From Octopus vulgaris (lineage: Eukaryota), in assembly GCA_951406725.2 (NCBI GenBank), contig OX597827.1, forward strand, positions 48,856,001 to 48,920,000: a DNA stretch of 64,000 nucleotides. Reading direction: 5' to 3'. A model generated the notes under the pieces. It made no database searches and was not told where the DNA came from. It saw only the letters and a program-made list of their open reading frames with translations. Shown here piece after piece: positions 1-64,000 of the stretch; positions within the stretch are counted from its first letter, which is position 1, and each line of letters opens with the position of its first letter. The position numbers were made by a program, and so were the translations under genes.

Positions 1-1053
1 GTTTTAGAAAGTTGACCATGCATATGAATGAATAGGACCACAGGCACTGCGTTTTTGATATTAAAACTGTAAACAACGTTATGCTCATATGTTTTATAAA
101 CATATTTTTGGCATCGTTCTGAAAATAGACCCTCTGGGTATACGGTGGTGCTCTTAACCAAAAATATCGATTATACGCCTTGTACAGTACTCCTGCTAGT
201 TGAAAGACTTATGCTCTATATTATAGGAAAATTGCATTTACTTGAACGTTTTCCAGAATATGTTAGCTGTAAAATAATATTGTGCGTTTATATTTGTTTA
301 GATATACTTAAATATAAAAAGGCTTTTTCTGTAATGAACGTCAATCCCTGGACCAATGAAAATATTATTTTTATCCATTTTTCTATTGGAAATCAGGGAT
401 GAATGATATTTAATGAAAGTGAACATACTTGGCACGATACACGAATACACACGCGCATACATTGACAGAGGCAAAGGTGTTCATGACCATACGCAAAAAC
501 AAGCACATACATATATTAAACATACCCATACACACATATATATACATACTACATATGTACGTATATGTACATGGGTGTGCGTGTGCATGTATATATGTGT
601 GTGTGTGTTTGTGGTGAGAATAATAAGGGTAGAAAATTTAGAAAAATGTTCATACTCTTGGTTAGCATGCGTAATAAAAGTCAATAGACAACATATTTTC
701 ATATATAGTAGTGTACAAACAATTTATGTATTTATACCCGAAAGAGCGGACCTTTAACAGGACACCTTACATGCTAGAAGAAAGGACAGTTAAAGCCCAA
801 ACCAGGAATAAGAGCAATTTTAAAGGGAATGAAAATATAAAGTATTTTTGTAGTGTTTGAATAAAAGAATTTGAAAACTCAAATTCTGACTTAAAAAGAA
901 AATTAAAATTAGAATTTACAATCATTTTCTACACATTGGAAACTTTAAAGAACGCTTCCTTATAGTGAACGTTACATATTCCAAACTAATTATTAAGCAC
1001 CTTTTCTGCTATAAAACAGGTGAAAACCTTTACGTTATATATGTATGTTATAT

Positions 1054-1307
1054 GTGGAGGCGCGTGGCTTAGTGGTTATGATGTCAGCATCATGATCGTA
1101 AGATTGTGGTTTCGATTCCTGGACCAGGCAACGCGTTGTGTTCTTGAGCAAAACACTTCATTTCATGTTGATTCAGTTCACTCAGCTGGCAAAAATGAGT
1201 AACGCTGCGATTTGACTGGCGTCCCATCCAGCTGGGGAGCATATACACCATTGAAACCGTGAAACCGGGCCCATGAGCCTGGCTAGGCTTTAAAAGGGCG
1301 CATTTAT
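1054..1307 (+). mobile_element. tRNA-derived SINE (head A with CORE-like segment + tail X)
   Basis: A-box tggcttagtgg, B-box ggtttcgattcc, CORE-like gtgttcttgagcaaaacactt, tail gactggcgtcccatccagctgggg...gggcccatgagcctggctaggc shared with the next element. Confidence 0.85.
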
Positions 1308-1310
1308 CTA

Positions 1311-1619
1311 GGGAAGCGCAATGGCCCAGTGGTTAGGGCAGTGGACTCGCGGTCGGAGGATCGCGGTTTCGATTCCTTGACCGGTCGTTGTGCGTGTTTA
1401 TTGATCGAAGATACCTAAAAGCTCCACGAGGGTCCAGCAAGGGTGGTGGCGTTCCCCGTTTTACTCTTTCGCCACAACTTTCTCTCACTCTCTTTTTCCG
1501 TTTCTTGAGTGACGCTGCGATGGACTGGCGTTCCGTCCAGCTGGGGGGAACACATACGCCACAGAAACCGGGAAACCGGGCCCATGAGCCTGGCTAGGCT
1601 TGAAAAGGGCTACGTTTAT
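1311..1619 (+). mobile_element. tRNA-derived SINE (head B + tail X)
   Basis: tggcccagtggttagggcag...ggtttcgattcc head, also seen at 25469 and (minus) 23694 and 44124; 3' tail matches 1200-1300. Confidence 0.85.
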
Positions 1620-2011
1620 CGTTTTATGTATGTAATATGCGTGCGTATCAATACGTCTTTGATGTCAATACGTCTTTGCTTTTCTATTTAGAAATGTGAT
1701 ATTATCACTTTGTTTTAAAAATTAATAAAATTAGCCATTAGGTTGATTTTGACTGATAATTCCTCATAAAAATTTATCCGCCGAATTTCATATATTTCTT
1801 CCTGTAATGGTATGGTGACGTACCTCATGTTAGATCCTTTTACTATGATGTAGAAGTCTATAAAAAACTAACTCTATTAATTTTCTTCCTTCTTTTAATC
1901 AACAGTAAATCCATTTGGCATAAATGTGATGTTTCCACTCATAATTCTACGTGACATTTGCCAAGTTTACCAGAAAACCTCAAAGATACTGAATAGTATC
2001 ATATGAATGAG

Positions 2012-2063
<52 letters not shown>

Positions 2064-2068
2064 TGTAT

Positions 2069-2102
<34 letters not shown>

Positions 2103-2175
2103 ACATATATGTATGTGTTTCATATGTGTAATATATTTATATATTACATATATATACATATGTGTGTGTATATAC

Positions 2176-2226
<51 letters not shown>

Positions 2227-2353
2227 TATTAATATATATATATATATGTGTGTGTATACGTCTGTGTGTGTGTAATACATTTATACAATGAATACTATAT
2301 ATATATATATGTATAGTGCATACGCATATATATTTTTATACACACACACACAC

Positions 2354-2406
<53 letters not shown>

Positions 2407-3099
2407 GCATGCCAATTTTCTTGAATAACAGCAAGAGTTTATTTGCCAAAATTAGATGACTGCTCAGCTTTCCGAGAGAGAAAAAAAAAAGAAACAGGGG
2501 AAAAAAATGAAGTTCCTAAGTTGAGTTCTATGAAATTATGATTAATCAGTTATGACTGAATCACGACTAGCTAATATGGAAAATATTTGATCGAATCGAG
2601 TTGCTACCGTACATGACTGACGCATCATTAATCATATATCATTCCGTGCTAGTTCATAGAAAATTGCCTGGAAACCAACAAAAGGAAACCAATGGTCACT
2701 CATTTCAACACACGGTCACACACCCAGACACACACATACATACATACATACATACATACATAGAAACATACATACATACATACATACATACATACGTACG
2801 TACTCATCTGCACACACACACACATACACACGCATTCTGTTATTGACTGCGTGTTCTGTGGTCCGTATGTGGTCAGCAGGCATCTCAAAATTATAAATAT
2901 AGTTTAAGTGTGTAAATATTTACAAAGAGGTTTTCGCATTTCTTTTTTTTATCTTGTCTTGGTTTATCATTTTTCTTTTTCTTTCTAAATTTCCATATTT
3001 AATTGTACATTAATGTACTGGATAACATTGTTTCTTTTAATTTCCTTTTTTCTTTTTGTTAACACTGTCTTTTGTCTCTCTATACTGATATTTCTCTCT

Positions 3100-3135
3100 C
3101 AAATCATTGTCACCACAACCACCACCCCCACCCCC

Positions 3136-3206
<71 letters not shown>

Positions 3207-3230
3207 TATAGTTGTTTTTGTTGTTGTTGT
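3100..3230. repeat. (CAC)n/(CAT)n/(GTT)n trinucleotide microsatellite, probable LINE tail
   Basis: Directly visible; abuts the 3' end of the minus-strand LINE fragment. Confidence 0.9.
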
Positions 3231-4112
3231 TTTTCTTCTCAGAGTCTTGTTTGCTCTGTTTTCTTTTTTATTCCGTGAGAGCGGACAGCAGCCTGTTGCG
3301 AGAGGTCTCACAGAGTCTCTTTACGCACCATATAAGTTTTGATACTTGGTTGTTGATTATCGTGGAAGACATCCAACAACAAAGTAACTATCTCAAAACC
3401 CTAGCTGTCCACAGAAGAGCAGGTTTTTTTAACTTTCTCTGCTCTCATATCAATTCCGATTTTTCAGATAGATTTCTCGAAATTGGTTGTTAGTGCTCTG
3501 AGTTCTCCTACAACTACTGGAATGACAGACACTCTCCTCATAGTCCACATTCTTGCAATTTCGTCTTTTAGGAGTCAGAGCTATTCAATCTTTTCTAGTT
3601 CTTCGTCACTTATGCGTGAATCTCCAGGTATTGCAATATCCATGATCTTGGTTTCCTTTTTTCCTATACAATATCTCGTCTCCGAGTATCTCTTAGGGAG
3701 TCACATTCGATTGTAAAATCCCACAATATCTTATGTTCACTGTTCTCAGTAACTCCTTCTGGTTCAGGTTCGTACCATTTCCCTGCTCTGTTAAGGCCGT
3801 ACTTTTCATAAAATCTCAAGTGGACAAACTTAGCCACGTTATCGTGCCTTCTTTTATAGTGCTTTTGGGCCAGCTTGCTACACTCACTCACAATATGTGA
3901 GAGTGATTCGTTTCTGCTGTCACAAATCCTACGAAGGGGCGATTCGCCAGTCCTGTCTATTTGGAACTTGGTGTAATTAGTTCTCAGAAATTGTTCCTGG
4001 GCGCTCTATATCAAATGTCTCAGTGCATCCTTTCAGATTACCTTTTGGTCAGATTGTTATGCTGGTCTTGTCTTTTCTTTCAATTTCTCTGAAGTATCGT
4101 CCATGCACTGAT
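3230..4112 (-). mobile_element. R4/Dong-like non-LTR retrotransposon 3' fragment (zinc knuckle + restriction-like endonuclease), degraded
   Basis: Minus-strand translation includes RICDSRNESLSHIVSEC, RRHDNVAK, KILWDF, RRRDIV, DIAIPGD and VIPVVVG, with stops and frameshifts. Confidence 0.85.
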
Positions 4113-4676
4113 TAGAAACTTACGAACGACTGGCAAAGTGCTTAGCGTCATTTCTTCAGACTTTACATTCTGATTTCAAATCAGAAGTTGACTAATTCTT
4201 TTTATCTCTCCGCAGTCGATGAAAAGAGTACCAGAATAGTACTGGGGTCAATATATTCAACTACATCCCTGGCCCAAAATTTAAGGAGTTGTATCTATAT
4301 TAGATCGAATTTTTTTCTAATATAGGCTTCTTTGTGAAACAAACTGCTCTCTTTTCAAGTTTTCTTAAAATAAAGTTTCGGTGAGCTGGCATAATTATTA
4401 ACACTTGGAAAAATGCTTAGCAACATTCCCTCCGTCCTTATGTTCTGAGTTCAAATACCACTGTGACCAAAACAGTCAGTGTCATTTGAGCACTGTGGTC
4501 GAAGTAATCGACTAGCAGTTGGTGGTGTTTCTTTCCGTTTTACGTCAAACACCCCCAAGGACGACCGACCCTGGTTTTACTTTTATATTCTCTCCCATTC
4601 CTGCCTTCCATCCTATATTTCACTCTTTGTTACTCTCTCTCTCTCTTTCTCTTCCTCTCTATCCTTCATTATTTTT

Positions 4677-4711
<35 letters not shown>

Positions 4712-4984
4712 CACACACACACACATAACATAACATGTTGTGTTATATTATATTAGAGGAAAAATATAATATATGCCTGCTAACTGAGAAGCCTAATATG
4801 GATGCCTAGCTCCAGCATGAGTTGTGAACAAGGAACGAAACGGACGACTACTTATAGCACTTACTCAGCGTACCTATTCGTTTAGATCACCACTGAACTA
4901 ACACCCCTCATATTCTACACAGACAAACTCACTCACAACACACACACACATACTCACACACATACACACACACACACACATATA

Positions 4985-5325
4985 TATACAAAAATTAAAA
5001 GAAAATGGAGATTTACGATTGACATATTTTAAATATAATTTATCTACATGATATTATATTACAATAAATTTGATACAATTTATATTTCTATTCATATTAT
5101 GTTTTATTATATTTATTTTAATATAATATTATTTTGATGAATTATATATAAAATATTTCAATCGTAAATCTCCTTATTCATTTAATTTTTGTATATTGAA
5201 TATATTCACTTTTGGGTTGTGAAAAGTTTTTCCCTACCATATTGGATATTTACTGAAAAACCAGAGGGAAATTAGATGTTTTCCATCCCTATAAAGGACA
5301 CTGTCTTTCCTTGCATTGAATATAT
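4985..5325. repeat. Asymmetric inverted-repeat element (PLE-terminus-like)
   Basis: ~60 bp imperfect inverted arms at ~4985-5045 and ~5136-5195 (ggagatttacgattga / tcaatcgtaaatctcc), extra tail on the right, microsatellite flanks. Confidence 0.7.
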
Positions 5326-5383
5326 ATATAGCTTACGCTCTCTCTCCCTTTATGTCTCTCTGTGTCTCCCCATCTCTATCCTA

Positions 5384-5419
<36 letters not shown>

Positions 5420-6383
5420 CTTTTTCACCTACACTTTCTCTCTCTTTTATCTTCCCTTTCATCTACTCTGTCTATCAACATCTCGTTTTACCACTTCACA
5501 TTGTGTCATTCTTCGTTTCTAGCTCCGTTAATCACTCGTGAAAAACAAAGTTGTAAACTCTATGGAAAAATATATTTTAAAGTACATTCTATAACAAAAA
5601 AAAACTCGAAAATAAGTTACAATTTTAACATTGAAACGGCTTGACTGACCAATAGAAATTAATTTTAATATTTTGCGACGTGTTGAAGAAAGAAAAGGAA
5701 TCGGTAAATAACAACTGAAAAAAATATTAAAACGAAATAAAATGGTTTATCCTTGTTATTTGAAGGAAAAATCGGTTATGCAAAATAAAATATCATTTAT
5801 ATTACCCCAATTTTTTGAAGTTTTGATAAGCCTTCCATTATATTGAAAAAAAAGAATTCAATTGAAATGTTAACTTATTCTCCCATATTTGTGTTTGTGT
5901 ATATGTTCGCGCCTACTATATGACAAAGTCGAGATTTACGGTATATACATTTTGACTACTGAGAAATGAGAAAAGGTGAAGAGCTGGAATCATAGTAACA
6001 CAACTATATAAAATATTTGAATGTGTTTGTTTTGTTTCGTCTCTGATTCGCTGTTTAAAACATACAATTCAAAAAGAATTTAGAAAATATGAAACATTAC
6101 AAGTGGGGAGAATGAAAAAAGAATTAAAAAAAATTTTTTCTGGTTATTTGCGCTGTTTTATTCGCAGAAATCTGAAGGTATTTTCGGTTTAGTTTGTTAC
6201 AACAGGTATACCTGTTCGGAAACGCTGTCTCTTCTACGTCAATATAGCTACGTAATTTAAAAGGTCCATTTTCAGTGGTCATGTCTCATTGTAGATGTAG
6301 TAGGGTTAATAAAGTTATAAAGCAGTGAACAGTCTGGACGTTCGAATTTCACAGGCTATATTACAGCATTTTCGGTTTTCTTC

Positions 6384-6418
<35 letters not shown>

Positions 6419-8183
6419 CCTGTCTGTCTGGCAGTCTGGCAGTCTGGCAGTCTGGCAGTCTGTCTGTCTGGTGGTCTATGTGCGCGCGCGTGTGTGTGTA
6501 TAATTAGAATAATTTCAGGTATACTTGTGACTGGATGATTTCTGGCATGATTTGCATTAATGTCACATTATAATAGGAATTAATATTTAATTTGTTCCAT
6601 TAAAACATAGGAGAGAGATCACTACACCTCGCATCCTCTGTGTATGTATATGTGTGTGCCTGTTTGTTCTTCTCTGTGTGTGTTTCTCCCTGTAATTTTT
6701 TTTTATAATTACAAAATACTATCGATTAGCCAATAAAGGTTTTTTAATGTCAGAAACATAGAGTAACCATGTCAGATATCAATACAAGCCTATAGCCAGA
6801 CAGTTCTGAGATAGGTGAAATGACAAACTCAAAACGGTACTCTATATCTCTCGAAAACGACGTCTGAAAATGGCTGCACTCCACGACTGGAAAGAGAATC
6901 AACGATATAAGGTATCGGAAAATGCTTTACACAATCCACTCTCCTTAGTTCTGTCTACACGAGTAAACCACGCGTGTATACCCGGAAAAAAATTATAATT
7001 GCAGCATGAGCGTAATGTGAACACTTGCCTTTTGGATTCTCTGTCCACTAATTATGACGATATACTTACTTCTATTCGAAATATAACATATGGTATAACC
7101 ATTAATTATTCCAAAATTCTACGTAAATATACATATATATCTAATATATCTTTATAGTCTTTATCCGAAATACAATGGGGATTTAGATCTAAACTCAGCG
7201 TGTTAATGGCTGTGAACCAGGTGTGATGTACTAATAACTCTGCAATCAACCACATTTAAATCGAGTGACATTGTTTTAAAGAAGCAGCTAGGCTCTTTCA
7301 TAATTTTACATTCAAGTTGAATAAATATTTCTCTGACACTTAACTATACTAATTACATAACTGACTGCTTAGTTTAAAACCCATCTGCATGACTTCTCCG
7401 ATATCTGAATAGATGAAAATCCTCGAACTGGCAGCTGGTTTTTCAGTTCTCCATTGACACATGATTAAGTGATTCACGCCAATACAAATTATACTAAGCC
7501 ATTAACCGCTGCATAAACAGCGTGGTGTTTATACCATTAAATTTGAAAGACATTTTGATATTTCACTTATAAATGGCTATTTAAAACATGAATAATAAGT
7601 CTTTCAAACTTGTTAATTCACACAAGAACAAAAGATACGTCAATCTTACCTCTCTTTTCATAAAATTACAAAACTATATCTATACATATTTCCTAAACAT
7701 TTTATATCGTAGTGTACAACATCACGCTGATTACAAAGGAGAGGAATCTCATCTAAATAGGATAGAAACGATATCAGCATTCAGGTGGTGATAACACACT
7801 ATGTCATGTGCTTATGAAAAGTATGTTTAAAGATATATATATATATATATAAAGATATATATATATATATATATTCAAAGTGGCTAGTTGCAATTTAAAA
7901 CCAAAAGTACAACCCAAAAGTTCAAACAACGTTAAGGGTAGCTAAGGGTGCAATTACGCACCAGTTTTGCTAGAAATAAGAGTTAAAACTACTCTTACTC
8001 ACGACCGGAACGTTTTCTGTTAAAAAACACTTAGCCCTCGACTGACAAGGGGAACAAGCATCCTTAGCAAGCGATGGGTCTATATCACTTTCACTGACGT
8101 TTGTACTTTGCGACTATCCACTTAAATAATATATAATTATCACTTTACAGTTTTACTGAGTAAGCAAATGACTCGGATGACAT

Positions 8184-8219
<36 letters not shown>

Positions 8220-8234
8220 AGTGTAACATCTAAT

Positions 8235-8611
8235 ATAGGATCAAATTTTTCGAAAAAAATTCATCAATGGCCAGCATATTAAAAAATACCTTTAAAGGTT
8301 AAATTGATAAACAACTTATAAACAAGGGCGAAAGAAAAAATGTCTAATGCCAAATATGCCGAAAATAGACACATTGTCCATAACCATATAATTCATCACT
8401 ATAAGCACGCGTCTCCAAGAGAAGGTTCTCATGAGTAGTTAACTCTGAAATCGGGTCTGATATGATAATAACGGAATTTTTTTAGAAATTTCTGTCGGCT
8501 TTCTTCGAGACGCGTGCTTATAGTGATGAATTATATGATTATGAACGATGTGTCTAGTTTCGGCATATCTGGCATTAGAATTTTTTTATTTTGCCATTGT
8601 TTATAAAGTGA

Positions 8612-8612
<1 letters not shown>
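8235..8612. repeat. Asymmetric inverted-repeat element (PLE-terminus-like)
   Basis: ~110 bp inverted arms at ~8315-8428 and ~8498-8610; left extension (catcaatggccagcat...aaaggt) resembles 15544-15585. Confidence 0.75.
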
Positions 8613-8678
<66 letters not shown>

Positions 8679-8683
<5 letters not shown>

Positions 8684-8925
8684 GTAAAAAGTGAAAAAAC
8701 TACAGAAGGCTTGTTTTAGAAGGTTAAAAAATATATATTTGAGTCATTATGTCTGAAGAATGTTATAAATTTTTTTCATACAATGACATAGATTTGAAGA
8801 AAGACCGGTTTCGCGTCCAGCTTTTCAAATTTCTTACATCTAAAACAAGCCTTCTGTAGTTTTTTCACTTTTTACTATTTTCTACATATTCAACCACGTG
8901 CTTTCACACACCAACTTTCTCACCT
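8679..8925. repeat. Inverted-repeat element with degenerate hammerhead-like motif, flanked by (TA)n
   Basis: 42 bp inverted arms 8679-8720 / 8839-8880; minus strand 8797-8835 reads aagaaa t TTGAAAA gc tggac gc GAAA ccgg TC tttctt; second copy of its terminus at 18396-18460 in reverse. Confidence 0.7.
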
Positions 8926-9335
8926 ATATATATATATATATATATATATACATTCATGTACACATGTATGCACGTATAATTGCATATAGCCAGATGTATA
9001 GGTATATCAGAATGATTTTATAAAAAGTTATACATAGAAATAATTTAAACTTATGCTGAAAGATCGCCCTATACACTTCAGTTGTGTACACATGTATTAA
9101 ACTTTTACTAAGGTTGACAGTGACTTTGAAGTTTCGGCTTGTTCGCCACTGTTAGGCAGTCTCAGGAAGGTAAGTTCAAACTTTCGCTGTTAAGCTTTTC
9201 CTTGAAAACGTTTAAAATATGTATGCTTAGTCACCCTTATATAGATAGATAGATAGATTTATACATATAGTTGCTTGTAGAAATATATATATATATATAT
9301 ATACACAAACACACACGCCCACGTATATACACATA

Positions 9336-9380
<45 letters not shown>

Positions 9381-9381
9381 C

Positions 9382-9424
<43 letters not shown>

Positions 9425-9425
<1 letters not shown>

Positions 9426-9568
9426 GTGCAGGAGTGGGTATATGGTAAGAAGCTTGCTTCCCAACCACATGCGTAGCACCTTGGGTCGGTATCTTTTACT
9501 ATAGCCTCGGACCTACCAAAGCCTTGTGAGTGGATTTGGTAGATGTACACTGAAGGAAGCGCGTCGTC

Positions 9569-9570
<2 letters not shown>
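9425..9570 (+). mobile_element. SINE family C, 5' half
   Basis: ggagtgggtatatggtaagaagcttgcttcccaaccacatg...ccaaagccttgtgagtggatttggtaga; homologous to 20575, 22988 and 30018. Confidence 0.8.
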
Positions 9571-9607
<37 letters not shown>

Positions 9608-9622
9608 ATGTATATATATAAA

Positions 9623-11036
9623 TGTAAGGTCATCCCATAAGTTCTGTCCGAATTTTGAATAAAGAAAGTAATTGATCAGATATTATAATTAATTGAAATT
9701 TAATCATCAATGTTGTTGTTTGTTCCTTCTCGAGTCACGCCTGGCTCATAAGAGCCGGTCTGAGATTCGAAGCCGCGATCCCTCGACCGCGAGTCCGCTG
9801 CTCTAACCACAAGGCCGTGTGCCCTACAATCATCAATGTACTTTCCCTGATTATCTCTGACTTCCTTCCATTTATTTACAATCATTTTAATCCCATCAAT
9901 TTAAACTCTTTTGGTTTCAATGCGAAGAACTCGAAAATGTCAGTTCAGCCTCCTCCTGGCTTGCGAAAGTTATGTCTCCCAAATGATTCTGTAAACTACG
10001 AAACAATTGGTAGTCTGAAGGCGCAAAGTCGGAAGAATAAGGTGGATGAGGAATGTTTTCCCAACCAAGCTTTTCGATCTTCTATGATATGATCTTTGCA
10101 GTGTTGGAGCGCTCATTGTCCTGAGGAAACATTACTCCTATTCGATTCACTAAAGTGGGTCTTTTTTTCTTCGAAGCTTGGTTCAAACGCTCTAATTACT
10201 GACAGTAGACTTGAGCATCGATTGTTGCATTAGGTGGTAACAATTCAAAGTGAATTACTCCTTTGCAATCCCACCAGATAAAGAGAATAATCTTTTTCAC
10301 ATGAAGTTTCCTTCTCGGTTGTGGTTGAGCTTTTTCCCTTTTACCAAGCCACTTTACGACGTTTAACGTTTCGATAGCAGATTCATTTTCGTCACCAGTC
10401 ACATGTTTATCCAAAAAGGGTGAAATGAGTTCGCGAGAATGGAGAGAAGAGCAGATATTAACTCGAGATTTGCGGTTGCTTTCGGACAATTCATGAGGCA
10501 CCCATTTTCCAAGATTAGGAATCTTTCCAAGTTCTTGAAGATGACGATGAATAGTTGTATGGTTTGAACTAAGCTTTATTGCCAATTCTTCAACTGATAA
10601 TGCAGGATTTTCTTCAAGTAATGCCTCAAGGAGATTATCTTCAAAACTAAACTGGACGTCCTGTTCAATCTTCATCTTCAAGGCTGAAATCTCCACCTCT
10701 GAATTTTGCAAACCATCTTCTGAAAGTTCTTTCATTTAAACATTATTTCCCATAAACTGAGTGTATGTTTTGAGTTGCTTCGGCAGCAGAGTTTCCTTTT
10801 TTGTACACATAAAGCATTATGTGCCTCAAATGCTCTTTGGATACTTCCATATTAGAAAGTCTTTTAATCAAAGAAATTTTAATTGTATTATTCTGTAAAA
10901 TAATATTTAATTCGTTTAAATGTACAAAAATGCATAAAAATAATTTTTAATTCCATTAGCCATTCTGAAATACTATTAAATCTCATTCAATTTTAAAAAA
11001 GGTAAAATCGGTCAGAACTTATGGGATGACCTGATA
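9623..11036 (-). mobile_element. Mariner (Tc1/mariner) DNA transposon with pseudogenised transposase (~10850 to 9700)
   Basis: TIRs aggtcatcccataagttctg / cagaacttatgggatgacct; translation includes MEVSKEHLRHIMLY, WVPHEL, VTGDE, WWDCKGVIHFELL and WKEVRDNQGKYIDD; frameshifts and stops. Confidence 0.92.
9714..9827 (-). mobile_element. Very short head-B SINE inserted in the mariner 3' end
   Basis: tRNA-like head joined directly to an X-like terminus and (AAC)n tail; 12 bp TSD aatcatcaatgt at 9702-9713 and 9828-9839. Confidence 0.85.
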
Positions 11037-11352
11037 TATATATATATACATATATGGTTATCAGTAATAATATAGGGTGAAATTAATTAATTTGGAATAA
11101 TCATTAATTTCACCAAGTAGATTTCGGCATGTAAAAGCCTCATTCGAGGAAAGTTTAAGTAATACTAAGTAATTAAGTGTTTAGCAACGATTTGCCCCAC
11201 CACACACCGAAATTTAGAAATAGCAGTCAAAGAGTTATAGCTATTCTTTCTACTAAAAGGGAGATCTCAGTAAAACCACAGCACTTGAAAGGCAAACACA
11301 GACAGGCAAGAGAGGAAGAAATGACGGCAATCTATCATACAATTTTAAGTCA

Positions 11353-11443
11353 CCTACGGACGTACGTTTCGAAATTAAGTTTTAGGAAAGCATAAGAATT
11401 ATATAATTATGTCTTACCCAACTTCTTTTCTCATCAGCGTAGG
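11353..11443 (-). ncRNA. Type I hammerhead ribozyme motif (inverted copy)
   Basis: Reverse complement: cctacg CTGATGA [long stem II] GAAA cgtacg TC cgtagg. Confidence 0.85.
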
Positions 11444-11504
11444 ACACTACAATTATGAATAATCGAAATTTAATTTAATATACAATTATTCATAATTGTA
11501 GTGT

Positions 11505-11596
11505 CCTACGCTGATGAGAAAAAGAAGTTGGGTAAGACATAATTATATAATTCTTATGCTTTCCTAAAACTTAATTTCGAAACGTACGTCCGTAGG
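11505..11596 (+). ncRNA. Type I hammerhead ribozyme motif
   Basis: Stem I cctacg/cgtagg, core CTGATGA (11511-17) and GAAA (11579-82), palindromic stem III ACGTACGT, GUC cleavage triplet ending at 11590. Confidence 0.88.
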
Positions 11597-12094
11597 TGAC
11601 TTAAAATTGTATGATAGATTGCCGTCATTTCTTCCTCTCTTGCCTGTCTGTGTTTGCCTTTCAAGTGCTGTGGTTTTACTGAGATCTCCTTTTTAGTAGA
11701 AAGAATAGCTATAACTCTTTGACTGCTATTTCTAAATTTCGGTGTGTGGTGGGGCAAATCGTTGCTAAACACTTAATTACTTAGTATTACTTAAACTTTC
11801 CTCGAATGAGGCTTTTACATGCCGAAATCTACTTGGTGAAATTAATGATTATTCCAAATTAATTAATTTCACCCTATATTATTACTGATAACCATATTTC
11901 ATCCCAGTAAATGACCACAACATCTTGTCTTGGCTACACGCTGGTGGGAAGGGGTTGGTGACACAAACTTTCATTCACATTTTGAATTTGGTGATACTGG
12001 TAACGGCTTTAGCTCGCTCTGATACTGAGTTGAGATGATGCCTTCTAGTACCTCGAAATTTAATTTAATATACAATTATTCATAATTGTAGTGT

Positions 12095-12185
12095 CCTACG
12101 CTGACGAGAAAAGAAGTTGGGTAAGACATAATTATATAATTCTTATGCTTTCCTAAAACTTAATTTCGAAACGTACGTCCGTAGG
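12095..12185 (+). ncRNA. Type I hammerhead ribozyme motif
   Basis: Same fold with CTGACGA core (change at the variable N7 position); GUC ends at 12179. Confidence 0.88.
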
Positions 12186-12373
12186 TGACTTAAAATTGTA
12201 TGATAGATTGCCGTCATTTCTTCCTCTCTTGCCTGTCTGTGTTTGCCTTTCTAGTGCTGTGGTTTTACTGAGATCTCCCTTTTAGTAGAAAGAATAGCTA
12301 TAACTCTTTGACTGCTATTTCTAAATTTCGGTGTGTGGTGAGGCAAATCGTTGCTAAACCCTTAATTACTTAG

Positions 12374-12426
<53 letters not shown>

Positions 12427-12569
12427 GTATATATACATAAATATAAATGTATGTATGTATGCATGTATGCATGCATGTATGTATGTATGTATGTATGTAT
12501 GTATGTATGTATGTATGTATGTATGTATGTATGTATGTATGTATGTATGTATGAGTGTATGTACATGTA

Positions 12570-12765
12570 TGTCTGTATTTGTCCCTCCGCCATCGATTCA
12601 CAATCGATGTTGCTGTGATTACTCCCCATAACTTAGGGGTTCAGCAAAAGAGATCAATGGAATGAGAACTAGGCTTACAAAGGATAATTCTTGGGGGTGA
12701 TTTCTTCATTTAAAAAGGTGTTACTCCAGCATGGCTGCTGTCAAATGACTGAAACGAGGAAAAGA
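12570..12765 (+). mobile_element. SINE family C, 3' half
   Basis: ttgtccctcc...cataacttaggggttcagcaaaagaga...ctccagcatggctgctgtcaaatgactgaaac; matches the 3' halves at 20745-20928 and 30190-30393. Confidence 0.8.
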
Positions 12766-12820
12766 TAAATATGTGTGTGTGTATGAGTATATATATATAT
12801 ATATATATATAGATATAGAT

Positions 12821-12862
<42 letters not shown>

Positions 12863-13189
12863 GGAGAGAGACAGAGAGAGATTCTAATACATGTAATGAT
12901 TGTAATGTTTATATATATAAATATATAAGAATGTGTGTATGTGCGTGTGTGTATTATACATGCGTACATAGAATATAGTTATATTTATTCGGCTCAGCCA
13001 CGCGCGATTACTCAAGTTTCCTTTCTATACCATGCCACCGCTATATAGATCAGTTTTATATGGGAATATCCGCACACCATAAGCAATACTGTATGAAATA
13101 AACAGGATCTACATAAAACGGTTAACCAGTAAAAATGAAAAACGTGATCAAAGTGAAGAATAATGCTTTGCAAAGCTCAACCACGTGAG

Positions 13190-13860
13190 CTCTCTAAATT
13201 ATATGCTTGGAATAAAAACACATACGTTTTCCGCTTTAAGGAACTGGAGAGCTTTGAAATGGAAACTCTCAAAATGATCAGCTCATTATGATTTAAATTC
13301 CAGAGTAATAATTTCCAACACACAAAAATCTGATATCATGTCCATTAAGGACATTAAGAACAAAACCTACGCATTTTCATATGATACAAAAAAAATCTGT
13401 ACAAACTATACAAAGACATACTCTAAGCTCTTAATGAACAACATTACACAATAATACATGAAAGTTAAAAGAAGCATATAAGCTAATAGTAACTACGAAG
13501 CCAAATTAATGGTCAGGAAAAAAAAAAGAAAAATGTGTAGTGGTTACGAGGCAAACACGGGGAATACACAACACGTAAAGAGGACAATGAGAACTTCGCC
13601 ATAAACCCCATATACAGGCTTAATACAGCCTTTTAAGTAGGAGCTTCGGAAGGTTAGAAACATCTAATAAAGTACATTACTGATAAAATTAGAATTGACG
13701 ATAAACTGCGCTAATGGATTCGCATGCAAGCAGTAGAGAAATTTGTTCAAGCTGTTACCATTACAAACAAATGCCCATTCCCTAGGTAGATTTTGTTGAA
13801 TTCCAGCCTGTCAGTTTCTAAGCCCATCTTTAGCAAGGCTCTGAAATCTGAAATGACATA
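13190..13860 (+). pseudogene. Degraded Penelope-like RT N-terminal region (Naiad/Chlamys-like)
   Basis: Stitched across frameshifts: KELESFEMETLKMISSL*FK..NNFQ..SDIMSIK, EDNENFAINPIYRL/IQPFK*ELRKV, VDFVEFQP/SVSKPIFSKALK; resembles the remembered PLE motif KDHKxNFxxNPxCRLINPxKSELGKxSK...FDIxEFYPSI. Confidence 0.6.
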
Positions 13861-14659
13861 TTGTGACATTGCTCATGAGAATGTCGACATAACAATGTAT
13901 CCCTGCATGACTGAAATGTTTTTACGTTCCAGCTTTGCGAGGATGCTCTGTTTGATTGCACAGCGATTCGAAACGTGGTTGAAATATTCATTGTTGATAA
14001 CATAAGCTTAACTCTATTATTAACATCTTAAGCATGAACTCGATAGAAATGACATGCTCGTTATTTCTAAAAATGGAAGCAAATATACACACTCTAAATG
14101 GTAACCACTAATGAAAATGAAAATAAATGCTATGCAATCTGCTTGAGCAACACAAATACTCTCTACGTGCACTCTAAATTTAATATGAATTTCCGGTAAC
14201 CTTTTCCTGAAGGGAACAAATACTTCAAAATGTTTAACCTGTGACGTTTAAAACTATGTAGTGTACTGTGATTTTGTATGTATGTATGTATGTATGTATG
14301 TATGTATGTATGTATGTATGTGTGTGGGAGAGCACTGCCTGTCATCGCCACAGATGGAGGAAGCAGGTTAAAGAGGAGGTCGACACTTTTCATAGAGCAC
14401 ATATTCTGCATGAATAACTTAAGCGTGCTGCTCGAAAGCACACTGCTTGTGTAGTGAATGGGGAACGTTTGGTTTTTAATGTTTGCAGTCGTGTATGCTT
14501 GTCAAGAGCAGGGCTCATTAGCCACCAACGGGACCGCAAATGCAAAATATAAGTTAGTCCTAGAGCGCACCAATGTTCCTGCAGGTCAGCAACGGTCTTG
14601 CTAGGTCACAAGTAGACGGCCATCATGTATGTATGTATGTATGTATGTATGTATATATG

Positions 14660-15055
14660 TTTGGTTTTTCTTGGATTTTAATTTAAGTTCTTCATGAGAG
14701 GGTTCAAGCCAGTTGCAAACAAAGCGAAAAGTCTTATTGAGATAGAAGAGCTCCAAGCGTTTGTCAATATAAAGTTGAGTTTGTGTGTTGGTTGAACTGT
14801 CGGTGCACATAACCAAGTGTATGCAGATGTTGACATATGATACTTTATAAGAATCCCCAAAGCAGACTTTTTGGAATGCCTTACAAATCTTCACTGTGCC
14901 ATGAATAGCATCGATCTGGAGATTCACCGTCTGATTATTTTGCTGTTTTGTCAGTCAAACCCGGTAGTTATAGGTTTTTGTACAAATGTTGTGGTACATA
15001 GCTTAATGCACCTATAAATATAGGTAAGAGCGAGAATTCATAGTCAGGTTATATA
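14660..15055 (-). mobile_element. 3' end of an RLE-type (R4/Dong-like) LINE with 3' UTR
   Basis: Minus translation PDYEFSLLPIFIGALSYVPQHLYKNL...LQIDAIHGTVKICKAFQK, followed by UTR and (TACA)n. Confidence 0.65.
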
Positions 15056-15120
15056 CATGTATGAATATATAAATAAATACGCACTCAGGGACACAAACAT
15101 ACAAATATACAGACACACAA

Positions 15121-15232
<112 letters not shown>

Positions 15233-15465
15233 CATATATATATATATGTGTGTGTGTCTGTAACAATGCTTTAGCACAAAGGAGTGTTTAGGTATGAAGG
15301 GGATTTAGACTAGTTGAAATATGTTTCTCACATATTTCAACTGCTAAAAGGCAAATACATTGCAGTTATCGTGGAGAAAATTATCTCCCTTGTGGTACAA
15401 AAGTGTGAAAACACCCAGTTCGTTCAGTGTTGCCATCTTATTAACGAGCAAATTAACGATCTTAT

Positions 15466-15509
<44 letters not shown>

Positions 15510-15515
<6 letters not shown>

Positions 15516-15875
15516 ATAAGATCGTTAATTTAAATATCGATCTCATCAAGTGGCCAGCATGGGAATAAAAATCTTCAAAGGTAATAATTATCATTAAAAT
15601 TATAATTTAGGGTATCTAAGAGATGCTGCCACGCTGGAAATAGCAACCAAATCCTGACTCTAAAACCACATTGAATGTTCATACGGCGCCAGGAGAGAAG
15701 ACAAAAAGACACAATAAACTATCAAAAAATCACTGGATAATTTGCTAGTTTATTTTGTCTTTTTGTCTTATCTCCTAGTGCTGTATGAATATTTAATGTC
15801 GTTTCAGAGTTATGTTTTGATTGCTATTTCCAGCGTGGCGGTATCTCTTAGTTACCCTAAATTATAATTTTAAAT
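15510..15875. repeat. Asymmetric inverted-repeat element (PLE-terminus-like)
   Basis: ~128 bp diverged inverted arms 15594-15721 / 15746-15873; terminus gataagatcgttaattt...tggccagcatgggaataaaaa recurs reversed at 29145-29228; (TA)n flanks. Confidence 0.75.
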
Positions 15876-17176
15876 ATATATATATATATATATAAATATA
15901 CATATATACATATATACATATAAGCCTAAATTCTGCTCATATATATATATAAATATATATTCTGCTTATATATATAGTTATGTCATATCAGTTACTTTCT
16001 TTAGCACTCCGATATAATTCAGACTTAGCTAGCCACGTCGAATGGTAGAGAGCAATGAGAATCGTTTAAGATTAACAATTACACGTTCCCACATGATAGG
16101 TAAATCATGAATATACTTCAATCGTTGTCATATGCAATACAGACTACGCGACCACATAATCAAAACATCATAACAAAGAATATAGAACAGTGCATACTCA
16201 AAATCTCTTTAGTACAGTATTTTCTCATTGAATTCCAACCCAACACCTGTTTCTCCTCGATAAGTGTCCTAATGTCCTTGGTGAAGCAAACTGGATATTT
16301 AAGTCTTAGTTCTTCTTATAGTATATTTTAGGTGAGGAACATGAAACCTTAGCGTAACTAACAGCTGCGATTACTTTGAATACGATACACCTATAGCTCT
16401 GGTATCATTGAAACTTAGAATTACCTTTCTAGAATTTGAGGAGATTATTTTATATCAGGATCCATTCACATCGCTGACCACTCATAATGAGTATAACGAT
16501 ACCATAAAAGATAAAAGACATAGATTTAAAGGAAATCGAAAGTGACAGGAAATAAGGAGGGAACAAATTTCGTTTTATTTTGGGTAATCAGACCACTCCA
16601 TAACAATAACGTTTATACTTTTTTCAATATTAGAAGCCTAATATTGATTGAAATGCGTAAAGTAAGTTGAAATTCTAATCATATTTAGTTTCAACCCACA
16701 AAAGAATTATGATTTCGAGGTTTATTTTTAAAATCTGACCAGAGTAAATTTACGGTTATTTGACTAGGTTAAGTTATGTTCACCTGCATCTAAGTGATAT
16801 CCAATTAGGAGATTTATTCGGAAAGTATTTAAATACTTCTCTGAATGAATGTGTGCATTTTACAGCTAATTCCTTTCCGTGATTTAATAACCCATAATTA
16901 TAGGTTAAGATATGGGATATTTCGTCCAATCATATATGGTGCTTCGAGTTCCCAATTGTATACGGTGAAGTGCTACTAATAATTGCTCAGTTAATGTCAA
17001 TTCAGTGTCCTTATCCTTTAATATCATATTTAACGTCGTATTAATATCATATTTAATGTCACATTTAGTGCCCTTATCCCTTAAAGTAGCAATTGCTGCC
17101 ACTATAATCTGTGGTCGTCAAATGCCTTGAGGATGAATTCGTTAGATGGAAATTGTGTCAAAGCCCCGTATTTATT

Positions 17177-17224
<48 letters not shown>

Positions 17225-17233
<9 letters not shown>

Positions 17234-17725
17234 ACGTTATATAATTAGGGTTCAGTAAAATAATTTACTTTACCACGCACCGAACTTTTAGAGCAGCCAG
17301 AAAATTTTAGCTATTTCCTCTACTATAAGAAAAGTCTCCCAGACAATGTATACTCAAAAGTAATTCACGTAAGTATAGAGGGAAAAATAACGAAAGATCA
17401 CACGTGCATCGATTACTTGAGAACGCCGTTTCTGGATTAGTTGGATATAGAGATCAACATTTCCGCCATCAGCCCGAGATTTCTTTAGGTTTAAATTTGA
17501 GAGCACTAAAAATCGAACATACCCGTCTGATATGAGCAATCCCAGACAAACCATCTTCGACCGCCAGTACTAACGAATTCAAAAAGTACGAATGAGGCTT
17601 TGTATCCTCCCTCGTCCACCCAAGTGAGTTATAGAGCAACAAGTCCCTACAGAGGGATCTGTAGATTACTATCAGGGAGAGAGAATTATATTGCCAATTT
17701 ATTATTGACAATATAATATATTGAC
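17225..17725 (-). mobile_element. Diverged relative of the 11052 family with decayed hammerhead (17416-17478)
   Basis: Shares ccac.caccgaa...agctatt..tctacta with 11198-11255; minus strand ctcggg CTGATGG ...stem II... GAAA cggcg TT ctcaag; (TA)n flanks. Confidence 0.6.
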
Positions 17726-17757
<32 letters not shown>

Positions 17758-17852
17758 TATGAGAGTTTATTAAAAAGAAACAAACAGAAGCGGAAGACTG
17801 GTGTTTAGCCAACAATTAATGTTTTACTCAAACACTCAGGAAGTGAGAAAGA

Positions 17853-17888
17853 CTTTTACGTTTCGAGCCTACGCTTTTCGACAGAAAG
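17853..17888 (-). ncRNA. Minimal hammerhead-like motif (CUGUCGA variant) in a TA-flanked element (17760-17965)
   Basis: Reverse complement: cttt CTGTCGA aaagc gtag gctc GAAA cg TA aaag. Confidence 0.6.
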
Positions 17889-17960
17889 GATCACAGAAAT
17901 AAACAGGGAGACAAAATAGGTAAGGGTTTAGTGGCTAGCGATATATCAGGGTGAATGTGC

Positions 17961-18022
<62 letters not shown>

Positions 18023-18044
18023 GATGAATATGTTGCTTATCTTG

Positions 18045-18108
<64 letters not shown>

Positions 18109-18111
18109 TAT

Positions 18112-18349
18112 AACAAATAATTAAGGAATGACCCTGAGAAGGTCGTTTTTATTTCTCTTCTAGTTTCAGAATTACTACTATTTTTGCGGTTTTGAGTTTA
18201 GCTGCTCTTTTCAAGTGAGTCGAACGACCTTCTCAGGGTCATTCCTTAATTATTTGTTGAATATATTATATAGTCTGTGACTATCTCTATTTTCTCACTT
18301 GACCGCTGGTTGCAGAAAATTTTTCTTGAATTTTTTGTTACTCTTATAT

Positions 18350-18350
<1 letters not shown>
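18112..18350. repeat. Asymmetric inverted-repeat element between (TA)n tracts
   Basis: Arms aacaaataattaaggaatgaccctgagaaggtcgtt (~18112-18146) and its reverse complement (~18222-18258), plus a 90 bp right tail. Confidence 0.8.
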
Positions 18351-18395
<45 letters not shown>

Positions 18396-18489
18396 GAGAA
18401 AGTTGGTGTGTGAAAGCACGTGGTTAGATATATAAAAAATAGAAAAGAGTGAAAAAACTATGTATATATATATATATATATAATAAGTG

Positions 18490-18592
18490 TAAATAATATC
18501 TTTAATGGTTTTTAAAAAAAAACAACAATTATTTACTGGTAGATTTCGGCATGTAAATATAACCATTAACGGTAGGAACTTCTATAAAAGTT

Positions 18593-18659
<67 letters not shown>

Positions 18660-19015
18660 ATATAAATAAAAGAGGCAGGCAAGAGGTTGCTTAGCCACAT
18701 ACCGAAAAAAATAGAAATAGCAGTCAAAGACTGTTTATTTCTATTTTCTACATATGAGACTCCACATACGACATATCCCTGTAATTCACATATGCAAAAC
18801 AGAAGGAAGAAATAACGAAAACAAAGTCTAACGGTCATTTATGAACGCGTTTCTAGATTAGGAATATAATAAAATATATATTCCATGTCTTTCATCAGCG
18901 TAAACCTCCATTAAAATAGATTTATCAAATGCTAAGTACCTCCACTTCCCGATCAGGCGACATTATTATATTCCTAATCTAGAAACGCGTTCGTAAATGG
19001 CTGTTTTTTTTCGGT
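18490..19015 (-). mobile_element. Relative of the 11052 family with hammerhead (18838-18904) and short inverted copy
   Basis: Shares gtagatttcggcatgtaaa and tagaaatagcagtcaaaga with 11118-11235; minus strand tttacg CTGATGA ...GAAA cgcg TT cataaa; inverted partial copy ~18963-19000 keeps cgtaaa. Confidence 0.7.
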
Positions 19016-19023
19016 ATATATAT

Positions 19024-19092
<69 letters not shown>

Positions 19093-20415
19093 CAGATAGA
19101 TAGATAGATATAAAACACAAATAAGCAGCACAATGTTTATAGCAACACTTAGAAAACATTCCCTGTATTGAAATTTTAAAATCAGAAGCAAAAACTAAAG
19201 TTATGCAACATAGAATCAAGTAAAGACAGAACCACACTATAAAATAACACAAAAAAACATTTATTTAAATATATTACAAAAATATTTTAAAATAAAATAA
19301 TACATAAATACATACTTGGCAAATATTTATTAAAATTAAATATATCTCATACGTCACAGGCTATTTAATCCGCATGCGTCAACAACTAAAAACTTGTTTT
19401 ATTAGCCACGATTTTTATGAGAATAAAAAGAAACAGTGCACTATAAAAATTGGCATTGTGTTACGCACAATTTGTCGCCATTTTACATAAAACGCTACAA
19501 ATTGGTAAGTGGAAAAGACAAAGAAAATATTTTCACACCTCCATAGTAATGTCTGTATGTGTGTGTGTATGTGTGAGTAGGTGTGAGTTTGCGTTTCTGT
19601 TATCTGTACATATATGTGCGCAATACATTTTCAAATGCTTTTATATACTTAGCTAAACATACTTACAGTCTGATATGTGTATTTATATATTTACTAACGC
19701 AGACAGAGACACAAACACTTTTATATATATTTATGTGTTTGTGTGTGTGACTGTGTGTGACTGTGTATGAGATAACGTTAAAATATTCATATAAACAATG
19801 GTATATCACACTGATATAGACATGATACAATATGTATAGATGTATATTATATACATATATATATATATATATAAATATAAACATATATACGTATGTATAT
19901 GTATATGTCTAAACATATAACCTTATATATATATATATAAATACATAACATACACACGCGTACACACACACACACGTATACACACATGATAATACCTGAT
20001 AAATCAAAAGCCAGTATTCTTTGCCGTTTTACTCTTTTATTCATTGGAATTGTTTCAGCTAACGCTGCCGTTTTTGGTCAGTTATTGAAAGTACATTTTT
20101 TCCTATATTCACTTTTATGTTTCAATCATTAAGGAAACATATTTATCTTTTCTGCGAAGTGTCATGTCTATTTCTATAAAACTCTCATTTCTGAATGTCT
20201 TTCATGATTTTTTGTTTTTTAGTGTTTGACTGTGTGTGAGTGCGAACGTCTATGTGAGAGAGTGAGTGTGTGTGCTTCATTTTCAAAGATTATACATATT
20301 CCTTATATTCCTTATAGCTTTGATGGTGAGATTGTTATAAACTTTCCTTCTCGGATGAATGTCATTTCTTTTTCATTGTTTAAAAATATGAAATAATCAT
20401 TCATTCCTGTTTGCT

Positions 20416-20460
<45 letters not shown>

Positions 20461-20461
20461 G

Positions 20462-20928
<467 letters not shown>

Positions 20929-21319
20929 TATATATATATATATATATACATATATGAGAAATTATGATAAGCACAAATTTAGTTCCTGTGTATATTTGAC
21001 CATTTTGATTGTTTCGAGCACTGCTTTGTGTCTTCCAATTGCATTTGTATATCAACCACAACGGATTTTCAGGTAATCCTTTATTTCCTACTACGTACTG
21101 TTGTGAATAGCTGGATCGATAATGTATATTTCATATTTTGGAAGTGAAATCGAAGGAGAGCAATTGTTTGTGGAGGAAAACATAGACCAAGAATCGCTAC
21201 AAAGGTAGAGGGTGGAAGAGTAGCAGCGCACACAAATGGAGAATAAAGAGTGAAAATCTTCCGAGATAATTTATAAAGATTGACCTAATCCTTCATGAAG
21301 GTAAATAGATAATAATAAA

Positions 21320-21735
21320 AGGCGGTGAGCTGGCAGAAACGTTAGGACGCCGGGCGAAATGCCTTGCGGTATTTCTTCTGCCGTTACGTTCTGTGTTCAA
21401 ATTCCGCCGAGGTCGACTTAGCCTTTCATCATTTCGGGGTCGATAAATTAAGTACTAGTTACGCACTGGGGTCGATATAATCGACTTAATCCGTTTGTCT
21501 GTCCTTGTTTGTCCCCTCTATGTTTAGCCCCTTGTGGGTAGTAAAGAAATAGGTATTTGGTCTACCGTTACGGTCTGAGTTCAAATTCCGCTGAGGTCGA
21601 CTTTACCTTTCATCCTTTCGGGGTCGATAAATTAAGTACCAGATACACACTGGGGTCAATCTAATCGACTTAATCCGTTTGTCTTTCCTTGTTTGTCCCT
21701 TCTATGTTTAGCCCCTTGTGGGCAATAAAGAAATA
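21320..21735 (+). mobile_element. SINE family D with tandem-duplicated body
   Basis: ggcggtgagctggcagaaacgttag head; body gttcaaattccgccgaggtcgac...gtttagccccttgtggg.aataaagaaata present twice, ~183 bp apart. Confidence 0.85.
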
Positions 21736-21739
21736 AGAG

Positions 21740-22210
21740 GAGCGAAATGCGAATTTTAATGGACATTGTTCATGCAGTTTGTCGACTGAAAGAAAGTGCA
21801 GTAAGTCAGGATATTTTTCCGAGAATGTTCACTTTCAGGTGTTCCTTAAACTGTCAGCCGTTTGATACAAAATGTTCGGAAAGTTCCGTCGAACTAGAGC
21901 TACTGTGCCTGATGTCATATCTCTGGCACTGAATCTTTCGTTTAATTGTTCTGTTCTACAACCAACATAAATCAAGTTGTGTTCGGTGCAGTGCGCTGCG
22001 TATACCAAATCGGAATCTTTACACGTCCCACCTTCTGTAGGACTCATAACAGTTCTGTCATGATTAGTGACGAAATTGGCTTCACTCATATTTTGGTTGT
22101 TTTTCGAGGTGCAGGTACTTCAATAGTAGTGTTATTTGGGTTAGAGGTGGTGGTTAACATTTCTCTTATATTTTTGTTGCGTCTAAAATCTATAATGGAC
22201 TTTTTTACAC
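21740..22210 (-). pseudogene. Penelope-like element GIY-YIG endonuclease fragment
   Basis: GGTCKDSDLVYAAHCTEHNLIYVGCRTEQLNERF fits the PLE GIY-YIG pattern. Confidence 0.75.
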
Positions 22211-22244
22211 GACGATTACAGCAGTGGTGCCGACGTCAACAACG

Positions 22245-22560
22245 ATGAAGATGGGGAAGGGGAGGAAGAAGAAGACGAAGAAGAAGAAGAAGAAGAAGAA
22301 GAAGAAGGCGAAGAAGAAGGAGAAGACGAAGAAGAAGAAGAAGTAGAAGAAGAAGAAGACGAAGACGAAGAAGAAGGAGAAGACGAAGAAGAAGAAGAAG
22401 AAGAAGAAGAAGAAGAAGAAGGAGAAGTAGAGGAAGAAGAAGGAGAAGACGAAGAAGAAGAAGAAGAGGAAGAAGAAGGAGAAGAAGAAGAAGAAGACGA
22501 AGAAGAAGAAGAAGAAGAAGAAGAAGAAGAAGAAGAAGAAAAGGAAGAGGATGGGAAGAA
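22245..22560. repeat. (GAA)n-rich polypurine microsatellite
   Basis: Directly visible, ~310 bp. Confidence 0.95.
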
Positions 22561-22987
22561 AACGAGGAGGGGAACCTCAAACACTTCTCTTTCGTCTGTT
22601 TCCCTTCCGCCTGTAAATCATCTTACTCTCTTTAACGTTGTGGTCACCACAGTTTTCTCTCTCTCCCTCTCTTTCTCGCTTTCCTTCTTTCTTCCCCCTT
22701 CTCTCTCTCTCTCTCTCAGCCGGTATTGATCTCCTCTTCTCTCTCAGAGTTTCTTTTACATAGAAATATATGTTTCTTCCTTCTTGTTATGCGCATAAGC
22801 TTTCTTCTAAAACAAGTATTATTGTCATTGTATAGCTGTTGTAGTAGTTATTATTACTTGTGGTCTTGTTTCTGCTTATTAGGATTTGAATCCCGTTGTG
22901 ATAATTGTTCATGCAGCTACTTAAATACATTCTAATTTATGAGCAGATCATCTTCCACTGCGCATACCTACATGCAAATCATAAACA

Positions 22988-23310
22988 AGGAGTGGCTGTG
23001 TGGTAAGAAGCTTGCTTACCAGCCATATGGTTCCGAGTTCAGTCCCACTGCGTGGTACCTTAGGCAAGTGTCTTCTACTCTAGCCTCTGGACGACCAAAG
23101 CCCACTGAAAGAAGTCCAGTGCATATATTTATATGTGTGTGTGTGTGTATCTTTGTGTGTCTGTGTTTGCCCCCCACAACCAACATCGCTTGACAACTGA
23201 TGCTAGTGCGTTTAGGCTTACAAAAAATAAGTCCTGGGGTCGATTTGCTCGACTAAAGGCGGTGCTCCAGCGTGGCAGCAGTAAAATCACTGAAACGAGT
23301 AAAAGAGCGA
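22988..23310 (+). mobile_element. SINE family C
   Basis: ggagtggctgtgtggtaagaagcttgc...accttaggcaagtgtcttctac...gtcgatttgctcgactaaaggcggtgctccagc. Confidence 0.85.
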
Positions 23311-23311
23311 T

Positions 23312-23694
23312 GGAAGCACTCCGTCGGTTACGACGACGAGGGTTCCGGTTGATCCGAATCAACGGAACAGACTGCTCGTGAAATTAACGTGTAAGTGGCT
23401 GAGCACTCCACAGACACGTGTACCCTTAACGTAGTTCTCGGGGATATTCAGCGTGACACAGAGAGTGACAAGGCCGACCCTTTGAAATACAGGTACAACA
23501 GAAACTGGAAGTAAGAGTGAGAGAAAGTTGTGGTGAAAGAGTACAGCAGGGATCACCACCATCCCCTGCTGGAGCCGCGTGGAGCTTTAGGTGTTTTCGT
23601 TCAATAAACACTCACAACGCCCGGTCTGGGAATCGAACCGCGATCCTATGACCGCGAGTCCGCTGCCCTAACCACTGGGCCATTGCGCCTCCAC
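23312..23694 (-). mobile_element. SINE head B + tail Y, young, inserted in the tail of a family C SINE
   Basis: 11 bp TSD aaaagagcgat at 23301-23311 and 23695-23705; near-identical to 25469-25858. Confidence 0.92.
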
Positions 23695-23809
23695 AAAAGA
23701 GCGATAGAGTAAAAGAGTAACCCGTATGTTTGTCTTATCTCATAGTTAACGTCATCCAATGAGGTCTTCCTATTTCAAGACAAGATTCTATATATTATAT
23801 TCTTTTATA

Positions 23810-23981
23810 CTTTTTTCTTTTATTCTTTTATTTGTTTCAGCCATTTGACTGCGGCCATGCTGGAGCACCGCTTATAGTCGAGGAAATCGACCCCAGGTCT
23901 TATTTTTTTTAAGTCTAAACACACTAGCATCGGTTGTCAAGCGATGTTTGCGGTGGGGGGCAAACACGGACACACAAAGAT

Positions 23982-24012
<31 letters not shown>

Positions 24013-24095
24013 TATATCGACCATAATCGACCCCAGGACTTATTCGGCCTCTTTTGCAGAACCGCTAAGTTACGGGGGACGTAAACACACCAGTA
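23810..24095 (-). mobile_element. Rearranged SINE family C 3' fragments
   Basis: ttgtttcagccatttgactgcggccatgctggagcaccgc; atcgaccccagg occurs twice. Confidence 0.75.
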
Positions 24096-24659
24096 TTATA
24101 CTTTACTATCATTTAGCTACCATTTCTTGCAAGTCAAATTGCCACATAGAGATTCTTCAATGCTTGCTTCGTGTCGTGCTAGATGGCTATTTCTGTTTGT
24201 TTGCTTAAATCATACTGGTGGTCGCTAGAGAAATTCAAATATTTAACAGATATTTACTTAGCATGTTATACTCCAACTTTCTTGAGTAATTTTATGACAG
24301 GCTCATTGCTGTTTTAAGAGTTTTCTTTTCTCTTCTCCTCTTTTTTTGTTTATTCTATTTCCTGTCACCAGTAAATATAGTCTATCAGAGATTTGCTTTC
24401 GGGAACAGTGTATTATAAACACAGTCATTAATTTACTTGTCATTCTGTCCTGGCTGATTAATTCACTTACCTAAAACTTAAGTGAATACATTAAATTCAT
24501 TAAACCAACCTAGAAGTAATTCGATAACTTAATGTAATTCTCTTACTAGAAGATAAGTGATTCTGTGGGAAGACAACGGAGTATTTTTGGCGCAGCTAAT
24601 GTTTTAATTTTTAGAACTTCGCTTACTAGTGCTGAAACTTGGCTTCGGCTAACTATACA

Positions 24660-25085
<426 letters not shown>

Positions 25086-25468
25086 TATTTATATGGGTAG
25101 GTATGTTTTGAATTTGTTTACGGAAAACGTTTTGAATATGCATATAAAGCTCGCATTCCATTTTGCTGGTTATAGGTTAATGAAACTGACTGGTGAACCA
25201 GTTCCAGAGTTGGGGGTTGCATCATGCTGTAAAGATATAATATATGACAAATATAGTAATAATAACAATAATACTTGGATGGAATTTTATAAACATTTAT
25301 TGCAGTCCGTATTCTTGGGATGATCATCTACATCTTGTCATTTCTTCAGACGATATAACATTAATGGATGTTCAACAGATGGATGTTTATCCCCTTTCAC
25401 CAGCGCGAAAGTTGATTGAGTTATATGTGTAAATATGTATGTACATTTATATATGTACATACGTGTAC

Positions 25469-25858
25469 GTGGAGGCGCAACGACCCAGTGGTTAGGGCAG
25501 CGGACTCGCGGTCGTAGGATCGCGGTTTCGATTCCCAGACCGGGCGTTGTGAGTGTTTATTGAGCGAAAACACCTAAAAGCTCCACGAGGCTCCGGCAGG
25601 GATGGTGGTGATCCCTGCTGTTCTCATTCACCACAACTTTCTCTCACTCTTACTTCCTGTTTCTGTTGTACCTGTATTTCAAAGGGCCGGCGTTGTCACT
25701 CTCTGTGTCACGCTGAATATCCCCGAGAACTACGTTAAGGGTACACGTGTCTGTGGAGTGCTCAGCCACTTACACGTTAATTTCACGAGCAGTCTGTTCC
25801 GTTGATTCGGATCAACCGGAACCCTCGTCGTCGTAACCGACGGAGTACTTCCATCCAC
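25469..25858 (+). mobile_element. SINE head B + tail Y, full length
   Basis: 11 bp TSD catacgtgtac at 25458-25468 and 25859-25869; A/B boxes. Confidence 0.92.
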
Positions 25859-26242
25859 CATACGTGTACAAGGAATACGTATTTGTTTCGATAATATGTA
25901 TATGCAAATCTGTGTGAGTGTGTGTATGTGTGTGTATGTGTGTGTATGTGATTTATATCTAAATTTTTAAGATGATAATACGCAAGAGTATAGGAATGTA
26001 AAGGGGGAGAAAGAGATGGAGGGGAACGAAAGAGTATGAAGGATAACAGATTTCAATAAATTAGAGAGGATTTGTGAGGTCACTGGATCTTCACTTATCT
26101 CATGTTCTTCTCTCTTTCAGCCCCGCATATTCACTTGAAACATTGCATTCTACTATATATACCTGTTACACGATCGTAGAACCGATGATCACATTTAGTT
26201 ACAAGGTCAATAATTTCCATCAAAACTTCGTAGTAATCTTTT

Positions 26243-26775
<533 letters not shown>

Positions 26776-26784
26776 TTTTTTTTT

Positions 26785-27085
26785 ATTTATTATATAGAAG
26801 GAGCTTCTACAGGACTAGAACTGTTTCATTCAAGAGAAATCTTCAGGAAGCTAGTTAACAAGAATTGTATTGGCATTTATACATTTAGGCAGGTTTAAAG
26901 GGGTGTTGGTGGGGGACTTTTCGGGGGTAGGCATAGCGCAAAATATCATACTTGGGGGAGTGGTCAAGGAGTCAGTGTTAAATTAGATAGAAGAATAAAT
27001 AACAAAATAAAAAAATAAAAAAATCTATATATAAAAAAAAGGGGAATAGCGTTTTAGGTAAATAAGGAGATTCTCACTTATACCT
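26785..27085 (-). mobile_element. PLE-terminus-like element with hammerhead-like motif (26814-26855)
   Basis: Reverse complement: actag cttc CTGAAGA tttc tctt gaat GAAA cag TT ctagt; same family as the 35643-35776 palindrome. Confidence 0.55.
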
Positions 27086-27712
27086 ATGCACACATGTATA
27101 CATACATACACACACATACAAACATATATACATATACATACACACATACATACACACACATATATATACATATATATACACTTACACATACATATACATA
27201 TCTACACATACACATATATGTATACATACACACACTCACATGCATACACATATACACACACATACATACATATACATACATGTATATATATATATATATA
27301 CATATGTGTACCTATGCATACCTACACATACACACATATATATACACATACAAATACAGATCCATTCCCTAATTTTAATTTTATTATCTTCGTTTATTAC
27401 TTTTGTTATCTTTGGCCGCTTGGTCACAAACATCTTGGCTATGACAGCCAGTCCATTTATCTGTCTACTGGAGAACAAGCACTCATTCACTCACGCACAC
27501 TCTTTAGCACGTACACTCACTCATTCGTACACTCATACACATACACGCACGCACGCGTTATATTCATACATACATACATCTACATACATTCACGTATATA
27601 CACATACGTACGCGTACCTATAGATTCATGTCTACACTCTTAGAAGGCTAGTCTATATATATACACCAATAAATATAAATACACACACATACATATACAC
27701 CTACATACAAAT

Positions 27713-27759
<47 letters not shown>

Positions 27760-28127
27760 CATATATATACACATATATATATATATATATATACACACAC
27801 ATACGCATACACACACATATACAAATATACGCACACACATACACATGTACATGCGTACCCATACACACACACACACGCGCGCGCATCCATATATACACAT
27901 AAGTACACACATGCGTAAAAGTATACATATATCTATGCTTACACACACACACACACACACGCGCCTCCTTATATTCATACTTACATGCATACTCAAAAAA
28001 TAAGTAAATAGTAAAATATATATACGCGCAGTTATTCGTACATGCATACTCAAAAAATAAATAATAAATATTAAGTATATGTACGTGCAGTTACCTATTA
28101 TATAGACGGATACATACATATAAACTT

Positions 28128-28192
<65 letters not shown>

Positions 28193-28463
28193 CATATATA
28201 CACAAATATATACACATACATATATACATACATATATATATACACACACACACATACACATACATATATACATATATATACATACTTACACACATGTACA
28301 TATAAATACACACATAGATAACTCTACGTACCTACATATGCATAAACACACGAGCGTACGCGCATATGTACATATACACATACACATACACACGCATATA
28401 TATACATACATACATACACATACACACATGTATACACACACACATATACACATATATATACAT

Positions 28464-28522
<59 letters not shown>

Positions 28523-28697
28523 TATATACACATATACATATACATATACACATACACACACATATATACATGTGTGCAAACATACATACATTCTCATACA
28601 AGCAGACACACTTACATTTACATATATACACACACTTACACACATATATACATACACATATACATACATACATACATACATACGTATATGCATACAT

Positions 28698-28728
<31 letters not shown>

Positions 28729-28809
28729 CATACACATACACATACCCATACATATATATACACACATATATATATACACATGCTCATACTTATATCTCTA
28801 CATACTCGA

Positions 28810-28848
<39 letters not shown>

Positions 28849-29114
28849 CACACACATACATATACCTATATACATGTATATATACACATACATATATATA
28901 CACATCTACAATTTGTATCTACACTCACATACCTGCACATACACATAACTCTACATACCTACATATACATCGACATACTCGCGTACACTCATATATATAC
29001 ACATATATACATATACACACACACATACATATACATACATATATATAAACATACACATACATAATACACATATACACACACATACATATATGCATTATAT
29101 ATATATATATATAC

Positions 29115-29145
<31 letters not shown>
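27085..29145. repeat. ~2 kb degenerate alternating purine-pyrimidine (TA/CA) low-complexity region
   Basis: Directly visible. Confidence 0.9.
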
Positions 29146-29148
<3 letters not shown>

Positions 29149-29228
29149 CGATCTTATCAAGGTTTTTATTCCCATGCTGGCCACTTGATAAGATCGATAT
29201 TCAATTTAAATTAACGATCTTATCCTTT

Positions 29229-29280
<52 letters not shown>

Positions 29281-30017
29281 TGTAATCATATCAAAGGGAA
29301 ATGGAAATTAATTACAATTTACATTTGCAGTGGTCTAACGTGTAAAAATAGTCCACTTATAGGGATTCTACACGCTAGAAAGAACAGCTAGGTTCTATAA
29401 CCACAAAAGTTAGGTATAAAATTCGACAGGAATAAATTTAGAAATGAAAAACATTTACCTTCTAGTTTGAGTGTGTGTGTACATGTATGTATGAAGTATA
29501 TAGATTATTTCTATTAAAATATTTCTCCTGGTACTTCATGCCAAAGTGATCATCAGGCGATAATGGTGATCACTTAATATCCAAGTGTAGATTAATAGGA
29601 TATTTATTCGTGAATTATCAACACAAGGTGGTAGCATTCTAAGTTTTAGAAATATTCTAGTTTCCTCCATGTCTATCTACTAGTTTTAAATATTTTAATA
29701 AACTTTACTATTTTGGACATTTAATTACAAACATAGTTTATGGAAACTGTTAATTGAAGACAAATTAAGTAGGAAAAGAGGAAAACTAAGTGTTATAAAT
29801 ATGTGGATGGACAATCTGGACGTACTTAAAAAAAAGAAACAGATTAGATGCGTTGTATTTAGTCAAGTGAGAGCGGATTATAGGTGAAGAAGACGATTGT
29901 GTTGTTTTTAACGATGCTGACTGTGTACGCCATCGTTTCCTAAAGTATATAAACTGTTATTCTTCCAGATTTATTTTATTAAATGGAGAGTTATTTTAGT
30001 AAATGTATTTTATTAAA

Positions 30018-30393
30018 TGGTTCCGGGTTCAGTTCCACTGCGTGGCACCTTGGGCAAGTATCTTCTACTATAGCCTCGGGCCGACCAAAGCCTTGTGAGC
30101 GGATTTGGTAGACGGAAACTGAAAGAAACCTGTCGTATATATGTATATATATATATACATGGATGTGCGTGTATATGTTTGTGTGTTTGTGTTTGCCCCC
30201 CCCCCCCAACATCGCTTGACAACCGGTGTTGGTGCGTTTACGTCCCAGTAACTTAACAGTTCGGCAAAAGAGACCGATAGAATAAGTACTATGCTTACAA
30301 AGAATAAGTTCTGGGGTCGATTTGCTCGACCAAAGGCGGTGCTCCAGCATGGCCACAGTCAAATGACTGAAACATGTGAAAGAGTAAAAGAGT
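30018..30393 (+). mobile_element. SINE family C (5' truncated)
   Basis: ggttccgggttcagttccactgcgtggcaccttgggcaag...ctccagcatggccacagtcaaatgactgaaac. Confidence 0.88.
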
Positions 30394-31272
30394 AAATAAT
30401 TGTTACCAAAAATACTTTGAAGCTGTCTTTGAGCATCTTGCAACATCTATCCGATTAGATGCTGAATCCATTTGATGTAGCCGCTCAATTTGTACCATGT
30501 TTAATATATTATTGTAAGCAGCTACCGGTGCCATATTGGGAAATAATGTGAATACTGTTGTAAAGGAGATTCTTGAAAAGTTATGAAATTTATAACACAA
30601 TGTGAAATAAAATCGCTGCCGGCTACAACCACTGTAATGTTATGAAATTTATTTGCGATCTTTGATTGTAGCCAGTGCTGCAATATGAAACGTAAAATGT
30701 CAGTGAAAAAATTTGACCTGTACTCTGCAGTATGAAACTGTAACTATAGATATAAGTTATATCATTTAGTTATATACATATATGATATGTTATATATAGA
30801 AGGTTGAATTGTTCTAAACTGCAAACTACAGAGGTATATTGTTAATATAGTACTAACAATTATTATGGTGATTCGTGAAATAAAGTTGAAATTATCCGTA
30901 GAAGATTGATAAATTTATCTACTACAGTGTAACGCCATAAAATTTATCAGCAATATTGTTACTAGGATCAAGCAAGTACAAGGAAATATATTTAAACACT
31001 CACACTTTAAATATCATTTAATAATTCTTTTCACTGTAAGCACAAGTGGTGAAATTTTGTAGGAGATGGGACAAGTCGATTACATCATATCCATTTTCCA
31101 GCTAAGCATTTTGTCCAGCCTGCCAGTTCACTGCCTTAAAATACCATTGATTAATAACAAAGGTTTTTATAGAAATTCTTAGGCAGCCAAATAATTACGG
31201 CACGGATATATCAGTAGATATAATATTTTTTAATAAACGTATCCTGTTGTTTTTAATGGTGTGGACTTAATG

Positions 31273-31312
<40 letters not shown>

Positions 31313-31369
31313 GCACACACACACACATATATATATATATATGTATGTGTATGTATGTATATATATGTA

Positions 31370-31864
31370 CGAGCAAAACGCCCCCGTCCGATGGACGGTA
31401 CTGAATCATATCTGCTGAATAAAAAGCAATTAGTGTTTTCTTTTCATGCCTTTATTTCAATAAAATTTTTGGTTTTGTTAAATGAAGTTAAGGCAAAAAA
31501 ACTTCTTGAGAAACCAAATAGTCGTTCCTTCCTTCATGCCAAGTTTGAAGAAAATATCTCTTTTGCATCTTACTTTTTGTTCTCTTACATATACTGCATT
31601 TTCTGGCATTATTTCAAGCCAGCCGGCTATTTTTGCGCAAACTGCACGTGCATTTTTCTCGTCCAAGTGTAGAATCGATCGCAACAACATATGTACTTCT
31701 GCGTACAAATGCACGTTCCCACGGCTCTATCGATCGCATTCTCAAGACTTATACACGCCCTGATACGGTCGGTATCTACATATCATATTTGCGCGCAATC
31801 AGATGGAGGATGCCTGATATCCTAGAAGACACACACACAGACAGAACAGATTTTATAAAATAGA
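31370..31864 (-). mobile_element. Non-autonomous Helitron-like element
   Basis: Minus strand starts TCtattttataaaa; subterminal hairpin ccgtcc-gat-ggacgg (31384-31398) ~14 nt from a CTCG (CTAG-like) end; same layout as 63353-63741. Confidence 0.65.
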
Positions 31865-31867
31865 TAT

Positions 31868-31921
<54 letters not shown>

Positions 31922-32130
31922 GTATATGTGTATATATATAATAATATAAATAATGTATAAATGTATGAATATATGCATACATATGTACATACCTACATAT
32001 ATATGTATATATACATGCATATATGGGTACAGGACATCAAAAACGTCAGCAAAATAAGAAACGACAACATAAAAACCAAAACATAGAAAACAAACATTTT
32101 TTCGAACAACATATACATATATATATTTAT

Positions 32131-32467
32131 CGGTGACCCCCTTCGGCCATAAATGACCATGGGATTGCACCTACAAATTTACCCTCCGAAGCTCAAGTCC
32201 AGGCAATGTTGTTTATGGAAGACCAGCAGTCACCTATGCATACCTGCCTCTCCTCACCATGCCACCGATGTTAACCAATAGAAAGGCAAAGGCCGATACA
32301 GCTTGGCTCCAGCGACATCGCAATTCATTTCTACAGCTGAGTGAGCTGAAGCAACGTGAAATCAAGTGTCTTACTCAAGAACACAACACGCACCCCGGTC
32401 CGAGAATCGAACTCACAACCTCACGATAGTAAGCTCGACGCTCTAACCACTGGGCCACGCGCCTTCA

Positions 32468-32468
<1 letters not shown>
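32131..32468 (-). mobile_element. SINE head A (CORE-like) + tail W (RTE-like 3' end)
   Basis: Minus strand gtgaaggcgcgtggcccagtggttagag...gtgttcttgagtaagacactt...ggtgcaatcccatggtcatttatggccgaagggg. Confidence 0.8.
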
Positions 32469-32501
<33 letters not shown>

Positions 32502-33171
32502 TATATCATATCCATTTATTGATCCCGTGGAAGTATTAAACAAAAAAGATACCTTTCTATGTTTGGAGAAATGTTTATAATTTATAGTTCGATGCATACC
32601 TTGTGGATATTCTTTGCTACAAATTGTCCACAAGCTAACAGAATAGATTTGAATTAAAAGACGTTTCAATTTAATATTTACACTCGTTGTCATAAGTTGT
32701 CCGTTTCGCGAGGCGATATAACTAACTTCAATTTAAATGTCTTTTATTACTACTCTGCATTTTCTTGTTTTATAAACCAAGTTTCTAGAAATATATATGT
32801 ATACCGTGTATATGATATATAGAGATTTTACTTCTTTTTATCAGTTGTTCTTAATTCCGTCACAAAGTTTAACATTCAATGTGTACCTGTATGTGTGAGT
32901 GTTAGCATATGCAATTTCAGACATACACATATGTAGATTTGCACGTATGTGAATGCTTTATTGTGCGCGTCCATCTCCAAAATACAGGTTCATCTAATAA
33001 ATGTATCTATTCACAGAGAATGTTCACTGATCAATTGGGAATTTATTGGAATATATATATATGTATGTATATATATATATGTATGCATGTATGTATGTAT
33101 ATGCGTGTGTGTTGTATATACGTATGTAAATATATATGTGTTTATATACACATACATGTATGCATTATATT

Positions 33172-33233
<62 letters not shown>

Positions 33234-33236
<3 letters not shown>

Positions 33237-34196
33237 ACTTACAAGGTGAGCAAAAGTGTACGCACGCCGCTATATGTATATATACATCCAAAACTTGGAA
33301 CAGGGACGCAACAGACGACAATAAAACATCAGGACAGATAGACGATACGAAAAGAGGCAGGAGAAAAGAAGAACGGGCCATTCGTAGCCTTCTCTCTTCA
33401 GTCGAGTTTCCAGATCATCTTTACAGTTTCGGCTGGTCATCTTGAGACTTTTCAAATCTGGTTGACCTAAAAATCTAAACTGAGAGCATTAAATAATTTG
33501 GGAGAAAGTAAGCAAATCTGTACAATAACAAAGAAAAAATGATAAGAAAACAAACGGCAAAAACGAAGAAAATGTTACCCAATTACAAATACAAACAGCA
33601 AGAGAATAACAAGTGCCTTTCAACTTAGAAGTTGAGCTAGCGTGAGGAGTGAAAACCTTGGGGCAGGAACCAGAGATAAAAGACAGAAGACGGTAATAAG
33701 TGATGCTTCGTGTCTGGCGGTCGAGCCAAGAAGGAAGGATCATGCTTGGCCGAACACCGGTCGCTTGGAAGGAAAGGAACGGAGAGCGGTAAGGGGGCAG
33801 AAGGATTGAAGAATTAGTGGAAGGACGAGAAGGAGAGAAAAATCAGTGACATAGACAAGGTACAAGGAAGATAAACGATGTCCAGTCCGTCTTTGTATCA
33901 TCTATCTGTCCGTATGTCTTTATTATCGTCTTTACGTTCTCGTTCCGTTTTTCATTTATATATGCATACAGCGGCGTACGTATACTTCTGCTCAGCTTGT
34001 AAGTATATATCTAAATTCAGTACGATTTCTTATACTCCTTCTTTTAGTCCCCCTCATACATGTTTCTTCTTTCTACCTGCTTCCTTCTTTCTTTCTTCGT
34101 TGTTTAAGTACTTCACTCATTTTTCCCTCATTCGTTATGTATTTCATATGTTATTTGCACCGTTGGTGACGTCCTGTATCCGTATATGCATGTGTA

Positions 34197-34200
<4 letters not shown>
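33234..34200. repeat. Asymmetric inverted-repeat element (PLE-terminus-like)
   Basis: ~120 bp diverged inverted arms 33234-33355 / 33890-34010; right terminus gacgtcctgtatccgtatatgcatg resembles 32010-32040 in reverse. Confidence 0.7.
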
Positions 34201-34249
<49 letters not shown>

Positions 34250-34255
<6 letters not shown>

Positions 34256-34875
34256 GTTAAAGAGGACAACAAACATTAAGGCAAGGCAAACATCTCAAGA
34301 GGTATACAATATTAGTATTGGAAAGAAAAGCATTTCTGGATGATTACTATATCAGGATTTTAACCTACATGGATCTACAAAGGACTCCACCTAATGATTT
34401 ATGCTGATGGATCTATGCAGGATTGCACCAAGGAACTTATTCTCTTGTTTCTATAACATCTGGAAGTTGAACTATGAACTTTTATGCTTCTTTTTTCTCC
34501 TCTCTCTCCATCTCCTTATTCTTTTACTCTCTCCTCTATGTCGTCATTTCATTAATATATGCCATTCTTATTTTCCCTATTTTTCACTATTTGTCTTTGA
34601 TGACGGAATATACCATACTCCGAGAACATCCCAGAAACAGCTGTAAGACTTTTAAATTTTTTTCCAATAGTAATAATGTATATGACTTGAGATGTTTGTC
34701 TTGCCTTATCGTTTGTTGTCCTCTTTAACAATTATATATCCGATGCATCGGAAATCTGCAATGGCTCCTTAACTACCGTCTCGGCTATATCCTTGGTGCC
34801 CTAGTAATCCGTTGAAGCACATACCTAGCGTAACTAATCGTTTAGATCACCTGTGAACTAAGCCTCCGTACGTTG
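34250..34875 (+). mobile_element. Inverted-repeat element with degenerate hammerhead (34593-34649)
   Basis: Arms ~34250-34340 / 34635-34739; gtct TTGATGA cgga..tccg.. GAAA cagctg TA agac; terminus tcgtttagatcacc..tgaactaa also at ~4878-4901. Confidence 0.7.
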
Positions 34876-35509
34876 TGTGTGTGTGTGTGTGCGAGTGTAT
34901 GTACGTATTATTTTATTCTATGAACAGATATTCCTTTAATCTTACCTTTTTTATTCATTATATTAATTTACCCATATATCATTTAAACCATCATTCATCA
35001 ATGTTAACATTATTACTCTTGAATTGAAATAAAACGAATAATTTTAACGCATGTCTAAACAGATAGAAACAAACACAAACATACACACACAGATACATAC
35101 ACATAGTAAACATGTATATATATTCTGTAGATTCTGAATGTATCCTGATATAATACTTATTGTCATCTAAGAACCCTGATGATTTTCCTTATAAGGTATT
35201 TAAAAATAGTATATTTTTATATATAAAAAGTATATTTTTATATATATTTTGTAATTTTAATCGTATTTGAGAAATGAAGGAATTGTTGGTTAACATGTTG
35301 ATTTATTAATAAACAGATAAATAAAATAATATTATCCACTAGGACTTTCTATGCCCTAACTCAATAAATATTTATTATATTCATTGAAGGATTATCAATT
35401 CAATATTTGATATATTAAACTGGTTTATCATGGATAAATATCCCTATAAGAGTTTTGAATATCTTCATTGTAACTAATATATATATGTAACCAATATGTA
35501 TATATATAA

Positions 35510-35570
<61 letters not shown>

Positions 35571-35642
35571 TCGCGGGTTGATTCGGGGTTAACCACAGTA
35601 AGTAAGGTACTCAATACATAGCAGAGTAAATATATATATATA

Positions 35643-35773
35643 TATTTATTTTATAGAAGGAGCTTCTACAGGACTAGAAATGTTTCATTCAAAAGAAATC
35701 ATCAGGAAGCTTCCTGATGATTTCTTTTGAATGAAACAGTTCTAGTCCTGTAGTAGCTCCTTCTATAAAATAA

Positions 35774-35776
<3 letters not shown>
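35643..35776. repeat. Spacerless ~67 bp-arm palindrome containing hammerhead-like cores on both strands
   Basis: Centre gaag|cttc at 35709/35710; two mismatches between arms; ctgatga...gaaacagtt. Confidence 0.85.
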
Positions 35777-35819
<43 letters not shown>

Positions 35820-35821
<2 letters not shown>

Positions 35822-36025
35822 CAACAATTAAGGGTAAAATTAATTAGTTATTAATCAATTTCACCAAGCATTCAGTATGTAAAAGGACCATTTAAGGCGA
35901 ATTCAAAATATTACATTATATAAAAGGGCTTAGTAAAATAAATTACTTTGCCACATACTGAACTCATACTGAGTTCAGTATGTGGCAAAGTAATTTATTT
36001 TACTAAGCCCTTTTATATAATGTAA
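35820..36025. repeat. Terminus of an 11052-family relative ending in a perfect 56 bp-arm hairpin
   Basis: Arms 35911-35966 / 35970-36025, loop tac; agggtaaaattaattag...aatttcaccaag...atgtaaaagg resembles 11074-11140. Confidence 0.85.
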
Positions 36026-36035
36026 ATTATATATT

Positions 36036-36070
<35 letters not shown>

Positions 36071-36237
36071 GTATATATATACATATTTATATATATATAC
36101 ATATCTATATATATGTATATATATATATGTATATATATATATGCATATACGTATATATATGCATATACGTATATATATATATATATATATATATATGCAT
36201 ATACGTATATATATGTGTATATATATATATATATAGC

Positions 36238-36271
<34 letters not shown>

Positions 36272-36335
36272 ATATATATATATATATACCTATATATATA
36301 TATATATATGTGTGTGTGTATATATATATATAGCA

Positions 36336-36374
<39 letters not shown>

Positions 36375-36377
<3 letters not shown>

Positions 36378-36925
36378 GAGCTGGTAGAATCGTTAGCGCG
36401 CCGGGTGAAATGCTTAGCGGTATTTAGTCTGTAGTTAACTTCTGAGTTCAAATTCGGCCGTGGTCGACTTTGCCGTTCATCCTCTCAGGGTCGATAAATA
36501 AAGTACCAGTTTCCCAGTGTCTTTGTTTGCCCGCTCTATGTTTAGCCACTTGTAGGTAGTAAAGAAATAGATATATATGGTACCTTGGGCAAGTGTCTTC
36601 TACTATAGTATCAGAACTACCAATGCCTTACCAGTGGATCTGGCAGGCGGAAACTGAGAGAAGCCCGTCGCACATATACATACATATATATATCCCAACG
36701 CATATTTTCATGTTTCAAAGTTTATTTATCCCTCCGCACGCACTATCGCTTGACAATCGATGCTAGCGTGTTTATGTCCTATTAACTTAGCGGTTCGACA
36801 AAAGAAACCGATAGAATAATTACCAGGCTTACAAAGAATAAACCATCTTGCCGGTTTTCTCCAGTCATGGCGATGCTACAGCATGTCCGCCGTCAAATAA
36901 CTTCAACAGGTAAAAGAATAAAAGA
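36375..36925 (+). mobile_element. SINE D (36375-36570) followed by 5'-truncated SINE C (36579-36925)
   Basis: Homology with the copies at 21320 and 30018. Confidence 0.8.
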
Positions 36926-36969
36926 AAATTTTTTTTTAAATATATACACATAGGCATATATATATATAC

Positions 36970-37021
<52 letters not shown>

Positions 37022-37068
37022 GTACGCATATATATATATATGTATATATATGTATGCATATATATATG

Positions 37069-37206
<138 letters not shown>

Positions 37207-38082
37207 CATATATATGTATACAAATCTCTAAAATATATTCATATCTTGTGGGAATATCTGCGTTATTGTCACGCCTGTCATTTACGTAGATTGATTAATC
37301 GTTTTGGTCCTAGAAGATTATCCAGTGTTTTTGGCTTATGGATTTTTTTTAATGCTTTCCCTATGTTATTTCGTTGTAATAATAACTCCTTGGAATATAG
37401 AAAAAGAGGGGAAAAAATTGTGTAAAAATTAGTCTAAAAATATAAATATATATGAGATTTTGGAGAATTACTCATCTTTGTCTTGCATCTCAGTTATCTG
37501 ATCTGGAAAATGGTAGGAGAGAAGTTGATCTCGTGGTGTTGAAAACAAAATAATATCACTGATATTATTTCTGCTATTGTTGCTGCTGCTGTTTCCATCC
37601 GTTGTTTTTGGATATTTACGATATGTTCCACAAAGAAGGCAAAACTATGAAGAAAAGAAATTTGCGAAAACAAAATTTAAAAAGCATCGTCTCCTCAGAC
37701 AAAAATGGCACAACTTTATATTTCGTACTCTTAATATTATCTGCATGAGTGATTGCACGAAATCTGGGATTTATTGCTTAGATATATTGTAGGCGTGTGA
37801 TTCTACATACATACATACATAAATACGTACATATATTTCTGCTGCGTTTCTATATATAATCAGATATGATATGTGTGTATGTGTGTATGTTAATACACTT
37901 ATAAACATATCTATACATACGTACATACATTCATACATAAACCCATACTGACAGATATAAATGTATATATAATATACAAAATATATATGATATAAGTATA
38001 TGAATATATAACACACACACACACACACATATACATATATGTATATATATATATATATAAATATATATATATATTTTATATA

Positions 38083-38133
<51 letters not shown>

Positions 38134-38307
38134 GTTATATATATGTACATATATATATAATATATATATCTATATACATACATATCTATATAAATATTAT
38201 ATGTATATGAAAATATATGTATATTTATATGCATGTGCATGTATGCATTCACCATGTGTAACTCCTATGTATATATACCTACATATATATATATATATAT
38301 ATTGTTC

Positions 38308-38386
<79 letters not shown>

Positions 38387-38712
38387 TACACACATATATG
38401 TGTTTGTGCGTTATCTGAGGGTGTTTGTCTGTTGTGCGTTAGTGTTAGCTGAAAGAAAAGGATTTTCTGTTTTTGAGACTAAAATAAAATATACAAGTCA
38501 AAGGGATGGTTTAAAGTTGATACTGTTTTTGATTTCGGCAAGTGGTGGTGGCTTTCTAATAATTTGGTGTTTCGTGTTTAGTCTTTAAATCAAAATTTGA
38601 AATCTTCCGGATAATACGGTGATTTATTGACACAAACAGATGAAAACTGAAAACAACCATTAATAACGATCATCATAACATCATCATCAAAAATCCCATC
38701 ATCATCATTATC

Positions 38713-38774
<62 letters not shown>

Positions 38775-38778
<4 letters not shown>

Positions 38779-39003
38779 TAGTTGTATTTTTATAGCGTGC
38801 TTTCACTTCAATACCGAGCGCAGCTCTGTGTGCCTTAGGTATGTGCTGTGATTTGTTGTGATGCTCTGATGGTTATTGTATGGAAAGTGTTCTGCGTTGG
38901 ATGTGTGCAGTGCCTAGTAGTGCAATTTTCTGTATGTTATATGTGTTTGTAAGTCCTGGTGTTTTTGTTATGTATTTGTTTTTGTTATGTATTTGTCTGA
39001 ATA

Positions 39004-39005
<2 letters not shown>
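38775..39005 (-). mobile_element. Short R4/Dong-like LINE 3' end flanked by (TAA)n on both sides
   Basis: PGLTNTYNIQKIALLGTAHIQRRTLSIQ* then a short UTR; (tta)n at 38725-38775 and 39008-39047. Confidence 0.75.
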
Positions 39006-39049
<44 letters not shown>

Positions 39050-40289
39050 AGAAACAATAATATCAGCAGCTACTACTACTGCTATTGCTACTACTTCCAT
39101 AAGTTACTGGCCTAGTCACGCGTTGATTTTAAAACGTTGTTCGAAGAAAGGATAACTGTTATATAGAATGAAGTATCTTCTTAATTTTATTTCATTAAAC
39201 TTGCTCTGCTGCATATAGCTGCGAAAAGCTTGCAGTCTTTCCATACATGCTTGAGTCAATCAGATAAGGTTTGTTTGATTTGTTTAGATACATTATATTT
39301 TTCTCAGGCAGTCCGCATGCAAAATGACAGCTAGAATTCCCAGTCATGCTCCGCGAAATACGAAACACAGAGACTAAATTATGATACACGCAACATACAC
39401 AAAGAAGAACGGCAAAAAGAAGTTAATTGTTCACAATTATACACACACGTTAAAACAGATGGCAACACCATTCAAAGGACTCTTAATATAAACAATGCCA
39501 GCGTTTTATTTGTCAGCAGTGGCATTCGCACATACACGCCTGTGACCTGAAACCGGAAGACAAATGAAATTACTGATCAAGTCAAGGTTGACAAAGCAAC
39601 AATACGAAATGCATCTCTGCAGATGTGATTTTCCTTGAGAAAAACGTTTCTAAATATCATGGCATATGAGACAGGCTACACAAGGCAAATCATAAATTAT
39701 TTTGTGTTTTTTAAGTATAAGAAGATATGCAAGTTGCCCACAAAACAGCAACTGGAAGAAGCCTTGCACAAAAATAAACCTGAAATTGTATCAAGCGCTG
39801 TCAAACTTGTTTGTTTTTTGGACGGATAATTCAGTCAACGAAGAAAAGATTCTCAAATAATGAGAGATAATCCTACACATACACTGACACACGCAAAGGT
39901 TACGATCAGCCTGCACATACACTGACACGTGCAAAAGTTACGATCAACTACGTTGGGTAAAGATATTAACCTGCGGTTTGTCTTGTAGACGTGGCTTATG
40001 TCGCAGCTGTCTTACTTCTCACTAGTGTTTGAAGTTTGCCCTATTTTTTATAGGAATTTCATGGCTCACATTAGTATATGTTTTCAATAAAATTTGATTG
40101 GTAGAGGATAGTCCTATGACTGTTCTTAGAAATTTTTGTAGGTTCCCCGCTACGACCGTGTGTTAATATCAAGTGGCAGTGTTTGGCGTCGTAAGTTGAG
40201 ACTGGCACGGTTGAATGAACATGTCCAAACAATCAAAGCTCTGGTTGTTTTCCGTCAAGCGTTTATAGAGAATGAACATGTGGTTAACT

Positions 40290-41286
40290 TTATAACCTTT
40301 TGTACGTTGAGCAACTTATAGATTTTAAAAATCTAATCAACAACATAAGCAATAATATTAAATTTACCATGGAATACAGTAAAACTCAACTACCATTGAA
40401 ACAGATATTCACTACAATCAAGCAGATTCTAAACAAAACTTACTGTTCTCGTCATGTCATTTCAAACACACGAAGAATAATATCCCATTTCACCTAGCAT
40501 GAAGAATCTGCACAAACGTCTCGAACCCTGAGATTCGTAATAAAAGACTCCAGGAACTAAAACAAGTACTACTTAAAATACAATAAGAATTAGTTTCAAT
40601 AGACAACGGAATAGAACGTGCCAAAATAATAAATATCGAAGAGCTACGAAAAACAAAAACACTCCTGATACATTCAATACTCTATCCTTTATTGCAACAC
40701 ACAACCAAGAAACACTGAGGTTTACAATATTATCCACCAGCACATCCCACTACTAAAACAAGACCCAAAGATGAAACAAGCATTTGAAATACATAAAATA
40801 ATGAAAAGTAAAAGACTATTAAAGTCTCTCAAAAAATTCCCCACGAGTTGTAAAATACCTTCCACAATTTCTACACTAACAGTCAAAAAGAGTGTCCGTC
40901 CCAATTACGGAGTCTGCATAAACCCTTTTGAAGACACAACATATAGATTCAAATTAGGACAGACTTTTACCGTAAAAAATCACTTTACATGTTCTTCAAG
41001 GAATTTAATATACGGTGTCATTTGTCTAGGATGTAATGAAGATTACATAGCTCAAACAAAGCTGACTCTAAGAAATAGACTGACCATTCACCGACAACAA
41101 ATACGAGGCCCCAGTACTTGACAGATTCCACGGGATGGACATATAGATCTATGTGCAAAAAATAAGTCCCCAAAACTCCAGGTTTTCCCATTCTACCTAT
41201 GTTCAGCGAATACCACAGATGAAGCACGAATTAGCAAAGAAAATACTTTCATACAAAAGAAAACACCAAGACTTAAGAAACGTTAG
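40290..41286 (+). pseudogene. Penelope-like element RT C-terminus + GIY-YIG endonuclease, degraded
   Basis: NNISNNIKFTMEYSKTQLP; SSCHFKHTKNNIPFHLA*RICT; FTCSSRNLIYGVICLGCNEDYIAQTKLTLRNRLTIHRQQIR; KENTFIQKKTPRL. Confidence 0.9.
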
Positions 41287-41517
41287 CAGAGTAAATACAC
41301 AAATAACTATTCACACATAAAGCTCATCCTGCAACTACACAGATAACAACTTAAACTGGACTACACGCAAACGACGACTGTTCACTCTCCCACCAGACAG
41401 ATTAAATTTGGAGTGCCTTGGTTATCACTAAACACGTTCACTTAACCGTGTCGGCCTTCGTTTTAGGGGAAAATATACTGTCCCGTGTCACTAACGCAAG
41501 CGTGTATGTGTGTGTGT

Positions 41518-41555
<38 letters not shown>

Positions 41556-41634
41556 ACGTGCGGGTATTCATGCACCTACTATCTGACTTGTATACCAGCA
41601 GATATTTCATCAGAAAAATGACTGTACATATACA

Positions 41635-41679
<45 letters not shown>

Positions 41680-41892
41680 ACATACATACATGCACACACA
41701 CTAACACCTTCATACCTCACGGCAGTGTCTGCCTATCCAGTTTCACTCACAATGTTTGAGACCATCCAAGGTTGTAGCAAATGTCGCTTGCTCAAGATAT
41801 CAAAGAGACGGATCGAACCATATAATTCATAACTGTGAACAAATCTTCAAGTAGATTTCGAAAGGCTCCGTACCTCCACGCCTCTCTCTCTG

Positions 41893-41923
<31 letters not shown>

Positions 41924-42009
41924 CCTCTCTCTCACTCCACATGCACACGAGAACACACATGTGCACGGTCATGCATGTATGTGTGAGTGTTCATATATAT
42001 GCATATATG

Positions 42010-42293
42010 TATATCACCGTGATCATCGTAACCGACCAGGCTATCAGATGTTGCTACATATCGCTGGTCACAATGCGCTTCGCATTGTTTTTGTTTTCAA
42101 ATAATGCCACCATGCTGGTTAAGCGAGCAGTGCAAGAGAAGAAAGAGTGAGAGAAAGTTGTGGTGAAAGAGTACAGCAGGGATCACCACCACACCCGCAG
42201 GAGCCTCGTGAAGCTTTAAGTGTTTTCACACAATAAACACTCACAAGGCGCGGTCTGAGAATCGAAACCGCGAGTCCGCTACCCTAACCACTG

Positions 42294-42295
<2 letters not shown>
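42010..42295 (-). mobile_element. SINE head B + a different tail (Z)
   Basis: Head B and ccacaactttctctcactct body, then an unrelated tail ending tggtcggttacgatgatcacggtgat. Confidence 0.75.
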
Positions 42296-42371
<76 letters not shown>

Positions 42372-42699
42372 GGAGAGAGAGAGAGACTGATGTGTGCATC
42401 TGTGTCTCTACGTCTGTTTTGTGTCTGTGTGAAAGAGGGAGAGAGCACAAGGAGGAAAATGATACATGCTTTTATTATTTAAAACCCATTAGTAAATTTG
42501 TGTATTCGGCCTGGGATTATGTCGCTGAATTGAACTAAGAAACTCAAAGTTATCAACTACAACGTCACTCTGCAGTCGGTAAATACGATTTTGAACGAAT
42601 TATCTAATACGAATTCTTATATCTGCATATAATGAACATAATCTTGAGAGAAGTGAATATATCTATCTATCTATCTATCTATCTATCTCTCTATCTATC

Positions 42700-42770
<71 letters not shown>

Positions 42771-43789
42771 CCTCCTCCGTTAAACATATATATAGATAGA
42801 GAGAATAATTTTTCGACTTACAGCTGTAGTTCCTAAATCTACAATTTTATATAAGAAATACAAACGTCATTATCTAGCTTAAACATATCCCAGTATTATG
42901 GCTTTATTCACAGATCTCTTCTTGAACAGGTTCAGCTGTTACTCATGCCAAAATGTTCTGGACATATACTCTGGCATAGCTTCGATAGTTAATCCAGATT
43001 TTACGGCCTCACTGCATTTCGCGGAACCGCAGATATTTGCTCCTTTCGTCGCAAGTATATTTTCTAAATTTAATTTTCCATTATCCAGCTAATTCCATTT
43101 ATCCGTAAGTCCGGAATATATTGGCAGATTTCCTGCCTGGTCAAAGTGGAATTCAGAAATCCACTTATTTTGTAAGAGTTTAGAGTTTGCTATGACGGAA
43201 AGCAAAAATGAGCCAATGCGTTTAGTGTGCGCGAGAATTTATCAGAAAATGTTCAAATATAATTCATATATTCACATATACATCATTTGCATTGGTAGTT
43301 ACTTTTACAATTTGTTATCTCAATTCAATAAGACTTAAGGAAAATCTAATATAATTTTTTAAGTCGTAAATATGAAGCCGATGTCCATAGGAAAGGGAAT
43401 CTTCTCCAATTTTATATTAATAGATTTACGAAGAACATAAATATAACCCTTGGAACGCCCACATGTCATTGGTCAACTTATTACAGTATTCGTTTCCCGT
43501 AAGACAGGTCACGGGTTCAAATTCTACTAAGAACCAATATACTCCACTTCTTGCTCTTACCAACAAAATATTCCTAGAACAAATTGCTTTTATGCTTTTG
43601 TCGTTGCTGTAATCGTCTTAGCATGTCTTATATTGTTCCAAGAATAGATACAATTCGGACTACATTATCCCTTGTGTCCTTCGTTTACAAAGATGGAAGT
43701 GAACGATTTTATGAGAAGTTTTCTAACATTTCTAGCATGTGTAGTGACCACGTAATTCTGTCTCGCTTGTGCTTGATGTTTATACGTGT

Positions 43790-44124
43790 TTCTCCGTCGG
43801 TCATGACGACGAGGGTTCCAGTTGATCCGATCAACAGAACAGCCTGCTCGTGAAATTAACGTGCAAGTGGCTGAGCACTCCACAGACACGTGTACCCTTA
43901 ACGTAGTTATCGGGAAGGCTCAGCATGACATAGGGTGTGACAAGGCTGGCCCCTTTGAAATACAGGTACAACAGAAACAGAAAGAAAGAGTGAGGGAAAT
44001 TTGTGGTGAAAGCTTTAGGGTGGTTTCGCTCAAAAAACACTCACAACGCTCGGTCTGGGAATCGAAACCGCGATCCCACTACTGCGAGTTCGCTGCCCTA
44101 ACTACTGGGCCATTGTGCCTCCAC
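43790..44124 (-). mobile_element. SINE head B + tail Y with internal deletion
   Basis: Homology with 23312-23694. Confidence 0.85.
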
Positions 44125-44377
44125 GCGTGATGTTATAAGTCATCCATGTAGGCAACAATGTCGTAGTTGTTGTCATTGTTGTTGTTTTTGTTGTTGTTGC
44201 TGCTACTGCTGCTGCTGATGATGATGATGACGACGACGACGACGACGATGATGATGTTTTTTCTTGTGTGTTGCCTCGGGCCAGTTCAACGCGAGCAGAG
44301 TCAGGGCATGCAAGTAGTCAACTATGAAACTACGCTCACACCACAGATCTACTTGTTTCACAGACTCCATTCCTCAA

Positions 44378-44590
44378 ACGTAAGGTCGTGGTTTCTCCTC
44401 CCGGACCACCGGTGCGCTGTATTCTCGAACAAAATATACTTTATTTCACATCGCTCCAGTCCACTCAGCTGTAAACGAGCAAACTCTGCGACGGACTGGC
44501 GTCTGGTTACAGGAGGGTCCCATGATCTCAGTCACTAATACGTCATGGAAACCAGATAAGTGCCCCTACCAGTCCTCTGACTCGAGACAG
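44378..44590 (+). mobile_element. Old SINE head A + X-like tail
   Basis: gtaaggtcgtggttt...tttatttcacatcgctccagtccactcagctg...ctgcgacggactggcgtc. Confidence 0.6.
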
Positions 44591-44705
44591 TAGGGTCTAC
44601 GTTTGACATCCATCTTCATCTATCCCTCTTGTTGAGGATTACACTGCAGTCTACGTCATTCACTTTGATTAGTCATAGGCTATGTAGTGTTACATTACGG
44701 GCATA

Positions 44706-45324
44706 TACGAGGAGAAATCAAAAATTATCCGCACTATCCGCAAAACATACTTTACTAATAGAGGTCATACGATCGACGATTGAGACTGATCACGCCATTT
44801 TTCTTTCTGGCTTTACAGTGTAAACATAGCCGCTCCACTAGCAGTGGCTACCAAAGAAGAGCAAAAAGCAGTGATCCCATTTCGCTGCTCGGAGGCTTTT
44901 AGCACAATACGAGGTCAGTGAACTACCACGTAAAAGTGTGTATGGGTGACTCGAGAAATTTACAGGTGGCCAGACAAACGTGACGCACGAAAAGGGAACA
45001 GGATACCCGTCAATCTCCACCAGTGATGAGAAGATTCAGTAAGCTCGAGTGGTGGTAACAGTGAACCGGTTCACCATTACCATATCTCGAATCACTGCTC
45101 TTTGTCCTTTGTCAGATCACTGCTTTTTGTTCTTCTTTGGTGCCCATTGCTAGTAGAGCGGCATTGCTTACACTGTAAAGCCAGAAAGAAAAATGGCGTG
45201 ATCAGGCTCAAACTTCGATCACGTGACCACAATACTACCAACTATAAGCATGCCTGTGCAAAAGGCAGTGTGGCAATAATTAAGTTATGGCGAAAGTGCG
45301 GATAATTTTTGACTTACCCTCGTA
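44706..45324. mobile_element. Mariner-derived MITE-like element made of two left ends
   Basis: TIRs tacgaggagaaatcaaaaattatccgcac / gtgcggataatttttgacttaccctcgta; inverted internal duplication 44788-44876 vs ~45115-45204 covering the transposase start (AAPLAVATKEEQKAVI). Confidence 0.8.
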
Positions 45325-45954
45325 ATTATTTGTTTCAAATTTTGGCAGAAGGTAAGCAATTTCGGGGGAGAGGCTGAGTCGATTAAACTGTTATCGACAC
45401 TCCAAAATATGAAAGGTGACACCGACAGCGGAGATATCTGAACTCAGAACGTAAAGCTGGAAGAAATGCTAAGCATTTTGTCCAACAGTTCTACCAGCAC
45501 GTTGCTTTTCGATTCATTAATATTGATCCCATTGTAAATGAATGATGCAGCGTTGACATGCTCCAGTCTTATAACTCCTTCGCGATACATAGAATAACTC
45601 CTTCGCAATACATAGAATGCATTTGTGAGAAAAGTATCATTAAGCAAATGTACGATATCCTACACATCGGCGTCAAAGATTATATATTAATAAAGTAGGT
45701 TGATTAATCAGTAAGGTGATAACAACAAAAATAACATAAATTAGACAACAGTTATTTCAGAGACCCCGAATCCACAGACAGACTAACAACATTTCACCTC
45801 CTTTTCGCTAGTAATATTGTTTTAAAATTAGCAATGATGTCGCAACATTATATTTCCTTTCCTCAAATAACATAGTTATCTTAAGTCTAAGCTTAATGAA
45901 TGATTTACACTGAAAATGACGCCATGTAGTATGGTGTGAAGCGGATGACACGGC

Positions 45955-46611
45955 GATTGGTACTTACTTTATCAACCCCGAAAGGATGAAAGGCAAAGTC
46001 GACACCGGCGGAATTTGAACTCAAAACGTACGCTAAGCATTTTGTCCGGCGTGCTAACAATTCTTATTTCTTTATGGCCCACAGGGGGCTAAACATAGAG
46101 GGGACAAACAAGGACCGACAAAGAGATTAAGTTGATTACATCGACGCCAGTGCGCAGCTGGTACTTAATTTATAGAGCCCGAAATGATGAAAGGCAAAGT
46201 CGACCTTCGCGGAATTGGAACTCAGAACGTAAAGACAGACGAAATACCTATTTCTTTACTACCCACAAGGGGCTAAACACAGACGGGACAAACAAGGAGA
46301 GAAAAACGGATTAAGTCGATTCTATAGACCCCAGTGCGTAACTGGTACTTAATTTATCGACCTCGAAAGGATGAAAGGCAAAGTCCACCTCGGTGCAATT
46401 TGAACTCAGAACGCAGCGGCGGACGAAATACTGCAAAGCATTTCGCCCTGCGTGCTAACGTTTCTGCCAGCTCGCCGCCATTTTTTACCCTCAGCGTTGG
46501 TGAAGTCATAACATCGTTTGCTTGAACATCAGTAATAGATTGATTAACATTATAAGAAATACCGCTAAGCATTTCGCCCGGCGTGCTAACGTTTCTGCCA
46601 GCTCGCCGCCT
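45955..46611 (-). mobile_element. Cluster of SINE D units (tandem bodies and a duplicated head)
   Basis: Repeated gaaaggatgaaaggcaaagtcgac...gaactcagaacg; head gctaacgtttctgccagctcgccgcc at ~46455-46480 and ~46585-46611. Confidence 0.85.
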
Positions 46612-46939
46612 TGGCACGGTGAGATACTACATGAAGTACAGACTGTAATAAAAACATTAAGATTAATTCAAGCTAATGTTGTTTTATTCAGTAAATGGAC
46701 AGATCAAACGTCTAAATCACCAGTTTACTGGAATAGTTCAGATTTATAAAAGTTCAAAAGTCTGGATTAAAATGGCAGCATAAATTATAATTTAAACTGC
46801 CGTTTAAATTATTTTTGCTTCAGAAAATTTCACTTTATTCTTCCGTGGAAAATTTCAATTAAGTCTTCAGTTTGAAACTTTAGATATTTATGACGTGTAC
46901 AAAGTTTCATATTAAAATTATTTAATAATAATAATAATG

Positions 46940-46985
<46 letters not shown>

Positions 46986-46987
<2 letters not shown>

Positions 46988-47485
46988 TGTTATCATGTAC
47001 ATTGTTTTGTCTTGGTATAAAAGATGGGCTACAGCAAATATTCTGCTCAATACCACAGATTTGCTTGTCAGTTGTTTGACCTTAACCAGTTGAGCATGTC
47101 CCTTAGTGGCTGACGATATGTGCATCTCTGATCATGAGCAGAAGTAATTGGGGAGCATCATAGCCATGTGTTGAGAGGGATTCTTTGGGGTTTGAATAAT
47201 TCACCTTTGGAAACATGAGTGTTTTGTTCAACATCCTTAAGTAACCCTTATTTAGGGACCTTTTGAACAGGATGGGTTACTCGACCTGAAGAAAATTTTA
47301 AGTGGGCCCCCACCTGCAAGGTCATGTGCTGTTTATCTTGATATTAGATCACCATGTCGCGCACATATGGTTGTGATGCATGTGCCTGGGGTACCCTTAT
47401 CAGACAGGTAGTCATGATGGGTATACTGGGCTTCGTAAATTTTACCCCAGTGTCACTTTGATGGCATGCACTGCTCTCTCACTCA
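46986..47485 (+). mobile_element. ~500 bp non-coding element inserted in (TAA)n (probable LINE 3' UTR or partner SINE)
   Basis: Higher-GC unique block with (taa)n on both sides; no ORF recognised. Confidence 0.55.
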
Positions 47486-47519
47486 ATAATAATAATAATA
47501 ATAATAATAATAGTAATAG

Positions 47520-47735
47520 TTTCAAATTTTTTCACAAGGGCAGCAATTTTCGAGGAGGGGATGAGTCGATTACATTGACCCCAGCCCAGTGTTCAACTTT
47601 TACTTAATTTATCGACCCCGAAAGGATGAAATGCAAAGTCGACTTCGGCGGAATCTGAACCCAGAAAGTAAAGACGGACGAAATGCCGCTAAGCATTTTA
47701 CCCGGCGTGCTAACGATTCTGTCGGCTTACCGCTT
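47520..47735 (-). mobile_element. SINE D
   Basis: ttatcgaccccgaaaggatgaaatgcaaagtcgacttcggcggaatctgaac...ccggcgtgctaacgattctg. Confidence 0.8.
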
Positions 47736-47779
47736 TCAAATAGAAAAATAATAATTATTATTATTATATAACAATATAA

Positions 47780-49420
47780 TTATATAACAAAGGAAATTAT
47801 ATAAGAACTAAAACCAAATCTCACTGAATTAAATGAAATTATTTACGATGGCGTGAAGATGGGAGGTTGGTATGCAGAAACCTCAGCAGAATTCCAAAGT
47901 GGTAAAGTAAAAATGAAAAAGAGATTGAAATAATGACAGGTGAAATATCAATATTGAATGAACTAACCTGTGGAAACGATGTAAAAACCGGAAAAGGAAG
48001 ACAAATGAAGAGAAAATATACATTCTCACCAATTGAAGAGCTGCTTTCAGAAAAAGAAACACTGCATTAAAAAATCCAAGCAAAAGCTCCAAAAATACGA
48101 AGACTTGTGAAAAGAAACAAATTTTACAAGCAAAATAAGCTGTTCACATCCAGTGCGAATACATTCTACAGAGAAATAGGGAAGGCGAAAATAGCCGTCG
48201 AAGACCAAACCTGTGCCATGGAAGAAGTTGAAAAGTTCTGGAAAAATATTTGGAGTGATGAAAAGACTTACAAAGGAAAATACAGACTGAATTAGAAGCA
48301 CATAAGGATCCTACCAAAACTTACCAGAACCAACATGAGAAGATATCACAATAGCAGACCTAAAAACGACATTCATGAAGGCTCATAAGTGGAAATCTCC
48401 TGGTAATGATAGGGTGCCAAGTTTCTGATTTGACTCACTCTCGTGCGCACACAAAAAGTTAGTCCAGTTATTCAATGCAATTATGAGAGATCCTACGAAA
48501 ACACCTGATTGGTTAGCAAGAGGTATTACTTACCTACTCCCGAAGAATAATGAAACCAAATTTCGCCAAAACTATCGGCCCATAACATGTCTGTCTACCA
48601 CGTATAACATTTTTACATCCATCCTAGTAGAGAAAACATACATATATATGGAACAGAACGATATATTCCCCACTGAACGAAAAGAGGGCCGTCGAGGCTT
48701 GTATGGATGCAAAGACCAACTCTTAATCAATCACATGATCCTTGAGAACTTTCATAACACACGAAGAAATATCAGTTCTGAATGGATTGATTATAAAAAG
48801 GCCTTTAACAACACACTGAATTCATGGATCTTGAAATCGCTGGATATCTTCAATATTTCTCTGGTAATTTCAAACTTCCTGAAGCACAACGCGGCAGTGT
48901 GGAATACGAATCTTCAACTATACCACTCTAATAGAGTACTGACCACAAGAATTATTAATATCAACTACGGCATTGTCCAAACGGACTCACTATCACCTTT
49001 AATTTTTGGTATAGCCCTAACGCCTCTTTCAAGTGAAGTTAACAGGACAGGGTATAAATATAAAATTGGCAACAAGAAAATAAGTCATCTATTTTATATG
49101 GATGACTTAAAACTCTATGGTAAAAACGATAACGAGCTTGAAGGACTATTACGTACCGTGAAAGCATTCATTGTTGATATAGGGATGGAATTTGGACTTG
49201 ATAAATGTGCTACGGCCACTTTCCAAAAGGAGAAACCGAAAACCTCACGTTCAGTGGAGTTGGATGTTGACACTGTCATAAAAGAACTTGAGCAGGAACA
49301 AACTTGTAAATAGCTCGGAATAAATGAGAGCTCTGGCATTCAGCATGCAAGTATGAAAGAGAATATCAGGAGAGTTCGAGCAGTCCTAAAATCTGAGTTA
49401 AATGCACGTAACAAGGTGTT
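47780..49420 (+). mobile_element. R4/Dong-like LINE reverse transcriptase fragment (ORF 48483-49313), degraded
   Basis: PDWLARGITYLLPK, NYRPITCLST, GCKDQLLIN, WIDYKKAF, DSLSPLIF, HLFYMDDLKLY, FGLDKC. Confidence 0.92.
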
Positions 49421-49668
49421 CCTTAGCAAATGAAGACTAAAACACATGACCATACACACACACACACACACACACACTTTTCACAAGGAGACAGATGTAC
49501 ACACACACACACGCGCACAAACACACAAACATATGAATATGCAGAATGCATACATATAAACCTACACACATACATACATATATATATATATGCATACACA
49601 CACATACATGCATAAACACATGGATGCATGTATACATACATACATACATACATACATACATACATACA

Positions 49669-49699
<31 letters not shown>

Positions 49700-50075
49700 G
49701 TGTATGCGCACGCAAACAGCCCCACAAACACGCGCACAAACAATCACAAAGAAAGCAGCTTGGATAACGCACAGAGTCAACGACTATTGAAAAGGTTGCA
49801 GGACGCAACAAAAATTTTAGAAAAAATAAATAAATGAGTAGAAACTAAACCGTGAGAGTGGTAAATGATAATGCACAAAAAGAGAATGACTCTCTCCAGA
49901 CACAACAGAATATGCTTCAACACACGAATTTACATAAAGCATCTTGCAAACCAAATCCCAAAACGAAAGATATATATAAAGTTAATCCAAACATGAAACA
50001 CAAAGAGAAAACACAACGCGAGGACGTGGAACAAGTATAGTGTTATTGGACGCTCAGGAAGGAAAGAAGGCAGGA

Positions 50076-50112
50076 GTTAACGTTTCCAGCGGAGCTCTTC
50101 GTCGTCAGAAAC
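50076..50112 (-). ncRNA. Degenerate minimal hammerhead-like motif in a TA-flanked element (~49975-50195)
   Basis: Reverse complement: gttt CTGACGA cgaagagc tcc gctg GAAA cg TT aac; flanks resemble 17760-17965. Confidence 0.5.
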
Positions 50113-51313
50113 ATAGAAAAAGGAAAGATCCAAGGAAGGGAAGACGAAGGAAAAAAATCGCCAACGATACACACGCTGTCACATATTGAAATGTAAATAT
50201 ATATTGAAAAATATATATATATATATATATATATACAACACACACACGGCGAATAGCTTTGGGACTAGGTTTCCGTCTAAGAAACCCACTCATAAGATTT
50301 TAATCTACCCTGCGCTATAGTAAAAAATATTCCCCAAATATGCCTCGTAGAGGGATTGAACCAACCCCAAACCATATACTATGAAACGAACTGCTTAACA
50401 CACATTCACTACAGTGCTTATACCATGCAGATAGAAGTGAATCTTTTATTCAAAGAGAAATCCCAGTATGTGTTTAAAATCAGAAGACTAACCTCGAATT
50501 TTAAGCTAAAGCCTGCTTCGAGGCAGAAGCGGATCATTCAATGATAGAAGAACAGTCTTTTGTGGAATATAGAAGAATGAACATGCATTTGACTGTAAAT
50601 TCGCTTAGATTTATAAGGACGGTTTTGCTTCTAACCTCAAGCGGTGTAAGAATTACATCAAAGACTCACAACTCAGCGGAGAGGTTTGTTACGACGTAAT
50701 TAAATTGCCGATGGATATAAAAGCATTGGTGAATTAGAACTGAAAACGAATTGATATATTTGTTACTTACCATCAATTCTTGCTGAAAAGCTGTGGGTGT
50801 GTTCAATTTTGAGAGAAAAAATTGTGTTCCTTGTGTGTTCCTTAAAATGAGATTTTCGTTGAACGAAAATATCATTATCGCTTATGCGATAAAATGATCA
50901 GGTGTTCGAAATTTTAACTTTTTTGCTTGTTGAATATGATGAATGACTTGTCAGTGATTGTGAGTAATCCCAACTACCCAGTATACGGTTTCATTATACA
51001 AGGATGAATAACGATGCCAAATTTCCTTCTGTCCGTGGTTTCTTTCTCTCATAAAATACTTACAATTTTGTATCAGATATATTACAATCTAGCAACATAT
51101 GTTGCTTTCCCAAGTTAATATATAATATGTTTTCACTTGTATTTTACCTTATCCAACCTTACTCAAAGTGTTGGCCATCACAAAATCTCTCATCCCATAC
51201 AATTATTCTTTCCCTTTCAATCGGGCAGTGTTCTATGGCTTACTTCGTTTCTTGCAAACTATCCCAGATCAGATAACACAATTCTCTTTTAGTTAATTCT
51301 AAACGTGATAAAA

Positions 51314-51649
51314 TGTACCTGTTCAGTTATGCTTGGGCATATTCGAACTCGTGAGAAAACCACTCACTGAATTTTGTCAAGAAAAGAATTTTTCATTGTA
51401 GATAAATCAGTTCGAAGCGCTCTCTAACAAGACTGATGGATGGATGCATTTCGGAGTGGTTATCTCCATTTTCCGTTATCTGATGCTGAAGAAGAGATAA
51501 CGACTTCGAAATGCATGTATCTAGCCGTCTGCTTAGAATACGATTCGAATTGATTTACCGTATACTTCTAAATCTTCTCTATGACAAAATACAATGATTG
51601 ATTTTGTCACAGCTTCCAATATGCCCCAAGCATATTTGAACTGGTAACA
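51314..51649. repeat. Inverted-repeat element with a hammerhead at its centre (51482-51521, +)
   Basis: ~150 bp diverged arms; plus arm gatg CTGAAGA agagataacgacttc GAAA tgca TG tatc; the inverted arm reads ggag ataacca ctcc GAAA tgca TC catc. Confidence 0.75.
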
Positions 51650-52250
51650 AGTCAGTATTTATTTAATTCTATTCTTCATTTGCGAAACAGACAAAATTTT
51701 CCTTTTCTACTCCTCGTTTTTCGATATCTAACTACAACCAAAGATTTTATGTGTTCCACTAATCATAGCAGCAGAAATTATTGAGCTATTACAGAATCTC
51801 GCCAATGGATCAATTATTGGTGATGCAGACAATCACCAGTTTCCGAGGATTGCAGACTTTACCGTATATGGAGACTGTTGATAACATTTTATTCTTTGGT
51901 TACTTCGTGAGGTCAGACTATGATAGGTGATATCATCAAAAAGATGTAAAGTCAAGTCATTAGTTAGCATTAAATCTATGATAAGCAAAGGGAATTTTTA
52001 CTGAATATAATTTGCAGCAAATTTGCAGCAGACCGTGATATAAATACGCACCCATTCAAATATATAGGCACTGACGCACACAAACACACAGTTAGAAACA
52101 TACACATGCATATATACATACGTACACGAATATATATATATATGTGTGTGTGTACTCGTACACATATAAAGAAGTAAAAAGTATAGATATGTACGTATTC
52201 GCGTATTTCTGAATACACACACACACGTGCACACAAATAGATACGCGCAT

Positions 52251-52342
<92 letters not shown>

Positions 52343-52879
52343 CGTGTACAGATATATACATATATATATATATAAACACACACACACCTATATAGATATA
52401 TGTACTTCTGCGTACATAGATATATACATGCATGCATACAGTCACATGTATCTGCATGCGTGTGTTCTTTTGCGCGTGCATGTGTGTATGCATAACTTCG
52501 TGCCTATATCTATGTTCTTCTATACAGACAGATACACACACAGACACACTCACACCAATGCACATATAAATATATGTATGTATACGTATATAAATATATA
52601 TATATGTATATACTGATAGACAGACAGAGACAGAAAGAAAGAGGCAGGAACACAGAAGAGAGTCATATAGAAATTAATACCAAGAAGGTTATAACTATGT
52701 TCTTAGACATAGATCCTTCGATTGCAGGTATTGCCGCTGCTCAATTTCCGTTCCAAGTGATGCATTTGGACCACCATATAACCCAACACACAGACAATTT
52801 TTGAAAAAATACACGTGTACACTGTTTGATGTACCCATTTATACCTCTCTAATTTCTCTTTTTGTGTATCAGCGATAAT

Positions 52880-53640
52880 TGTCCTCGAAGATTATTCATT
52901 GTTGGAACTCGGTAGGTGCTTTATCTTGTTTCTACGGTGAATAGAGGAATAGTGAGTAGTCCAACTGCCTGATCTGTTGTCAGAGATGTGTACAATTAAG
53001 TATTGTCATGGTGGACGTGGGTAATTCTTGATCGGTCGTACTCTTAATCGCTTTCTGTAAGCTTTTGGAATGTCCCCATATATCGGTCACTGTTTTGGAT
53101 GCAGTCACATTGTAGGAAATGAAGGAGAATAACACATTTATCATTCGTGAAAACAGCCATCATGAGTTTTGTGCCGATTGCAGGTTCTGGAATATTTAGG
53201 GCCTTGGAGAAAATTTGTGACCCCAATCCATGCACGGAGACTTCGTCACCGGATGATAAAGGTAGGCTCATTTTCGAACCTTTGTCACTAGATCGGAAAA
53301 TGGTCTCTTCGTTTGCTTCAAATGCTCCAAGCAGATCAGGTCACACATATAAACTTCCCTCCTCATATTGAAGAACTACCCACTCTTCAGCTATCTTATG
53401 GAATGCATTGTAACAACAGTCCAATTGGGCAAAAAGATCACGGATATTCAGTCGTCTTTTCGCACGGATTAGTTCATCTACAGACAGCTAATTCGTATCG
53501 GTGGTTGCAGTTGTTTTTCTTCAAATGAATGTTTCCGTGGCTGTTTTGCTCTTCTTAAAATCACACCATTTTGTCCACGTTATTCATGCCAAATGTGTCA
53601 TCATCTCTGTAATCATGTAGCCCTCTGTGAGACACCCTGT
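52880..53640 (-). mobile_element. Old mariner transposase fragment
   Basis: SGDEVSVHG, KLMMAVF, VILLHFLQ, NSDRYMGTFQKL, HHDN motifs; possible TIR acagggtgtctca at ~53628-53640. Confidence 0.65.
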
Positions 53641-54040
53641 GCTACTGATTTTGTCAAGAACTCAATGGCAGCATGCTGCTTCAACTTGGAACCAATTATT
53701 CGCTTGCAAATAAAAGAATACACGAGTATGAGTTGAAAGACTTACTCCTCCAAATTCAACACAATTTGCCCACCTTAGCGTCAATTTCTGTACAAACTTG
53801 CATACGCATACCCACATACATATATACATACATACATACATACATACATACATACATACATACATACATACATACATACATACACACACACATACATAAA
53901 TACATATATACATACACACACACATACGTACATACGTACATACATACATACACACACATACATGCATACATACATACATACATACATACATACATACATA
54001 CATACATACATACATACATACATACATACATACATACATA

Positions 54041-54353
54041 CGTGGCTTAGTGGTTAGGGTATTCCGCTTACGATCGTAAGGTCGTGTGTTCAATTCCCGG
54101 CGACACGTTGTGTCCTTGAGCAAGACATTTTGTTTCCCATTTCTCCGGTCCACTCACCTGGTAAAAATGAGTAGTACCTGTATTTCAAAGGGCCAGTCCT
54201 GTCACACTCTGTGTCACGCAGAACTTCTTAAGAACTACGTTAGAGGGAAAAGTGTATGTGGAGTGCTCAGCCACTTGCAAGTTAATTTCACGAGCAAGCT
54301 GTTCCGTTGATCGTATCAACAGAGACCCTAGTCGTCGTAACCGACGGAATTCC
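54041..54353 (+). mobile_element. SINE head A (CORE-like) + tail Y
   Basis: gtggcttagtggttagg...gtgtccttgagcaagaca...aactacgttagaggg...gtcgtcgtaaccgacgga. Confidence 0.85.
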
Positions 54354-55710
54354 ACAATGACATACATACATACATACATACATACATACAAAAATACCCT
54401 GTTGTTGATGTTGAAATTCCAACGGAGGAGACTTGGATCTAGGTTAGAAACCGATTCTTTCTCTGATGGCAAGAAATCTTGAAATAAACTGAATACCGAT
54501 ATATATACATACGTACGTAGGTACATACATACATACATACATACATACATACATACATACATACATACATACATACATACATACATACACACATACACAC
54601 ATACTTATAGCACACTATTTTTATTTCATAAATGTTATTCAGAAGAGTAGAGATTGTGGCTTTGACAATTTTATTGTCCCTCCTCCCAGCCCACTATTAG
54701 ATAGGCAAGATTATTGCAACGGTTGCAAATCTTCGGGTCAGTGTCCGTAAAATTAATAAATACACAGGTGGGAAAGTTATTTGTGTGTTTATTACAGATA
54801 AACTGCCTCAAAATGTAGCTTAAGATCATGTTTTATTTACCCGATCAGTGAGTTACACTAACCGCTCCAAATCTGTATACAATGACATGAAATGGTATAA
54901 TTATTAATAAATACAATAAGTAAATACATTGGTAAGGCTGGAGTTCCAACAGTGTTCCAATGGAATATAGTTTGTCTGCTTCAAATTTTATTTGATTGAA
55001 ACTCCATTCTAAAACATACCAGTAAAGATAACCATCACAAGTTAGATTCAGTCTTCTTTTAGAAATGATTGTTTATACTTCAAAGCCATGCCATGACATC
55101 ATGAATTTATCGTGAATAATACAAATAGTAATAAATACAATAATAATATCTTCGAGATAGAAACGTTAGCAATATCTACCGATGTCTGCAAAACACAACT
55201 ATTTCAATGAACAGAAATGAAAGAAATACAATTGTTATATCATCGACATTCAATGTCAAATAGATATAATAAAGTTGTCAATATATTCCCAAGAGGCAAT
55301 CGTATCGAACCAAAATCAAACATATCGCTCTCATAAATAACAAATTAAATACAGAAAACCGATACATGCAACGCGTAGACCTTAACCACAGTAGGAGCAA
55401 CAACACACGTTATCATTATTTCTCAAGACATATAAGCATTGACAACAAGTGTTATCGACAACATGTCAGTAATTTAACAAATAATTATAACAGTTATCTA
55501 ATACGTTTATCGATCTAAACTCTCATCACTAGTTGCTTTTTTGTTGATGTTTGTGTTGAAATTGATGTTGTTGGTAGGGTTCATCTTTTTTTTAACACGA
55601 ATTGAACAACGAATTTCTTCTTTCTTCTTATTTTTATTTAAATCTTTTCCTAATATTATTGACGTACCTTATATTACTCACTTCTACATGACACAGCACC
55701 TCAAGCAAAC

Positions 55711-55770
<60 letters not shown>

Positions 55771-55895
55771 CTGTATATATATGTATGTATGGATGGATGG
55801 ATAAATATGTATGTGTGTGTATATATGCTTATGTATATGTATACATATATTTATATATACTTTTATATATATGAATGTATGTATATATATATATA

Positions 55896-56066
55896 TACGT
55901 GGTCTGATCAATAAGTATCCGGACTGTTGTCATAGTAACGATGCTAAAGCGCGCAAAGTAAAGTCGCTTGGTACAGATTGATTTTGAACTCTGCTGTGCA
56001 TGCGCACTAAATTTTAACGTTCCAACTCAATTCCGCTGTTTGCAGCAGTGCTTAGAAGGAAGGTGC
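55896..56066 (+). mobile_element. Probable mariner left-end fragment
   Basis: TA + cgtggtctgatcaataagtatccggact resembles a mariner-type TIR; no partner TIR found. Confidence 0.5.
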
Positions 56067-56196
56067 TTGGATACTGTCTCACAACGAGCAAGCAATAATC
56101 GTCACTATTTTCACCTTCAACAATTTCCATTGTCGGGCAATTTCCTATTTTTTCCACTTTCCACTTGACTATTCATGGGTCATATATATATATATA

Positions 56197-58587
56197 ACTT
56201 AGAATAACTTAGAAAGGTTTTGGCCAGTATTGGCCCAGGCCATGTCTAACTTAATAGCACCACCTGGCGAAGTCTTTCAGTTCAGGATTTGGGCACCAAG
56301 GCCCATTCGAGCAGAGAGTTATTGTTTGCGGAGACATATCCGGGTGTGGGTAGTTTGTCCGGTACTGTTTGAAGGAATTTGTCCAAAGACTTCTTGAATT
56401 TTGTGTGGTCAGTTTCTTTTTTGACGTGTCCTGGTGTAATGTTGAAGAGAGCGGGTCCAATTGAGGTGAAATAGTTGTGCCGTATTGTCGTTATGTGATG
56501 CGATTTAGATTTTTGTTGTGGACGGATGGCACGTGGTCCAAGCCTTGGATGCATTTTGAAGGTGATGCCAACATCATTCGGACAGTGCTGATGGAATATT
56601 TTCCACATCATACAGATAATGTAGCGTTCACGCGTCGTTGGAGTGAATACAATTTCAGCTTCTCTAGTCTACCCCAGTAGTCAAGGTCTGACATGCCATC
56701 TATCTTTTTTGTGATTGACCTTTGGGGAGCTTCAATTCTCATAATATTTTGTTTTGTGTAGGGAGACCACAGTGGACAGCAGTATTCAAGGTGGGGTCGG
56801 GCAAAAGTGGAGAAGAGAAGGATAATAGCGTGGGAATCTCTCGACTGGAAGGTTCTGAGAATCCAGGAACACATTCTGCGGGCCATGTCAACTTTGCTGC
56901 TTATATGTGTAGCCCAGCTTATGTTGTTGTCCACTGTTACTCCCAGGTCTCTGATGTTGTTGGATGCCATGAGAATTTCTCCAGAAGGAAGAGAGTATGG
57001 GAGTTTCAGAGCGTCCTCCCTTCCAAAGTGGATCAGTTCGAATTTGTCTTCATTTAGCAACATGTTATTCTTTTCCGCCCATTGGACAACAGCCAGTAGG
57101 TCTGACTGAAGGTTTATTCGGTCATCCACGCCATTGATGACCTTCTGGAGCTTGGAATCATCAGCGAAGGTTCTGATGTTACTGTGTTTGATGGTGTCAG
57201 TAATATCATTTATGTAGATGATGAAGAGAAGTGGGCCCAACACAGTGCCTTGTGGGACACCACTGCTGACTTTGACTGGGCTGGATTTGACTCCTTCGAC
57301 TACAACATGTTGGGTTCTGTTAGACAGGAAGCACTTGATCCACTGCAGCAGCTTTCCAGTGACACCAATATTGGACAGCTTTCTCAGAAGGATCTTATGA
57401 TCAACCCTGTCAAAGGCCTTGCTGAAATCAAGGTAGATGACATCAGTGTTGGAACCTTCTCCCAAGGCTCTCAAAATGTCATCAAAATGATGCAGTAGCT
57501 GCGTCAGGCAATCTCTCCCATTACGGAATCCATGCTGGTTGGGGTTCAGCATATTATGACTCTCAAGGAAGTGAGTCATACGCGATCTCAGCACCCTCTC
57601 AAATACCTTGATGATATGAGAGGTGAGTGAGATTGGACGGTAATTCACGGCAAGCGACTGGGATAGAAGGTCTTCTGGTATATATCCAGCATCCAGTGAG
57701 TTCCGCCACAGATTGGCTAGAGGGGGTGCAAGTTGGTTTTGACACATCTTCAAGACACAAGCAGGGAACCTATCGGGATCTACTGCTGAATTATGCTTCA
57801 TTTCCTTTATTGCTGCTAAGACATCAGGAGCGCCAAATGTTATGTCCGATAAAGTGTATTGGGGAGTAACATCACTGATACAGCCCAGATCAGTTATATC
57901 AGGATTGCTGAAAACAGAGCAATATTGTTTCTGCAATATCTCTCCCATGGTTTTGGCATTGTCTTGAAGAGTACCATTTTCATCAATCAGAGGGCCAACA
58001 GTAGAACCAGAGACTCTGTGTTTTTTTTGCAAATGAAAAGAACACTTTGGGATTGAGTTTGATCTTCTCAATGGCCCAGGCCTCTTCAGCTCTTCGCTGA
58101 CTATTGATGATAGACATCATGTTGTTTTGGAGTTTATGTTTTTTAATCTCTAGCGACGAGATGGCAGTCAGGTTGGTGTGTTGCTGTTAACAGTATTTCA
58201 GCATGTTGATCTTTTTGTTGATTCTTTTAATTTTCCTTATGAGAGATTTTATATTTCTAGGGATTCGACACTTAGATCTGTTTGCAGATCTTAATGGGGT
58301 GTGTCTTGCACATATGTTCGTGATGGTGTCTACAAGTGACTGCCAGGACTTTTTGATGTTAATGGGTGTGTATGTGTGCGTGAAGGACCAATCGACTTGT
58401 GCAAGATCATTATTGATCGCTTCCCAGTTTGCATTGTGGAAATCCATAGTGTCAAATGGATGAACAGGAGGGATGACATTTGTTTTGCATTTTGGCCAGT
58501 GAAATCTCAGATCACAGAGAACCATGTCATGGTTGGGGAGTAGGGTTTTCTCCACTGCAATATTGTGGATAGTATCAGTGTGATTGC

Positions 58588-58592
<5 letters not shown>
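56197..58592 (-). mobile_element. CR1/L2-group LINE, 5' truncated, RT ORF 58071-56608
   Basis: NYRPISLTS, QHGFR, YLDFSKAFDRVDH, SGVPQGTVLGPLLF, FADD, RPHLEYC, LYSLQRR; short (ttctaagtta)2 tail; a few frameshifts and an internal deletion. Confidence 0.92.
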
Positions 58593-58638
<46 letters not shown>

Positions 58639-58697
58639 TATATATTGGCTAAACTGACAATATGACCATTCCGAAATATAACAATATATATATATGT

Positions 58698-58728
<31 letters not shown>

Positions 58729-58743
58729 AATATATATACATAC

Positions 58744-58793
<50 letters not shown>

Positions 58794-58797
58794 TTAT

Positions 58798-59111
58798 AGA
58801 AGGCGCGTGGCTTAGTGGTTAGGGCATTCAGCTCACGAACGTAAGGTCGTGAGTTCATTTCTCGGCGACGCGTTGTGTCCTTAACCAAGACACTTTATTT
58901 CTTGTTGCTCCACTTCAGCTGGGAAAAATGAGTTGTACATATATTTTAATGGGTCAGCCTTGTCACATTCTGCATCACGCTGGATCTCCCTGACAACTAC
59001 GTTAAGGGTTCTCATGGAGTGTGCTCAGCCACTTCCACGTTTATTTCACGAGCAAGCTGCTCCGTTGATCGCATCAGCTGGGACACTCGTCGTCGTAACC
59101 AACGGAGTGCT

Positions 59112-59112
<1 letters not shown>
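58798..59112 (+). mobile_element. SINE head A (CORE-like) + tail Y
   Basis: Homology with 54041-54353. Confidence 0.85.
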
Positions 59113-59199
<87 letters not shown>

Positions 59200-59274
59200 A
59201 TATATTTCTATATATTTAGTATATATTTCTGGTACTTAATTTTCAATAGGATGGAATATATATATATATATATA

Positions 59275-59342
59275 CTGAAGAGTGGCTATTGATTTACTTA
59301 TTATCATTTCTTAAATATAGCCAGGAAACACGTGTCGTTATT
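59275..59342 (+). ncRNA. Hammerhead motif with long stem II; 5' strand of stem I replaced by (TA)n
   Basis: CTGAAGA g tggctat...atagcca g GAAA cacgtg TC gttatt; palindromic ACACGTGT. Confidence 0.65.
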
Positions 59343-59585
59343 CTACCAGATAAATGCATTTTATATATTAATTTTGCACATTACTTAATCATCGTTATAT
59401 GTTTTATCTTATATTCAATCTTTCTATAATATGTAATCTTTCTAAATGGTATAATCTAATTTTTCATTATTGAATTGATAAAAGAAGGGGTATTTTTCTA
59501 ATTTATATATATTATATTTTGTGAAATTTGATTTAGTATTTCTAAATTGAATTTTTCCCTTGTAGGTTTGGAATAATATTCCCTC

Positions 59586-60949
<1,364 letters not shown>

Positions 60950-60987
60950 CATACATACATACATACATACATACATACATACATACA

Positions 60988-61045
<58 letters not shown>

Positions 61046-61296
61046 TACAAAAAGAATATAGAAGTTTTATATATTCTTGAACAGATAAGACGTTGAGAAA
61101 ACATGTTTTGATTGAAATGCAAAATCTTGTTATAACGACAAAAGATGTTAAGTTTGAATTAATCTACACTATATTATATACAGATGTGTTCGTAAAATAA
61201 AGCATGATTTAATTATAAAGGACATACATGCACATTCACACGTTCATAGATGTAGGTGAAAGGATGAGACAGAGAAAAAGAGATTAGATGCACTGT

Positions 61297-61342
<46 letters not shown>

Positions 61343-61393
61343 TAATATAATATAATATATATATATAAGTATATATATATATAATATAATATA

Positions 61394-61471
<78 letters not shown>

Positions 61472-61714
61472 TTTATATGTGTATGTGTGTTTGTATAGAT
61501 ATATAATTATATATTATACATATATTCTAAATGTCTGAATATATATATATATACATAGATTAACTGATAGATACATACACTCATACATACATACGTACAT
61601 ATATATATATAGATACATTCATACATGCACACATACATGCATACATACATACATATATATATGCATGCATACATATACAGGTGTCTGTATGCGTACGTAT
61701 GTGTACATACACAG

Positions 61715-61756
<42 letters not shown>

Positions 61757-62793
61757 GCACGCACACTCACACATAGTTATCTAACGGTAATGGTATCAGA
61801 GTAATAAAATAAAAATATCACATATATTAGTAATAAGAGAAATTTCATATAGACAAAAATATTTTATTATAGATTTTACATTCGCCAACCCAAACGATAG
61901 TCACCAATAATATAACATAATTGCATTTCCGTGTGGAGAAATTGTCATACATACACCCACGCAGTCTCTCATCTAGTTTCTCCATCGTTTGCCGTGTCTT
62001 TTAATAGGAGAAGAAAAGAGTGTGCAATACTATGATATTTATTAAACAAATTCCAAATTACTATTTTTTTCTTTTATATCATCTTTTATTTATAATCCTA
62101 TGAAAAACAACATCATTTAATTATTAGTCTAAAGTACGCATCACTTCAGATATTCCGTAAGTTTTTCTCTTTTATAATAAAGTAGGAATTTGTAGGGCTG
62201 TAAAATTTAATGACAACTTGTGTATAGTTGAATTATCTACTAGTTATTTGCTTGTATTCAAACTAACACAATATAATTTTATTTACTACGTTGATGTTTA
62301 TTTTGCTTTTTTTTATCTGATATTTTAGTCTGAATAATCTTAGATTTATTCAATCCCGAATCATTAATAGGAAATCGTGATTGAAAGATAATAATTTCCC
62401 TCATCATAATTGCATCATCCTCTGTCTAAACCGAAAATTGAAGATGCCTGTCTTAAAAGTTTTCGTGAACGACACTCAATTACTATCAGCTCTAACAAGA
62501 TCAAGAAAATTGGAAAATTCTAAAGTGCGCTGAAGAAACGTAATTGGGTAACGCTACGGTATGTTGACGTGTGCAGAAATAGAGGAATATATACGCCCAA
62601 AAGCACACATATACATATGTATATATGTGTGTGTACATACATCCATATATATGGATATATATATATTTATATATATATATACACACATACACACAAACAC
62701 ACACACACTCACAAACATATATATTTACTCACGTAAACATACATATATTTCTATATACATACATAGATATTCATATGCGTATATAAATATTTA

Positions 62794-62831
<38 letters not shown>

Positions 62832-62890
62832 TGCGTGTCTAGGTATATACATACACACGCAGACATACACACACAGACAGACATACACAG

Positions 62891-62933
<43 letters not shown>

Positions 62934-63352
62934 CACACTCTCATTCACACGGACAGCTCAAAAACGCTGACAATTACCGATGATAGTGGAAGCCGAGCGA
63001 CAATTGTGAAAATATAAACGTATATAATTTATGCTCCAAATTATAGCTAACAGTACAGTTGAAACAGTTGTCTCTTTATAAATTCTATGTTACAATAACT
63101 ACCTTCGTTAAAGTGAAAATGTTAGTCACAAATGCAGCTTCAATTATATACACAGTTAACTATTCTAAACCGAAACACAAACAGTGTAAGTTTCCAGTCT
63201 TCCATATAAATAGACCAGAGTACAGTTTCAATGTAAAGACGGAGAAATCCGTATACATTTGGATCTTAATATATGAACAGGTTATGTAAATGTTGAAATA
63301 AATGCTGAGCATTTATAACAAAATCATTTACATATATATATATATATATATA

Positions 63353-63741
63353 CTAGCAGTATTGCCCGGCGTTGCTCGGGTTTGTAAGGGAAATAACTAT
63401 ATAAACATTTTTAGAGATGTAAAGTATAATAGCCATCTCAATATGGCTAACCACAAGGGGGGGGGGTGTTACTGTAGCTTTTTACGTTCTGAGATTTAAT
63501 AATAAATTTCTAGTGAGTTACTTCCCTTATATATGCCAAAAATGCATTAAAAATGGGAAAAATTGATGTTATTTTTTTTTAAATTGCAGACTCATCATAG
63601 ACGCGCGCTAATACCCAGAAGGGCTCGATATGAATCACGACTATAAGATACCCGGTTTTGGTTAAACTGCACCGCAAAATGTGGGAGTAAGGAATCTAAA
63701 TCGTAGGAGACAGACAGCACACTCACTTTTATATATAAAGA
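63353..63741 (-). mobile_element. Non-autonomous Helitron
   Basis: Minus strand A|TCtttatatataaaa ... cccgagcaacgccggg hairpin ... CTAG|T; no TSD. Confidence 0.8.
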
Positions 63742-64000
63742 TATATATATATATATATGTAGGGTATTGTTCCATGTCGGTAAAATATAGAAAAGTAGTC
63801 CATCTGGTTAGAAAAAATGCCATTTGATAAACACAATATATGTATATATTTTTTATGAGTAACTAATAGTTTCATGCGATGAAAACACCTGGCATTTTAT
63901 AACACTTCTGTTGACTTCGCTCAATGTGTTACATTCTTATGCCACGCAGAAGGATTGTCTGAAGGCAAAAGACATGTCACAAAATGTTGCCTGGGTTGTT

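Follow-up and report, generated by a model that had tools for sequence, protein, structure and literature searches.

We propose that the element at 11052 to 12376 of the window (the whole stretch of 64,000 nucleotides analysed here, positions 48,856,001 to 48,920,000 of the forward strand of Octopus vulgaris contig OX597827.1, assembly GCA_951406725.2) represents one insertion of a repeat unit that is present in many copies, encodes no protein and has a type I hammerhead motif, and that a unit-length circular RNA served as the template from which the reverse transcriptase-endonuclease of a Penelope-like element (PLE), probably one of the Neptune type, wrote it into a TA repeat. We put the probability of this reading at about 0.6. 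Taken by itself, membership in the retrozyme class, as a non-LTR retrozyme, is very probable, and our verdict is that the family is a new member of that known class. The element is of a known kind, its insertion footprints are unusually clear, and its value lies in the clean record left by the hundreds of insertions of a young family, the ends of which reveal how priming took place, and in the presence of intact candidate enzymes. The window element shows no sign of a host function.

Architecture of the insertion and its predicted ribozyme

The inverted and direct arms lie head to head with TA repeats on both sides (Table 1), and every part of the arrangement that a sequence-only reading had described, an inverted copy at 11052-11463 followed by about 1.5 direct units within TA repeats, is present. 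The same applies to the claimed period, which is 590 nt from start to start and 589 nt between predicted cleavage sites (GUC ends at 11590 and 12179). The two direct units are separated by 5 substitutions and 1 indel across 325 nt; since the first direct unit and the inverted copy have two of the substitutions in common, the copies do differ from one another, as had been stated, but not at independent sites throughout. The element had also been described as young; the window copy falls outside the youngest subfamily and differs at 74 positions from a unit of L296, one of that subfamily's loci.

Table 1. Coordinates of the insertion, its parts and its older relatives in the window
Feature	Position	Strand	Remarks
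Left (TA)n target	11034..11051	n/a	abuts end of mariner-like remnant
Inverted arm	11052..11463	-	412 nt; outer end is fixed site B (equivalent to 11897)
Hammerhead of inverted arm	11353..11443	-	predicted cleavage after 11359
Direct arm	11463..12376	+	914 nt, 1.55 units; outer end is fixed site A (12376)
Direct copies	11463-12052 and 12053-12376	+	
Hammerhead 1, type I	11505..11596	+	predicted cleavage after 11590
589-nt unit, cleavage site to cleavage site	11591..12179	+	predicted monomer or circle
Structured domain with sites A and B	11736..11897	+	best conserved with sister family
Unit segment present once in the window insertion	11898..12052	+	in every complete unit elsewhere; non-coding
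Hammerhead 2, type I (CUGACGA)	12095..12185	+	predicted cleavage after 12179
Right (TA)n/(ATGT)n target microsatellite	12377..12552	n/a	
Older diverged relative of unit	17237-17700	-	
Older diverged relative of unit	18537-18920	-	
Older diverged relative of unit	35824-36025		

All three window copies carry the core and stems I-III of the hammerhead, namely a 6-bp stem I, CUGAYGA, a 4-bp stem II with a long hairpin extension, GAAA, the palindromic CGUACG and GUC, with cores (CUGAUGA or CUGACGA) starting at 11511 (+; hammerhead 1, CUGAUGA), 12101 (+) and 11437 (-). The three intact type I cores were correctly recognised from the sequence, but the term "triple-hammerhead" misdescribes the design, which is one ribozyme copied three times. 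The suggested comparison with Rfam Hammerhead_1 (RF00163) gave a match at 12095-12185 with 25.6 bits (E 3.2e-4), under the gathering score of 34 because of the 56-nt insert in loop II; a wider scan of 9000-14500 missed the hammerhead. Since the long loop II places the ribozyme under the Rfam threshold, similar families may be under-counted. Further Rfam matches, to miRNAs and WsnRNA46, were rejected because they reflect the microsatellites and the central palindrome, and all lie below the gathering score.

In 15 hammerheads taken from this family and a sister family, 97.4% of cells are paired and 9 of 23 pairs show changes at both partners, while the loop of stem III reads either GUAC or GCGC, both of them palindromes; as the two families are related and their own sequences served to draw the structure, these figures are support and not a probability. 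Such compensatory changes relative to a sister family of ~70% identity support the assignment as a putative type I hammerhead. The palindromic stem III predicts that the ribozyme would cleave as a dimer, and a weak palindromic helix III with dimer cleavage is described in PMC4209133. A cofold of two hammerhead RNAs returned a generic intermolecular duplex, which does not bear on the active dimer. For Xenopus retrozyme dimers, eight of nine are reported as not cleaved and one as cleaved (bioRxiv 10.64898/2026.07.22.740005).

No stop-to-stop frame inside the element exceeds 72 aa, which bears out the earlier statement that the monomer holds no credible protein ORF; neither of the two frames tested had a Pfam match, Neptune proteins gave no tblastn match at the element, and units of the main and sister families are separated by many indels. 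A reverse transcriptase plus GIY-YIG ORF is absent from the element and from the sequence upstream of 70 insertion ends at site A (see below). The sequence-only reading had allowed for 11898-12052 being the end of a PLE ORF; this segment recurs in the unit at multi-unit loci, and because complete units elsewhere include it, it is not such an end. ARAGORN on three loci (L001, L296 and L244) and the Rfam scans found no tRNA-like head of the kind that a tRNA-derived SINE would carry, although a decayed head could escape both. The unit has a GC content of ~33%, and its predicted circular fold, in which stems I and II form, reaches -152.4 kcal/mol, compared with -118.9 +/- 7.2 for 40 shuffles (z -4.6). 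The structured domain at 11736..11897 is 72-85% conserved with the sister family per 40 columns and is likely the recognition region of the reverse transcriptase. Assembled contigs from runs unrecorded as RNA span the whole unit; they are uninformative on transcription, strand and ends because the mariner-like remnant beside the element is covered at a similar relative depth, as in a probable DNA run.

The window insertion sits in the TA run at the end of this remnant (9626-11035), which we take to be mariner-like from its motifs; its terminal inverted repeats match each other, and its minus strand carries a broken transposase (frames 10196-10735 and 9917-10081).

A dispersed family and the ends of its insertions

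A search of the octopus genome with the unit gave 2791 candidates, of which 40 were scored. An exact 22-nt ribozyme motif has 544 genome matches, and 643 exact matches were obtained for a 29-nt 3' end that continues into TA (site A), with 0 for each reversed control, so that the motif matches are not due to chance; the search for copy number proposed earlier thus uncovered several hundred scattered copies, a family and not a one-off. Complete units measure 581-591 nt, are arranged head to tail and lack an ORF. In the sister family (~70% identity) the unit is 577 nt long, and a 28-nt motif has 548 exact matches; the youngest subfamily, with 258 exact matches, has the core CCGAUGA (U4C). The U4C change is reported to lower in vitro activity considerably and still to support viroid infectivity (PMC3088659). 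A 23-nt loop variant occurs four times in the genome, three of them in the three copies of the window insertion.

The genome-wide loci support the proposal of a non-autonomous, hammerhead-bearing, retrozyme-like family with PLE-type insertion anatomy. The suggestion that it is possibly undescribed holds in that we found no report from cephalopods, but the class itself is already known, including its link to PLEs and units of this size. Among the publications listed for hammerheads in octopus or cephalopods, Penelope in octopus, rolling-circle and twin priming, most of them judged by their listing, none reports this family, and the text and a supplement of a 2026 repeat annotation of O. vulgaris contain neither "hammerhead" nor "ribozyme" (PMC13282606). 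The family may already be catalogued under another label.

Other hammerheads were noted in the window. An older relative at 18898 (-) keeps a recognisable hammerhead and a palindromic loop III. Copies of a further hammerhead family, the third, lie at 35627-35792 and 26732-26852 and end on (TA)n; this family is shorter, its stem III has the full 4 bp, and it forms a head-to-head pair at 35705/35714 and a single copy at 26846 (-). CUGANGA motifs inside other repeats at 51486 (+), 50108 (-) and 33401 (-) may be minimal hammerheads.

In 104 loci, comprising the best DNA matches and the first-listed motif matches with overlaps dropped, 76 of the 3' ends lie at site A, 24 at or near a second site, B, and 4 elsewhere; the flank is of TA type in 101. 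In window-equivalent positions, site A spans 11767-11793 (mode 11787) and site B 11865-11897 (modes 11890 and 11897), which places them 180-310 nt downstream of the cleavage site and ~105 nt apart, in stretches rich in A/U that adjoin predicted hairpins, within the region that the two families conserve best. By contrast with these fixed 3' ends, the 5' ends are random. For 70 among the 100 site-A ends listed, the direct arm has a median length of 150 nt, passes the cleavage site in 24 and exceeds one unit in 11. An inverted arm is present in 37 of these 70 loci and in 47 of 104 other loci.

The two arms of an insertion hardly ever share a site. Among 93 two-armed insertions (99 rows minus six duplicates), 75 combine A with B, one has A twice, one has B twice and 16 have one arm ending elsewhere, so where both ends fall at fixed sites, 75 of 77 use one of each. 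Single-armed insertions use A in 48 cases, B in 8 and another position in 1, from which independent choice predicts 24% A+B; the sample was partly picked for having an A end, which cannot explain the scarcity of A+A. The window insertion follows the same rule, with 914 nt copied from A and 412 nt from B. By analogy with the tail pattern of PLEs described in PMC8557442, one A arm joined to one B arm is a putative PLE "tail" signature. Extension at one end only from two internal start sites, 5' truncation, partial tandems and an inverted 5' copy, all of them PLE features, are present as well, and we are highly confident that priming was of the PLE type.

Candidate mobilisers and related elements

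Four PLE groups were recovered from the octopus genome by one GIY-YIG, two EN-protein and one RT-motif search, each with the 150 best candidates scored of thousands. Autonomous PLEs therefore co-occur with the unit: three Neptune-type families have many intact ORFs (781, 784-785 and 775-777 aa) and one family is decayed. The 781-aa protein matches GIY-YIG above the cut-off and RVT_1 just below it, and its C-x4-C-x2-C linker suggests the Neptune clade, going by the description in PMC8557442. Relative to L065, five of the six other 781-aa loci have body identities of 98-99.8% or nearly so, with two at ~92%. All three Neptune-type families end on (TA)n, two of them with a second end ~30 nt further on. 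An autonomous PLE sharing a terminus with the unit, for which a search had been proposed earlier, was absent from the 118 PLE loci compared with the unit profile, whose sole matches were five separate neighbouring insertions. Common target and insertion anatomy nevertheless make a Neptune element the somewhat favoured donor of the protein.

The octopus unit resembles metazoan non-LTR retrozymes, for which circular RNAs have been demonstrated in coral, mussel and axolotl (PMC7229834). A 2026 preprint, with no mollusc class sampled in its main text, reports units of 51-972 bp, derives them from the pseudo-LTRs (pLTRs) of PLEs and suggests that they are amplified locally in tandem (bioRxiv 10.64898/2026.07.22.740005). 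As these sources describe them, the likeness comprises a tandem, low-GC, ORF-free unit with one type I hammerhead, a strongly self-paired predicted circle, co-occurrence with PLEs and a size within the 51-972 bp range; a weak palindromic helix III is shared with axolotl HHR_Amex1. Tandem runs, defined as at least two consecutive hammerhead units, comprise two units in the window and up to ~10 elsewhere. In contrast to the descriptions given there, the octopus copies are mostly dispersed and partial, sit on (TA)n and show two fixed internal ends and head-to-head arms; the unit is longer than the 170-400-nt circles detected by northern blot, its own RNA being a predicted one, and it has a 56-nt loop II extension. 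Many Xenopus retrozymes match pLTRs, whereas the octopus unit matches no sampled PLE terminus.

With EN+ PLEs, the Neptune clade and the anole Poseidon element PAc (PMC8557442, PMC11167929), the family shares 5' truncation, partial tandems, an inverted 5' copy, two internal start sites for reverse transcription with extension at one end only, an AT-rich or microsatellite target and a hammerhead upstream of the start sites; its A+B pattern fits the two internal starts and the predicted dimer described for the anole element (PMC11167929). It departs from them in having a unit without an ORF, repeats without a body, and a site spacing of ~105 nt compared with 30-40 in PLEs, and its site choice shows UA/TA microhomology, whereas the PAc start site is not homologous to the cut DNA. 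[quoted passage not shown] Plant LTR retrozymes also yield a hammerhead-delimited non-coding circle of similar size (600-800 nt, per PMC7229834), the octopus circle being a predicted one, but they have a type III ribozyme, LTR, PBS and PPT, a 4-bp TSD and Gypsy mobilisation, unlike the type I, tandem and PLE-like octopus family.

PLEs are named as candidate mobilisers of retrozymes in PMC7229834, and the 2026 preprint regards the mechanism as still to be elucidated (bioRxiv 10.64898/2026.07.22.740005). Both the mobiliser of animal retrozymes and the circle as template are testable in octopus with three candidate proteins and one RNA, as intact, near-identical Neptune-type ORFs with the same target occur in the same genome and an in vitro PLE assay exists (PMC11167929).

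Several observations concern the PLEs themselves. An active Neptune-type element of ~4.7 kb with a 509-nt pLTR (L065:818-4518 on G000:C6; L061-L068) carries an upstream 479-aa ORF that overlaps the 781-aa RT-EN ORF; CCAAT- and CRE-like motifs recur in its 3' region, and it has a hammerhead-like motif with U3-A8. The 775-aa family (L343, L346, L351) has a terminal hammerhead-like motif CCGAAGA (U4C), which reads CUGAAGA in the older copy L034; the U4C change is common to this motif and the youngest retrozyme subfamily. The decayed family (L270, L290, L291) has the RT motif GLAMGSP and, in 3 of 4 copies read, a tRNA-looking stretch after the stop codon that neither ARAGORN nor Rfam called. A broken Neptune-type remnant at 40306-41274 (+) of the window is 45-50% identical to the 781-aa protein.

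Proposed template and mechanism

Evidence on the template comes in part from 22 youngest-subfamily loci picked for being multi-unit, with arms of up to 6.3 units. The two arms of L296 measure 2.4 and 2.6 units and, over 2869 bases, vary in 2 columns; at L294 no column varies over 1606 bases. Eight of the 22 loci carry alleles that are absent from the other 21 and fixed in all of their own units, and at L388, L391, L392 and L395 such private alleles are fixed in both arms. Units of one insertion have their subfamily alleles in common: at common polymorphic sites they share 213 non-majority alleles and show 13 differences (44 direct pairs, C8 array excluded). Near-uniform multi-unit arms with locus-private alleles would fit the prediction of rolling-circle copying. 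The spacing across the cleavage junction is exact in 48 of 48 family matches from 70 loci, a test from which 5 unrelated matches were dropped and which large deletions would escape. Inner arm ends coincide modulo the unit in 19 of 75 cases (8.0 expected, p 0.0002); for arms with different turn numbers the coincidence is weak and not significant (6 of 35, 3.1 expected, p 0.08). Five of 70 site-A arms stop 2-9 nt, in unit positions, after the cleavage site, which may point to the existence of cleaved RNA or to stalling of the reverse transcriptase at the ribozyme fold. At unit position 275-277, terminal and internal units had seemed to differ; this was an artefact of gap placement, and the position was masked.

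Private variants with a period of two or three units in the C8 array and at L011, L388, L389 and L390 indicate that duplication of DNA at the locus, or circles of several units, contributes to the multi-unit signal; L011 has a duplicated pair. The ~10-unit C8 array (L066, G000:C8:3133797-3139511) consists of two alternating private haplotypes, a dimeric higher-order repeat, and was dropped as rolling-circle evidence on account of its period-2 variants. On balance we lean towards the circle as template. The insertion would arise by transcription of a locus with more than one unit, after which two hammerheads would pair via the palindromic stem III and excise the 589-nt monomer; a host ligase would close the monomer, whose lone ribozyme would cut poorly once in the circle. 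A PLE protein dimer would then bind the structured domain and nick both strands of (TA)n; through UA/TA microhomology, one nick would prime at site A and its counterpart at site B, and each cDNA would run for a fraction of a turn to several turns before the two are joined head to head.

The strongest competitor, although we think it unlikely, accepts the same element and PLE twin priming but takes an uncleaved, linear read-through RNA as template, with arrays homogenised by local DNA duplication and the hammerhead marginal. It draws on the anole PLE, which in vitro mainly uses unprocessed RNA and does not need hammerhead cleavage (PMC11167929), and on the higher-order periodicity of several arrays. 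Arms with at least two cores are also more frequent with U4C (22 of 63) than with the canonical core (7 of 93), a comparison limited to the first 100 matches listed for each and confounded by age and motif length; the U4C core of the youngest subfamily could mean stabler circles or uncleaved linear precursors. Against a linear read-through template, differences between the units of an insertion are nearly all locus-private, so heterogeneity of a source array is not inherited, and fixed differences accumulate between loci; moreover, the youngest loci have the longest arms, which points to birth at full length, and the ribozyme fold has been maintained by compensatory change in two families. A cleaved linear monomer, on which the reverse transcriptase would jump from the 5' end to a 3' end and so produce multimers, is improbable: the five site-A insertions that stop just past the cleavage site are what run-off would give, but 24 of 70 pass that site and all 48 junctions are exactly spaced, while template jumps usually leave scars.

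We consider it slightly less probable still that the insertion is an ordinary 5'-truncated PLE whose unit is the pseudo-LTR of an autonomous element yet to be sampled. It has the anatomy of a PLE, 24 of the 57 retrozyme families in Xenopus have matches among catalogued transposable elements, nearly all of these being PLE termini (bioRxiv 10.64898/2026.07.22.740005), and the 118 PLE loci are top-scoring candidates only (150 scored per search). Yet a previous unit or the flank lies upstream of the hammerhead in all loci read, no Neptune-like ORF lies upstream in the 70 site-A loci, arrays reach ~10 units without any ORF, and the unit has no match in the 118 PLE loci; a pLTR ancestor of the unit is possible. 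An assembly artefact or a chance palindrome in a microsatellite, which the long inverted repeat adjoining simple repeats might bring to mind, has a negligible chance given hundreds of dispersed copies with the same anatomy, an inverted arm in 47 of 104 loci and three window copies that differ from each other.

Copying from a circle by a Neptune protein admits a bolder extension that we offer as tentative and rather doubtful. The family could be a lineage of viroid-like circular RNAs that mimic structure and thereby live as parasites on Neptune PLE proteins, instead of deriving from a pLTR, and its insertions could be a direct genomic record of twin-primed rolling-circle reverse transcription, in which one protein dimer would use both strands of the target as primers on the same circle, at two fixed sites, each copy running up to several turns, with the youngest subfamily's own ribozyme weakened by U4C. 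If this were true, the weakened ribozyme would stabilise the circle and give longer insertions.

Three composite junctions were noted in addition. At L139 (G000:C1:155326800 region) a site-A end is joined to a 5'-truncated Neptune ORF through 3 TA repeats, which may reflect a template switch or a later insertion, and at L350 a retrozyme-type 3' end lies directly upstream of a 5'-truncated Neptune ORF with ~20 TA repeats between them. At L234/L235 (G000:C1:43384573-43384842) a sister-family site-A end abuts, with no TA repeats in between, a copy of the third hammerhead family that is 5'-truncated, possibly by a template switch between different RNAs.

Follow-up and report, generated by a model that had tools for sequence, protein, structure and literature searches.

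How is a hammerhead motif to be read when the two halves of its catalytic core lie some sixty nucleotides apart? The question arises at positions 11505-11596 of a 64,000-nt stretch of the Octopus vulgaris genome (hereafter the window), which consists of AT-rich, microsatellite-laden eukaryotic DNA. An earlier note on this DNA had proposed a hammerhead with an unusually long stem II and a palindromic stem III, and a pattern match confirms the motif, with a 61-nt spacer and a palindrome between GAAA and GTC. Its parts, and the two further copies nearby, are:

11505-11596, plus strand: type I hammerhead, copy 1 (pattern match and constrained fold)
11505-11510, plus strand: 5′ strand of stem I, CCTACG, paired with 11591-11596, CGTAGG, in six Watson-Crick pairs
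11511-11517, plus strand: catalytic core CUGAUGA, in which N7 is C in the copy at 12095
11518-11578, plus strand: extended helix II with a 61-nt spacer (fold computation)
11579-11590, plus strand: GAAA, the self-complementary helix III segment (11582-11589) and predicted cleavage after C11590
11591-11600, plus strand: 3′ strand of stem I, followed by U (position 1.7, at 11597), common to three related lineages
12095-12185, plus strand: hammerhead copy 2, 60-nt spacer, 590 nt downstream of copy 1 and its proposed dimer partner
11353-11443, minus strand: hammerhead copy 3, 60-nt spacer, within an inverted arm

The conserved core (CUGANGA, GAAA and NUH) is intact in all three copies. It is surrounded by three helices and open at helix I: a 6-bp stem I (pair probabilities of 0.95-1.0 in the constrained fold of copy 1), a 4-bp proximal helix II with G10.1-C11.1, and a helix III of 2 bp in the monomer and 8 bp in the dimer, according to the computed folds. 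The helix III segment of copy 1 is the 8-nt palindrome ACGTACGT, followed by the cleavage triplet GTC.

A long spacer makes it easier for short motifs to fall into place by chance, and core, spacer and palindrome alone do occur together elsewhere, in at least 141 metagenome and viral matches to the general pattern. Each of these loci (at least 120 metagenomic and 21 viral) was checked for a 6-pair Watson-Crick stem I, which is found in 0 of the 141 listed. The strict pattern has five matches in the 64-kb window (the three long-arm copies and two short-stem motifs) and none in 200 block shuffles. The family-specific pattern has no match in metagenome contigs; one viral-contig match to the pattern of a relative was set aside, as no stem I is visible in it by eye. 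Together with the pseudo-LTR position and the compensatory changes in relatives described below, these controls refute a chance arrangement, whose probability is now negligible. Judged by its sequence, 11505-11596 is genuinely a hammerhead motif; its class is known, as is the kind of element that carries it, and its cleavage is predicted.

The earlier note's expectation that searches with short stem limits would miss the motif is borne out. The descriptor for minimal hammerheads (min-HHR) in the accessible part of the PMC4209133 supplement allows a helix II of 3-7 bp and a loop 2 of 3-10 nt (no more than about 26 nt) and would therefore pass over a spacer of 60-61 nt. No hammerhead match reaches the Rfam gathering score anywhere in the window, and no hammerhead family appears among the 108 Rfam matches with E up to 10 in 8500-19500. 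The label "minimal" does not fit, however: in the same part of that supplement the min-HHR has no helix III (gaaaNNuh) and an extra nucleotide after A9, whereas the 11505 family has a full 6-bp stem I and an 8-nt palindrome and lacks that nucleotide. The 11505 hammerhead is thus classed here as neither a min-HHR nor an Rfam member.

All three copies lie within one insertion, 11052-12376, with the following layout:

11034-11051, unstranded: left (TA)n target tract, at the end of a mariner remnant
11052-11463, minus strand: inverted, 5′-truncated copy equivalent to 11485-11897, with one substitution and one indel
11463-11897, plus strand: first direct copy (pseudo-LTR and tail), 5′-truncated
11788-11897, plus strand: tail of about 110 nt, present at the left (inverted) end and absent at the right end
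11898-12376, plus strand: second unit, consisting of a 155-nt non-coding 5′ part and a pseudo-LTR copy
12377-12552, unstranded: right (TA)n/(TATG)n tract

The insertion thus combines an inverted 5′-truncated copy, a 590-nt partial tandem, a one-sided tail and (TA)n flanks. The pseudo-LTR copy at 12053-12376 matches 11463-11787 at 98%, and the tandem amounts to 1.55 units, with two complete hammerheads 590 nt apart and an incomplete second unit. The tail is found at the left end only because the second unit stops at the equivalent of 11787. This layout supports the Penelope-like element (PLE) context proposed earlier. A perfect 8-bp hairpin occupies 11481-11500, immediately 5′ of stem I, where common subfamilies differ; the inverted copy begins inside it (at the equivalent of 11485), which may mark a template switch. 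At position 11752 copy 1 and the inverted arm carry G and copy 2 the family-majority A, a weak hint that a linear tandem rather than a circle may have served as insertion template. A 14-mer shared by both flanks was rejected as a target-site duplication because it occurs 55 times in the window.

An autonomous PLE has a single ORF with a telomerase-like RT and a GIY-YIG endonuclease, and 11052-12376 has none: it contains no ORF of 120 aa or more, the longest frame overlapping 11600-12100 is 72 aa, and no PLE ORF is present among the 16 window ORFs scanned with Pfam. Two window RT ORFs (48429-49313, plus strand, and 56608-58116) were considered as PLE helpers and discarded, since they match Pfam RVT_1 and, by their motifs, look like non-LTR LINE proteins. 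They belong to two broken non-LTR retrotransposon RT regions matching RVT_1 (48429-49313, plus strand, and 56282-58648, minus strand). Elsewhere in the window, 184-bp tandem units of an abundant dispersed repeat lie at 21368-21735 and 46065-46431. The Penelope-like insertion itself sits in the TA tract at the right end of the mariner remnant (9625-11033), which has a Pfam Transposase_1 match (E 1.4e-17) and matching terminal inverted repeats. By its sequence, the element agrees with membership of the non-autonomous PLEs or retrozymes in every feature examined (tandem pseudo-LTRs, inverted copy, tail and (TA)n target). On balance, the motif is probably the type I hammerhead that a high-copy, protein-less element of Penelope-like type, short at about 590 nt, carries in its pseudo-LTR. 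Such an element would depend for its movement on an autonomous PLE acting in trans and targeting (TA)n.

The family is abundant. The stretch is present, whole or in part, in 20 of 24 listed runs under four organism labels, and contigs from four of these runs (X1, X3, X4 and X7, one per organism label) could be placed on 11463-12052, numbering 2949, 1361, 1227 and 547. The family is therefore high-copy under all four labels. Contigs bridge the 11897/11898 junction with at least 31 letters on each side in X1, X4 and X7, and in X1, X3 and X4 position 12050 is joined to 11472; the ends of the 590-nt unit therefore meet with no long insert between them. Position 11897, followed by (TA)n, is where many copies of the family end, and 16 X1 contigs run into (TA)n there. 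The repeat might instead be debris from the 3′ end of a full-length autonomous PLE rather than a self-contained 590-nt non-autonomous unit. Contig coverage of the 3′ part exceeds that of 11903-12000 several-fold, as it would for 5′-truncated copies, and short contigs leave room for a longer parent. Such an origin is nevertheless unlikely, given that the junction is bridged in three of the four runs and that the 155-nt 5′ part is homologous to the corresponding part of the relative at 17478 and has no coding frame. The reading of the motif as a ribozyme is unaffected by this choice.

Alone, a single hammerhead unit is not predicted to adopt the active fold. The free fold of the monomer (-19.3 kcal/mol) is better than the hammerhead (-14.1 kcal/mol) and pairs the core with the palindrome, an inactive arrangement with a probability of about 0.9. 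The palindrome forms a duplex at -9.8 kcal/mol against +2.4 kcal/mol for the monomer hairpin, and on a tandem transcript the double hammerhead (-183.6 kcal/mol) is 13 kcal/mol better than two monomeric hammerheads (-170.6 kcal/mol). The free fold of the tandem, at -187.6 kcal/mol, is in turn 4 kcal/mol better than the active double hammerhead. With two separate strands the double hammerhead beats the free monomers for both long-arm copies (-42.8 against 2 × free monomer, -38.6 kcal/mol), while in the relative at 18904, which has a mismatch in stem I, it is worse (-19.5 against -26.8 kcal/mol for two free monomers). Dimer cleavage is plausible on these energies, since the double hammerhead is computed to beat the monomeric ones, and it is the established behaviour of this hammerhead class in the available parts of PMC4209133 and PMC6765202. 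The computations thus lend support to the proposal of cleavage through the palindromes. The related idea that two tandem copies could pair holds energetically, but there are three copies and not two, the third at 11443-11353 on the minus strand.

In the mechanism that these folds suggest, the 8-nt palindromes of two copies on one tandem transcript would come together as a long helix III, with stem I strands exchanged between the copies, so that a double hammerhead forms. Cuts after C11590 and C12179 would free a 589-nt monomer, which may be circularised or reverse-transcribed directly. The hammerhead would then work like a dimer-dependent PLE or retrozyme hammerhead. A variant at the centre of the palindrome, 11586 A>G (12% in X1, 3% in X3, 0 in X4 and 9% in X7), would give tandem wobble pairs in such a dimer if the copies pair as proposed. 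Speculatively, a transcript that reads through the inverted arm would pair over about 380 nt with copy 1 and leave copy 2 without its dimer partner, and this sequestration of copy 1 may spare host transcripts.

Further long-spacer sites in the window allow the arm to be compared between lineages:

17231-17680, minus strand: diverged relative of the unit, ending in (TA)n; decayed hammerhead at 17478-17416 with a 33-nt spacer and the core CTGATGG
18668-18951, minus strand: diverged relative, ending in (TA)n; hammerhead at 18904-18838 with a 38-nt spacer and a 6-nt palindrome
18963-19004, plus strand: short inverted partner of the 18904 copy, with the 3′ half of the hammerhead only
35826-36021, unstranded: inverted-pair stub of the 3′ end of a further relative, with a tail on the left arm only and (TA)n on both sides
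59275-59342, plus strand: separate decayed hammerhead-like motif with a 43-nt spacer containing a 7-bp helix and an 8-nt palindrome

A stem II of about 60 nt with different sequence had been claimed for three of these sites. The length does not hold: the spacers measure 33 nt (17416-17478), 38 nt (18838-18904) and 43 nt (59275-59342). The difference in sequence holds for the last only, as the first two are diverged homologues of the element (nhmmer E 4.3e-9 for the 17478 site and 2.5e-5 for the 18904 site) and both end in (TA)n at the equivalent of 11787, whereas the 59275 site has no nhmmer match to the 11052-12376 element. The stub at 35826-36021 matches weakly (E 0.0098 in one search, 0.004 and 0.005 in another). 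Because the two homologous sites are relatives of the element, arm length varies within one lineage, and the uniform subclass of about 60 nt proposed earlier is not seen, its relatives lying at 33-38 nt. The 59275 motif has its stem I broken by a (TA)n tract, with three of six pairs left. The 11505 family has a canonical G-C at 10.1-11.1, unlike four other sites with a mismatch there (C.A at 17416-17478, A.A at 18838-18904, G.G at 59275-59342 and U.U at 26802-26852).

Other hammerhead-like sites also occur in the window. A second family (26802-26852 and 35661-35711 on the minus strand, 35707-35759 on the plus strand) has a 12-nt helix II spacer, a U.U mismatch at the helix base and a 16-nt helix III region; its 35661-35759 pair forms an inverted palindrome that overlaps at stem I and lies between (TA)n tracts. 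At 8677-8880, inverted repeats of about 43 bp enclose a hammerhead-like stretch with CTGAAGA at 8753, a 39-nt spacer, a near-palindrome after GAAA and a 4-pair stem I, possibly another decayed PLE end. A long-spacer candidate at 34590-34655 (plus strand) has the core TTGATGA (one change), a 30-nt spacer, an 8-nt palindrome and a 4-pair stem I.

Across the three lineages (three independent sequences), stem I carries changes on both sides at four of its six pairs; the palindrome persists with lengths of 8 and 6 nt, and of 7 nt in the decayed copy. The 33- and 38-nt arms share one design (a mismatch, three pairs, a 3x3 loop and a hairpin) and differ by both-sided changes at one proximal and three distal pairs. 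The covariation expected for stem II is accordingly present between the two shorter arms, as well as in stem I, and none was found within the 60-nt arm. Compensation in stem I and a palindrome kept at differing lengths point to selection during transposition. This bears on whether the motif is a structural relic with negligible cleavage irrelevant to spread, whose arm grew once catalysis had ceased to matter. The inactive fold of the monomer (about 0.9 for the core-palindrome pairs) is compatible with a relic, two of the other long-spacer sites are decayed, and in the available parts of the literature PLE hammerheads cleave poorly in vitro (PMC4209133) and catalytic mutants of a lizard PLE have no effect on insertion in vitro (PMC11167929). 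Selection as recorded by stem I and the palindrome speaks against it, as does the finding that no core or stem I position has a listed substitution in the four runs, with 40 of 43 variable places listed and the 5′ half thinly covered; a relic is improbable.

What, then, is the long arm? In copy 1, helix II consists of the 4-bp proximal helix, an internal loop ending in A11574 and, beyond it, an interrupted rod of about 16 further pairs with an 11-nt apical loop. The computed rod has about 20 pairs in five short helices (GAAA/UUUC, AAGU/ACUU, UGGG/CCUA, AAG/CUU and CAUAA/UUAUG). The interrupted hairpin described earlier is therefore recovered in outline as a rod of short helices, but two of its proposed pairings, cataa/ttatg and aattatataatt, are mutually exclusive because both use 11541-11542, and the arm is only weakly stable: the 61-nt arm alone folds at -9.0 kcal/mol (z -1.39, p 0.10, 1000 shuffles) and the 60-nt arm at -10.7 kcal/mol (p 0.035 against shuffles). 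For the 33-, 38- and 43-nt spacers the shuffle p values are 0.048, 0.004 and 0.03.

Variation within the family was read from a table listing 40 of 43 variable places. The three substitutions listed in 11543-11627 fall at 11547 (apical loop), 11573 (first internal loop) and 11586 (palindrome centre), and the indels listed there fall in A runs; none of the 26 modelled paired positions on the 3′ side of the arm has a listed substitution in the contigs of the four runs. The 5′ half of the arm is thinly covered because the common subfamilies differ at about 11530-11540. Within the 40 of 43 places listed, variable positions number 3 of 85 in the ribozyme and 37 of 425 elsewhere, a difference that is not significant (Fisher p 0.073). 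Subfamilies differing at 11537-11540 can form the apical hairpin in a shifted register (by hand, assuming linkage of the variants). No strict compensatory pair within the 60-nt arm was seen among the family variants. RNAalifold on four copies gives no shared stem II pairs, from an alignment that is poor because arm lengths differ; its consensus pairing of core with palindrome was discarded as evidence because catalysis keeps both sides invariant. Possible pseudoknots between arm and flanks comprise only AT-rich 6-7-mers, none common to the three lineages. All three have in common a short CCUAA-like segment next to the loop.

These results can be set against the idea that selection maintains the apical arm as a functional module, such as a grip by which a helper PLE protein holds the RNA and licenses cleavage or reverse transcription, and that the arm defines a distinct long-arm subclass. 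The avoidance of modelled paired positions by the listed variants, the shifted-register hairpin still open to the 11537-11540 subfamilies and the recurrent CCUAA-like segment would all suit such a module, and a lizard PLE hammerhead is cleaved only with PLE protein present (PMC11167929, available part). The idea is nonetheless rather doubtful, as the arm ranges from 33 to 61 nt within one lineage, is of marginal stability, shows no strict compensatory pair in its 60-nt form and has no consistent pseudoknot partner in the flanks of three lineages. The reading we prefer for the long stem II is an ordinary proximal helix of 4 positions, followed by an internal loop and an apical extension that drifts in length and register between lineages. 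The extension would have to stay folded clear of the core, with its exact sequence probably not under tight selection.

The point at which the arm departs from a plain helix is constant. The three lineages have Watson-Crick pairs at 10.2-10.4, after which helix II is interrupted at pair 5, where the 3′ strand has an unpaired A (11.5); their stem I has 6 pairs, and the next position, 1.7, is U (three of three). The unrelated 59275 motif has neither the unpaired A at 11.5 nor the U at 1.7. In hammerhead structures, U1.7 has as its pairing partner an A from the end of loop II. A tentative suggestion, held at somewhat less than even confidence, is that the 3′ A of the internal loop stands in for loop II and contacts U1.7, which would make the geometry canonical and not minimal; it draws on three related sequences in an AT-rich genome together with this structural background. 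The lengths of stem I and of helix II up to its break are those stated for canonical hammerheads with loop-loop contact in the available part of PMC4209133. A broader picture, in which a very abundant and so far undescribed lineage of ORF-less Penelope satellites makes the canonical contact through the internal loop, uses a variable apical arm as the grip of a helper RT/endonuclease and yields circular RNAs of about 590 nt, and in which the blind spot of descriptors and Rfam also hides ribozymes in hammerhead-less or "half-core" PLE clades, is less likely still than the functional arm taken by itself.

The practical consequences concern surveys. Descriptors with a ceiling of about 26 nt on helix II underlie the counts of hammerheads and retrozymes made in animal genomes, and a high-copy long-arm family escapes such descriptors for that reason. 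Loosening the helix II limit would show at little cost whether PLE clades called "hammerhead-less" are truly devoid of ribozymes. One lineage offers arms of three natural lengths, all broken at pair 5, as a series for testing whether loop II is replaceable by an internal loop; the same series is useful for asking what PLE hammerheads are for. The chemistry and the known link between PLEs and hammerheads are unchanged.

Among known systems, the closest are the hammerheads with palindromic helix III in PLE pseudo-LTRs (Cervera and De la Pena 2014, PMC4209133). As far as the available text goes, they share with the 11505 family the type I topology, the intact CUGANGA/GAAA/NUH core, the palindromic helix III, the pseudo-LTR location, the predicted dimer cleavage and opposite-strand pairs 100-700 bp apart. 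The difference lies in helix II, which there has 6-8 bp and here a spacer of 60-61 nt, or 33-38 nt in the relatives.

Non-LTR retrozymes (PMC7229834; Li et al. 2026, 10.64898/2026.07.22.740005), in the portions of these sources available, are likewise non-coding tandem units with a type I hammerhead, low GC and a derivation from PLE pseudo-LTRs. The 590-nt unit falls within the 51-972 bp range of 10.64898/2026.07.22.740005 and is about twice the usual retrozyme monomer of about 300 bp. Unlike retrozymes in their long arrays, the present element consists of 1.55 units in a PLE-type inverted and tailed insertion, its helix II is not canonical, and it is known from DNA. A description of cephalopod retrozymes was not found in the literature searched, mainly open-access texts.

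The insertion layout agrees with that of (TA)n-targeting EN+ PLEs (Naiad, Hydra and Neptune; Craig et al. 2021, PMC8557442), which, in the available part of that work, share the partial tandem, the (TA)n target, the inverted 5′-truncated copy and a tail at one end only. In contrast to these, the present element has no RT/GIY-YIG ORF, and its tail measures about 110 nt and not 30-40 bp. Mismatches at the base of helix II are already known in PLE hammerheads from the same part, and the N.N mismatch of the relatives resembles motifs listed there for the Hydra clade, as does the second, short-spacer family (File S2). Four short motifs used to link the element to a clade (Naiad, Hydra or Chlamys) have no match in the accessible PMC8557442 supplement, whose line breaks and cut cells weaken such a search, and by eye the 3′ ends of Naiad_Obim, Naiad_Ovul and Hydra-1_Obim given there bear no likeness to the element.

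The same supplement, as available, holds an observation of its own. By eye, the 3′ ends of Naiad_Obim and Naiad_Ovul contain all hammerhead parts in shuffled order: the helix II 5′ strand; the helix III 3′ strand, UA and the helix I 3′ strand; the helix II 3′ strand, GAAA and the helix III 5′ strand; and then the helix I 5′ strand and CUGAUGA. About 6, 5 and 6 pairs would result, and the gap in the chain would fall between A9 and 10.1. The Naiad half-core ends could thus represent a hammerhead with its parts rearranged, in a clade described as hammerhead-less.

A long helix II, finally, is not as unrecorded as it had seemed, for long PLE spacers are already on record as deviations in the available part of PMC8557442. 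PLE-X1_sMoe, a plant PLE (File S2), has 54 nt between its core halves by our own count, with a 9-bp helix and a 35-nt loop, and the "HHR_half_core" entries of eight Naiads, two of them from cephalopods, have 35-50 nt. A long-helix-II hammerhead family in animals was not found in the literature searched, mainly open-access texts and without Lunse et al. 2017 on PLE variants. PLE-X1_sMoe and the Naiad half cores are flagged there as deviating or incomplete; the present family has complete stems I and III and is abundant in an animal. Its distinguishing trait is a helix II at the long extreme with a fixed internal loop, joined to an ordinary core and a likely dependence on pairs.
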